Shown: positions 1 to 64,000 of the stretch, in pieces
Layout: the number at the start of each line of letters is the position of its first letter
Position numbering within the stretch: position 1 is the stretch's first letter
Assembly (NCBI GenBank): GCA_907165135.1
Contig: OU015568.1
Coordinates: 682,001 to 746,000, forward strand
Length of the DNA stretch: 64,000 nucleotides
Reading direction: 5' to 3'
Origin: Oikopleura dioica
Lineage: Eukaryota > Animalia > Chordata
Translations under genes and position numbers: made by a program
Notes under the pieces: model-generated
Seen by the model: only the letters and a program-made list of their open reading frames with translations
What the model was told of the DNA's origin: nothing
Databases searched by the model: none

Positions 1-175
1 CTCTTCGTCTTCTTGGCAACAATCGCTAGTCTTGAAAAAAACTTATGCAAACATAAACTTATTTGCGCTTTTTTTTATAACAACAACAAACATTTTTTAT
101 AACCAAAATCAACTGAGAGATTTCTGAAAGAGAATTTAAGAAACACATCAAAAGCACAAGCGGCAGATAGAAAAT

Positions 176-3100
176 ATGAAGAAAATATCGGTTTTATTGG
201 CCCTTTTGGGGCCGATAAATGCCCTCGTGGATTATATAAAAATATCAGGAATGGTTAAACGAGCGTAATGAAATTTTTTAAATGGAAAAAATATATTTTT
301 TGTTGAAAAAAATTAAATTTTTGGACGTTTTTTTTTGAAAAAATAACTCAAATCTTAGCGAAATTTTTTCTGAAATTGGATTCGCCTTTTGGCCGAATCC
401 GGAAATCTGATTGGCCCATAAAAATTTGACTTAATTTGGACTCATTTGTCGTTTTTGTCGTCGATTTTTGCCTTCTTTCCATCATTTTTGCTTTTTTTGC
501 CCATTTTTTAAACCAAGGAATTTCTCCCGCCATCTTTTTAGACCTTCTATCATCATGTCTTCCCAGCCGCTTCCTCCTGCTCCATCCCCGTTTCCGCTGC
601 TTCTCTGAGAAAGCTCTTACCATTCCACATATCTGTGTATAATTAGCGATTCCCTTAATCTCCCAAAAAGGAAAGAAAGGCTGTATTCTTCTCCAACGTG
701 TGCAAATTCTCTCTGGGCCAAATGATTGACCCGCCGAGCTACTTCCGGAATGCTCTAACTGCTCCACAGCGCGTTTTGCAAAACGTTTGATAGATGTTCT
801 GTCAGATTTCTGTCTATCTTGCAGAAATAAAACGAATCTAAGGACAGTTTGAATGAATTGTCTGAAAAGCTCCTTTATCATTTGCTCTGTCAAAATTAAG
901 GGGGGTAGAGATCAAGAATCGGATTTGCTTGCAGTCTTTTTCTTCAATTTTTAACATAGAAACCCCCTTATTTTTTCTGCTAAAAATTAATCAAAGGCAA
1001 TTATCTATTTCCTTTTAAAGCCAAAAATTGAGATATCTTGAGCTTTCCATTTGCTACAATGCAAATCTGACGCCTTTAATTGTCGTCAAAATGAGAGTTT
1101 TTAACAAAGTGGGATAGGTCTTTGATAATATATTCTATGAAAAAAATTCTTGAAATATTGAATTTCAGCTTCAATCGAAAGTAGATGAAGGTGTAAACTT
1201 TTATTTGCCGGAGAAAAATAAGGGTGTCACTATGAAAAATTTTGGAGAGACAGCTGAAGCCAAATGGCGATTCTTGATATCTACCACCTTAATTCATGTC
1301 ATATTTGAGGATAGATTGAATCTGTTAATTTGATTGAATAAGGGTGTCACTATAGTTTTACATAGTATGTAAAAATCTGTCAAAAAAACGGTATTCAAAA
1401 TCGGTGAATCAATAGATTTCTATCAAGGTCGATAGAGTTTTGAATATGTAAGAAGCTTTCCACTGACTTTGCTCTTGAATTATTTCCCGTCTATTTAGCA
1501 TTTTCGCCGAAACTGAGCTACGGTAGTAACTGTCGCAAAATATGGTACGACGATTCGATTAATTAATCGAATTGAAACCACGACATCTTGATAGCGTATT
1601 AATTGTGTTTACAAACGATTGATAGTCGAACTTGTGGCGATGGAGTTTCAATATTTGCCGGAGAAATAAATATTTTCAACTGTTTTAGAAGATCGTTTGT
1701 TTTGACCATGAGCTTGTCCGGTCCAGCTCTGTCGTGGTTTTAAATCTGCTTTTGTTCAAATTCAAAACTATTATCAAATTATGCTCTTCTCGAATTCCGT
1801 CTTCTTTTTCTTGAAAGTACACGAAGACTTTTTCTCGTACTGATACCCTTTATTCTTCAGTTCACTGCATTTAGTAAACATTCAACAACTTTCTTCATTT
1901 TTAAGGGGTTTGCATCGAAAAACAATTTTTTCTGGAAAAAATGTAATAAATAGAATCGATTAATTATGACAATATCCTTTCTTTAGTCTGATTGGCCCAT
2001 CACACAAATTCGAAAGTTCGATTGGTTAAAAATTTGACCAAATTTTTGGTCACCATTGTCGATTCGGGCTAAATCTCAAAAAACTATTATTTTTGGTCAA
2101 ACTTCTTGTTCAAAAAAAGAATTTCAAAAAAAAATAAAATTAAGGGTGTCACATAATTATTTTTTTCGGTTTTAAGGACTCGGTTTTTAAACACCGAGTT
2201 TTCTCGCCTTGTTTTCTCCGATGCCAACCTCTTTTTTAATGATTTTTAATGAGCTGCAATCTTTCGGAACTCCACCTTGACGGCTGTGTCTAAACTGAGT
2301 TCCGACGTTTACGAAAATTAATGCCCGCGCGATAAACTCCTTCGCCGTCATTAAAGCAGCAGATCGGCGGATCGGAACTTCCAAATATTCAACCCGAGCC
2401 ACGTTAAATTACAACTTCTCCTCCTTCTTACGGAATCTGAAAAAACTGGTTTGAAATTTACGATTCTTCTTTCGCTCTTGAAAAGTTTCTTCCTGTTTCA
2501 AAAGGGTTTTACAAACCACGTTGTTCCGGCGGGGCCCTCGAGATTTTTGTTGAAACATCTTAAACTTGCTCGGCTGGCAATGATTCCCGGAAAAGCGAGA
2601 TTATTTTATGTGAAAGTGGAAAATTGAAACGAGCTTTCCGGAACTTTGTGGTGGAACAAGGGGCCCGCTTGATCAATGTTGTGATTGCTGGTAATTGAGT
2701 CATTAAGAATATCCGGACTAGCTGGCGGAATTGAAATTGATTCAAGGGCAAATGAATTGAATAAATCAGGTTTAAGGGCATTTATATTACTTTGGCCACT
2801 AATTAAGGGGGTCAGGGCTAGGGTTAGGGTTAGGGTTAGAGCTGTTAAACGAAAACCCTTACCCCAACCCTCTTATCGAATTATCAATCAGTTAAAATAG
2901 GAATATCATAAAAAAGTTGACTAAAAATGGGCAGCCCCGATTATAGATCAGAGTTTCTTTTATAGATTCATTTAAAAATGGTTATGGTGAGGCTCAAAAA
3001 TAAGCTCTGATTATAAATATTTAGCAAGAAGAGACGACCAGATTGAAAATAGAAAATCTATCACAGACAATTTAGCAGAAATATTTCGGAGAAATTCTTC

Positions 3101-6100
3101 TATTTTTTTAGCACAAAACAAGAAAAGGAAGTGCATTTTCGGAAGGCCAATAGAGTTGCTGTATATGGCCCACCGGCCAATCAAAACGAAGATCCAGAAA
3201 ATCACTTTTTATTCTTGGTTTTGCCCATTTTTTCTATATTTTTTAAAAGAAATATTGAAAAAGTACAATTTTTAATGAGAAAAATAATGATTTTGACTGT
3301 CAGTCAAACTCAAAACTGGTAAATAGGTGCTTACTGCCGCGAAAGCCCGAGTTCCGATGCAACATTAAATGATATTAAATGATGATAAACGTTTTGCCCT
3401 TTATCTGTTCCATTGAATATGGCTAATTATTGCTTTGAAGAGGAAGGGATGATCCTCTTGGCGCGAGTCGACATCCGCCGCTGAAAACGTGTTGTCAAAG
3501 CACGGAAATATTGATTTGATGAAATTTATGACACACGATAATAAACACAGTCAAAAACGTAACGTGCGAACAACGGGGCAATCAAAAACCGCAGCAGTTT
3601 TTGATTGATAAGATTTTGGGTTGGATTTCGAGGTTTTTGTCGAAACGACTTTTTTCTGCAAATTTGTTTTTTCCGGAATTAAAGAAATGGAGGAAACTCA
3701 AAAAGTCGCCATTTTAACGGATTCTCGACGCTTCTCAGCTGCTGATTGGCCAGTTTGCCGAATACAGAACTCTGATTGGTCGGTTAGCTAAATTAAGCCT
3801 TCTGATTGGCCGCTTAGCCGAATCAAGACTTCTGATTGGCCTGTTTGCCAAATAAAAAATTCTGATTGGCCGCTTAGCCGAGTTCAGACTTCTGATTGGC
3901 AAGTCAGCCACCTTCTCACCTTCCACCAATTCAGACCATTCCTTGTGTGGTCAATGCGAATCGGTCTTTCCTGGTCAATATTCAGAGACTCAGTGCACGA
4001 CGATTCGATTCATCGGAGAAATTGATGAGCCTGATGACATATGCGAATACGAACGAGTTAATCTCTACAAAGACATTATTTGGAGCGGAAACGGACCACA
4101 TGTTGATCCTGCTGGAACTTATACTCCTCCTCTCCTTGCCAGCGACTGGTTTCGATACAACGCGTCTCAAGATCTTCTTATGAGTCCTTCAACAAACATC
4201 GATGTCGAACTTCAAGTCACTGGAGATTACGATGTTTCTGACGTTGAAAACATGTTTGACGGGGACGACTCAACTTGGTTTTCTTTTGAAGAGCCTTGTA
4301 CAGAAGACTACCGACCATACGAACTAACGTTTCGATTCATCGACGGAACTGTCGGGGATGGAAACTGGTATGAAGATTTCGGAAGAGTCATCTTCGAAAA
4401 AATTGTTATCAAATTCAATTACGAGATCGTCTATCTTCCGAATTTCGACTCTGAACACCCGATGAATCAGCATGTCGATTTCAAGGGCTTTTCTCACAAC
4501 TCTGTCAAAGCGTATTATAACAGTATCGACTCGTGGACGAATGTATACGAAGATGTACTGATTTCAGAGCTTCTTCCGACAGATGATTTCTTCACTTTCG
4601 AGTTCAGACCCAAAGACTCAGCGATAGTGACGAATCAAATCAAACTGGTCTTTGGAAACACGGCGATAAAAGTTTCGGAAATCTCTCTTTATTGGAAAGA
4701 ATGCGCAATGATCCCCTTCCTCGCCGGTAATTACAAAGTCGGAAGCGAGATCATACCCGGTATCGACAAGGAAATTTGTGCTCTCGATGCGAAACCCACG
4801 AGTTTGTCAAATTTCGGATACGAGCGAGTTCTATCCGGAGAAATTATTCTTCCAGGGCCTTATGATTTTGCCACAGATGATCATCCAAATATGCAGTTTA
4901 ATTGGGCAGCGATCAAGAAACTCAGTGGACAAATTCTCTCAATTTCTGATGCTCAAGCCGCTTGTTCAATCGACGGAAAGCAGCTCATCTACCCTTGGAT
5001 GGAATCACAAAATCAATGGTGGTCCGATCGAATTAACGAAGTCATTGACACCGGCTCAGTTTCTGGTATCTACGCAATCGTTGGACTCGAAACGATTTAC
5101 AAAACAACGACAAATGGCATTTTCTTTCCGCCAGGTCTTCTCAAGCCGTTGAAACCGGGAAATGCAAACAACGGATTCGTTAATTTCTGGGGTTCGAAAT
5201 CGAACACGGCTGCTCAAGCCGCGTTTCAGGAGCTCTCGAATGGAAATGCTTTTTACATCGACCCAGCTACTGGAGACTGGGCTTTGATGGATCTTCAAAA
5301 TGATGCTGCGTCGTATAGTGATTGGGATACAGTCATGTGCGTGTACATTTCGGATGTGATTACCACATGTAAAAATCTTGATGACTGTGTCGCGACAACA
5401 CCTGGCAATTCAGAGTGCAATTCTGATTGGTTGAAACAAAGACATCGAAAAATTTGTCGGGATTTTTATTCCTGATACCTCCTCCAATTTGTTGCAAAAA
5501 ATAAGGGAGTAAGAATGATAAAACAGCAAAATAATCATCTCAAAAACAGAGTTTTCATAAGTCTTCGATAATATTCCCCAAGAAATGCCTCTCTAAGTAC
5601 TTTTTCTCGCTAAATTTGCACTCGATCTCTAAACAATCGAAAAGTGGATGCCCTTAAGTTCTTGCTAAAACATCCATTCTTTCTTTCTATTTTTTCAGCA
5701 CTTGTTATAGAAAAGTGGATCAGCCGGAAATTGAAAGGCTCCTTGAGAAGTTATGTAAGAAGCTCAATTTTCAAGTGTTTGTACATAACGACGATTAGCG
5801 AGTTTCGGCAAAAACACGATTTCATCGCTCGATTATTTCCACCAACTCATCAATCGTTGTTTTACGATTTCTTAGAACAGTGCTAATGCTCTGTATTTTG
5901 CTCCAAACAGAGTTTGATGGTGGCCCCAGTTGGTAAAATTGAAATAACAAATTGAATTAGAATCTGATTGATTATTCTAAATTCAATTCTTGTTAATTAC
6001 ACAATCTGCTGTTGACCTCTAAAATAGAAAGTACGTTAGTGGAATTCCAGCTATAGGAAAAGGGAAGAACGACCTTATCAGTTTTGTCAGTTGTCCAAGA

Positions 6101-9100
6101 CTGATGCTATCGCCCGGATTTACTGTACCAACTGATATTTTGGTCGGTTTGGTAGAAGACCGAACAAAATCGAAAAATTTTATAAGAACAGTTTTTTTAT
6201 TAAACCATTTGAAGAGGACAACAAACAAATAATAGTTTTCCATATTTATCTTTCGGGCAAAAACCTATCGGATTTGTGGCGCGAAAGCATGAAAAAATTA
6301 ACGCGATTGATAAAAAATATCTCAAGCTTCATAATCTTAAAATCAAATCATGAAGCAAAAAATCTTCTTTATTTGAGCTTCATTTTAGCAAAACGATAAT
6401 GTCAGAAATATCTCGGGCCATTTATATTCCCCGATAAAAAATGAGCTCTTTAGCGCATCATTTGTTACAGCTGGAATTCTTGAAATTCAAATGGCGCTTT
6501 GCATCTTTTGGCGAGATTTGATGATGACAATAAAAAGAGAATTTCCGTTACCAGCTGAAATCAATCAAAACTTCTAAGGGAGGTAAAACTTCCTCTGATC
6601 TTCATTTTCCTTTAAGGGTATAACCTTCGATTTCCCCAACTTTCTTTTATTTGACAAATCAAAGGTATTGCCCTTAAAAATATACAAGCCCGACCTTAAA
6701 AAGTGTCAGGAAAAATTCGAGCCAAAAACTTTGAAAAGCTGTGATCTAATCCAGGTTTCTCTCGGCCTGACCAAATCATTTGAGTAATATCGAAATCAAA
6801 AACGTGATTATACGCCTAATTAGTTCGAAAATATCAAGTCGATATGGTTGTCCCTGTCGAGCGGAACTCGACGGCAGGCCAACACCGATCATATTTTTGC
6901 GCAATGCTCAACTCACTCAAAAAGAAAAGAAAAAAAGAAATAGCAGTTGGTCCGGGACCGGATGTTGTTATTGACCTTTTGAATTGGTTCTAATCCGCTT
7001 TTTGGGACAACGCATAGCTTAAATTTCGCTTCCGCTTCTGAAAAACAGTTCTCATGGCAAAAAATACTGGATTTTCGGCTCGAAAGAGGCTTGGATAACT
7101 CTTGAAGTCTTGAAGTTGCGGAGGGGCTTAGTTATTTTTAGATTTTGAAAGTTTTTTGAAGAGTTGTCACCAGCTTTCCGGCGTTTTCGAGCGTTAGTTG
7201 AGCACGCGATACTTCTTCGTTCGTAATGTTATTTAAAGTTTTGGGGCATCGGCGAAAGGCCGTGTCCTTAACAAAACTGCTCTCCAGCAAAAATGATGGC
7301 GATTGAAATTTTAAAAAAATGACGGAGAAACCATAAATCTTTTATTCTTTGAAACGTATATATATTTTTTTGTTTCTATAAATTTGATGCTATATTCCAA
7401 CACGGATCCATTTCTAGTCGTGGTAATCATAGTTAAACTCTACAATTTCACAGGGATCTGATTACACATTTACCTTGGCCATTGAAAAACACGCAATCAT
7501 CAAGCTTTTTCAACACACTCAAGCACTTTGTTTTAAAAAGCTTCATTCTCTCGCTGCACGTTTGTGAAAATCGCCCTTGAAATTCACTTTATTCAGTAGC
7601 TGAATTTAGGAATCCCTTAATTTGTAGCTTGCGATTTCTTGGAGCACCAATTTCTGATGCTCCACGTAAATTCCAAAGTTCCCTTTCGATAATTCGCCAA
7701 AGAGCGAAATATACGTTGATCTGGCGAATTACGGCGGAATCGAGCTTTTCTGTGTGAAATGAATTGAAATCAAATCGACTCATTTTTACGGTTTTAACAA
7801 CAACTAGCATTAACTAGATCTTCTCTGGACACTTATTGACAATTTTCAAGAGGACTAGATAAACAAAATATATAAAGAAAAAAATTCAATAAAAATTATG
7901 GTATTTTTGGTTTATCGGTTCTCTAGAGTCTAGATGATTGTTTTTTCTTTACCGAACTGGATACCCTTATCACTATCACCGCTCGAGTTTGACTCTCCGC
8001 TCGTGAATCACAGCGGGATACGAACACCACAGCTCTACGTAAGACGCACTGATAAGAAAGCTAAGAAATACCGTAGTTGAATATTCTCGTTTAACCGAAT
8101 AAGGTTCCACCCCTCAATACGACGGAAGGTACATCTATCTAAAAGCCAACGACAACAATGGGGCGCCCATTTACCGCTCCGAACATCCCGCAATCCTCGA
8201 CACTTCCGATTTGACGAGCAAGAGCTATCTCTACATCACCAAAACTGATAAAGTAAGACTTTCGCTTTTCATGAGTTAGAGTTATCAATTTGCATTTTTT
8301 TCAAATATTCTCTTCAAATATTTTAGTTTTTAATAATAATTATCGATTTTAATGATCTTTCTCTCGAATCCTTCCTCGATTTCTACCGAAATGATTTTAT
8401 GAATTGACACCCTTAATATTTTCAAAAATAAAACGGTTCATGAATTTTGCTTTGGCAATGATTTAATGAGCGCACGCCCTTAATCAGTACTACTGGTTTG
8501 AGGAAAGTTACTGTTGAAAGATTAAGGGTGTAACGTCCAATAACCCAGGTGAACCGAAAAAGCGCTAGAATTACGAAGTTTCATCAGGATTATTTTCAAT
8601 TTAATCAAATCATCGAATCAGGGTGTTTCTGTTCCGCGAAATCTGGCGCGAAAATTCATTTGACTTGTAGGGTGGAGCGAACCGCGGCGGCGACCTTGAG
8701 GTTGACCCGGGCTCAAAACCTTTTACGCGCTTAGGCGCTAAATCGCACCACCAAAAAGTAAAGTTGTGCGCGCAGCGATTACGACAGGCTCTGATGAGTT
8801 GGTTTTGTCCGACACGAATGTGGGGTCAGGGCGTATTGTCACGGGTTAAACTAACGAAAAAGACGATCTTTTGCGTTTTTTTTAAATTTGGTTTAAAATT
8901 GTAAAACCCAAATTTTGGATAATAATTTTTGAGCCTTAGCCGGCCAAGATCTTATTTTGACCTTACCGGCAAATGAATGGTGCTTATTTTTTTGATTATT
9001 CAAAAGACTATCACATTCTTCTTGGTTCGGGTTCGGGTTTGAGTTTTGGTTCGGGTAAGGGTTCGGATTTGGGTGTCAGCATCGGTTGAAATAATCCACT

Positions 9101-12100
9101 TCGAATAGGGAGATTTTTTGGCCATTTTTCGGAAAAATATAGCCTACCGGCGAAAGACACCTCCATATATGTCGGCGCCATTATAACTCTGCACCATCTA
9201 TGATGCATTGAGTAATTCACAAAATAAGGCTGTTTCTAAACCCTCACCCTAACCAAGAATAGCAAAAACCTGCCGAAGAGTAGCTCATCGATAAACAAGC
9301 CCTACTATAATAGTCTGATTCCGAAAGACCTGATTCTTTCACTGGTGTTCGAAATTAACGAGTAACAACTCTCAACCGTTCGCTTTTAATATAATATTGG
9401 GTTGTAAAATTTACAGAAAATGAGTTAAGGGGGTGGTGGTCGAGAATTAGGATTTTTTCAACCTAAAAAACTCAATTTTTTCAAAAAAAAATTTTTTCGT
9501 TCTTAATCTTAATAAGTTAAAAAGGGTTGAAATTGTGTGGGCGGCTAGGTTTAAGAAAAAAATTTTAAGGGAGAAATGACGAAATCGAGAGTGAAAGTCG
9601 ACCCAAAATCGCGTTTTTCGCTATTTTTTAGTCGACATTTTCCGATTTTTGGTCATTTTTGGCCATTTTTTTGAATCTGATTTGTCTCAACATGATTTTG
9701 ACGCTAAAAATAGGTTGTCTGAGAAAAAAAATTATGTTATTTCATTAAATAACTGTAAGTTAAAGCAGAAAATATAAAATCATTTAATAATTCTCGACCA
9801 CCACCCCCTTAACAGAATTTATTATTTCTTATGATAATCATTAGCTATCAAAATCTCTAGACGATAGATATCTAAGAAAGAGCCATAAATCCCATTTTTT
9901 CTTTTTTTATGTATTTTCTGTTGTTCCTCAAAATCGATAGCTCCGTTCAAGCATTACCTTGCGTTTGCTCCATGTATGCAGGCCGGAATGTATCTTAGAA
10001 TACAATTCCAAAAATATATTTTTCCTTGTCATCCTTTGATCAAATTTAATTCCAGGATTCCGTTGTTGGAGAATCAGAAGATTTCTGGACCCTTTCGACT
10101 TCAACCGCAATCGACTCCGAATACTTCCTGAAAATGACCAGCTCATCAGAATTCCCCTTCTACAACGCTGGCACTGATGAAAATGACACGAAGGTCATCT
10201 GGGCCGGATTTGACGATTCTAAACTGGTCATTGCCTCTGTTGACGACGGTAAGTTCTAATCTATCGCGACTTGTTGGGTCGAAAATTGCGAAAGAACTCG
10301 AAAAACAACGAGACGTTCTAGCAACAGCGGTTAAATGATAATTTCGTTGTTCGAGCAGACTAAAATACACGCTGCCTTCATTTCAAAATACACACGCACA
10401 ATTCTAAAGAATTTCTTTTTGACGAAGAGTCCGCTGTTATCCGCAGTTTTCCTTGTCATTTTCCTTCTCAAAACAATGAGATGACGAGCAAAAGTATGGT
10501 TGACAAAATTATTGATGAAATCATAATGAAGATTTTTTTCAAGATAGGGTAATAAGGAAAATATTCAAGGCTTAATCGAAGGAAGTACTCTTAACCGAAA
10601 CAAAGAGTTGCCCATCAATTTTGCGTAAAACTAAAATATGGAGTGGATTTTATAGATCAAGGTTCTGATTGGCCGGTTAGCCGAATACGGCAATCTTATT
10701 GGTTATTATACTGGTCAATCAAAACCCTGATCTATAAAACCAACTCCATATTTTGGTTTTACCCGAAATTAATGGGTTACTCTCTGTTTGGGTTAAGGGT
10801 ACATCCTTCGATTAACGAAACTTTCGCCTTAAATAACTCTTAGCAAAATATCAATAGCGAGTACTTTATGGTCTCTAGAAATTAATCTTTCCTGGATCAT
10901 TAATCTGTCAGAGGCGTTTTTGGATTGCTCAAAAAACCTTAGGTTTCTTTCAATTTCTACGTAAGCATCATTTTATTTCTGATTCTTTCGATTCTTGCAG
11001 AGTTTCATCGGATTATTCAATGTGTGTTTATTTAACTTGTGTTGAACAAGAGATAAGCCCTGCATTACCGAAAAATGGAGTAAGTCGTCGTTGGTTCGCC
11101 ATGCTAATCGAATTGGCGGACACGCCGTTGTGCATAATCCCATGATTAATTTGTAGCGAACGGGACTACTCGCCATGAAAATGGGCAAAAATTGAGCGTG
11201 CTTCCTTATCAAGACTTCCTTGGCCAACACTGAATTGAACCGTTCCTTTTTTTATGCACAGCCGTTTTTTGTTAGTTTTGTGAGCCACTATTTATCGGAG
11301 GCGTAAATATTTGAAAAAACCGATTCAAGCTGGACGAGTAGGCTTGAGCTTAGAGACGAGATTGAGGTCGAATCTGAAAAAATATATAAAAGCGAATCAA
11401 AAATTTTTTCAAAGTTTTTTCAGATTCTAAATTATAAAATATTGCTGAAATAATGATGACATACTTTTCGGCTCTGCAAAATGTATACAAAACCTGAGTC
11501 AGGTTTTTAAATGCTCGAATGGAAAGCCGCGCAGCGGCTTTTTTTCAACGAAGCCGCATATGCTTCGCCAGTTTTTAAAAGATCATGAAAATAGTTATGA
11601 TGCGAAGCCGCAAAGCGGCTTCGATACTCAGAAAGCCGCTGCGCGGCTTTTGATATAAATTCTTCAGAACTCAGGTTTTCCGCACAGGTTAACGATCTTA
11701 TATGATGATTAATTTTTGCTAAGCTTTTTGATTGATTTTTCTAAAGAACGAAAAAGATACAATAACTGCGTACTAGGTATTGATGGATATTTACTAGCGG
11801 TGGTATCATAGAAGCGAGCTTTTACGGAAGTAGCCCAAGGGGCTCAGCATTACGTGGAGCGCAGTCCAAAGTGCGCTGCCCCAATAGAAACGAATGATCA
11901 TCGCCGCACGGTGCATTTTCATTTTTCAGTCGAACATTTTCTCAAGATTAAATCTATCTAATTTCGGTCTATCTAACAAATCTAAATTTTTTATCACTCA
12001 AAAATCAAAAAACTTAAAGTCCATTTTTTCAAAAAAATTAAGGTTTTATGGTGTAAGCATTTTTGTTAAATTTCTCATTTTGAAAACCCCCAAGTTCTTG

Positions 12101-15100
12101 CGAAAATCTGATGATTTTTTTCTCGTGGAACACAGCGGCCCGCCGAGAATTGGGAAAATATCAGCAGCTGGATAAACCGATTATCCCCCGAAAGGCTCTG
12201 ATTTCTGATTTTACGTCTTCGTTCCATGGAATTACAAAAAATCCTCACTGCTAATTTTTTCACCACTCAGAAAAACAACCTTGTTTTTGAAACGTCAACG
12301 TCAAAAAGAATTTAATCTTCAAAAATTTCAAGGGCTTTAAAATTTCTTTTTCTGTTGCCAAAATGAAAGTTTGAAAATTCTTGCATATCCGCATTCGCCT
12401 TATCAAAAAATTGATATGGAAAATTAGCAAATTGCACTAGAAAAACATGAGCGTGAATTATGAAACGTATGATTTTGAGTCATGATGATAAATGACTATA
12501 TTACAAGTGTAGGTACTTGACGCAAGTTGATGAAGATAAATTTGAGAAAAATGCTATTTTCGCTGTTTTGAAGTGAAAATTTTTCCCAACAATAATCGCC
12601 ATTTTAACGGATTTTCGACCCGAAAAGTCGACGGCTCGAAAATTCGTTAAAATAACGACATTTTCGAAGCTAAATTTTTCGGCTCAAAAATTTACCCTTG
12701 AACGATTTCCGCGGAATTCGATGGCCGAAGCAGATATGTTCTTACATTAGCGTTTTTTGAAATTACTGGTCTTTGGAATTCGGAAAGAAATTCGCTGGAA
12801 AAATATTCCGCGATCATGGGAATCATCTCCCGAAATTCTAGAGAGCTATGTAATCGTTGCAAAAAACGGTTAGCGGCCAGTTCTCTCTGAAATCCTAATC
12901 AAGGGTACTGTAGCGCTCTTGAATAACTCTTGAAAAGATACTGAATTTGAACAGTTAACCGCGAGTTAGAAAATTCAATTATTTTTTTTAACAAAATCGA
13001 AATCTTAAAAAATAAACGCTAATTTTGTAAATACAATAACCCAGCTGCAGCTTTTCTTGTTATTTTCGAGTAAAAAGTCTTAATTATTAGACTGCGTTGT
13101 TATAACAAAGCTGAATTTTAGGAATAAACGGATTTTAACTGCGGAAGGCTTTCGTATTTTAGACACCTCTAAAGGATGCTTTTTTATCTGATGGGAGTGA
13201 GAATGAGATCCCGGACGAGATTAGCTGGTATAAACTTTCATGAAAAATGGCGAAAAACCATAAAAATCATAAAAACAAAATGATTTTTTATTTTACCTAT
13301 TGAAGTATGGAGGAGCTGATTAATTTATCCACTTGATCACGCGTTAAATAAAACCGCTCAGCATAGATTTTGTAATACAATAATAATCGACCATTTTCAG
13401 GCTATTGCGCAGAAGGCGAAAACTACTGTACAAACGGCGACTGCATCATCCGCTCTGGGAAACGCGTGTGTCTTTGCCTCCCAGGGTACACGTTAACTTC
13501 CAAGACCGTCTGTGAGGACTTTGACGAGTGCGCACTTCAAGGAATGGTTCAAATTTTGTGCAACTCCCGTTACCGTCTTCTTTTCAATAAAAGTTTTTCG
13601 TTATCCACGATCATGACATATGAAAAAGACACACCTAAATACAATTGGGAAAATGTGATTATATTATCAACACAAATCTAAATTCAAAAATTGAAAAATA
13701 TAAAAAAATACGGTGAGTTATGGTCTCGAAATTATAAGAACCAAAAAAGCTGACAACTGTCCCTCATCAAAATCCTGCTTCAATACCCCTGGCAGCTACT
13801 ACTGTGCTGAGCCCTGCGAGTCGAACAAGCTCCTCAAAGTCATCAAAGGTGAGAAAAATGTGAAATATTCTTTGAAAAGCGCACTCGAGCCGGAAAAACT
13901 CTTGTATCGGAAAAACAAGAGCTTCAGAATTCAAACTCTTTTTTTTAGGAAAATTCTCCGATAAGGCCTGCCCATCACGTTATACAATCAACGGCGAGGT
14001 CTTCCGGACTGTTGGAGATGCGACGGATATGCTTGTCTATCAAAGGTTTTTTTCGGGTTTTTTTTTCTATTTTAGATTTTTTTCTTTTTTAGATTTTTTT
14101 TTTTAGATTTTTTCTATTTTCTATTTTAGTAGAGACACTTTACTTTGAAAATAAACTTGGACATTAGTTAGAAATGCTCTCATTTTTGCGGTATTATGTT
14201 GATGTTTGCGTGATTATTTTACGTCCGATTTTGTATAAGAAAATGACCTCGGTTTTGGGCGTTTTCTTGTCGTGGAGCAAAACATAACCAAGAATATGAG
14301 GTAATCCGTATTTTGTAGACACGTTTTTTTGAATCGATCGCTTCCATTATCCAACCGTTTCTGCAAACTTTAAGACTAACAAAGTCGTTTTTAAAACTGA
14401 GCTTTAGAAACATTTTGGGTTATTTACGGTTTTTCAGATTTTGTTGTAGATACCATAAAAGCAATATTTGCTGTTAAAAATGACTTTTTTAATGTAAGCT
14501 TTTCAAATCGACGAATAATTTGATAGCCAACTATGAAGCAAATGGAAATGGCACCAGTAAACTGTGTAGAAAACCTGAGTCAGGCTTTGAAAGCCTCAAA
14601 TAAAAAGCCACGTAGCGGCTCTTTTAAAAACGAAGCCGCGAAGCGGCTTTGCTGATCTTTTAAAATAAATTATTAAAAATAAGATTTGATTATATAATAT
14701 AATTATATTAATAAAAATAATATAATTATCAATTTTTGATAAAGATAAATTATTAAATAAATTAATTATATATGTGTGATTTTGTTGCGAAACCGCTTTG
14801 CGGCTTCATTTTCGAAAAAGCCGCTCCGCAGATTCTTATTTGAGGCTTTCAAAGCCTGACTCAGGTTTTCTACACAGGTTGCCGAGCCCAGCCGGTAGAT
14901 TTTAACCATTTTTTTTATCAAATGTTCAACTGATATTTTTTAAAGTCTCTTTAGAGGCACAGACGGCATTTAAGAAACCCTAGGAGCTCTTCATCGCCCC
15001 AGATTGTCTATTTATTCATCTTTATTTTAGCGAGTCATCGGACGAATTCCTCTGCCGCACGGATCGAGGTTGGATTTCAGGATCGGTTGGTCAACTTTGC

Positions 15101-18100
15101 GGCGAGCAATGTTGGAGAAACAGCTCAGAGGTTTTCTTCACTTTTTTCTTCAAGAGATTTTTCTATTGGAATTTGTGGCTTTTCGGAAAGTCTTCTTCAG
15201 ACGAGCGAGATTTTAACCCACGTTTGGAGCATGTTACGGGGCGAAATAAAGCGGGATGCACCTGTCGGTACTTGTAAATATTTGCTTGAAGGTTTGATGC
15301 GCGTAAGCCGATTGGGTCAGGGATTTTCTTGAGAAATAGAAGGCCTCGTAATTCTCTTTAGAATCTGTTTATCTCACGTCAAAATTAAACGTGGCTAAAA
15401 TTTAAAGCCTTGTCCAAATTTTTAAAGTCCAGTTTTTCGCTTTTTTCCAGCTTTTTTCGATTGAATCACCAAAAGTTACAAGTCTGTCAGCTTTTTGGCA
15501 CGATCAAAAATCGTTTATAAAATGCCAAACTCCCTCTCCCACCAGGAGTACTTAGCTTTAACCTGCGCTCGCAAGGTGTCTAAAGACAGGTTGCGCGGCG
15601 CGGTTAATGGCATCCTGAAGAGTTATCGCGGAATTGGCTTTGAGTTTGGGGTCGTTTAGATAACTTTTCCTTCTAATGGCTTAAGAAAAAAAGAGGGTCA
15701 GATACAGACACGTTTTTCAGAAAGATAGCTTCAGGTCTTTTTACTAAAAAGGATTTCTTAGAAAAGTGAATAAAAGAGTGAGAGCCTTAAATTTTTTCAA
15801 AAAATTTCAAGAAAAATTTCAATAGAGTAAAAAAATAAGGGTGTCATCAGACTAGTTCTCGGAAATAAAGAATAAGTAAATAGTAGGGTTAATGATGCTT
15901 ACCCCCTTAAATAAAAGAGCATCATTTTTCGGTCTGTTTTACAGAAAAGGATTTCTCAGCAAATAAAAGAGTGAGAGCCTTAAATTTTGTAAAGAAAGAT
16001 TAAGCAGTATTTCGAAGGTGCAAAATTAAGGGTTTCATCAGACTAATTGAGGGAAATTAATATTAAAAAATGATTGAAGTAAATGGAGGTTACCCCTTTA
16101 AAAATACAGCTTTATTTTTCGTGAACCAAGACCTCCAAAAGTGAAAACTTGGCAGAAAATTTAATGAACGCGCCCTCCCCTAAAAGGGATCACTTCCTTG
16201 AGCCCCGGATAAGCCAGCCCTCGTCAAAGGGATCAAAAGTGGGTGGACGATCAAAAATTACCCGCTCCTCGCTCGGAAAAGAGAATTCAGAACCCGCCCC
16301 CGTGGAACCTGATCTTCTTTCGCAATCAAGCTCGTTTTCTCTGTTAATCAGTTGATCAACCCTTTTTCGCAGGGCCTTCGCCCAGCTGCGATCACGCAAG
16401 TTGCCACACAAAGCTTTTTTCGCGCCAAATCGACCGCTGCCCGGATCAAATCACGGCTTGGGAAACGATCAACTTTCAAAATATTCAAGTCGATGTTGAA
16501 GAAGTCGAAGCACCTGGTAAGTTCATTTTGAAAGGAGACAGAACCTTTTTCATTTCAAAGCCGTTTTAATCTTCAATCTTCAATCTTGCTAATTCGACGA
16601 CCACAGCGAGAGTACTCTGACCAAGTGCTATGACGCTCACTGAGATAATTCTAGATGCAAAAGAGACTCACCTGGCAGTACTTGTAAAAAAATAAACCGA
16701 AAGTCCCAAAGAAAAAAATCATGATTACAAGAGTTTTTCTGAAAAAAATTCCTGAAAATAAAATTTCTTAGCGATTTTAAGAATCATTAACAAAAAGCCG
16801 CGGAGCGGCTTTTTCTATTTGAAAAAAAAGCCGCGATTTTATGAATGAATTATAATGATGACTTCCGAAAGCGCTTTGCGGCTTTTATTTTTAAATAGCC
16901 GCATGGCGGCTTTTCATAAGAGCTTTTTCAGAGCCTGACTCAGGTTATCTACGCAGGTTTCCAAGTCCAGAACTCAGTGTTTCTTGAGATGATATCCTCT
17001 TCTTTTCTTACAGAAGAGAAAACAGTATCTAAGCTTTTCACTTTGAAGCGTTAAAAGTGAAAGAAAATCAAATCACCGACCGGTAATCCGCTCGTCAGAT
17101 CGTGGTCTCTGGTTCAGATCCGGGCGCGAGAGATGCGATTAGCCAGTTACTTTTTTACAGTTTCGATTTCTTCCTACTCTTTCAAACAATTAAACCTCCT
17201 TTTTAGATTGCTGGTGCGGTCCGTTTGGAAGCTATTCTGCCGACCGAATGGAATGCGCCTGCGCGGAGGGCTTCTACCTGGACCGGAATTACTGCCACCC
17301 CGAAGAAGTGTTAAACGTGCAGTCGAGTTATGCCCCCGAAATTAATGGATTTTATAAATTTAAAAATTCGTTCGAAAATGGACGCCCCCTTTATCGCCAC
17401 GTTGGAAGCGATAAGGTTATCAGATATAACCAGAAATGGATTGTCTCCAGCGGCGCCAAAAATATTATTGAGTACTACGGAAAGGACAAAAGGTAAAACA
17501 TAAAGTTGAAAAATAGAAAAAACCAAGCCGCTTGCGGCTTCTCAAGAAAGATAAAAATTGCGGCTTTTTTTCGTAACAAATTTTTTTCTTGAATTCGAAG
17601 CCGCAAGCGGCTTTGAGAAAAATAGTGCGGTTTCTTAAAAAAAAATTAAGCCGCGCGCGGCTTTTTTCGAATTAAATTTCAATGAAGAGAAAATTGAAAG
17701 AAATTTTAGCCGCTTGCGGCTTTTGTAGAAATTCGATGCGGTATTTTAATCATAAATATGGAAATTAAAAGCCGCGCGCGGCTTTTGCAATAGAGTTTAT
17801 TTTTATTTGTTTTCTAATAATTTTTTTTCATATTATTATTTCTAGCCCCGTCACCGAAGAACGCGTCCTCCAAGTCGCCGTCCACAAAGAAATCGACTAC
17901 TGCTCAAGCGGCTTGGCCCCGTGCGCCGGCTCATCGGACTACTTTTGCCTGAACAAGCTTGGCGGCTTCACGTGCGCGCCCAAGTTCCTCAGGAACGGCT
18001 AAAACAACTCGCGCCTTTTCGAAGTGAAAAGTTGTTTCTTTTTGTTGAAAAATATTTAATCTCCACGTTGACTGCTGAATCGGCGGTCGGATCCAGCGCG

Positions 18101-21100
18101 TCTTCATTCAATTTCCGAAGTTCGGCATATTATTTATTAGAGATTAAGCTAAAGGCTATTAGATAGGGGGTAAATAAAGATGTTTTAGAGGGACAGCGTT
18201 TCAGGACCATAACTCTGATAGGTTAGGGTTAGGGTTAGGGAAGGTTGAAGAAATTCTAGTTTTAAAAAAACTAGAAAATTATTTCCCTAATGATTCTTCA
18301 TTTATTTTGACAAAAGTGTTTCGCACTACACCTTAAGAATTTTCGCGGAGCATTTCCGCGCACTTACTGACATATGAAAATTCGCCCGTGAATTGCTCAT
18401 AAGCAGCCAAGCAAGAAAACAGCCAAAAGGAGAGATTCCCATGAGCTCACCTGAAAGGTGCCTCATTACCTAAAGTTCTCACGTTTTTTCTTGCCTCTTT
18501 CTGCGGTGGAAGACCCTTCAGATCATGAAACTTGATCAGTTAATTTTTCAAAAAGACCTTTTTTCTCAAGAATTTTACTGAATCATGTTTGACTGTTCAA
18601 ATTATTGACTTTTTCTTTGAAGAAATCATCGCGAGGATAATTTAAAGCCACAAAAAAAGCTTTGAAGATGGTGCTAGCTCTCCATTGAGCCGCTACCGCA
18701 TCCGGAACATGCAGTTGGTGGAGGGAGTGAGCTACGCTGGACAGAACGAGTACCCGGTGTACGGCGATTTGGGAAATAAATTTGGATCGGAGCGACTCTT
18801 CGTTGTCAAACACAACATCAAGGTAACTTCTAATCCAGCTTTTGGGAAAGCCGGACTTGGACACGTCCGGTCCAGATTTGGCAGCGAAGATGTTACAACT
18901 GATTTAGAAATCAATTTAGAGGAAATCTGTAGTGAGATAGTACTGTTTACCGATACATAAACAGATCTGAAACTGGGCTCAGTAACCCTTGTAGAAAATC
19001 TGAATCTGGGTCTTACCCTTACCCTGACTCAGGTTTCTATTCAGGTTTCCCACCCTTAAAATCGGGCTGGTGTCCAGAACCGACAAAAAATTTCGACAAA
19101 TTTTGCGTGGGCGGCTTCTCCACTGCTGATTTGCCGGTTTCTGGATCCAGGCTTCTGATTGGTTAAAAATTTCCACGCAAAATTCGTCGAAATTTTTTGT
19201 CGGTTCCAGACAGCTTACCTTAAAATCGTCATAAAAAATGACTTCTTAAAACTTTAACTCATGCTTACGAACGTCAGAAAAAAGTGACGTTTTTCGCGCT
19301 CCTCTAGAATTTATGTTACCCTCGGCGAATCAAAGCGCCAACGGCGTAAAAACGTCTCTAACGTCTTTCGTGTTATGCGCTTTGCTCGGATTTTCATCAG
19401 TCCGCGCGAAATCCGAACATATTTCAAAATAAACTTGAGCAGTATTAAATTAAGTAGTTTTTTGATCTTTCACAGCTCACTTTTTTATTTTTTCAAAGCG
19501 GCTTTTTTGGTAAATTTTGAAAAGTTCAGTGTTGTTACACCGCTCAAGCGTTGTTGATCGCATTTGTGATTGGAGAGAATTCGGTTCTCTAAAAAGAGTA
19601 ATCTAATGAACTTTTTCTAAAAAACAGGCTCCACTAGAATCTTCTCTTTTCAGGACCAATGGAAGCTCATCGACGAAAACATGTTTTCTTCTGACGACGC
19701 TCTGGCCATTTTCTCCGTCCAGGGTTCAGATTCTTCTTCCGTTCCAGTCGGAGAGACCCGGCTCATTTGGCCCTCTGGAAAACCCTTCCGCCTCGAAATT
19801 CCAACGATCAGGTATTGCCCTCATTATTTCAAAACCTTCAGCGCGAGCGGATTCGAATCTCCATGTCCACGAGAGACGCCGATTTGTAAGTTTTCGGGTA
19901 ATGGAGGATATAACTGCTGCGATCGGGTCAAGAACTGCCCGACTAGGGCTTGTGATGCGGCGAAGGGAGAGATTTTGAAATCTGGACGGTAAGGAACTAT
20001 ATTCTTGACCGATTTTTGATTGGATTTAGATGTGTTTGCATGGATAAATTTGTCTCAACAGCAGATGGTTGTAAGTATGAATCATCAAGAAGAAGTGAAA
20101 TTCGACGGGTGACAACAACGACGACTACCACTGCTCCAACTCGAAATTATCGGTATTTTACCTTCATGCTTATTTTTTTCGACACGCTAGAATCATTCAC
20201 GAAATTCATATTTGTTCAAATCTTTTTCAGATTTGGACCAATGATGCGCGCTGGAGGATTTTACGAAACAACCATGGAGACTGTTACTGCCCCTGTTGTC
20301 AGACTCAAGGCTGCAACCCCTCGACCGACAATCTCATCTGGCTGGGCTGCCAATCCCTTTGATTTCTGCTTTGGCGCAGGTTGCAAGAAACAGAAAACGG
20401 AAGAAATCCCTAATGTCCGAGTACGAGGAAAATCTCCACCGACCAAAGCTCCAAGGACTTCGAGAAAGAGCACAACCCGAAAGCCGTCGTTCGAAAATCA
20501 TCGTGAATCTATCAGAAGAGTTCTTCCTGGCTGGAACCCCGCGGCTGTTGAAGTTCAAATGGAACGACAGGCGATTGTAAAGAGCATGAACTCTGATGGA
20601 CCGGCTACTATTCGACAATCCACTGATCCGGAGAAGCAGAAGCTTCTTCCAGAGAACACCGACGACTTCGTCATTCTTCCACCAGCATCGACCGTCGAAG
20701 AGACAACGACAACAACATCAACAACAACAACGACGACAACAACCACAACGACAACATCGACAACAACAACAGAGGAAGAAACAATAACAGATTTCTCAAC
20801 AACAACGGACTTCACAACAACAACAGAGGGAACATCCACAACAACAGGAACGACCACCACAACTGCTACATCCTCAACTCTAGAACTCGAGCAAACAACG
20901 ACGTATGGTTCCACTACCTCGATTGGAACGACTACGACAACGATGGAATCAACAACCACGTTGGCATCAACAACCGAAGCAGTGGAAATCACAACAACAG
21001 TCAGCACGACAACTGCTTACACAACAACCACGATGACCACAACTGATTTCACCACTCTCGACACCACCACCAAGTATGCCACTGTCGAGCCAGTCAAGGA

Positions 21101-21695
21101 CATCACAACAACCGTGCTTACAACGACAACTACTCTCGCCACAACGACTTCCGCTCAGATCGCGGCGTATTCTCAATGGACAGAATGGTCCGAATGCACG
21201 GGCAAATGCCCAAGCGGTGTGCAAACGCGAGCGCGACTCTGCGAAGGAGCACTTTGCAAGTTGCCAATTGAATCGGAACGGCGATCGTGTGACATTCTCG
21301 TTTGCGCCCATCAGGATGCTCTGATGAAGGATGCATTGAGCGAGCAGGATTACGAGTACGCAATGAATGCGATCAAGGAAGAGAACCTCAAGCTGCTCCA
21401 GATTATTTTGTACAATCACAACTTCGAACTCATGGTCGTCGATTTCATGGCGCCCGGTGAAAAGACCATTCCTCGATTGCTCGATAATTTCTTCAAAATC
21501 GAGTCGATCAGAACCACAAGAAAGATGTTGGAAGCTGAGTTAATGGAGCCCCGACAAGTGCGCCTCAAATCCGCTAGCTTCGAGCCAGAAATCGTCGTCG
21601 AAGAAAACCAAGCTGAGAGAATCAGAAAAATCGAAGCCGACTACATCATCGGCAAATTGCTGAAGAGCCATTTAGCAAGCAAAGTCAAAAAGTAA
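176..21695 (+). CDS. Large multi-exon secreted modular protein (signal peptide, discoidin/galactose-binding-like and C-type-lectin-like regions, EGF/EGF-Ca modules, Thr-rich mucin tract, TSP1 repeat); some internal exons unresolved
   Basis: Exon 176-248 (MKKISVLLALLGPINA, signal-like) splices in phase 1 to 3935. Exons ~8104-8251, 10056-10248 and 13401-13541 join in compatible phases. EGF-Ca motif CEDFDECALQ/ADNCPSSKSCFNTPGSYYC; more EGF exons near 17210-17300, 17846-18000 and 20030. TSP1 WTEWSECTGKCPSGVQTRARLC at ~21170-21305; stop at 21695. A single gene across 5430-8100 is inferred, not shown. Confidence 0.65.
900..1288. mobile_element. Non-autonomous DNA transposon (MITE), TTAA TSD, GG termini (Kolobok-like)
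   Basis: Imperfect ~75-bp TIRs GGGGGGTAGAGATCAAGAATCG / CGATTCTTGATATCTACCACC, flanked by TTAA at 896-899 and 1289-1292. Its TAAGGGTGTCAC motif recurs across the window. Confidence 0.75.
2814..2839 (+). repeat. Short interstitial (TTAGGG)n telomere-like tract
   Basis: AGGGCTAGGGTTAGGGTTAGGGTTAG. Confidence 0.7.
3742..3900. repeat. 30-bp tandem repeat with invariant CTGATTGG (inverted CCAAT) core, 6 cores
   Basis: CTGATTGG at 3742, 3772, 3802, 3832, 3862 and 3892. Confidence 0.9.
9429..9808. mobile_element. MITE, TTAA TSD, 21-bp perfect TIR (Kolobok-like)
   Basis: GGGGGTGGTGGTCGAGAATTA ... TAATTCTCGACCACCACCCCC, with TTAA at 9425-9428 and 9809-9812. Confidence 0.85.
10572..10815. mobile_element. 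Foldback MITE-like element, almost entirely an imperfect inverted repeat
   Basis: TTAATCGAAGGAAGTAC...AAAATATGGAGT...TTTTATAGATCA is mirrored by TGATCTATAAAA...ACTCCATATTTT...GTACATCCTTCGATTAA; the centre holds GATTGG/ATTGG motifs. Confidence 0.75.
11470..11690. mobile_element. Degenerate member of the AAAACCTGAGTCAGG-TIR MITE family with internal AAGCCGC..GCGGCTT palindromes
   Basis: Same ends and internal motifs as 14548-14891. Confidence 0.65.
14548..14891. mobile_element. MITE with 42-bp perfect inverted repeat (family also at ~16795-16960, 18974-19050, 39993-40108, 44290-44370, 45645-45685)
   Basis: CTGTGTAGAAAACCTGAGTCAGGCTTTGAAAGCCTCAAATAA at 14562 is reverse-complemented ending at 14877. 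Outer GGTTGCCGAGCCCAG is shared with the copy ending at 40108. Confidence 0.85.
15734..16120. repeat. Diverged ~195-bp tandem duplication in an intron
   Basis: AAGGATTTCT...AATAAAAGAGTGAGAGCCTTAAATTTT...TAAGGGTxTCATCAGACTA...TTACCCC occurs twice in the same order. Confidence 0.75.
17524..17786. repeat. Cluster of 16-bp palindromes AAGCCGCnnGCGGCTT
   Basis: At least five copies (e.g. 17525, 17599, 17649, 17708, 17769); also near 33880, 35896-36009, 62949, 63297 and 63675. Confidence 0.85.
18221..18240 (+). repeat. Short interstitial (TTAGGG)n tract
   Basis: GGTTAGGGTTAGGGTTAGGG. Confidence 0.7.
19064..19219. mobile_element. MITE with 8-bp TSD and GG termini (Merlin-like)
   Basis: TSD TTAAAATC at 19056-19063 and 19220-19227; ~45-bp imperfect TIR (GAACCGACAAAAAATTTCGAC / GTCGAAATTTTTTGTCGGTTC). 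Confidence 0.8.
20691..21150 (+). repeat. Coding ACA/ACG-rich low-complexity tract (Thr-rich mucin-like segment)
   Basis: Poly-Thr runs in ORF 20016-21695. Confidence 0.9.
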
Positions 21696-23042
21696 AAACG
21701 CGCGACCTGTAAATGAAGTAAAGAAGAATTCCTCAATTATTATTTCTTGCCTCAATCTAACACTAAAACCGAATGCAATGCCAACCTTCGCGACAACGAA
21801 CTTGTGGCGGATCAATAGAATCAGCTATTATTGCAGTGACTGTAAATAAGAAAAACGCACAAATCCTTGATTAACAAAAACTGTACAAAACTTTACTGTA
21901 AATAAACATAAATTTAACTCATGAAAATATGTTCTTATTATTTGGATTTCAAATACTTTTGACGCTGAAAATCAAAACGGCGTTGAAGTCTCCGACTGCT
22001 ATGATGAAAATGCGAAGTGCAAAGAGTAATTGTAATTTTTTGTGACTTCAGATGCTCCTTAGCGGTCGAAAATCTAGTTCGATTCCGATGAACTTTGTCA
22101 CAAAATGATCAGCATGATCATCTTGCAACTCAGAATTTTTTTCTTTTTAAATTTTAAGTTTAAATAAGGCGATCATAGGGTCGATTTTCTACCATAACAC
22201 GTAAATATACTGTATTTCAAGAGTGGAGAAAGTAATTTTCAAAAATGACATTTCAAAACGCCAAAAAACGGAACCGGCAACTCAGAATAGTCTCATAAAC
22301 TTGTTCTGTGCTATTTTTTTCTTCAGAAAAGCACTCTATTATGAGCTAAGAAAGATGATTTTCGAAGACGATGCAGAGAAAAAATCTGCTCGAGCTAATC
22401 AACCAAGAGTTATGGTAATCTAGACAAAGACGAATAAAAAAAATCCAATTTCAAGTACAGTGATTGTTCATTATAAGAGCGACTACAAGTATCATGAAGT
22501 TTATTTTTCATTTAACAACTGAAAATCTTTTAAAAATTTATGGAAACGAGACTCAAAAGGTGATTTACTTTTAGTGCTTGGATTGTCACTGCAAAGGCGT
22601 TCTGAAGCAAAAGGAAGGAAAGGTTTACTTATTTCCTGAAGAGATTTTAAAAACTCGAAGCATTCACACTCGAAAACGTCATTTGAAAAGAAGAAAGTCA
22701 TGGGTTACGAAGATAACAGCGCAAACAAGTCTTGCTACACATGGTTTTTCAACAAGTCGTCAACAATCAACATACCTGACACTTGGCTCTTTTTTCTGGA
22801 TAACGGTCATGCTCATAGGTAAAGCCTAATTGAGAGGGGTTATTCTTGAACCATTTCAGCAATCTTGTTTACTAGAATTGGGGCTTATTTTAGGCTCTTT
22901 AATTCAGGGCAGGGTTCTAAATGCCTTAGGCATATTTGCCTAAAAGGTAAGCCTAGGCAAGGCTAGGCATACTGCCTAGAATGCCTTGCGAAAAATATTT
23001 TTTGGAAAAAAACATGAAAAAGAAAGTTGGAGCACATAAGAG

Positions 23043-26000
23043 ATGAAACTTTCAACTTTGATTTATTTTGATTTTTAGCAAATTATAAATCCTTGGAAAA
23101 TTTACGTCGTGGAAGTTCAACTTTTTTGACGACAACTTGCCACAGAAACTATAAAGAATGTGTTCAAATCGCCTCAATGGACTACTGCGGGCATTTGATA
23201 AAGCAATGTTTTGAAGCAGGAGTGTTCATCCTCCCTGAGCCCATTTCAAAAATCGAAAGCGAGCGAATCGAAGCCATTGAATTTTCTGAAGAAGAAAATA
23301 TTGTCAACATGCGTCGATGTCAAAAGAAACAGTTTTACGATCAGAAAATCTGCCGCCATATTTGTTCGAAAAGCCTTGTTATGGAAACAACAAGGAGTCA
23401 AGGAAAAGACCCTCCCTGCGAGTCTATCTGTTTTGGACTGACGAGATCTTCCGAATCTGGAGGAGAAATTTGTCCTTTGCAGAAGTACTGCGAAAATGGC
23501 TGCCCTTGTCTTTTTTATCAATGCGAAAAATTGGCCGAAAATCATCAAAAATTGATCCCGGTGTTTGAAATCGGCAAATCAATAACAATAAGACAAGATG
23601 AACAAGACCTGACTAAAAGCAATCAAACGGAGGATAATCAGTCTATTGATTGGATAACAGGGCGTTGGGAAGAGAGAAAAAGAACAATTCAAAAATTTCC
23701 ATTTATTCTTGTTGATTGGACGGGGATATTTGAAGAAGTTGGATTTAATGCTCCTGACTCATTTTTACCTTATGAAAGTTTTGATTCAATCTCTTTGATT
23801 ATAAAATTTTTTTGACGTCAAATAAATTATTTGAAATAATTGAGAAATCATGGGCAAAGTCAACTGGTGCAGCTTTTCTTGATGGACAGCACTATCTTGT
23901 TGATGCGAAAGGAAATCTGATGCGAATTGATGAAAATCGTGATAATCGAAATTTGATTCCGAATCGACATAGAAACATGTAAGGAATCGGGTCATACGCG
24001 GTCAATCTTCGGGGAAAAGAAAAAACCTACTCATAAACTACCCTAAACCTACTCCAAACCCGGGGGCTTCGCCTCCCGGGACCCCCCCCCCCTGATAGAA
24101 AATAACACAGTTCCTTATCCTAAGCCCTAACCCGAAGCTCCCTTGGAACCCCCCGAAACCCCCCCTAACAATAACATTTAGCCCGGTTACGTAACTTATC
24201 CCGAAGATTGACCGCATATGTCGAAGGAATCGACATTTATAGAAAGATATGTAACATATTTTTCTATCATATGTTTTTATTTGACATTTTTCAGCGGATT
24301 CTTTGTTTTTCACTTTGGCTCGTCGATTGGAACCCACCAAATTGAGATTCGACGCAAAGAGGATGATAGAAAATTTTTTTCTGTTGTTGTCATTTGGAAA
24401 GGCCAAAATCATCGTAAAGTTCGAGAGTAAAAAGGAAGTGAGTTAATTTTCTTGACCTCTAAAAGTTCACCTACTGGGAGATCGGATAAATGCTATTATT
24501 ACGCCCCCGATTACAATTTAAATCGATTCGAAGAAGCACAAGGCTTCATTGCGAGTAATCATTTCAATGCCAAACTATCTTCAATCGGCTTCAAAAATGT
24601 CTTTTATCTGATGAGCGTCAGGCTTGGTGAAAAATGGATCAAACTCTCGACAACAGTGGCCTTGAACACGATCAGAAAAAGCGAAGAAATGGACAAAGGA
24701 TGGCGTAAAAATGAGATCGCGTTGCATGCGAAATTGAAAGATTTGGATCCTGTTCATGTTATTCCATTGAAAACGGTTGAAACAATGATATAAAATCGAT
24801 CATATAAGAAAAAGTTTCAAACGGAAAAAAGATAGATGTCGGCCGAATGATGCTAGTTCTTGTCTCGAGAAGTATCGAGCTATCAAACACGCTGTACTCA
24901 GTCTTATTTGAAGCCGAAGGTCAGTATCTAATGCTCGGAAGCGAGTGGATCGGATCCATTGTTAAATACAAAGAGCCTTCGATTTGTTTCTCGAAATTGT
25001 TCGCTTCGTCGGACCTTCAATACACGGATCAAAAGGGGATCAATAATGATGAATGCGAGTACTTTGGAAATGCTATCATAAATAACGACAAGATTTTCAT
25101 ACAAAGCTATGTTTTCGAGAGTGCTTTCGAAATCGAGTTTAATTACGGAATGGTTTAAAAAATAAAGCTTGTCAACTGTAAATTACTTTTGACCTAAAAA
25201 AGACCTCATCGAGCTCGAATTTGTTCAACAAACGGCGAATAAAAAGATGCACGTGACCAGCAACCCTTATTTTTCTTACCATGATGATATTTTTCCTGCT
25301 TTCGCAAAGAATGCTGTTTCTCAGCGACTATTTCCCAGAGCCGAATCGGTTTTCAAAAACATTATCCCGGACAATTTCTTTTCTTCGTTTGAGGAGCAAA
25401 AGCATATCTCCACACAGGAGCTTAAATTAGACCAAAAAGAAATGATGCAACTTGAAATTGACTTTCAGGTAGTAATTTTTTAATTGTAGAATTTAATTTA
25501 CTCTAAAGAAAAATTCGATTGGCCACGGAAATGTAAAAATTTTTGAATGCCGACTTTTCGAAGGACAGAATTTTCTCTCCTTCTGGATTCATAATGACGG
25601 ATCTCTTTGGTTAACGTCGGATTTTCTCGAAAAGAAGAAACTATTGGATTCTAAAAAATCAGAATTGAAAGCGCTCAAGCTTGACTTTGATTCGAAACAC
25701 TTGTCAAGAGCAAGTTTAATGATCCTTGAGGAATTGTTTGAATTATTTATTTTCTCAAGACCAATTTCTTTTCATAGAGTGGTCTCTCTTTGCCCAAGTC
25801 GCCGTTTGCCCAAGATCTCCGTTTGCCCAACTTGTGGAAACGGCGACTTGGGCAAACGGCGATGTGAATTAATTTAGATTGATTGTCAATCAATGATTGA
25901 CCATAAAAATGTATTATAATTGATTAAGCCAGCATTGACGTTGGAAAAGTCGAGATTGACGTCGAAGAACCCGGGACTGACATTGCAGAAATCATGATTG

Positions 26001-27744
26001 AAGTCGGTGAAGCCAGGATTGAGTCAATCCGATCTACGGTGTAGAAACTAGAATTGACGATGAAGAAGCCATGATTGATATAATATAACTAATATTGAAG
26101 ATGACATTAATAATGTTAGTGAAGCCAGGATTGGCATTGAAGAAGCTAGGATTGACGTTTGAGAAGCAAAATAATGTTTTATGATCAATCAATATAAATT
26201 TATTCTCATCGCCGTTTGCCCAAGATCTCCGTTTCCCCAAGTTTGGCAAACGGCGACTTGGGCAAACGGAGATCACTCCTTTTCATATTCAAACCTCTTG
26301 AAGAATCAAAAAGAAAATTCTCATGGCAAAATGGCTTTGACTGGACTGGAAAATGTTAAGAACAAAAAAATCAGAATATTTAAATTCGAGAAAATCGCAA
26401 GAATCAAAAATTTCGTTTACTCAGATCATACGTTTCAAATTAACGTTATTCTACCGAAAAAGAATGACAAAATTGACAATTACGCTCTTTTTAAAAGTGG
26501 ATTGATGAATGATTTAACAATAGAAATAGATGGAGGAAAAGATTTCCCGGCCAATGTGGGCTGGGGGCCATCGTGGGGTCCAAATATGTTTGGACCTAAT
26601 ACGATCAATGCGTACGTTTACAGATCACGATACGCACTCGTCAATGCTAAACTACATATTTTCGGGGGCAATGCTTACCCAAAAAGGGTGATTAATTCCA
26701 TTTCACGACATTGTAAGATAATTGTCTTGTATTTCAGATAAGTCGGCTTGATGGATGCAAGTTATCTCCTCTTGATGTTAAATTGACTGAAATGTATGAT
26801 TTTGGCGACCATTTTGTTTTGTCGATAAAAACCGGCGATCGAGGTTTATTTTGCAGTTAAAGAGTTTATTGAAATAATTTGAAGCAATGATTTGCTGCTC
26901 ATTAAGAAAAGCTAAAACTTGTGAGAAATTTGATGGTTCCTCTTCAAGAAAAATGTCTTTTGAGATGAAGAAAAATCATTGTTCGGGCGAGTTAGGCTAT
27001 TACAATGGGCTACCAACCGCCGTTGGAGGATCTTCCAATGGAGAAACGGAGACATTGACAGATAAAGGGTGGATTTCGTTGGCAAAACATCCAAAGTAAA
27101 GTAACTCAAGCAAGCAGATTGATAAAAAAAATCAAGGAATCTTCACAAACTCGATGTTATCGGGCTTCCCTCGGGAAATCTCCTGACTATCGGAGGTCAA
27201 AGTCTTCTCAATTCGTTTAGGCAGTTGGTTTTCTCCTTAATTGAGCAATGATAAGTTTTATTTAAATTCATTTTCTTTCCATTTAAAAACCAAAATTGTT
27301 TCAAAACAAAGATAACAGATGAAATTTGGCAATTGATGAATAATGACTGGTCTTCAGTCGGAAAATTGAAAAAGGTAGAAATTTGAAAAGACATTTATAA
27401 GAGAAATTATCATCAAGGCAGTCGCGGCGTCATCAACGATTCTAGTTGACAACTCAATTTATATTTTTCCTGGGGTGATGGACGGCAGTAATATTCAAAT
27501 TCAAAAAATAAACCTAGGTGAATGCTGAAAATATATTCGGGAAAATTCGATTTTGGTTCAAATCAGCTTATTTCGAATTCTTTTCTTTCATCAACCCGAA
27601 GAACTAAAATAATAAATTTTGAGCATTCTAGATTCTAACAACAAAATTGAATCGATAGAAGTAATTGCAAGCCAACGAGCAAGAACTGAAAAACCGATTC
27701 TGTTTGCGACTCCTATTAATTTCTGCAAACCAATTTCATCTTAA
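23043..27744 (+). CDS. Multi-exon gene: N-terminal Cys-rich CPxxxYCxxGCPCxxYxC motif and C-terminal kelch-like beta-propeller; possibly degenerate
   Basis: CPLQKYCENGCPCLFYQCE in ORF 23093. Kelch-like exons LVNAKLHIFGG, CEKFDGS, LGYYNGLPTAVGG and GWISLAKHP; ends ILFATPINFCKPISS* at 27744. The putative signal peptide at 23043 is out of frame with ORF 23093. Confidence 0.55.
25777..26278. mobile_element. MITE with 9-bp TSD (Mutator/MULE-like), internally repetitive TIRs and 21-bp internal tandem repeats
   Basis: CTTTTCATA at 25768-25776 and 26279-26287; termini GAGTGGTCTC / GAGATCACTC; repeated GTTTGCCCAAG units; 21-bp AAGCCAGGATTGACGTT units at ~25925-26160. Confidence 0.9.
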
Positions 27745-27797
27745 TTAAACAGGGCTGCAAAATGTGATTCAATTAATGTCGCCTAGTTTTATTATTT

Positions 27798-28986
27798 CTA
27801 GCTATCGGCAGCATTTTTATTCCAAATAAAATTCGTAAAATCGTGTTCAGAGAAACCAAGTAATTTACATTTTTGCGATTGTGTATCTTTCTCGGTCGAG
27901 CATTTTTCTTGTGCGTCTTGTCGTTTGACTCGTAGCGTTTCGATTTCGTTCTTCATTCTATTTTCTCCAAAGTATTCTATAGCAACTTCAAAATTTTGGA
28001 GTGCTCGCGAATAAAGAGTCGAATCAGCAAGATTCCAGGATTTGATCTTTTTCTCGAGTTCTAAGTTTAAAATCATAGCTGAAGAAAATAGATTTTTACC
28101 TCGAGAAATTGTTAAATTATTCTTCGAGCCAACATTTTTCGAAAACACAAGAACATCTTCCCAATCCCAGCAAAATTTCTCCTTCACCAAAATCAAGCTC
28201 TCGTCAAATCTGTCAGAGATCATGATGAAGTCAAAGTACTCGATCGTCTTCTCCACTTTTTCGCGAATTTCAGATTCATTCGAAATGTCATTCGAAAAAC
28301 CAAGGTCGAAGAAGTTGGAGTTTTTCGCCATCCATTGCCCCCAAGATTTTCTAGCGAAGTATTTTCGCGGTGACTTGAAGAATTCTTCAAGGCCTGAAAT
28401 GCTTTCTTCGAGGTCCTTTTGCAGGCTTTCGATTTTGAAATAAAGCTTGATTCGCTAGAAAATTAGTCAAGCCGGGCCTTGAATGGGGCAATTTTATGAA
28501 AGAAGAAAAAGTTGCTGACAAATTGCTCTACTGGGTTTCTTAGAATCGTTATTCTCGTCGCATTTGGCAAAACTTCGTTTATATCTTCGGAGAATCGAAC
28601 ATGGCTGGCGATAAGTTGTACTGGAGTCGGAGTTTTTTGAAGCATATTTTTATTGAAGAAATGTGGGTACCCGAGGAGATGGTGCTGGCGACCACTTTTT
28701 GGAACGCCGATTGTGAGGTTGTGTCGGAGTCCATAGCTTTAAATGGCTTGTTTATGAAAAAAACAAGCAGGTTATACCGAAAAAGAAGATTTTGAACGGT
28801 AGATGACGCTGTTTTGTGAGTTTTCATGAAAAAAATCGACCTCGGTTGATTCTTGCAGATTTTATCTTCCTCTTTTATTGGTTTTTTTTTGATAGAATTC
28901 TCTAAAATATTGTCTGTATAAATTTTAAAAACAATCAAGGCCACTACAAGAATTTGGGCAAAAATTAATTTAATTCTAGATATCAT
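27798..28986 (-). CDS. Galactose-3-O-sulfotransferase (GAL3ST family), ~4 exons
   Basis: Type II TM segment; PAPS motifs FMKTHKTASSTVQNLLFR and ITILRNPVEQFVS; FDLG and FDESLILVKEKFCW. Confidence 0.92.
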
Positions 28987-29232
28987 TTCTTTTTTCAACC
29001 TCTATGGAAATTTCAACGCGCTCTAGCGGAAAATAGCCCCAAGGCTTGTTCAGCGTATCTTTTTTCAACCCTAACTGGATTATCGATTGCCGAAATGAGA
29101 ACTTTTATTTTGCTGGTATAGTTTTATTCCACTGAACAGTTTGCATTGGTTTGAGCTTGAAGTCACAGTTACATTTGTACAAAATATGATTATGGCAAGA
29201 ATGAAAATTTTGAAAATATAAAAATTTCGATT

Positions 29233-32200
29233 TTATCCATTTGTTGAATAAGAATCGCTGAGGTTTTCGCCGGTAGAATCGGGTTTCTTTCGCTCTGGGC
29301 CAAGAAGTCTCTTTGCTTTTTGTCGCCTAAAGATTTTGTATAGCGAATTTTCTCAAAAGTTCTCTTCCTTGATATCAAGAAGATTTTTTGCCGAGAATTT
29401 ACCTGTTACAGAACCAAACTCTAACGACTTCTTTTTCGAGCTGAAGTTGCTCAGCGACGTTGGTGATTTCTGCTGCTGATGGTTTTGGTTGCTTGACGAA
29501 TTCCATTTCAAGGGCATTTTTGGTGGAGAGCTCGATTGATGTTCGCTTCTTTCTTTTTCGGCCTTGGAACTAAAAGGAATTTGGATAATGGGGAAGTCAA
29601 ACGAAAAATTTTTCGGCTATTAGAGTTGTTATTTTTTTGTCTCTTAAATGAAGGCTGATTAATCTATATTTCCACTTAAAGTTTTGATTTTATAGTTTTT
29701 CAATTCTCAGCTCTAGAATTCCAAGACAATCATTACCTGTTGATTTAGTTTATCCCCTCCAATCGAAGGCATTCCACCAGTCGCCGAATCCGCCTCATCG
29801 AGCCACCTGCTCAGCAATGGCTTCAACTTGCACATATTCTTGAACGACAGCTAAAACGAAAAGTTGAAAAGAGTTAGAGAAAATGTTCTGGGAAAGAAAT
29901 CAAGAGGGTGAAATTAGCATTTATAATGTTCTCTCTCAAAACCACGTGAGACACTGCGGACTTCACCCTGCGGTGATGATCACACCCTTGGCAAAAGCTA
30001 ATTTCCATAAGCTTTTGTAGAAAGAGAAAAAGCGATAACTTTACCTGGAGAGCTTCAAATCGGCAGATTGTCGTTTGGGAGAAGACGTTTCCGTAGAGCG
30101 TGCCCAAAGCGAGTCCGACATCGGCTTGGGTGTAGCCGAGCTTGATTCTTTTTTGCTTGAAGTCACGTGCGAACCGTTCTAGATCGTCAGTACTGGGCTG
30201 TTGGTCGTCGCCGAGACTGAAGAGATTCTAAAAAATGGGTTAAAAATGATCGTAGATGATCTTTTCTCTGAATTGAATACTTTGAATTCATAAAAAAATC
30301 CGCCTTGATTAAGTATTATCAAGTACCTGTGCAGCAAAAGAGTCATGGAGTCCGGCGCCGAGGCCACTTCCGGTGTAGGGATTGGCGTAGTGCGAATAAG
30401 GATGGGCGGCAGCGGCGGACATTTGACTCGCATACCACGAGTCGCCGCCTAGACCGGAGGCGGAAGCTGCTGCTGCTGGCCACGGAGAGGCCGAAGAGGG
30501 CCACGCGCCAGACGGGTTTGAGTTGCCCAATGAGACTCCGGCTGAAGCAGCCGCCGCTTTCATCGAAGGATCGAGGCCGAGACCGGAGTGGCTGAGCGAA
30601 GAGACTGGCACTTGAGGGTAGAGGGACGAGAGAGATGAAGTTTGAGGCAGCGCCGAGGAGCTGGGCTCGGTCTTGGCAGACAAAAAGGCGGTCGAGTAGC
30701 CAGTTGGCGACCCCTCGTTGGCCGTGGAATGTGACGAGGTCGGAGAGTGCTGCGGAAGAGCGCTGCTAAAAGGGGAAATTTTAAAGTATTTCCATGTGAA
30801 TCAGTGCTTTTCACACAAAATGATAATTTCGGAATTTGGTGTCATGGAAAAATTTTTCCTCAGAAAAGGTCTCATATTTCTACTCAGTCATAAATGATTT
30901 TCATTCCGTCATTTTTCCACTGGGAAAAATTACGATGGCATAGAAGAATCATTTTATTGCTTTATCATATTTTTCCCTTACCTCATGCTCAAAATCGGCG
31001 TTCGGGGAGAAGCACAATCCGGCGCGGCTTGATTTTGCGACCAATTCGAGAAGAGGCCATGATTCTGGGAGGGAATCGTGGATGACGCTTCATTATTATT
31101 ATTTGCAACCGGGGTCTCGTTTGGTACCAAACCATCCTCAAGACGATCCGAATTTATTCCGGCGGCATCTGCGCCTGGCACATTTGTCGATCTTGGCGTG
31201 TGGCCGGGCAGCACCTCGGCAGGCGTGGCTTCGGGGGAGACGATTCCTAAATAAGGGGGTAAAGATGACAGAATAATACGAGGCTTTATTGCAACGAGTT
31301 TCTAGTTCTTACTTGGCTGAGTTTGAATCGAACTGGGAATCATGGAGGTATTCGTCGGAGTACTACAATTTGGCGGTGCCGTTTCCATCGTTGGTGGAGG
31401 AGTCGTCGAGTTTGGCAAATGATGCGAAGCGGATAAAGATGAAACCACCGGAGCAGCCGTAGCCGCGCTTCCAAGCGAAAGCCCCATATGGGGGGATGAA
31501 GAAGATCCAAAAGAAGGCGTGAATAAATTTGGCGAAGAAACGCCATTCTGAAATCACAAGTCAATGGGATTGTTTGGCCTATTGATCGGGTACAGGTTGA
31601 GGGAAATTGATTGCGAACCGCTTTGTAAAAAAATGCCTGTTCTGATGTACAGTGTATTGTTCAGGACACTTGGGCACGGCAGGTGAAATTCCAGAGAGAG
31701 GAATTTCGAGGAGCTCCTTGTTCGCGAAAATATCAGTAGACTGCATTCCTTAAATTTCTAGAGCTACAGGGAGCCAAAAAATAGCTCTAAAGCTACGTGT
31801 CTACTTTCAAGACCAAAATTAAGGGTTTCAACACCATAAAATACTTTTTGGGATAATTTTGCAGCAGAAATTATTTCAAAATCCTGATGTAAATTTTCAT
31901 AATTTTCGATAAGAAAAATAGACCCACGTTAAAAAGCGGTATTTTTTTCTGCCTCTTTCCGCACTTGTCCTAAATTGTGGTCTAAATGTCCTCGTTGGTG
32001 GTGCAAAAAGCGGAAGGAGCTTGCGGCCGGCACTTTCGCTCTCTTTCGGTGTTGGAAAACGTTTTTGTTTACACTTCCGCCCCGTTAGTTGCTCACTCTG
32101 TTGATAAACAGAAACAACTACAAATCCTATCAGACCTGTCAAAACTCCAACGAGGATCATCTGAAACAAGGTTTTTTTTCTCAATCTTTGATGCCGACAT

Positions 32201-32667
32201 TGCCAAGTTTCTTTTGAAAAATAACGGAAAAAATTTCAAAAAATTAAAAATCAAATGAAAAATTAATTAAATAAATGTCGCAAGAATGACGCGAAATACA
32301 GTCAAATATCAATCACTGATCGTCCAGCCTTCTATATTTCATTTCATCATGGACCATGATTCATGGTGATCAAAAATTTCCTTTCGAAAGAGATTGAAAA
32401 TCAATTTCTACGCGCACTCAATTCTGGTCCCCCAGAAATTTCAATCAAATTCATTCTCTAAAATTTCCAATGCTCCAAATTTTGATCTATCTGTACCTGA
32501 TAATGATAGTTCCACTGATCAGCCAGGCTTCCATTAGTCGCTGCTGCAGGACCGCTGAGGCCATAAGGGTATCCAGCTCCGTAACCGAAGCTCGTAGTAT
32601 TCGCACCGTAGCCGTAAAAATCCGGTGTTTTTATCAGCCCATCGTTGGGCTCCGTCTTGAGCGACAT
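29233..32667 (-). CDS. POU3: POU class III (Brn1/2/4-Oct6-like) homeodomain transcription factor, ~8 exons
   Basis: Spliced POU-specific domain [48 protein letters not shown]|[13 protein letters not shown]; homeodomain [10 protein letters not shown]...PKPSAAEI...[15 protein letters not shown]|RQKAKR. Confidence 0.93.
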
Positions 32668-35600
32668 CTGTTTGTTTCCGCCTGTAGAATTTGTATTCTC
32701 TCTCCCTGTTTGTCTCTGTATGTAGCAGAAGCGTCTCTCGTTTGATGTTAATTTACAATTTGCACTAGACTTGGAGGCAAATTTATGGAAATGTTTTCTG
32801 TTCTTCCGATATGCTAATCGAAGGAAATTTGAATTTGATTCAAAAATTGAAATTCAAGAGTTGTTAATTTATTCCTCGATTATGAAAAATCAAAAATTGG
32901 AGCGAGGACTTTTAACAGAGAGATCCGCTAGCGTTCTACAACTCCATCAGTCCTTGGTCTCCAGCGAGGGCGCACGCGAGCCCGGCCAATGAGAGCCCGC
33001 GACGGGGCGGATCGGTAGGTGGCGCGCTTGGGCAGAAAGGGGAAATGGAAGAACTGGTACTGAAAAATGAAGGGAACTTGGTTTAGTGTCAAGATACTGA
33101 TCAATATCAGATTGAGGGGGAAATATTTAGCAAGTTATCATCTTGGCTTAAGTTAACAAGTGTTTTTGGAGGTTTTTTTCTGTTAATTTTTGATTTTTTA
33201 TCGAAAAAATTTTATTTGAGATCAAAAATTACAAATTGAAGATTCTTAATTGCATAAAATTCAATCAAAAACAGTCTTCTTTTACTGAAAATACAGTTAA
33301 AACCTGGATAACCGTCCTGAAAGCGAGAAAAAATGTCTCCTTTCTCAAATTTTTGATCATTTTTTCTAGCTTTTTTGGCAAAATTATCAATCAAAAGAGC
33401 TCCGAAGCATGTTGAAGTGAAAATTTATAATCCTCGGCTGCTCCCTGTGAATAATAATCCTTCGCCAAGTTCACAAAAAACGTCGCTCGTGAATACTAAT
33501 TAGTCGCTTGCTTTTTTTTTCCTTCACGTCATACGATTCATTTCCATAATTTCTCGTCTCTCTATTTCTTCCCTTATTACGCGAGGCTTTCCTCGAGAGC
33601 ATTTGATTGAGCATTTGCTGTCTAATATATTGATGAATTCTATCTCTGTGGTCAGGGGTTGATTGTAAAATTTGATTTTGTTTTGAGCGCTTTTACCGCG
33701 CGAGACGGCAGTTATGAATATCATTACAAGAACTTGGAGGGGAATTTATATAAGAAAGCCAATTTATGGGTTCCGAAAGGTGGTTAAAAGTCGTCCTGGA
33801 AATTAAAAACGCGGCTTTGAGTCTAAATAAAAAAGTTATTAGCCGCGTTTAACGCGGCTTTTTCGATCTTTTTGCTCGAAGCCGCGAGCGGCTTTTCGAC
33901 TCGAATGTGTTTTTCTTTCTGTGCAGTCAAAAATGATATTTTTATGAGACAATTTTCCTCAGAGATAAAGTTAAGGGGATTGGAAATATATATGGCTTCT
34001 TAAAAATTGATCCTTTGGGACCCCTGATCCCTTCCGATGGTGATAAAGAATCGACACTTTTTGGACGGGCCCCTGCTGGGTAATAATAAGCTCCACTGGG
34101 GTTCCGAAAACGCAAATCCTGGAATCCACGTGCAACTTTGAGTCTAAATCGATACTGCTCCAAACTTTACTGACTCCCTGCTCAACTCCCTGTCGATTTG
34201 CTCCGAGATCTTGATGGCAGGAGAAGCAATGGGATAATGTTTCCGAAAGGTGTCTAAGGAAACGGGTTGAACTTGAAAATTCAAACAATGCGTTCACTTT
34301 TGAATCTCCTTTTCATATCATTTGCATCTTGAGCAGGCGCAACGTGCCTCGCCGCTGAACGATTACGTCGTGTAGCGCATTTTTGATTTTTTAAAACTCA
34401 TCTTCGAAGCTTTAAATTTTTCCTGAGATTTTCTTTTCTTAATGAAACTTTCGCCTGAAGAATCTTAATCTACCTAAGAGATGCAGATGAACTTTTTCGT
34501 AAGCTAGAAAGTTAAGATTATGCTTTGCTTGTCAATTCAAAGATTTTATAAAGAGATACCCTTATTCGAAAGCAATAACCCAAAAAAGATATCAGTAGCA
34601 GTTTAAACTTGAATATGACGAGTAAAAATAAGGGTGTCACTTTAATAAATCTCGTAAAAATCCTCTTAGACTTTCAGACCCGATTTACCGTAGTGATACC
34701 CTTATTTCACTACACCAAATTCAAGTTTAAACCGATATTGATTTCTTTATTATATTATATCTTCCAAATAAGAGTATCTCTCAAGAAAATTTATGCTTCA
34801 AAAAGTGATCTTAATCTCTTTACCAAATCTGACAGAATTGTCTTTATTAGGGAAAACAATCTGCCAGAAGTAAGAACCTTCTTTTCTAGCGATAAGCGGA
34901 TCTCAATTAAGGTGATACCCGTTGTTTTTTGTTTAATTGTTTATTTGGAAAAGTTCTCTTCGTTCGTTCCAGGGGTCGCCTCGTCCGTGAAATCTGGAGC
35001 AAAACCAATATGCTTCAAAATGATGCTCATTATTCATGGCGTGCTGCCTAAAGTAGCGGAGGTATTAAGCGTCTTACGTCCTAAGCGCTTTCACCAGTGT
35101 CTCTTTTTCTGAGATTGAGCTATTTAGTTCTAGAGCCCTAAGATGAAGCAGTGATACTGTCATCTCAAAAGAAACCCGGCAGAAGAAGAAAACCCCCCAC
35201 TCGGACAGAGAGAGCACTTTGTTAGATTGGCGAAAAGTGTCAAAAGCTTGGGTGGAGTACAACTTTCTAGCACCAAAACGCGTATGTCGCAGAAGTGCAC
35301 GAGCTTGTTACACATGGCCACCGCCAAATTATTATTCAAGGAGTCGAGAAAATGATCCTTTAGATCCTCTGGGAGATGATCAGGATAATTGGCAATAAAA
35401 ATCAGAATCAATTTTGTTTTTCTCGGCATTTTCTTGGATTTTGTAATGACGGTTATGATAATTTTGATGATCGTAATAAATACAAAAGCTCGTAGACGGC
35501 GAAAAATACGTCAAGATCAAGATGTTCATCGAATAATTTCAACTGATTATGAAAAAGGGCACTCTGAACACTGGCTCTAGAAAAAATCCCAAATGATGAA

Positions 35601-38512
35601 AGAAGCTCTAAAGAAGATATTTAGACGCAAACAACACGGTGCCGTGGTCACGTGCGCAACTTTTCAAGAGTTTTTGAAAAAACTCGAGGGCGGCGTCTCT
35701 CAGAGCCGGCCCAAGTGGCACTTTTCAGACGCAAATCTGAAACAGGAAATCACATGTTCCGTGCAATTTCCGCTTGGGAACCAGTCGAAGGGAAAGACTT
35801 TTTTCTTGAGTGAGAGGGATGTTTTGATCACTTGTAGGGTTTCCAGCTTTGATTTCTTGGAAAAAGAAGGCTCCGAACTGATTCATTGAGACGAGAAGCC
35901 GCTTGCGGCTTCGAATCAAAAAGAATTTTAGCCGCGCAAAGCGCGGCTTTTCCGTTTTTTTTTTTTGCGCGGCTAAAATTCTTTTTGACTCGAAGCCGCA
36001 AGCGGCTTCTCGATTCTTAGCAATTCTTCGGACTAAAAATTGATTGAATTTGACTTTGAACGAAAAACAACAATCAAAAACGATGTACAGTAGTACTGAG
36101 AATAGTTGTTGGCGTCGAATTTGGTGTAATCTCGGTGTTCTAGCAGGTGCGGCGCGTCCGGGCCCGGGCAAGAGCAGTGGAGGTGCGAATCTGATCATGT
36201 CACTGAAGTGACAAACACCAAGCGCGACTTTCCCTGTTGACAAAAATATAAACAACGTCAACAGATAAACGTAAATACCCGTTAACTCCGATCGCTATCG
36301 CCTGTACCAAGTATTCCCCTTTTTCTACTTCTGAAAAAACAGAAAAGGAAAAAGCGCTCATTAGCGCGTAAAATTCAAATCGATTTCCCTTCATTAGCAC
36401 CAAGTCGATGTAATCAGATTAGCTCGCAGCAGAAGCTTCCGACATTTCAAATCCGAAATCCACCCGGAATCGAATACACACATTCAAGATTTGTGTATAT
36501 GTTACACACACTTCCGAAAACAGATTGATAAAAACTTTCTTTCTCGAATCGTCATATCAAAGAATTTTTGGTGCCACCATAATGCTACATTTTCTAATTA
36601 AATTTGGGTATTTTTTTCTATTTGAATAATGACTACCAAAACTCACAAAATAACGCTGTTTCCTAAATGTTCTGAAGAAGAAAGGTTCTTTATTTTTTCA
36701 AAAATCTTTAGCAAAAAATTGAGAACAATCACTATCTCAACCCTTTTAGCATATCAATGATTCTACCGACCGCACTTTCGCCTCGATAGCGTAGTCTCAG
36801 GTCACCAAATTAGCATTAACTTTTCCTCCTGGGATCACGGAATTTCCCCTCCTTGTCGTTCTCCACCTATCTTCGCCACCTTATCTCTTCCTAGAGAGAG
36901 GGAAAGAAATGATCCAATTAAGAAAATCATCCAAAAAAAGAGAGTCGGGATCAATGAGTTGTTGATTGTTTGAATTAGTAGATTTGCATTTTTATCTAAG
37001 AATTTGGAATAGCGTGAAATAGGCTCGGCTTTGAACCGCCGAAATGGTAAATCATGTTTTGAATAATAATGGACCTGTCAGAAGAAACGAGCGGAAAAGT
37101 CCAGTACCACGCGTTCTTCTTTCCTTTTTGGGAGCGTTAAATTTCCCCGGTCACTCTTTTTAGTGGTGCGTGGTCCATTTGGATGACGTTTGGCGGTGGC
37201 TGCTGGTGCCGATTCTAAATTCGATCAGGCATCCGCCACCACCACCAAGGAACCGCCTGTCAGTGTCCGGTCACCGGAGCAATTAGTCGCACTGACAAGG
37301 CACCACTTCTGCGCGCGGGCGAAAGAACAAATCTAGTTTTCAACCAAAATCTCAATTCTAGAGCCCGGTACTGGCATACCCTTCCATTTCCCAACAAAAA
37401 AGCGTGGAAGCCGACATTAGCATTCTTGATTTTATCACTCGAGTGTCAGAAAGAGTGAGCTCAACCGGGCGGGTGAGGTTTTGTGCTGTCGGTTTTTCTC
37501 CTAATCCCGTGCTGCTGATCAAAGAGACGCCGCCGCCCCCGCAGAAGCACCAAACACGATTATTTTTTCTTTGTCAAGTGGACTTGTGCAAGACTCAATC
37601 AGCTGGAGAACGGGAGGGGGCTGAGGAGGATGATTAGGTCAACACTTGGAACTTCTATCAGATCACGTGACCTCAAGGTTGAACAGTTATTGTTGGTAAT
37701 AAACATTAACACCGGGCTAGTGATTAAATTGTTACTGTAACAGCTCATAATAGATAAATTTTTTCACTTTTCTGGAAAATCTGAAATTATATATATCAAA
37801 AAATTTTTGAAATTTTATGGTTTATCCAAAATCTCAAATTTTTCCGGAAATCCTGAAAATTTCTTCAATTATTTTTTATCGGAAGTAAACAATTATATCC
37901 GTTCAGATTAGTGCTCTTCTCCCGTGGCGCTGGCTGGATCACGTGGCTGAATCCGGGGGCTGAGAAAGTTTACCTTGCTAATCAATTGCATAATGAGCCA
38001 AATACGGTCGAAAGTTGCCAGTTTTCACAAATTGGGCAGCGCGGCGGGGTGGCTACTTCCGACTCTCACGCCTTTTTTTCCTTCTTCCAGATTCAATAAA
38101 TAAACTTAGCCCAAAAAGGGATGCTTCGAATGATACACATTTTGGGACGAAAATCTTGGAGACATTCCATTTGACTATCTTGGATAACCTTGGAGATTGG
38201 ATGGGCCCTCGATCTTTACGATTTTTCGAGGTCGCGGAATTTGAAAAAGCGAAGTGGGTTTTAGCAGCGCGCTTCCTGCGCCGCTCAAATTCCAAAAAAT
38301 GCACTTCCGCTACGCCCTGGCTCATGTCATGACATTAAACAACTCATTCCCCGGCGCCTTCTGTCTCAGGATTGTTTTATCGTTTATTAAAGGAATTTTC
38401 ACAAAAATATTCGCGGTTAATAAATCTTTCAAATTGCTCCTTTCTCAGTTTTCTACGCACAGAGTTTCCCGCCTTCAATGTTTTTCGTTAATATCCTTAA
38501 ATTTCGAAGAAC

Positions 38513-39791
38513 TTACATAAAACCATTTTCGTTCAACGAAACCAGTTCCCCATGAACTCCGATTTCGAGCTCCTCATTTATGGCTGCTTCTGTGTGAATT
38601 TTCCAAGCAAGTCCTTAATAAAATCCTTATCATGATAAATGTGGGAGCAGTACCATGTTTTTCTGAGTTGCAAAGCTTAATGGGCTCTTCTTCAGTTTCC
38701 AACGATTCCCTGTAGCTTTTGATCGTCCAGCCTGGCAAAAACTCTACTCTAGGGTATTTGCCATATTGTTCAAACCAAATTTCTTTTAGATTTTCTAAAT
38801 AAATTGAACCTACATGCGAAACTAAGCGTTAATCTAACCTGGAAAGTTTCCTTTTAGATCAGGTCTAAATCCCCATTCAAACTCAACGTCGTTCATAATG
38901 ATATAATCCTCAACGTAACCCTTTGAAACATTCAATATTTCACACCGAATATCTTCTTGTCTCTCCACCCATTGTATTTTCGCGACTTCTGGGTCGCCGA
39001 AAATCGAGTCGTTTGCACAAATATAACTGTATGTTTTGCCAATTGGATCCGCGAGCACTGTTTGAGGTTTTACGGTGGAAGAAAGATCGGGAAGATAAAG
39101 GCAGCTATCTAATAAATAAGCCAAGGTATGTTGCCCGACCTTCATCAGAACGTACTGACGATCGTCGTCAAAGACCTTCTTCCTCTCAGCCTAAATTGTT
39201 GAGAAAAATTATGCTCAAGAAGTGGGACCTAACCTCAAGAAAGCTAAGAATCGCAGCACTGCCATTCACTCCATTTTGATCAAAAGAAGCGTCGAGAAAA
39301 AATGTCGGCGGTTGGTCATCATCCTGATCAGAAGTCTTCATACCTGACCCCTGTGCTGTTGAGCGAGCACCTGAATCTCCTAAGTAAGGGGTTGGGCCCT
39401 CAGGATAAGGATGCGAAATAATGTCCTTCCAAGTAATATTGGGTGTTAAAATTTTGAATATATTCCTCGGAAAGGTCAGTTTTTTCTTCATTCTTTTTGA
39501 GAGCAAATCGCATTGTTCTCTAGCATCCTCTTTAGTCATCGTCTTATTTGAAACATATGCAATTCTTGTTGAATTCTTGATGAAAATTTCCACCCTTGTC
39601 CATTTATTTCCATTCGTTCGTTCGAAGATATCAAAAATTCCAAAAAGATCATCCATCCAAATCTCGCCATCATCAGTGGTTCCTTCTATTCCACTTTGTT
39701 CTGCTTTCATCCAGAAGAAAATGGTCACGCCGATAATGGCGCAGGCAGCAATGGCGAAAAAGGTTGATAAAAAAAGAAATATGCGTTTCAT
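38513..39791 (-). CDS. Multi-exon type II membrane protein, weakly C-type-lectin-like
   Basis: N-terminal TM IFLFLSTFFAIAACAIIGVTIFFW; YVSNKTMTKEDAREQCDLL; co-oriented ORFs 39186-39803 and 38834-39145; last exon ends ENGFM*. Confidence 0.55.
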
Positions 39792-40648
39792 TTTTTTTCT
39801 CAAATGAAAGATTCATTTCATTTTTCTTCACATAGGCAACGAAGTGTGTTTTATTTGACTGGTCAACACCTTGATAATAAAACAATAAATAATAAAATAT
39901 AATTATATGATTATTTAATTTTACCGACAAGTAGCCATTGCTAAAGGTTTTGAAGATTTTTTAGGGTTCCATTATTTTGGACAACATAGCTCGAAGCTCA
40001 GCAATCTGAGTTGAAAACCTGAGTCAGGTTCTGAGTCAGACAAAGCGGGTTCGGAGCATTACCATTCAGAACCTGGCTCAGGTTTTTAACAAAGGTTGCC
40101 GAGCCCAGACATTCTTTTTCTAGCGCTGCGGTAAATGGGATTCCGGGGAGCTACGAGAATCGCTACCGGACAATAAAACACACTTGAAAGTTGACCAAAT
40201 TACTTACTCCCTAAAGTGACGCGCTTCTTTTGATCCTGGACGCGCCGATTTGTCTGGATTTATTAAAGTGACACTTGGAAAAGAAATGTTCGCCTTGAAA
40301 CTGACGAAGTTGGATCAGTTAGGTTTATGGCACTTGGGGAGGTATTCGATTGTGTACAGATATTTTTGGCTTTTCGCGAATTTCGCGGTTTACGCCCAGC
40401 GCTGTCCTCGATGCAAATGAGAGTGAGCCAGCTGGGCGAGAATCAAGCACCGCCGTACACACTCTAGCCACCCTCAGCGCGCGTATACCCGGCGATGTTC
40501 TACTACCAAAAATTTCGCACCTGCTGGACAATAGAGAGCGAACAAGGAGAGAGCTGATTGCTTTTTCGAGAAGTTTGGAAAAAAATCGTTGTTTTTGTGT
40601 ACTCACGTGGAAAGAAATGAAACAAAATATGAAGGAAATAAAATTTAA

Positions 40649-40947
40649 GGACCCCCCGTCAGCTTTTTCCTTCGAAAAATTAAAATTTTCAAAAACACCA
40701 TATTTTTGGTTCTTTATGCGTCTTCAGGTTAAACTTCCTTCAAAGACTTGATAAGAGGCATTTTTGACCTAGAAAATCAATATTTTTGCCAAAATTTTTA
40801 AATGCAATTTCGGGGTAAAGGAGTCGAGATATACCCCCGAAAATGATGCCTGAAAATCGTTTTTGACCTATAGAAAGCATTTCCGGGGTCATAATTATGA
40901 AAAGCCGATTTTTCATTTTTCAAAAATTGTTGATGTGGGGGGGTTCC
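40649..40947. mobile_element. Degenerate TTAA-flanked MITE (Kolobok-like)
   Basis: TTAA-GGACCCCCCGTCAGC ... GTTGATGTGGGGGGGTTCC-TTAA. Confidence 0.55.
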
Positions 40948-41955
40948 TTAAATGATAAGAAAAAAAACGAATTCGAAAGAAAAAAAATGCCTAAAAGGGC
41001 AAAACAAATCTCATTTCGGAAGTGTCCTTTGACAACTGTCATCAAGTGTCACCGCGAAAAACCCGATAATGTCCGGCTGATCTTGTCCCACCCCGAAAAT
41101 TTTTTGCTAGAAAAAATCTTCTCAAAAGTAAAAATTTGCAAGAAATCAAATTGGCGCGCAGTCAAAGTATCGTAGCTCGAACGAAAGAGGGTGGTGGAAA
41201 CAACAGTGTATGCAAATGTTCTACTTATGATTTTAATTGGCTTCCTGAGCACGGGAATGAATTGGGATACTCAAGGAAACCACTTGAGCAGATTGAGCTC
41301 GAGATCCTCCGCCGAACGGATTCCACTTTTCCGAAAACAAATGTTACAAGCGCGCACTTTTCTGCAATTCACAAATTGACAGCTGCAGTTGAACCTTTTT
41401 TTTCTAGCGACATTGATTTTGATAAACAGTCAGTTTAGCCGAGAAACTCTTCGAAAAACTCATCGGAATCGCCATGATCAGAATTTTCTTGAAACATTTG
41501 TCTCGAATTGCTCATGCATTTGCGATAGCACTCTTCGCCTGAAAATTGAAAGGTGCAATTTTCCCTACTTTTCGAAACTTACTGGTTCTGGAAAAAACTT
41601 GAGCGACGAGAAGCGAAAAAAGGATGAAGTTCATCAGGAATTGAAAAGTCTTATAAGGAAACTGTATGGTTCAGCGACTGTAGAGCTGTTTAAGTAGGCA
41701 AGAAATTACTGTAATATTCATTAAACATGACATTGACGACTGCCATTTTTGCCGATACACTTGTTTTACTTGCTATGACAGCTGAACTTAGTTCTGATGC
41801 AAAATGACCACGCGAAAAAGTAGACTTTGTGCAAAATCTTTGACTTTCAAAATGATTTCGCTTTCATTTTTTATAAAAATAATCTTATTTATTAAAATAG
41901 TAGTAGTGACACTCGTCATTTGATGAGTATAAAATACAGACATGTGTGTTTTTTT

Positions 41956-44900
41956 CTACAGTTTGTCAAGAGTCTTGTTCTTGCTTTTGGTCGAGCTGGT
42001 GTTTGATCGAGTTGAGCGAACAGATCTAGCGGTTCCGGCGCGGCTGGATTCAGCAGAGTTTGGCGGAGCGCTTACTTGAGACAGGCCGAGTTGAACTAAT
42101 GAAATTGAATCGAAAGAAAGAGTTTGTTCTTTACCTGTGGAAGTGGCGATTGCTGCAGAGCCCTGAGAACTCCTCGATCCTCTGGAAACGATCGAACTTC
42201 GACTGGTCGACAATCTAGCAGAACTGGCGGGAGAAGAGATACTCGAAGGCGTCGGAATTCTCAGTCCACCAGCAGCCAAAGAGTCCTCAAGCTCGAGGCC
42301 TAATTCTGGATGTCGATCGCGAATCTTTCCGATGCTCTTGAGCGTTTCTTTCGACAGCTCTCGGAGGGCCTTGATTCGGGCATCAGCTTGGACGAAGTCG
42401 GAGGAGTATTGAAGTCCGTCGGCGTTCTTTTTGATGTCTTTTTCTAGCTTTGAGAGTCGCTCGGAGACGCGTTTTACTCGTTCATCGCTTTTTTCGACCT
42501 CTTTTTGGAGCTAAAATATCGTTATCAAAATGGGTAAAAATGAAGACACCAAGACTCACTGTAAGCCTCTTGCTATTCTGTTCATCAATGATCGCCTGCG
42601 TTCTGAGCAGCATCTCATTATGCGCGATAAGGGTCTGCTCCTTGAGATGGAGATCGTCTTCAAGTTCATTAACAATTCTGTTCTTGTGTCGCAGCGTTTC
42701 CGACACTGTGCGTCGATTGCGCTCCAAATTTTGCATCTCTTCGTGTTCTGCTGAGTTTTCATCTGCATGTCGTAGGCTAGAAATTAATGATAAGAACGCC
42801 AGTTGATAATTGGGAGACATAAAAGAGAACCTAGACAGTCTAGGCTAGATTCTGGGGGCTTACTTGTGTCTGAGTCTTTCATTTCCGCCATTGATGATGA
42901 CGAGCGTGTTTTCAAGCCCCTCGAGTTCAGTTTCAGCCTTTTTAATCTGCGCGTGAAGAATGTCTCCTCGTCGTTTGAGCGCTTCTTTTTCTTGAGCAGC
43001 TTGGATCACGTGGAATGCCTGCGACTTGTTTTCCTCGCCCTCTGGAGCTTTCAGCTGCATGTTAATGATTTCAAAGCGATTTCGAAGCTAGAAAAATCGT
43101 CAAAAAGAGATATTTTAAAGTATTATCGTACCATAGTAACTTTCGTTCTGCATTCATGAATCTTTTTCTGAATCGTCAGTCGCATCGCCTCATACGATTG
43201 AACATTGATCCTCGCCAGCGTTTCGTGCTGCTCAATTTCGATGCGTCGCTCCTTCAGGGACGATTCCAGCCGGGTCCGGTGCATTTCAAGATCGATAATG
43301 CCGCGCACGTGAGCGTCAGCCATTTCTTCGACCTTTTTGACTTTGAGCTTGAGGATAGCGTTTTCGACCATGAGATCTTGTTTTTCGCGGATCAGGTTTT
43401 CGTGTGCGCGTTTGCTAGTAAAAAAAGTCATTTACTTTATAAACAAGAAAACAAGTTAAAAAACAGGAGCCATCGCAAGTGGCATATTTTTTCTTACCTA
43501 GAATCATCATAAAGCTCAAACTCCTCAATTTTGCTGGAAACGTAGTTGTACTCCTTGGTGCATTTCTCCAGCAAAAGAGTAACCCTGCGACTGTTTTCGC
43601 TGAGTTTCCTCATTTGCGCGTCGATCATATTCTTTCGTTCTTGCTTCTTTTCGACCAGCGCCAGGAGTTTGTCGCGTTTTTCGATGATCGCTTGTTTCTC
43701 TTCGCTGTTTACTTCTCCAAGGACGCGGGCGATTCGACGCTCGAGGTTGGCGATTGTAAAGTCTTGATTGTAAATGATCTCTTGTGTTTTGATACTTTCA
43801 TGGTCGAGCTTCACCAGCGCGTTTTTCAGATTTCTAAGCCCGGCTTTCGCCCCATGATGCTCCAAATCAAGCTGTTTCTGTTCCCCGATCGCGTCTTGTA
43901 GCTCTTGGTGTTTCCTGAACGCGACTTTTCGGCATCTCGAGCTCATCGCTTCTTTTTCCTTCAACTTGGCCTCGTTTTCCAAGGTTATCTTCTCCGCTTC
44001 CTTGGCGGCTTCGGCGGCGGAGAGGAGACCCTTGCGAGCGCTCTCGGTCTTTTCTTCAATGTCGCGCATTTCGCCCTGCATCGTTGATAGCTTGCCTTCC
44101 ATTTGCTTGAATTGGCTCTTGAGCGAGTCGACCATCACGATTCGGGAGTCGTTTTCTTTGCGGGATCGGTCGCTCTTGTACTGCAGCGTTTTTACGTCGT
44201 CTTCGAGCTGGCGAGTTCGCTCTAGAATTGGGATTAATTACATGTTACACAGTCTTATAAAATGCCAAAAGCTGGGGCGGGAACCTTTGCTAAAACCTGA
44301 GTAAGGGTACTAAAGTATTTTCTGCGACAGATCATAGTCTCAAAAACAGGAATAAGGACCCTGACTCAGGCTCTTAAATAGGCATTCAAGCCCGAGCATT
44401 TCTTGTCTTACCTTTGATATATAATTTCTGCTCGCGAAGCTTGGAGTTCTGTCGTTCCTTGATGTCGATCTTCTTCTCCAGCTCCTTGTTATTCTCCGAC
44501 TCAGTCTGCATAAACGCCCGTTTCTCCTTGATCATCAGCTCTCGAGCGGTGATTTCTTCCCGAATCGCTTCGACTCTGTCCTCCTCGGATTTGATATCCG
44601 CATCTCTCTGCTTCATCGAGTTCAAGCTCGACTCCCACTGAGAGATCAGGTCTTGTCGGGCGGTGTGAGCGGTGCGGAACTCCTCGGCGATCTTTTCTAG
44701 CTCGAGTTGGGCGGTCAACGTCTCGGTGGTTTCCACTTCGAGTTTTCGGCGGGCGGCGTTGCGCTCTTCGGTCATTGTTTCGATGGATAATTGAAGCTCC
44801 TAAAGACAGTTATTGAGAAATCAAAGATTGACGATCGGAATTACCTTTATTTTCGAATCATCCTGCTTTCGATACTTCTGAAAGAGCAGCGCATCTTCGT

Positions 44901-45410
44901 CCCGTCTAGCTGACTCCTCCAACCAAGCTTCAAGAGCGTGCTGGTCCCATTGCATCTGATTCTTGAGCTGCTCAACCTTGCTGTTCGTCTGGTAGATCTT
45001 GTTCTCAAAGACATTTCGCTGTTCCCGAAGCGACTCGAGTTGCTTTTCAAGCGATCGGATGAGCTGCGAAAGGCGCGAGTTCTCGTGCTCGCTGACGACG
45101 GTAAAGTGCTTCTCAGTGTCGAGCTCTTTTTTGCGCGTATTTCGCATTTGAAGCGTATTCTGAAGCTCCTCCCGAACCGTCTTGAGGTGAGATTCTAAGT
45201 TCTTGATTTTGACTTTGAGATTCTCACTCTCTCCGCTTTTTTGGTCGTAATTGCGGCGAAGCTCTTGGAGTTTGGCGGTGAGCTAAAAGTTCAAAATCAA
45301 GAGTCGTCTACGCTATCAATTCATACCTTCTTGTTCTCCGAATTTGCGACCGGGATTTCCAACCCATCATCCCAGCCAATATCTTCAGCGATTCTTGCAG
45401 ATGAAGACAT
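41956..45410 (-). CDS. CCDC39: Coiled-coil domain-containing protein 39 (axonemal 96-nm ruler), multi-exon
   Basis: N-terminus MSSSARIAEDIGWDDGLEIPVANSENKK; QMQWDQHALEAWLEESARRDEDA; TETLTAQLELEKIAEEFR; QEIIYNQDF; PEGEENKSQAFHVIQAAQEKE; Ser-rich C-terminus. Confidence 0.95.
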
Positions 45411-47052
45411 TTCCTAAAAAGAGATTAATTTTTCAGAAAATTTGCCTTCTCAAAACCGGTTAAAAATAGAACTGAAGCTAGAATTTTAATTTTCAACAAC
45501 AAAAATGTCGTTCTAGAAAAAAAATATTCAAAAAATCTAAGAATCTAAGCATAAGATCGGGAATCTGTTTAAAAAGTAGAGAATTCGATGAAAAGTCGCT
45601 CGGTAGCTTTGCCAGAGTAACAAAAAATTCTTGAGATTGGTCCTTGAGTCAGGTTTCTAACAGATCTATACAGATTGCCGAGACTGGTCCGGAATAAATC
45701 AACTTCTTACCTGGAATGGTTCCGTTCAAACTGATTTTCTCTTCACCGAAAACTGAAAACAAGGAAGCGTTCTAGAGAATCTTCTACTCGAAGTTTGCGC
45801 AAGGGATGATAACAATTCAAAATGTCTAAGGAGACTAGTTCTATCGATTTTTGTCCCGCAATGCGCCAACCAAAAATTTCCATCGAGCGTCTCCATGACA
45901 ACTGGAAGAAAAAAAATAACTATTTTCGAAAATCAGCGAAAGTCTACGGTAAAATCAAACGGAAAATAACAAGTCTGAAGAAGAAACCGAAACCGAGGAT
46001 AACATATCTCGATGGAAAGACGACCTGAGCGTGGATTGACTGCGCGGCTCGATGATTGCGCATCATTAACTTGAGAACTCCGATTTCCTACGGAGTTGAC
46101 CGGAGTCCACTCACTTTTTTGATGATCTAATGGATGAGTTGGTTTGAGAAGGAGTGTATTTAGCTAAACTTTCTTAAAAAACTTATACAGAGGCTCTATA
46201 TCCTGTGTTAAGGGATCCTAAATCAGGGTCACGGACAGTAATAGAACAAGCAACTCGGACAAGTTATTCCGAAATTTCACTCGGAAACAGGGCCTGATTC
46301 AGAGTTTAAGACGGGGCATTTTGCGGTAGAAAAACTGGCTTTTGGCCTAAGTTAGGCCGCCTAAACCTTTTGAAACGGAATCCGTTTAACGGAATATTTT
46401 TATTAGACACACCTTGAAGATAGTAAGTTCATTTTCCACCGATTTTACCGTTCCGTAATTCACGCAGAGTAAAAATACCCCAACGAAAGTTTACAGTCGC
46501 TTGAAAATCGGCTGAAAAACAGTGATTCAGAAGCCGGCTGTGTTTTGGGTTTCTTCTCAATAGGCTGGAAAAGTGGGCAGATATACGATCTAATGATTGT
46601 TGCGCAGAAATAGAAAATCGCCTGTAATTGCCCGATGAACTTTAAATGTGGAAACAACTAGCTATTTTTAAAACTCATGTTTCCGAGATATTTCTATTTC
46701 TATCATTCTCTTCGATATTCCAAAACAAAATATGACCAAATTTCTTTCAATAAAATAATATTAGTTTATTGTTTAGCTCAGTGACTGTAAATTGTAAATG
46801 TATCCGTAGCAGTGGCAGCATGAAACAAAAGAAACATGTAGCAAAAATTCGAATTTGGGCTAAATGATTGAGCTAGAAACTGATTGAAGTGAAAGGCACA
46901 TGAGGTGAGTGGACAGGAAGTGAGTGAGTGCCAGGAGAAAATGAGTGAGGAGCGAAGTTTTCGTTGCTCAGGATTCGGAGTTGTTCGACTCGGACGGATA
47001 GGCTCTTTTGAAGGGTTTTCGAAATTGAAATCATAGAAGATTTGAACGAAAA

Positions 47053-50000
47053 TTAAAATTCAAATTGAAAACCATGCCTGGGGGTAGAGTCGGATGGAAG
47101 CGGCCCGTACAACGCGATGTACTTGTTCAGCTCAGCTTTGTATCCTTCGGCCTCTTTTTCGTATTTCTTCGACTTTTCCAGGGCTATCGCAAGCTCGCTC
47201 TCGAGGAGCGCGATCTGCTTCATTTTGTAGGGCATCAGGCTCGCCTTAAGAATTATTAGACTTATGCTGCATAATCATAAGTTATGCATCAAAAACGGTT
47301 AACTTACCGGAATAGAATCACAGGCACTAGCTGATTTGATGGAGATGTTAGACAACGTTATCTCCGACGGCGCCTGGGAAGATCCTGCCAACGATTGGCA
47401 AGAGCCTATTGTGCTTCCTAAAAATCATATTTGAAAGAGTCCCTATTTCAAGAATTCCTACCAGAAGTTGATCTCGCATCAAGTGAAAACCGCGGGGAAG
47501 CGTCTTGCACAGGTTCCTCACTCACTGGCGGCACTTCTTCTTTCTCTTCGTTCACTTGGTCGGTCTGCTGTCGATCTACTCGAGACTGAGCCAACTTTCT
47601 TGCCTCAAAGTGGCCTCGTCTTCGTCGGTGCCAGATGCGAGAAGTTTGCTGAGTGACAGGAGCAACTGGTTCAGGAGCTTGATCTTCGATGGGAGCTTCT
47701 TTCACTGTACTTTCTTCTGCAGCAGCTTCTTCAACTACAGCCTCTTCTTGGTCGACTTCACTCACAGGAGCGTCCTCGACGGGAGCATCTCTCTCTTCAT
47801 CATCATTATCTGGCTCGCCTCTGTTCATTTCAGAAGCCATTAGCTGCGAAGATTCTTGCATTTCAGAGGAACCAGCTGTAGAATTGAGTAATTTGTCGAC
47901 TTCCTGATCGCAAGCCGCTTCTTCCTCTGCATCGAATCGATAGCTTGCTCGGACATCATGGACAGGAGCTGCAGCTGCAGCAGGAGCATCAGGTGAAGAG
48001 CTGTTCACAACGGGATCTTGTGTAGCTTGTTCTGGATCGCTGGCGGCTTGTTCGTTCTCTATAAAGTTATATTTTAAACTAAATAAAGCAGTTAACTTTT
48101 AACCTTTCTTTTCGCACTCAGAAACAGCTGCATCAATGACTTCTCGAATGATGTTTTCGCAAAGTTCTCTCGCGAGTTCATTGAGCTCCCGGTCTTCTTT
48201 CTCCTTTTCTTCTTTGACGGCATTCTCGACAATCTTCTCGACATTTTTCTCATCCTCGTTTGCTAAATATACCAGGGTGTCAAATCGCGGGGGATCGAGA
48301 AGGGATCGCGCGCCACCGCCCACGCTCGATCCCAAGTCTGAAGGGATCGCTCGCGCGCTTTTTGAACGGAAAGGGATCGCGGTGAAAATAGCAGAGCAAA
48401 CGCGCGGGCTAGCGCCAGGCTTCATGCGTGGAATTTTCTCCGATCAAGCTCGCGCCGCTTTTCAAAAACTCAGAACTCTTCGTTATTGTCTCAAATTTTA
48501 TGAATTTTTCAGATCTAGTGTAGTTTTTCTCCTCTTTTTCTGATTAAAATTAAACTCATGTTCAAATTAAGTTTAATAAGTTTGTCTGATTATATTATTT
48601 AAAAAAAGAAAGAAATTACATCATTGTCTGTCGACAAAAGGGACAGCGGAAATGAGGAGGAAGGCTTCTTTTGTGACACGCCAAGCACATTGGTGGACAC
48701 TTTTCGCATTGAGCAGCAGCAAATACTTTTTGACAGTCATCTCGACCAATGGGACTAAATAATATGTTAAAATGTGAATATTGATACTCTTCCCCTTAAA
48801 TTTACCACCTAGGGTCGGACCCCTTACTTAGGTTTCCTTAGTTACTAAGGGTAAGGGTTTTGAAATTGATGAATCTGATGATCTCTGAAAACTCAGAAAG
48901 GAACTATGGAAAGGATTTTTTTCCGCCGAAACCCGAAAAAGGGTAAGTAAAGCATCCTTACCTTACTAAGGAAAGGACCCTTAGAAAGCAAAAAATTAAG
49001 GAAGGAAGTCCGACCCTAGCTTACCACTCCATTGGATCAGCGGGAATAAGAAGAACGGGAGGATCAATTTGGAGAGGATCATCTCCATATATTTGTAAGA
49101 CAAATATATTCAATAAACGAAGTCGAAAATGATTTCGAGATGCCGCGGCACGCTTTCGAGTCGTGAAGACGTGTTTTTTAAGCATCTTTTTATCATTTTT
49201 TGCTTTTTAGAGAGTTTTGAATTTGATAAACCTACCGATATAAGAAACATTGGCAGGAAGCGTTGATATGCGATTATTCACCAAATGGTTGATCAAAAAC
49301 AGCAACGGCTCTTTTCACGCGTTTCATTGTGAAAAGTAACTTCTCTTTGAATATTTTTTTTATTATGAAACTCTTGCTTTAGACTTTAAGATTGAATTAA
49401 CTTCAATCAAGCGAGACTTAGATCTATTCATATTATCCACGAATGTTGCTCGAATCTTCGATCTACCCGGGTCGTTCTCATCAATTTCAAGAGATCTTTT
49501 ATTTGTTTGATAATTTCTGTGCATGGAATAACGAGAGTGCTAGGGTTTCGCAAAAAAGCGAATTGGCACTGCGAATTTAGACCCCTGTTCAAACATTTTC
49601 CTGAGAAAAGTTATTTTTTCTGATGAAATAACGCACTTGGTTACATAATTGACTCGATCAGATGGTCGTATTTCCGCATGGTAATGAGAAAAGTGCCAGT
49701 CTAATGTTTGTGGCTTCACAGATTTCAAACAAATCGTGCACGCCATGGGGAACTTCCAAGCCTTTCTTGTCATACTTCTAAACTGATTTTTTTCGTTTTT
49801 TTCCAAACGTAAGAATAATAATTCTAGAGAATTTTCAAAAATAACATATTCTTGGTTCTGAATGCTTAACGGCTCAAAGACTCTCAAAAAATGAAGCCTC
49901 AAAATCGTTTTTGATACGTAGATTTTTGATTGGCTGATAGACAGTTTCGAGCGTTTTGATTGGCTGATAGACATTTCGAGAGTTTTGATTGGCTAATAGA

Positions 50001-53000
50001 CATTTTCGAGCGTTTCGATTGGCTAAGGGGCATTTTCAAGCGTTTTGATTGGCTGATTGACATTTTCGAGCGTTTTGATTGGCTGATAGACATTTTCGAG
50101 CGTTTTGATTGGCTAATAGACATTTTTGAGCGTTTTGATTGGCTAATAGACATTTTCGAGCGTTTTGATTGGCTAAGGGGCATTTTCGAGCGTTTTGATT
50201 GGCTGATAGACATTTTCGAGCGTTTTGATTGGTTAAGAGCCATTTTAGATCGGTTTGATTGGCTAAGGGCCATTTAAGGGCGTTTTAATCGACTTAAAGC
50301 CTGATTTATCCGATTTTGGTCAATTTTTGCGCGACTAAGGTTAATTTTTCTTGAAAATGGTTAATATTTGCATGACCTCGGTCAATTAATGCTTAGAATG
50401 GGTTAATTATTGCATGATCAAGGTTAATTTTCTCATGAATTCGGTTTATATTTACATGACCTCGGTCAATTTATACTTAAAAAAGGGATATTTTAGCATG
50501 ATCAAGGTTAATTTTTTCATGAATTTGGTTAATTTTTGCATGCAAAAGGTTTATAAATGCATGATTTCGACGGGAAATTTTCAGCAAAAAACATTTATTC
50601 AAATAGATTCTGTACATTTGGATAAGAAGACACTTGTAGAATGAGTTCAACAGTACTGGTGTTCAAGCAGTTTCGTTTTGAAGACATGATATCGTTCGCT
50701 TTCGAGAAGAGACGTTCGATGCTGCCGCTTGAGCCAGGAGTTGAGCGTATGAGTTGTGCGATTCTGGCGAATGTCGGGTAAGTTCCAGCGTGATGCGTGA
50801 AATACATCAAGCTCCGTTCGGCCGTACTGGCGGAGGTCTTGAACATGGGATCGAGCTGGTTCAACCATTGCTTGTATCTTTTGACGCTTTCTTTGCGCTC
50901 CATCTTGCTCTCCTTCTTGAACCATGCAGAGAACTCATCAGTTGATGATTTTTCGCATTCATCCTCGTCGCTCGAATATTGCTCCATTTCTTCCTCGAAA
51001 GTCGACTTTGCTTGAGAAGATGGAGGTGTCGGCGGAGCGCGCTCCTGTGAGTTTGGAGGAGTCAACGTCTTTGGCTGTGATGAAGGAGCTGCTGATGGTG
51101 TCTTCTGTTGCTGGTTTTCAACAGGAACCTAAAATAAAGTTAATTATTAATGCTGTTTTATGTAAAAATTGATCGCGTCTGAGTAAAAATGGACCTTTCC
51201 TATGAAAAATTCATCCGATTTCGGGTAAAAATTTACCGCTTAATGCAAAAATTAATCGAAACTTGGTAGAAATTAACCTTTTTTGGGAAAAAATTAACCA
51301 GCTCCGGGTAAAAATTAACCTTTACTTACAAGAATGAAGATTTCCTCAATTGGTTTGGTTTGCTCAGCTAGGTCAAAGAAGGTCTTGCGCATTGTCTCCT
51401 TCCAGACAGGAACTGCAGTATCGAAGCAATTGATGAGGGTGTCGTATGTAGACTTGGTGATGAACGAATCCTTCTCAAAGGCGTCGTCAAGTCGGTTACG
51501 GATCAAGGTGAATTCGAAGTGACGGCTAAAGAAGTCAAGGGAGAGCCCGATCAAAGCAGCTGGATTTGCTCTCGATTTGATGTAGGATCCTCTCGATGGC
51601 TTCCGTCCAGTGATGTTAGCACCGAAAATGTAGTCTGCTACGGTCAGAATCAGCTCCTGGTGGATTTCCTTGAAGTCAGCCGGATCAATTTGAAGCAAGA
51701 ATTTCAGCAAGTCGAACAGTTTTGTTAGAGTGTCACCAACCGAGAAGTGATCCGAATCGGTGGACGCCAGAGCAGGCTCGAAGACTTGGGAGACTGAGTG
51801 GAGGTAATGAACGAGCTTCCAGTCGATTTCGTGTAAGATCGACTTTGAGTCAGTCAGGTACTTCTGGTGGCGACGAAGAAGAGGTTCGTTTGCCATGAGC
51901 TGCTTGTAGGTCGTGATGAAAGATCTGAAAGATAAAGTTAATAATTACATATTTTCGATTAGTTTAAACATGACCTCGGTTAATTTTATCGTGAAACGGT
52001 AAATTTTTACATGAAAAGGGTCAATTTTTACATTGAAAGGGTTAATTTTTACATAAAGGGGTTAATTTTTACATTAAAACGGTCAATATTTACATGAAAA
52101 GGGTCAAATTTTTCACGAAAAGGGTCAATTTTTACATGGAATGGGTCAATTTTTACATGGAAAAGGTCAATTGTTACAAGCAATGATGAAGAACAAACCT
52201 GAATCTGATGTAATAGATCCTGTCGATCGTAACGAATTTGTCGTAATTCGGGTAGAATTGCCTGATGTGCTTGAGCTCGTCTTCAGTTGGAGTGTAGCTT
52301 TTCACCAGATCATTGAAGGATTTCTCGGAGCAGTCGTCTCGTTCAGCTCGATGATTGCATGCTGAGACCGCTTTCTCGATCTCGACACAGCTATCGCCGA
52401 CGATTGCATCGCTCTGGACAAGGGTAATATATCTAAAGTGAAGACGTTATTTGATGAAATAAGAATGATGTATTTACCTTTTTAACTGATTCGAAATCGT
52501 GTGGCTTGCACAGACAACGGCGAAGTAGTCGGAGAAGGCCTGAGCCATTGGCGCATCTCCAACAACTGGAAGTCGTTTTGCGTGAAAAAACTCGAGGATA
52601 TTCCAATCCGAGAGGACGTTTTCTAGTTGTCGACGTACATTCGCATCAGTTGCTTTGAAGATGACCCCGTAATGAAGAAGAAAAATCGTGTCTTTCGCAG
52701 GTTCGAATCGTAAAAGCCGATGAAGACCCCAAGGTATTTGCTACTTCTTTCTTTCGTTAGCCGAGGGCAGTCGAATCCATCAAGGACCAAGCAACATCTG
52801 TTTTCCTGGATGAGACCAGGCAGCTTGGACTTGACGATACCATTCGAAACGGTACTTTTGCGCCTTGAAAATTTATATATCCAAATATAATGGTTAATTT
52901 TTACCTGAGAATCTTCACAATTTTGTGACTGCTTATTCCATTCGCTATTGCCTGATGAGCCCTTGCGCAAAATTTCTTCATTGTTTCGGTTTCAAAAGCA

Positions 53001-56000
53001 CAAATTGAAAGACCATCGTTCGCAACAACTTCTGCGGCGATTTCCTCAAGCTCTTCGGCGTCGGTTGTAATTGAACGATGGTGTTCTTGGATGTGCCGTT
53101 TCACGTAGTAGTCAGTCGCATGGCTCGCTTTCGCCAAATTGCCTCGAATGCCAAAGAAAACCTATAAAAGAGTTAATTTTACTTGACTGGTCGTTTTTTA
53201 ACATTAAAACGGCTAATTTTTTTCTCACGACCGATCAATTTTTACATGAAAGGGTCAATTTTTACATGAAAAAGGTCAAATTTTACATGAAAAAGGTCAA
53301 ATTTTACATAAAAAGGGTCAATTTTTCCATGAAATGCGTCAAATTTTACATGAAAAAGGTCAATTTTTACATGGAAAAGGGTCAATTTTTACATGAAAAA
53401 GGTTAATTTTAACTCAAATCTGGTCAATTTTTTCTTACCTTATGTTTGTATTCAGCATTAGTGCAGAAGGGGCTCCGGCAAATGAGATATGGCGTCGGCG
53501 TCTGGTCTGACTTCGTGATTTTCTCTAGTTTGAAATCTGCTGTGTAATTGTGATGGATCTCTGAAGTGCAAACGAGCTTCTCATCTTCTTCTAGAATCTC
53601 TACAATTTTCTTGAACTCATCTTTGGTTTTTTTCTTTTTCTCAAATGGAGTAGATGGCGGAGAAAGCAAAGGACCTTCATCAAATGGCCGTTTTTGACTC
53701 ATATTTACGAAAAAATTTCATTTTTGACGGACTTTATATTGACAGTACATCTGGAAAGATGGCGTCCTTCTGCAGATGGACTGATTTCCGATCATTAGTA
53801 AAGTATCTGAGTAATACCCCGCTGCGAGAATCAGATATGAAGGGTTTATTTCCAAGCAGCTGAAGATAAAATCACAGAAAAGACGTGAAAAGACTCGAGG
53901 TACCAAACAGCTGTGATGAAGTCAGAATCATGGTGAATTTTTACATGAATAATATTATTTTTTTAATTGAATAAACCAAAGTCGGATTAATTATGGCATA
54001 ATTTTTCTTAGTATTTTCGTTAAAAAAGTAAGGATTATTATATGTTGATCTTTTTTTGCATTAAAAATTGATTGTTATTGAATTTTTACAAGGTCGCTCG
54101 TTTTCGGAATTTTAAGATCCCTTGCGCGAAGGGATATCCCACGCGCGAAGGGATCGGCGCGATCCCTTTGTTTATGTGAGCGCTCCCTTCTCGTTGCCTC
54201 TCGCTGCGAGGCGATCCCTTACACCGTGGGATCGAAACGGCGCTGTGGCGCGCGATCCCTTCAAAATCCCCCGCGATTTGACACCCTGGATCTATTCATA
54301 TTATCCACGAATGTTGCTCGAATCTTCGATCTACCCGGGTCGTTCTCATCAATTTCAAGAGATCTTTTATTTGTTTGATAATTTCTGTGCATGGAATAAC
54401 GAGAGTGCTAGGGTTTCGCAAAAAGCGAATTGGCACTGCGAATTTAGACCCCTGTTCAAACATTTTCCTGAGAAAAGTTATTTTTCTGATGAAATAACGC
54501 ACTTGGTTACATAATTGACTCGATCAGATGGTCGTATTTCCGCATGGTAATGAGAAAAGTGCCAGTCTAATGTTTGTGGCTTCACAGATTTCAAACAAAT
54601 CGTGCACGCCATGGGGAACTTCCAAGCCTTTCTTGTCATACTTCTAAACTGATTTTTTCGTTTTCCAAACGTAAGAATAATAATTCTAGAGAATTTTCAA
54701 AAATAACATATTCTTGGTTCTGAATGCTTAACGGCTCAAAGACTCTCAAAAATGAAGCCTCAAAATCGTTTTTGATACGTAGATTTTGATTGGCTGATAG
54801 ACAGTTTCGAGCGTTTTGATTGGCTGATAGACATTTCGAGAGTTTTGATTGGCTAATAGACATTTTCGAGCGTTTCGATTGGCTAAGGGGCATTTTCAAG
54901 CGTTTTGATTGGCTGATTGACATTTTCGAGCGTTTTGATTGGCTGATAGACATTTTCGAGCGTTTTGATTGGCTAATAGACATTTTTGAGCGTTTTGATT
55001 GGCTAATAGACATTTTCGAGCGTTTTGATTGGCTAAGGGGCATTTTCGAGCGTTTTGATTGGCTGATAGACATTTTCGAGCGTTTTGATTGGTTAAGAGC
55101 CATTTTAGATCGGTTTGATTGGCTAAGGGCCATTTAAGGGCGTTTTAATCGACTTAAAGCCTGATTTATCCGATTTTGGTCAATTTTTGCGCGACTAAGG
55201 TTAATTTTTCTTGAAAATGGTTAATATTTGCATGACCTCGGTCAATTAATGCTTAGAATGGGTTAATTATTGCATGATCAAGGTTAATTTTCTCATGAAT
55301 TCGGTTTATATTTACATGACCTCGGTCAATTTATACTTAAAAAAGGGATATTTTAGCATGATCAAGGTTAATTTTTTCATGAATTTGGTTAATTTTTGCA
55401 TGCAAAAGGTTTATAAATGCATGATTTCGACGGGAAATTTTCAGCAAAAAACATTTATTCAAATAGATTCTGTACATTTGGATAAGAAGACACTTGTAGA
55501 ATGAGTTCAACAGTACTGGTGTTCAAGCAGTTTCGTTTTGAAGACATGATATCGTTCGCTTTCGAGAAGAGACGTTCGATGCTGCCGCTTGAGCCAGGAG
55601 TTGAGCGTATGAGTTGTGCGATTCTGGCGAATGTCGGGTAAGTTCCAGCGTGATGCGTGAAATACATCAAGCTCCGTTCGGCCGTACTGGCGGAGGTCTT
55701 GAACATGGGATCGAGCTGGTTCAACCATTGCTTGTATCTTTTGACGCTTTCTTTGCGCTCCATCTTGCTCTCCTTCTTGAACCATGCAGAGAACTCATCA
55801 GTTGATGATTTTTCGCATTCATCCTCGTCGCTCGAATATTGCTCCATTTCTTCCTCGAAAGTCGACTTTGCTTGAGAAGATGGAGGTGTCGGCGGAGCGC
55901 GCTCCTGTGAGTTTGGAGGAGTCAACGTCTTTGGCTGTGATGAAGGAGCTGCTGATGGTGTCTTCTGTTGCTGGTTTTCAACAGGAACCTAAAATAAAGT

Positions 56001-59000
56001 TAATTATTAATGCTGTTTTATGTAAAAATTGATCGCGTCTGAGTAAAAATGGACCTTTCCTATGAAAAATTCATCCGATTTCGGGTAAAAATTTACCGCT
56101 TAATGCAAAAATTAATCGAAACTTGGTAGAAATTAACCTTTTTTGGGAAAAAATTAACCAGCTCCGGGTAAAAATTAACCTTTACTTACAAGAATGAAGA
56201 TTTCCTCAATTGGTTTGGTTTGCTCAGCTAGGTCAAAGAAGGTCTTGCGCATTGTCTCCTTCCAGACAGGAACTGCAGTATCGAAGCAATTGATGAGGGT
56301 GTCGTATGTAGACTTGGTGATGAACGAATCCTTCTCAAAGGCGTCGTCAAGTCGGTTACGGATCAAGGTGAATTCGAAGTGACGGCTAAAGAAGTCAAGG
56401 GAGAGCCCGATCAAAGCAGCTGGATTTGCTCTCGATTTGATGTAGGATCCTCTCGATGGCTTCCGTCCAGTGATGTTAGCACCGAAAATGTAGTCTGCTA
56501 CGGTCAGAATCAGCTCCTGGTGGATTTCCTTGAAGTCAGCCGGATCAATTTGAAGCAAGAATTTCAGCAAGTCGAACAGTTTTGTTAGAGTGTCACCAAC
56601 CGAGAAGTGATCCGAATCGGTGGACGCCAGAGCAGGCTCGAAGACTTGGGAGACTGAGTGGAGGTAATGAACGAGCTTCCAGTCGATTTCGTGTAAGATC
56701 GACTTTGAGTCAGTCAGGTACTTCTGGTGGCGACGAAGAAGAGGTTCGTTTGCCATGAGCTGCTTGTAGGTCGTGATGAAAGATCTGAAAGATAAAGTTA
56801 ATAATTACATATTTTCGATTAGTTTAAACATGACCTCGGTTAATTTTATCGTGAAACGGTAAATTTTTACATGAAAAGGGTCAATTTTTACATTGAAAGG
56901 GTTAATTTTTACATAAAGGGGTTAATTTTTACATTAAAACGGTCAATATTTACATGAAAAGGGTCAAATTTTTCACGAAAAGGGTCAATTTTTACATGGA
57001 ATGGGTCAATTTTTACATGGAAAAGGTCAATTGTTACAAGCAATGATGAAGAACAAACCTGAATCTGATGTAATAGATCCTGTCGATCGTAACGAATTTG
57101 TCGTAATTCGGGTAGAATTGCCTGATGTGCTTGAGCTCGTCTTCAGTTGGAGTGTAGCTTTTCACCAGATCATTGAAGGATTTCTCGGAGCAGTCGTCTC
57201 GTTCAGCTCGATGATTGCATGCTGAGACCGCTTTCTCGATCTCGACACAGCTATCGCCGACGATTGCATCGCTCTGGACAAGGGTAATATATCTAAAGTG
57301 AAGACGTTATTTGATGAAATAAGAATGATGTATTTACCTTTTTAACTGATTCGAAATCGTGTGGCTTGCACAGACAACGGCGAAGTAGTCGGAGAAGGCC
57401 TGAGCCATTGGCGCATCTCCAACAACTGGAAGTCGTTTTGCGTGAAAAAACTCGAGGATATTCCAATCCGAGAGGACGTTTTCTAGTTGTCGACGTACAT
57501 TCGCATCAGTTGCTTTGAAGATGACCCCGTAATGAAGAAGAAAAAATCGTGTCTTTCGCAGGTTCGAATCGTAAAAGCCGATGAAGACCCCAAGGTATTT
57601 GCTACTTCTTTCTTTCGTTAGCCGAGGGCAGTCGAATCCATCAAGGACCAAGCAACATCTGTTTTCCTGGATGAGACCAGGCAGCTTGGACTTGACGATA
57701 CCATTCGAAACGGTACTTTTGCGCCTTGAAAATTTATATATCCAAATATAATGGTTAATTTTTACCTGAGAATCTTCACAATTTTGTGACTGCTTATTCC
57801 ATTCGCTATTGCCTTATGAGCCCTTGCGCAAAATTTCTTCATTGTTTCGGTTTCGAAAGCACCAATTGAAAGACCATCGTTCGCAACAGCTTCCGCGGCG
57901 ATTTCCTCAAGCTCTTCGGCGTCGGTTGTAATTGAACGATGGTGTTCTTGGATGTGCCGTTTCACGTAGTAGTCAGTCGCATGGCTCGCTTTCGCCAAAT
58001 TGCCTCGAATGCCAAAGAAAACCTATAAAAGAGTTAATCTTACTTGACTGGTCGTTTTTAACATTAAAACGGCTAATTTTTTCTCACGACCGATCAATTT
58101 TTACATGAAAGGGTCAATTTTTACATGAAAAAGGTCAAATTTTACATGAAAAAGGTCAAATTTTACATAAAAAGGGTCAATTTTTCCATGAAATGCGTCA
58201 AATTTTACATGAAAAAGGTCAATTTTTACATGGAAAAGGGTCAATTTTTACATGAAAAAGGTTAATTTTAACTCAAATCTGGTCAATTTTTTCTTACCTT
58301 ATGTTTGTATTCAGCATTAGTGCAGAAGGGGCTCCGGCAAATGAGATATGGCGTCGGCGTCTGGTCTGACTTCGTGATTTTCTCTAGTTTGAAATCTGCT
58401 GTGTAATTGTGATGGATCTCTGAAGTGCAAACGAGCTTCTCATCTTCTTCTAGAATCTCTACAATTTTCTTGAACTCATCTTTGGTTTTTTTCTTTTTCT
58501 CAAATGGAGTAGATGGCGGAGAAAGCAAAGGACCTTCATCAAATGGCCGTTTTTGACTCATATTTACGAAAAAATTTCATTTTTGACGGACTTTATATTG
58601 ACAGTACATCTGGAAAGATGGCGTCCTTCTGCAGATGGACTGATTTCCGATCATTAGTAAAGTATCTGAGTAATACCCCGCTGCGAGAATCAGATATGAA
58701 GGGTTTATTTCCAAGCAGCTGAAGATAAAATCACAGAAAAGACGTGAAAAGACTCGAGGTACCAAACAGCTGTGATGAAGTCAGAATCATGGTGAATTTT
58801 TACATGAATAATATTATTTTTTTAATTGAATAACCCAAAGTCGGATTAATTATGGCATAATTTTTCTTAGTATTTTCGTTAAAAAAGTAAGGATTATTAT
58901 ATGTTGATCTTTTTTTGCATTAAAAATTGATTGTTATTGAATTTTTACAAGGTCGCTCGTTTTCGGAATTTTAAGATCCCTTGCGCGAAGGGATATCCCA

Positions 59001-62000
59001 CGCGCGAAGGGATCGGCGCGATCCCTTTGTTTATGTGAGCGCTCCCTTCTCGTTGCCTCTCGCTGCGAGGCGATCCCTTACACCGTGGGATCGAAACGGC
59101 GCTGTGGCGCGCGATCCCTTCAAAATCCCCCGCGATTTGACACCCTGAAATATACTAGTTTAAAAATCAGATTTTCTGTCTTGAAACTACCTGTATCTCC
59201 CTTCTCATCTGGCCGAGGAAAGCTGGGAGCAAGAGAGACAGAAGAAGTCTTTCGACCTCGGGCAGCAGCTTCCTTCTCAATTTTCGCTTTCAGAGATGCT
59301 TTCGCTCGTTCCTCGACTTGTTTCCATTCGTTTTGCGTCATATTTACTTTGCCATCAGCGATCATGATGTCCACGAGCTCCTGACACTGCCGATTATGGA
59401 AAAGATCTTCCGGCTTCTGAAAATATAATATTAAGATTGAGCTGGCTCTAACCAGGGCAAATTACCTTTCCGTCATTGTTGAGAATGTTTCTCAGCTCTG
59501 GATTCTTCAGGAAAAGGGCAGCAACAAATTTGGAGCGGCCAGCACTGCAGGCATGATGTGCCGGAGTCCAACCATCGTGATTTTTCTTCTTCAAGCTTTC
59601 ATCGTCGAAGAAGTCTAATGCAAGAACATCGCCGGCTTTGCTGAAGAAATGGACGGGCAGGTTTCCCGACGATGTTGCAGGGTGACGGTTGATGTCGTAG
59701 CCATTGTCGATCAGGAATCTTATTCGCTCGAGTTCAATGTTCGAGAATTTATCGAACTTTCTTGGCTGATGTATGCTACCATAGCCTTCCCGGCGCGATT
59801 TTGTGCGGAAGAAATAGGCAGTGAGCCAGTTTTCCTCGTGCTCTCCTTGTTCGTTCTTTCTTCTGACGATCGGAGTGTTCAGCAAATCGCCTTCCACTTT
59901 CTTCATCGCAAAGACGATTTTGTCGAAGAACTCGTCGAAATCGCCTTCTCGCATCATAAGCGCATTGTTCATAATGAAGTAGTTCTTTCCATTAGTGCCG
60001 ATTGTCGCAGAAAGATCAACTTCGCCGGTCTCCAGTAAGTTCTCTGCAAACTTTCGCTTTTCTGAAACGAACTTCGGATCGTCCCCTGGGTTGACAAAAT
60101 CGCGCGCAAACTTTCCAAACACATCCGTCATCAAACGCTTCTCAATTGGGTACTCGCCGCTTTCAAATTTGACCAGAAACGCAGGAAGGAAGTCCACTAG
60201 TCGAGGGCATTGCAATACAAAGCTGATGTTGTTCAAGGATGTATTCCAATCTGCGGTGACGATCGAAGAGATTATCCGTCGTGCATTTTCTCGCTGTTCT
60301 GGGTCGGTTAGTCCCATGTATCCGTTGAGAAGATTCTCCGTCTTGCAGATTTCTTTGCGCTGGATTTGAACGTTGATCTCAGAACTTAAAATAAAGAATG
60401 AGTAAATAGACAACTGACACTTGAATTTGACTTCGTATTCGCTACGAGTCGTCACTTACCGATGAGCATCAAGAATTTCCACCAACGCATCGATCGTTTC
60501 GTTGGCCTCTTTGATCAAACTCTCGAGCTTCTCCCAGATTTTCCAAATATCCTCCTTCCTCAATCGGAACTCCTTCTTCAACAGAAACTGCACTGTCTCA
60601 AGAAACTCTTTCGCCTTTCTATTATTCTTGTCCCTGGTCGTGTATTTGAAGAAGACATAGCCGAGGAGGTCGTCGCGAATCGCTCCTTTTTCCTTCGCAC
60701 CGTTGTCAAGAAGGATCTTGCCGATGGAGACATCGAGGCCAGCAAAGGCTCTTGTCGCTGGTAACTCGTAACTATTCCTCCCTCTGAGAGTAAGGTCAAG
60801 AGCAGGCTGCATGGAGAGAATCAGCGCACAGTTGAATGCGTTGTAGTGGATCGCGCATTCCAGAAGGGTGAAGGGTTTTTTCTCAGAAGAATTTCTTTTC
60901 TTTACTGCTGGAAGAATGTAGTTGCAATCAAGCTCGCCTGAATTGAGACGATCGAGGAAGGCTTTGGAGTTGTCTTGCTTGATGTCCAGGAAGATTCCTG
61001 TATCTTCGTTCTCTTTCTTTGTCGGGTTTGAATATGGGCTTAGGACGGTTAAGAAATCGGTGGACGGAACCCAAGAACGATCTCCTCTGTTTCTACTGCA
61101 AGAACGAGCTCTAGAATTTCGTCTACGCGTTGGAGTTAACATTATAATCTCTGCAAAGAAGCAAGTGAAATTTCGTCAACAATATCAACGAATTTTCGAG
61201 ATGAAATCATCTAGAATGATTTAAGAAAGAAGAAAATTTTTCTTCTAGAGATAAATATTAATAGATTCTTTACCAAATCAATTTTCAAACCCTTTCCTTC
61301 TCTAAAGTCTGCTGATTCTGTTCAGAATTAGCGCGATTCGGATTCTCTTTCAGCGGCGAGCTGTGAGCACGTGACATCGTCCTGTCGTTAAAATTTCTCT
61401 CTGGACCAGAAAAAGGGCCCGGCGGGAAGTACTTGTTCAGTCGGATAGCGTGTTGCGTGTTCTGGCAGTCCTCTTTGTAGCGAAGCTGCCGTTTCTCTTC
61501 TTCACTTTTCGGCTCTGGCTCGGGCGGCGGCGGCTGCCAATCAACTGGTGCAGATCCGTCTCGTGGATAACGCTTGGCAAGGAAATCTCGAAGAATCGGA
61601 TTTCCCGCTAAACAAAAGAGTTCTTTTCTCTCTAGATTTCAATTTCGAAAAAGGCCACCAAAAAGCTGAGAATGCTTCTAGAAATCACTTTTCGAAAGAG
61701 ATTCTAGAAGGAATTTTTTAAAGCAATTTTGGTCTTTTTAGACAATTTTTTCGTCCTTTTTAGTCAATTTTGAAGTATAAAAAATCAAATTTTAGTCATT
61801 TTTAGCTTAGTTTTGGCCATTTTTGATACATTTGTTTCTCACCGAAATCTGCTAGAATTCGCAGCTCCTTGATCTTGAACCCTTTCGGCGGATTCCCAGC
61901 GTAAGCCTCCACAGCACTTGGGATATCAGCTGGCTTCAGAACTCCTTCCAACCAATTCACGACTTCTTCTTTTGTCGGCTTGAAATTTTCGTAACCGCCC

Positions 62001-62041
62001 CTGCTCTTTCTCCCACTTCTGCGTCCGAAATTCCGGCTCAT
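47053..62041 (-). CDS. Multi-exon ankyrin-repeat protein with acidic low-complexity C-terminus; one intron carries the hAT element
   Basis: Ankyrin-like motifs TLLECAIHYNAFNC, NLPVHFFSKAGD and DGWTPAHHACSAGR. The exon ending at 59191 (KGDT-G) splices in phase 1 to 48262 (CA-NEDEK) across the element. Confidence 0.75.
48616..49773 (-). CDS. Second gene inside the hAT element: N-terminal C2H2-type zinc finger, C-terminal 8-Cys RING-like domain (middle exons uncertain)
   Basis: MTRKAWKFPMACTICLKSVKPQTLDWHFSHYH. Last two exons splice 49025^48754 to give MECPIGRDDCQKVFAAAQCEKCPPMCLACHKRSLPPHFRCPFCRQTMM*. Confidence 0.65.
48809..49019. mobile_element. 211-bp MITE nested in the last intron of the second gene
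   Basis: TIR CTAGGGTCGGAC / GTCCGACCCTAG; flanks TTTACCAC and CTTACCAC (7/8 match, TSD). Confidence 0.8.
49921..50280 (-). repeat. 12 x 30-bp tandem repeat, each unit with a CCAAT box (mostly AGCCAATCA on the minus strand), copy 1
   Basis: CGTTTTGATTGGCTxATAGACATTTTCGAG units. Confidence 0.95.
50595..53702 (-). CDS. hAT transposase copy 1, with a 1-bp frameshift in an A run at ~52681-52685 (pseudogene or sequencing error)
   Basis: Same exons as copy 2, but AAAAA instead of AAAAAA shifts the frame at RKTRFF. Confidence 0.85.
53195..53430. repeat. 21-bp tandem repeat (AAAAGGGTCAATTTTTACATG) in transposase intron 1; also at ~50320-50580, 51160-51320, 51960-52175 and the matching positions in copy 2
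   Basis: Direct reading of the repeated units. Confidence 0.9.
54289..54639 (-). pseudogene. 3'-truncated duplicate of the zinc-finger second gene
   Basis: Matches 49421-49773 and is cut off at the internal TIR. Confidence 0.65.
54781..55140 (-). repeat. 12 x 30-bp CCAAT-box tandem repeat, copy 2
   Basis: Duplicate of 49921-50280. Confidence 0.95.
55455..58561 (-). CDS. hAT transposase copy 2, intact, 6 exons, ~756 aa
   Basis: GT-AG exons 58561-58298, 58022-57766, 57724-57338, 57292-57059, 56784-56190 and 55988-55455 sum to 2271 nt, open throughout. BED-like finger CRSPFC...HIQEHH; LVLDG, VVGDA, CASH (CxxH) and STPGSSGSIERLFS (catalytic E, hATC domain). Confidence 0.93.
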
Positions 62042-62475
62042 CTGAAAATCGAAAATTTTCCCCTTTTTGAATTGAAAATGAAGAATGAAGCTGCGAAACC
62101 GCAGTTTAAATAGGTAGATACAGCGGAAAAATCATGATGAAGCTTCTTATGACGCGAATGAGGGTGATTATAAAGCAGTTGTTTTGAAGAAAGAGGATTT
62201 TTGATGATCAAGGGTGATTTTTAGAGTCTCTTCAAGTTCTCGGAGATTTCTTTTAGCAAAATATCTGCTTGAAAGCCGCATTTGCATCTGAAAACACAAA
62301 AATTGACCTCGCTAAGGTCAAGACAAGAAGCATTCCGGCAGTGAAATGGCCCGCGGCAGGGCTCGTTCCATTGATAAGACTAGGACAACCCATTTTTGAA
62401 AATTTGCGCTAGAATCGTGTAATTACCCATCAAACCGCATAAAAAGAGAAAAGAAGTTGGAGAGAAGATGGATAA

Positions 62476-64000
62476 ATGAGTTTTTCAACGATCATGGGAG
62501 CTTTTACGAATTATATTTTGATTTTTCTTTTGACGCTTCTTGGAACCTACATTTTTAACACAGAAGAACTTGAAAATCCAAAGTTTCAATATGCAGTCAG
62601 TCATGTTCACGATTCAAGGTAAAATTCGAAAGGGATTTATCCTTTTTGAAAGCTGAATTTTAGCTGTAACCGAAAAGTCGCCTTGGGTGACTTCGGCCAA
62701 TTTCCCGTGGTATTTTTGAGCTCGTTTCCTGGTTCGGGCAACACGTGGGCCCGTCAGGTTCTCGAGGATACGACTGGCTTCTACACTGGCTCAGTTTACT
62801 ACGAAATGGAAATGACGCGCAATGGACTCAAAGGCGAGATGGAACACACCAGGAGTGGACGAACTATTGCGGTGAAGAATCACGGACAGAAAGAGTACGA
62901 AAGTGCAGAAGGAAAGGGGCGAAAGTTAATCAATTCTATTTTGCTCGAAAGCCGCGAGCGGCTTCTTTCGACGTTTTCATCGATTTTTACCCGAGAGAAT
63001 AACCCTTACCCCTTGAAAAGGCATCATCATGGTCCTGCGAAATCCCTACGACGCGACTCTTGCTGATTATAAACGCCAAATGTCGGGCTCGCATACTGGC
63101 AATTTGGAAAAGAAAGATTTCGAAAACGAGATTTGGCGAAAATTCATCGACCAGCACATGCATCGCTGGTTCGGAAGCGCTGTTTGGTTTCCGATGTTTG
63201 CTGAAAAGGCGAAAATTCCGATGCTGATCATTTACTACGAGGATATGAAGGTAGAATTGAATAGAAAAATGAACTTTTGAGAGAAAGATCGCTTTAAAGC
63301 CGCTTGCGGCTTTTTCTACTCCCTCAAAGTAACCAAAAATGTATTTAATAGCCGCACGCGGCTCTTTTACGCTTTTATTTGACTTAACATTTTCGGGCAA
63401 TAACATAAGAATAAGAATAATTGTTAAGGAAAATCTTGTGAAAGAAATGCGGAAAGTCGTCGACTGGTACCGCGAGCATTTCAAAATTCCACTTGACGAC
63501 GCGGAGCATCGTCTCGATTGCCTTCTGAAGCAGGAAGTGAAATTCCACAGAAAGAAAACTGATCTCGGCGATATTTGGCCGGCCGACAAGATTCCTGGAC
63601 TCGACAAGGGAATCAGAGAGATGCAGGTAATACTGATGAATTTGGGCTTGAAATGATCTATATTCTCGAGGGAAAAGCCGCTTGCGGCTTTTTCGAAGTT
63701 ATTCAAATGTGAAACGCAGTTTTTATATTTTACCATCTATTATTGCACCCCCTTAAGAATTTTAAGGCTTTTTACGAGCATCACCAGCTGCCAGAAATGC
63801 CAGATTCGTATCTAAAAGACCCGGAAAAGTCGAAAAAACTTCCGTCTGAGCATTTACAGATGACTGTAGTTACTTCCCACGCGATCAAAAAGGTCGATGA
63901 AACAGTCAAAAAGAGGTACCGTCATCATTTTAAATTACTTTCTAGCGTTTTTTTTTCAGAGAACTCTTCATGAAAAACGGCCAGCAATATGTTTTCACGA
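62476..64000 (+). CDS. WSCD-family sulfotransferase-domain protein (no WSC domain seen), runs off the window end
   Basis: N-terminal TM; LSSFPGSGNTWARQVLEDTTGFYTGSVY, VKNH, VLRNPYD and IIYYEDMK. Confidence 0.85.

What the first reader, a model, noticed from the sequence alone, without database searches (positions are those of the whole stretch)
48616..50280. Two-gene hAT transposon: spliced C2H2-ZnF + RING-like gene behind a 12-fold, 30-bp-phased CCAAT array
Seen: between the transposase stop (50595) and the left TIR lies a co-oriented intron-containing gene that the ORF track shows only in part. It has an N-terminal C-x2-C-x11-H-x4-H finger and a C-terminal C-x6-C-x8-C-x2-C-x3-C-x2-C-x10-C-x2-C domain ending CPFCR. 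About 150 bp upstream of its ATG (preceded by a TTTAG acceptor) are 12 sense-oriented CCAAT boxes at 30-bp spacing. Established: typical hAT elements encode only a transposase; RING domains are usually E3 ligases; multiple CCAAT boxes ~30 bp apart are an NF-Y promoter architecture. Inference: the element carries a separately promoted accessory E3-like gene, possibly an anti-silencing factor or transposase regulator. The middle exons need frameshift correction, so intactness is uncertain.
Basis: partly seen in the sequence, partly recalled or inferred. Interest (0 to 1): 0.82.

Follow-up and report, generated by a model that had tools for sequence, protein, structure and literature searches.

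The report
hAT transposon with zinc-finger accessory gene
A cut-and-paste (hAT) transposon of the tunicate Oikopleura dioica carries, behind its transposase, a second conserved gene for a small zinc-finger protein preceded by a row of 12 evenly spaced CCAAT boxes; this is unusual for hAT elements, but its ubiquitin-ligase role and its expression remain unproven.

Summary
Window 48273-54288 is a 6.0-kb hAT element: 23-nt TIR starting CAGGG, 8-bp target-site duplications, and a hAT dimerisation domain. Downstream of the transposase stop, on the same strand, lies a spliced gene for about 199 aa. It encodes a C2H2-type finger, a basic region and an 8-Cys module ending CPFCR. Twelve sense CCAAT boxes in 30-bp phase lie 156 bp upstream of its ATG.

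The genome is Oikopleura dioica OKI2018_I69. The gene occurs in three deep lineages here (A: this window and C5; B: C4; C: the Y-specific scaffold), 34-40% identical in protein. All ten zinc ligands are kept, dN is well below dS, and lineages A and C share an intron position. All three have intact 196-204-aa ORFs.

New here: A and B elements have 91-94% identical transposase DNA, but their accessory genes are saturated at silent sites. The gene therefore behaves as an exchanged module.

Membership in the RING family is not shown, and E3 activity, NF-Y use and anti-silencing were not tested. No RNA reads were found. The scan noted this gene before on other DNA (s1-371387, s1-534406).

The parts
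48265..48272 (.). Left 8-bp target-site duplication AAATATAC. Its partner is at 59148-59155, so it pairs with the outer right end.
48273..48295 (+). Left terminal inverted repeat, 23 nt, starting CAGGGTG. It is followed by subterminal AGGGATCGCG-like repeats up to about 48400.
   Evidence: The same 23 nt is found at all ends of the C1, C5 and C4 copies.
48616..48754 (-). Accessory gene exon 4: Cys 2-8 of the 8-Cys module, ending CPFCRQTMM, with stop TAA at 48618-48616. An ATTAAA lies at 48577-48572.
48755..49024 (-). Intron 3 (GT-AG, 270 nt, splits the first Cys codon TG|T). It holds a MITE (about 48809-49020) that has many copies in the genome.
   Evidence: Lineage C has a 40-nt intron at the same position and phase. 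Lineage B has none.
49025..49202 (-). Accessory gene exon 3: Lys/Arg-rich region (KNDKKMLKK..RKRAAA..) and a Pro-rich linker.
49203..49424 (-). Proposed intron 2 (GA-AG, 222 nt). It is an insertion relative to lineages B and C. It holds 52-nt (100%) and 42-nt (93%) matches to a locus on scaffold C2. Its 5' end lies 3-4 nt from the a|b duplication breakpoint (49420|49421).
   Evidence: PMC7072748 for GA-AG introns in O. dioica. Not verified by RNA.
49425..49516 (-). Accessory gene exon 2 (..LEIDENDPGRSKIRATFVDNMN).
   Evidence: protein-level match to lineage B
49517..49582 (-). Proposed intron 1 (GT-AG, 66 nt). The C5 copy differs here by a +2 and a -5 indel.
49583..49773 (-). Accessory gene exon 1: ATG at 49773, with the single C2H2-type finger C-x2-C-x11-H-x4-H.
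49924..50286 (-). 30-bp tandem array with 12 sense-oriented AGCCAATCA boxes, 156 bp upstream of the ATG.
   Evidence: There are 15 boxes in the C5 copy and 10 in lineage B.
50315..50551 (-). 84/42/21-bp tandem repeats between the transposase stop and the CCAAT array. The same 21-bp unit fills three transposase introns.
50595..53702 (-). hAT transposase gene, multi-exon. The last exon carries the hAT dimerisation domain. This copy is frameshifted at the T-run 52681-52685.
   Evidence: (PF05699, E 2.1e-9)
54266..54288 (-). Inner right terminal inverted repeat (R1), joined directly to the second unit.
54289..59147 (-). Second unit, a copy of 49421-54288 at 99.6% identity, ending in R2. It holds only exons 1-2 of the accessory gene, with a 1-nt deletion in an A-run. 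Its transposase exon 3 is open.

Best explanation
Window 48273-54288 is a hAT DNA transposon of Oikopleura dioica that carries two co-oriented genes.

Shown:
- The second gene is a genuine protein-coding gene held inside the element. It has 4 exons and encodes about 199 aa.
- The protein has one C2H2-type finger, a Lys/Arg-rich region and a C-terminal 8-Cys two-zinc module.
- The gene has been kept under purifying selection through three deeply diverged lineages.
- It behaves as an exchangeable module. Elements whose transposase, arrays and ends are about 90% identical carry accessory genes that are saturated at silent sites. The breakpoints lie at the gene-proximal end of the CCAAT array and about 110 bp from the L end.

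Inferred:
- The gene is its own transcription unit. The transposase stop overlaps an AATAAA, 821 nt separate the two genes, and 10-15 phased AGCCAATCA boxes sit 150 bp upstream. I take these boxes to recruit the host CCAAT factor NF-Y.
- The product is a nuclear adaptor. The finger plus basic region would bind nucleic acid. The cross-brace-like zinc module would bind a host protein, possibly an E2, which would make the protein an E3-like ligase.
- The protein differs 60% between elements with near-identical transposase and identical TIRs. I therefore think its target is a host factor rather than the transposase or the element ends.

My odds: real, selected, element-borne second gene 0.85; own CCAAT-driven promoter 0.45; ubiquitin/SUMO-ligase activity 0.3. 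The overall confidence of 0.55 is for the statement as a whole, including the inferred host-directed role.
For: hAT identity: 8-bp duplications AAATATAC (C1) and GCTAACAC (C5), a TIR starting CAGGG, and Dimer_Tnp_hAT at E 2.1e-9.

Linkage: the genome has 7 transposase copies (C1 x4, C5, C4 x2). Five of them have the complete accessory gene in the same place and orientation. The other two are the truncated second units and have only its 5' part.

Selection:
- A versus B over 140 aligned codons gives dN 0.55 with saturated dS. Codon-position identity is 53/64/41%.
- All 8 Cys and the C2H2 ligands are kept in A, B and C.
- The intron splitting the first Cys codon is shared by A and C.
- Intact ORFs of 199, 204 and 196 aa can be modelled.
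- C1 versus C5: 4 substitutions in 600 nt of CDS (2 silent, A33V, F189Y), against 11 substitutions plus 3 indels in 558 nt of introns. Fisher p = 0.067.

Mosaic: transposase exon 5, A versus B, has dN 0.027 and dS 0.20. Nucleotide similarity stops at 49919 and resumes at 48382.

Finger: the profile search hits multi-C2H2 proteins at E 2e-6 to 7e-4.

Zinc module: the best PDB matches are the C-terminal halves of the RCHY1 and RNF4 RINGs (E 0.2-0.8). All named language-model neighbours are RING families.

CCAAT: AGCCAATCA occurs in 12 of 12 units. In lineage B the four degenerate proximal units keep GCCAATC while the rest of the unit drifts. An NF-YA gene is present at 45 bits against a cut-off of 27.
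Against: No RNA support. Three bulk and one single-cell RNA runs labelled with this species gave 2 partial reads over 48300-54290, and none was listed as holding the stretch. The runs may come from another cryptic lineage, so this is no test of silence.

The lineage A model needs a non-canonical GA-AG intron that is an insertion relative to B and C. Many other splice chains are formally possible.

RING is not established. There is no Pfam hit, the fold model is unusable (pLDDT 46.6), the C1-x6-C2 spacing is atypical, and lineage B has CIFCM instead of CPFCR. The 8 Cys could equally form two sequential C4 sites.

No homologue was found outside this genome: 1.84 billion representatives gave only this genome's lineage C model, and two word searches were blank.

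Lineage C sits on the Y-specific scaffold without a recognisable hAT transposase, TIR or CCAAT array, so the gene is not always element-linked.

The array may be one more of the element's many internal tandem repeats.
Confidence: 0.55

Rival explanations
1. Transposition cofactor. The zinc-finger protein binds the element's own subterminal or internal repeats and recruits or imports the transposase, as the Myb-like ORF2 protein does for PIF/Harbinger and TnpA for En/Spm (my knowledge of those systems).
For: The architecture is a DNA-binding-type finger, a basic NLS-like stretch and a protein-interaction zinc module. The gene sits in every full-length copy. The element is full of short repeated motifs that could be binding sites.
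Against: A and B elements share identical 23-nt TIRs, about 90% identical subterminal DNA and 94% identical transposase exon 5. Their accessory proteins are only 40% identical. A cofactor should co-evolve with its partners. hAT transposases studied so far work alone (my knowledge).
Confidence: 0.2
2. Passenger gene. A host gene, of which lineage C on the Y-specific scaffold may be the survivor, was captured by a hAT. It is carried along without serving the element, and the lineage A copy is already broken by the 222-nt insertion.
For: Lineage C has the cleanest model, with three GT-AG introns of 40-44 nt. It lies outside any recognisable hAT and is partly in the published annotation. Lineage A has an insertion with in-frame stops that carries fragments matching another locus. 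No transcripts were seen.
Against: Two diverged lineages, A and B, keep open frames and all ligands inside elements despite saturated silent sites. This is not expected of a useless passenger in a transposon. Introns differ about 3x more than exons between the C1 and C5 copies. The 222-nt segment has GA..AG ends whose removal restores exact colinearity with B.
Confidence: 0.13
3. No separate promoter. The CCAAT array is just an internal minisatellite. The second gene is expressed, if at all, from the transposase's transcript as a downstream cistron resolved by spliced-leader trans-splicing at the AG just before its ATG.
For: O. dioica uses operons and a spliced leader; 56 matches to the leader's 3' half are in this genome. 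All three lineages have an AG 1-4 nt before the ATG. The element carries several other tandem arrays with no evident role. Lineage C has no CCAAT array.
Against: The intergenic distance is 821 nt, and an AATAAA overlaps the transposase stop. Oikopleura operons have short spacers (my knowledge). The box plus flanks AGCCAATCA is the best-kept part of the unit, also in drifted units of lineage B. Box number stays at 10-15 in all copies.
Confidence: 0.3

Closest known systems
Canonical hAT elements (Ac, hobo, Hermes, Tol2)
   Same: 8-bp target duplication, short TIR starting CAGGG, subterminal short repeats, and a transposase with the C-terminal hAT dimerisation domain.
   Different: Those elements encode only a transposase (my knowledge). 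My paper searches found no described two-gene hAT. This one has a second conserved gene and a CCAAT array between the two genes.
Two-gene DNA transposons: PIF/Harbinger (transposase plus Myb-like protein), MuDR (mudrA/mudrB), En/Spm (TnpA/TnpD)
   Same: A cut-and-paste element that keeps a second, non-catalytic gene with a nucleic-acid-binding type domain.
   Different: It belongs to a different superfamily and has different domains (a C2H2 finger plus an 8-Cys module). The accessory gene does not co-evolve with the transposase and ends, unlike a dedicated cofactor.
RING-type E3 ligases (c-Cbl, RNF4, RCHY1; C4C4 RING of CNOT4) and viral RING proteins such as herpesvirus ICP0
   Same: Eight zinc ligands. 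The second half, C-x2-C-x10-C-P-x-C-R, resembles RING halves (CPFCR also ends the c-Cbl RING, from memory). Language-model neighbours are RING families.
   Different: C1-x6-C2 instead of x2, and C2-C3 spacing of 7-8 instead of 9 or more. No significant HMM match, no confident fold, and Pro and Arg missing in lineage B.
Multi-CCAAT NF-Y promoters (cell-cycle genes such as cyclin B2, cdc25C and topoisomerase II alpha, with boxes about 32 bp apart; my knowledge)
   Same: Boxes fit RRCCAATCA and are phased about 3 helical turns apart, in sense orientation upstream of a gene.
   Different: There are 10-15 boxes instead of 2-5, made by a tandem repeat, ending 156 bp from the ATG. No start site or binding data exist.
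VANC anti-silencing proteins of Arabidopsis VANDAL (Mutator-like) transposons (my knowledge)
   Same: A transposon-borne extra gene that diverges fast between related elements while the transposase stays similar.
   Different: No sequence relation. VANC specificity tracks element DNA motifs. No silencing assay exists here.

Membership tests
hAT superfamily transposon | 8-bp target-site duplication | tested here: met
   AAATATAC flanks the C1 composite and GCTAACAC flanks the C5 copy.
hAT superfamily transposon | Short TIRs starting 5'-YARNG | tested here: met
   The 23-nt TIR CAGGGTGTCAAATCGCGGGGGAT is at every end.
hAT superfamily transposon | Transposase with the C-terminal hAT dimerisation domain | tested here: met
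   PF05699 at E 2.1e-9, 37.4 bits against a cut-off of 21.4, in the last exon.
hAT superfamily transposon | Intact DDE/RNase-H catalytic core | tested here: inconclusive
   Not scored against a profile. Exon 3 is frameshifted at the T-run 52681-52685 in this unit and in C5, and open in the second unit and in C4.
C2H2 zinc finger | Ligand pattern C-x2-4-C-x12-H-x3-5-H | tested here: inconclusive
   C-x2-C-x11-H-x4-H in A and B, C-x4-C-x11-H-x4-H in C. The central spacer is one residue short.
C2H2 zinc finger | Significant sequence similarity to known C2H2 fingers | tested here: met
   The profile hits multi-finger C2H2 proteins at E 2e-6 to 7e-4 in 1.84 billion proteins, aligned on profile positions 5-34. 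Pfam models stay below their cut-offs.
C2H2 zinc finger | beta-beta-alpha fold | tested here: inconclusive
   The AlphaFold model has pLDDT 67.9. The His-bearing helix is present, but the CxxC part is modelled as a helix.
RING finger (E3 ligase domain) | C-x2-C-x9-39-C-x1-3-[HC]-x2-3-C-x2-C-x4-48-C-x2-C spacing | tested here: not met
   C1-x6-C2 and C2-x7/8-C3 fall outside the pattern. The remaining spacings fit.
RING finger (E3 ligase domain) | Significant match to a RING profile or a solved RING | tested here: not met
   No Pfam RING family reaches its cut-off. The best PDB matches have E 0.23-0.8. Atlas scores are 0.89 or lower.
RING finger (E3 ligase domain) | Cross-brace fold | tested here: inconclusive
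   The AlphaFold model from 3 sequences has pLDDT 46.6 and was not searched against fold libraries.
RING finger (E3 ligase domain) | E2-contact and linchpin residues (Pro after C7, Arg/Lys after C8) conserved | tested here: inconclusive
   CPFCR in A and C, CIFCM in B.
RING finger (E3 ligase domain) | Ubiquitin-transfer activity with an E2 | not testable with these tools
   Needs an in vitro assay.
NF-Y-type CCAAT promoter | Boxes matching RRCCAAT[CG][AG] | tested here: met
   AGCCAATCA in 12 of 12 units here, 15 in C5 and 10 in B.
NF-Y-type CCAAT promoter | Host encodes the sequence-specific subunit NF-YA | tested here: met
   PF02045 at 45.3 bits against a cut-off of 27, at C1:10356030.
NF-Y-type CCAAT promoter | Transcription start downstream of the boxes, and NF-Y occupancy | not testable with these tools
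   No RNA reads were laid. No ChIP data are available.
Two-gene DNA transposon (accessory gene belongs to the element) | Gene lies inside the TIRs in independent insertions | tested here: met
   C1, C5 and C4 (two copies).
Two-gene DNA transposon (accessory gene belongs to the element) | Purifying selection on the accessory gene | tested here: met
   dN 0.55 against saturated dS, ligands kept, intact ORFs in 3 lineages.
Two-gene DNA transposon (accessory gene belongs to the element) | Accessory gene is expressed and needed by the element | not testable with these tools
   No reads. Needs RNA from the Okinawa strain and transposition assays.

The most novel reading that the evidence does not exclude
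A DNA transposon carries its own exchangeable host-interference cassette. The cassette is a small finger plus RING-like ligase that marks a host silencing or restriction factor for removal, much as herpesvirus ICP0 does. It is driven by a 10-15-box NF-Y array that keeps its promoter open. The deep A/B/C diversity on near-identical transposase backbones would then be the trace of an arms race fought by swapping cassettes between elements.
Probability: 0.12. Interest if true: 0.85.

Novelty: new variant of a known kind. Interest (0 to 1): 0.58.

Why it matters
hAT elements are treated as one-gene transposons. A hAT that keeps a second gene under selection, with its own candidate promoter, extends the short list of DNA transposons with accessory proteins (Harbinger, MuDR, En/Spm).

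The mosaic pattern is the more unusual point. The transposase is nearly the same in A and B elements while the accessory gene is saturated at silent sites. This shows that elements exchange this gene as a module, which is what one expects of a factor aimed at the host rather than at the element. O. dioica has a tiny genome under strong pressure against transposons, so a transposon-borne counter-measure would be of real interest there.

The finding also gives concrete test cases for GA-AG splicing and for intron growth by MITE insertion in this species.

Tried and rejected
1. Nematode origin. The Oikopleura spliced-leader 3' half has 56, and the cluster record names OKI2018_I69.

2. Intron 3 born from the MITE (an 'introner'). 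Rejected, because lineage C has a 40-nt intron at the same position and phase without a MITE. The MITE landed in an existing intron.

3. Canonical GT-AG-only model for lineage A. No single-intron solution exists between 'FVDNM' and 'KAKNDKK'. Dozens of multi-intron chains are possible, so none is informative (timed out, 33).

4. RNA evidence. One run search and one read-laying run gave nothing usable. None was listed as holding the stretch.

5. Homologues elsewhere. Word searches with the finger exon and with the Cys-module alignment were blank. The profile search gave only this genome's lineage C model plus generic C2H2 proteins. The look-up of encoding contigs was blank for P0001.

6. Fold of the Cys module. 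The AlphaFold model has pLDDT 46.6, so no fold search was run on it. The finger-exon model (pLDDT 67.9) was not searched either.

7. Gene X next to lineage C as a hidden hAT transposase. There were no tblastn, Pfam or BLASTP matches beyond 5-7-residue words.

8. The C2 locus that shares 52 and 42 nt with intron 2. No clear gene is there.

9. Literature. No paper describing a two-gene hAT or an Oikopleura hAT was found.

The joined (spliced) protein was not sent to any search or fold tool. Exons were searched one by one by reference. The joined ORFs were only checked for length, stops and pairwise identity in local scripts.

Full report
WHAT IS THERE

I read 48000-53500 on both strands. The minus strand carries, from right to left:
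- a multi-exon transposase gene (ATG 53702, stop 50595-50597);
- 84/42/21-bp tandem repeats (50315-50551);
- a 30-bp tandem array (49924-50286);
- 150 bp of unique sequence;

TRF gives the array 11.5 copies at 88% matches. A direct count gives 12 ATTGG on the + strand at 49929-50258, spaced 30,29,30x9. Every unit reads AGCCAATCA in gene sense. The finger C-x2-C-x11-H-x4-H and the module C-x6-C-x8-C-x2-C-x3-C-x2-C-x10-C-x2-C ending CPFCR are both present. The first Cys codon of the module is split TG|T by a 270-nt GT-AG intron.

THE ORGANISM

The nematode SL1 is absent. The 3' half of the Oikopleura spliced leader occurs 56 times against 1 for the control. The one database protein that matched is recorded as Oidioi.mRNA.OKI2018_I69.YSR.g17122 of Oikopleura dioica. 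The assembly figures, 64.3 Mb in 19 scaffolds, match PMC8008620. Scaffold C3 (2.9 Mb) is the Y-specific region.

THE ELEMENT

- The termini are a perfect 23-nt inverted repeat starting CAGGGTG.
- The window holds a composite L-a-b-R-b-R. Segment 49421-54288 is repeated at 54289-59147 with 99.6% identity. The 8-bp duplication AAATATAC flanks the whole composite, at 48265-48272 and 59148-59155.
- The same composite occurs 100% identical 96 kb upstream on C1.
- A single, uncomplicated 6.08-kb copy lies on C5 with its own duplication GCTAACAC.
- Two further copies lie on C4 in inverted orientation, with swapped flanking duplications.
- The last transposase exon has the hAT dimerisation domain (PF05699, E 2.1e-9).
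- Short deletion derivatives share the ends.

This is a hAT element by three defining features.

IS THE SECOND GENE REAL AND ELEMENT-BORNE?

A six-frame search of the genome with the two outer exons finds three lineages.
- Lineage A: the C1 copies and the C5 copy, 97-100% identical to each other.
- Lineage B: the two C4 copies, 36-53% identical per exon to A.
- Lineage C: one copy on the Y-specific scaffold, plus a decayed fragment on C4 in which two Cys are replaced by Ser and Trp.

The genome has seven transposase copies. Five of them have the complete accessory gene at the same place and in the same orientation. The other two are the truncated second units of the composites and have only exons 1-2.

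Lineage C gives a clean model of four exons with three GT-AG introns of 42, 44 and 40 nt, encoding 196 aa. Its last intron splits the first Cys codon exactly as in A. B has no intron there. The intron is therefore older than the MITE that now fills it in A (48809-49020, many genomic copies).

All eight Cys and the four finger ligands are kept in A, B and C. Over 140 aligned codons of A and B, dN is 0.55 and dS is saturated, and identity by codon position is 53/64/41%. Between the C1 and C5 copies, the 600-nt coding model has 4 substitutions (2 silent, A33V, F189Y). The 558 nt of introns have 11 substitutions and 3 indels (Fisher p = 0.067). I conclude that this is a protein-coding gene under purifying selection that travels with the element.

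THE 'FRAMESHIFT'

Relative to B and C, lineage A has 222 extra nucleotides, with in-frame stops, between ..FVDNMN and KNDKK... With GT-AG only, at least two introns and a mini-exon are needed, and dozens of chains are possible, so none is convincing.

The segment has GA at its start and AG at its end (49424-49203). Removing it restores a 199-aa ORF that aligns with B without a gap at that place. B likewise needs one intron that removes a single stop. A 42-nt GA-AG intron or a 102-111-nt GT-AG intron would do. GA-AG introns are reported in high numbers in O. dioica (PMC7072748).

The 222-nt segment contains 52 nt (100%) and 42 nt (93%) that match a locus on scaffold C2. It starts 3-4 nt from the a|b breakpoint of the composite. 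I cannot say how it arose. The splice models remain predictions.

A MOSAIC

The A and B elements align at about 91% from the R end through the transposase (54288-50318). They align at about 90% through the arrays and 90% over the last 110 bp at the L end. There is no nucleotide similarity at all from 49919 to 48383.

Transposase exon 5 has dN 0.027 and dS 0.20 between A and B. The accessory gene has dN 0.55 and saturated dS. Faster protein evolution cannot explain saturated silent sites. The accessory gene, with its proximal 150 bp and its 3' end, has a much older common ancestor than the backbone. So the module has been exchanged between elements, or the backbone has been homogenised around it. 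The shared arrays and subterminal region are the obvious substrates for such exchange. This is inference.

WHAT THE PROTEIN IS

A profile of the finger exon was searched against 1.84 billion representative proteins. It found only this genome's lineage C model at E 1.3e-22. That model is an annotation that joins exons 1-2 to acetyl-CoA-transporter-like exons 4 kb away. The search also found five multi-finger C2H2 proteins at E 2e-6 to 7e-4, aligned on the finger. The N-terminal motif is therefore a C2H2-type finger, although no Pfam model reaches its cut-off.

For the Cys module:
- no Pfam family reaches its cut-off;
- the best matches among solved structures are the C-terminal halves of the RCHY1 and RNF4 RINGs, at E 0.2-0.8;
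- the language-model neighbours with names are all RING families, but score 0.89 or less;
- the AlphaFold model built on three sequences has pLDDT 46.6.

The spacing fits a C4C4 RING except at the first pair (x6) and the first loop (7-8 residues). CPFCR is RING-like, but B has CIFCM. Two sequential C4 sites are an equally valid reading. I therefore do not file the module as a RING. 'RING-like' is a lead, not a result.

The joined protein was not sent to any search or fold tool. Exons were searched one at a time by reference.

EXPRESSION AND PROMOTER

The run search listed no run holding the stretch. Three bulk and one single-cell RNA run with the species label gave two partial reads over the whole element. 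O. dioica is a complex of very divergent cryptic lineages (PMC11067885, title and abstract), and the element may be absent from the animals sequenced. This is no evidence of silence.

Arguments for a separate transcription unit:
- an AATAAA overlaps the transposase stop, and 821 nt separate the genes;
- box number is kept at 10-15 in all copies;
- GCCAATC is kept in four otherwise drifted units of lineage B;
- the genome has an NF-YA gene.

Arguments against:
- the element is rich in other tandem repeats;
- lineage C has no such array;
- an AG lies 1-4 nt before the ATG in all lineages, which would allow spliced-leader addition to a longer transcript.

MECHANISM I THINK MOST LIKELY

The gene is a nuclear adaptor encoded by the element and transcribed from its own CCAAT-array promoter. 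The finger and basic region bind nucleic acid. The zinc module binds a host protein, possibly an E2. The protein differs 60% between elements whose transposase and ends are almost the same. I therefore favour a host-directed role over a transposase cofactor. Only the existence, conservation and modularity of the gene are shown. The rest is inference.

RELATION TO EARLIER NOTES OF THIS SCAN

Three earlier notes bear on this report.
- s1-371387 described the twin copy 42 kb before this window and rejected the RING-ligase label.
- s1-534406 described a hAT-borne RING gene on another piece.
- s1-534617 noted the L-a-b-R-b-R structure.

My own tests agree with the second-gene reading and with the caution about RING. 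They add the three lineages, the mosaic divergence, the GA-AG model and the analysis of the array.

VERDICT

This is a real two-gene hAT element, a new variant of a known kind. Its accessory gene has unknown biochemistry, and its candidate NF-Y promoter is untested.

Noticed in passing
window 48265-59155: Composite L-a-b-R-b-R. The 8-bp duplication AAATATAC pairs the L end with the outer R end, and the inner R end is fused to internal position 49421. This looks like an aberrant (sister-chromatid or self-targeted) hAT transposition.
   Followed up: partly
window 52681-52685 and 57540-57560; also 49619 vs about 54485: The two units of the composite have complementary defects. Unit 1 (and the C5 copy) has T5 in transposase exon 3, which breaks the frame. 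Unit 2 and both C4 copies have T6 and are open there. Unit 2 has a 1-nt A-run deletion in accessory exon 1 and lacks exons 3-4. These could be Nanopore homopolymer errors.
   Followed up: partly
G000:C1:634557-643050 (L002, L004, L032): The whole composite recurs 100% identical 96 kb upstream on the same chromosome. This is either a very recent segmental duplication or an assembly duplication.
   Followed up: no
G000:C4:376493-382430 and 391232-397170 (L065, L033, L066): Two lineage B elements lie in inverted orientation 8.8 kb apart, and their flanking 8-bp duplications are swapped between them. This is the signature of an inversion by recombination between the copies, or of alternative transposition.
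   Followed up: partly
window 51978-52178, 53235-53432, 51270-51323, 50315-50551: The same 21-bp unit (GGTCAATTTTTACATGAAAAA-like) forms arrays in three transposase introns and in the spacer after the stop. A related array lies upstream of the lineage C gene (L067:4165-4300, inverted copy at 1122-1212).
   Followed up: no
window 48809-49020: A palindromic MITE inside intron 3 of the accessory gene has dozens of copies on all large scaffolds at 91-94% identity. The C5 copy lacks 32 bp next to it (48779-48810).
   Followed up: partly
L067 (G000:C3:1543000-1552999, Y-specific scaffold): The lineage C gene is transcribed divergently from an unknown multi-exon gene (L067:4014-1400, minus strand; no Pfam match; distant paralogue on C1:12123627). 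The pair is bracketed by direct GC-rich repeats (about 880-1100 and 5200-5440). The published model g17122 joins exons 1-2 of the zinc-finger gene to acetyl-CoA-transporter-like exons 4 kb downstream.
   Followed up: partly
window 49236-49287 and 49319-49360; L075 (G000:C2:6764500-6770500): Two pieces of the proposed GA-AG intron match one C2 locus: 52 nt at 100% and 42 nt at 93%, colinear but 1 kb apart there. Origin and direction of transfer are unknown.
   Followed up: partly
window 52954-53033 vs 57815-57894: Five of the 20 differences between the two tandem units are substitutions clustered in 80 nt of transposase exon 2.
   Followed up: no
G000:C1:5392861-5394658 (L034): A 1.8-kb deletion derivative keeps both ends and only the last 32 codons of the accessory gene (97% identical).
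   Followed up: no
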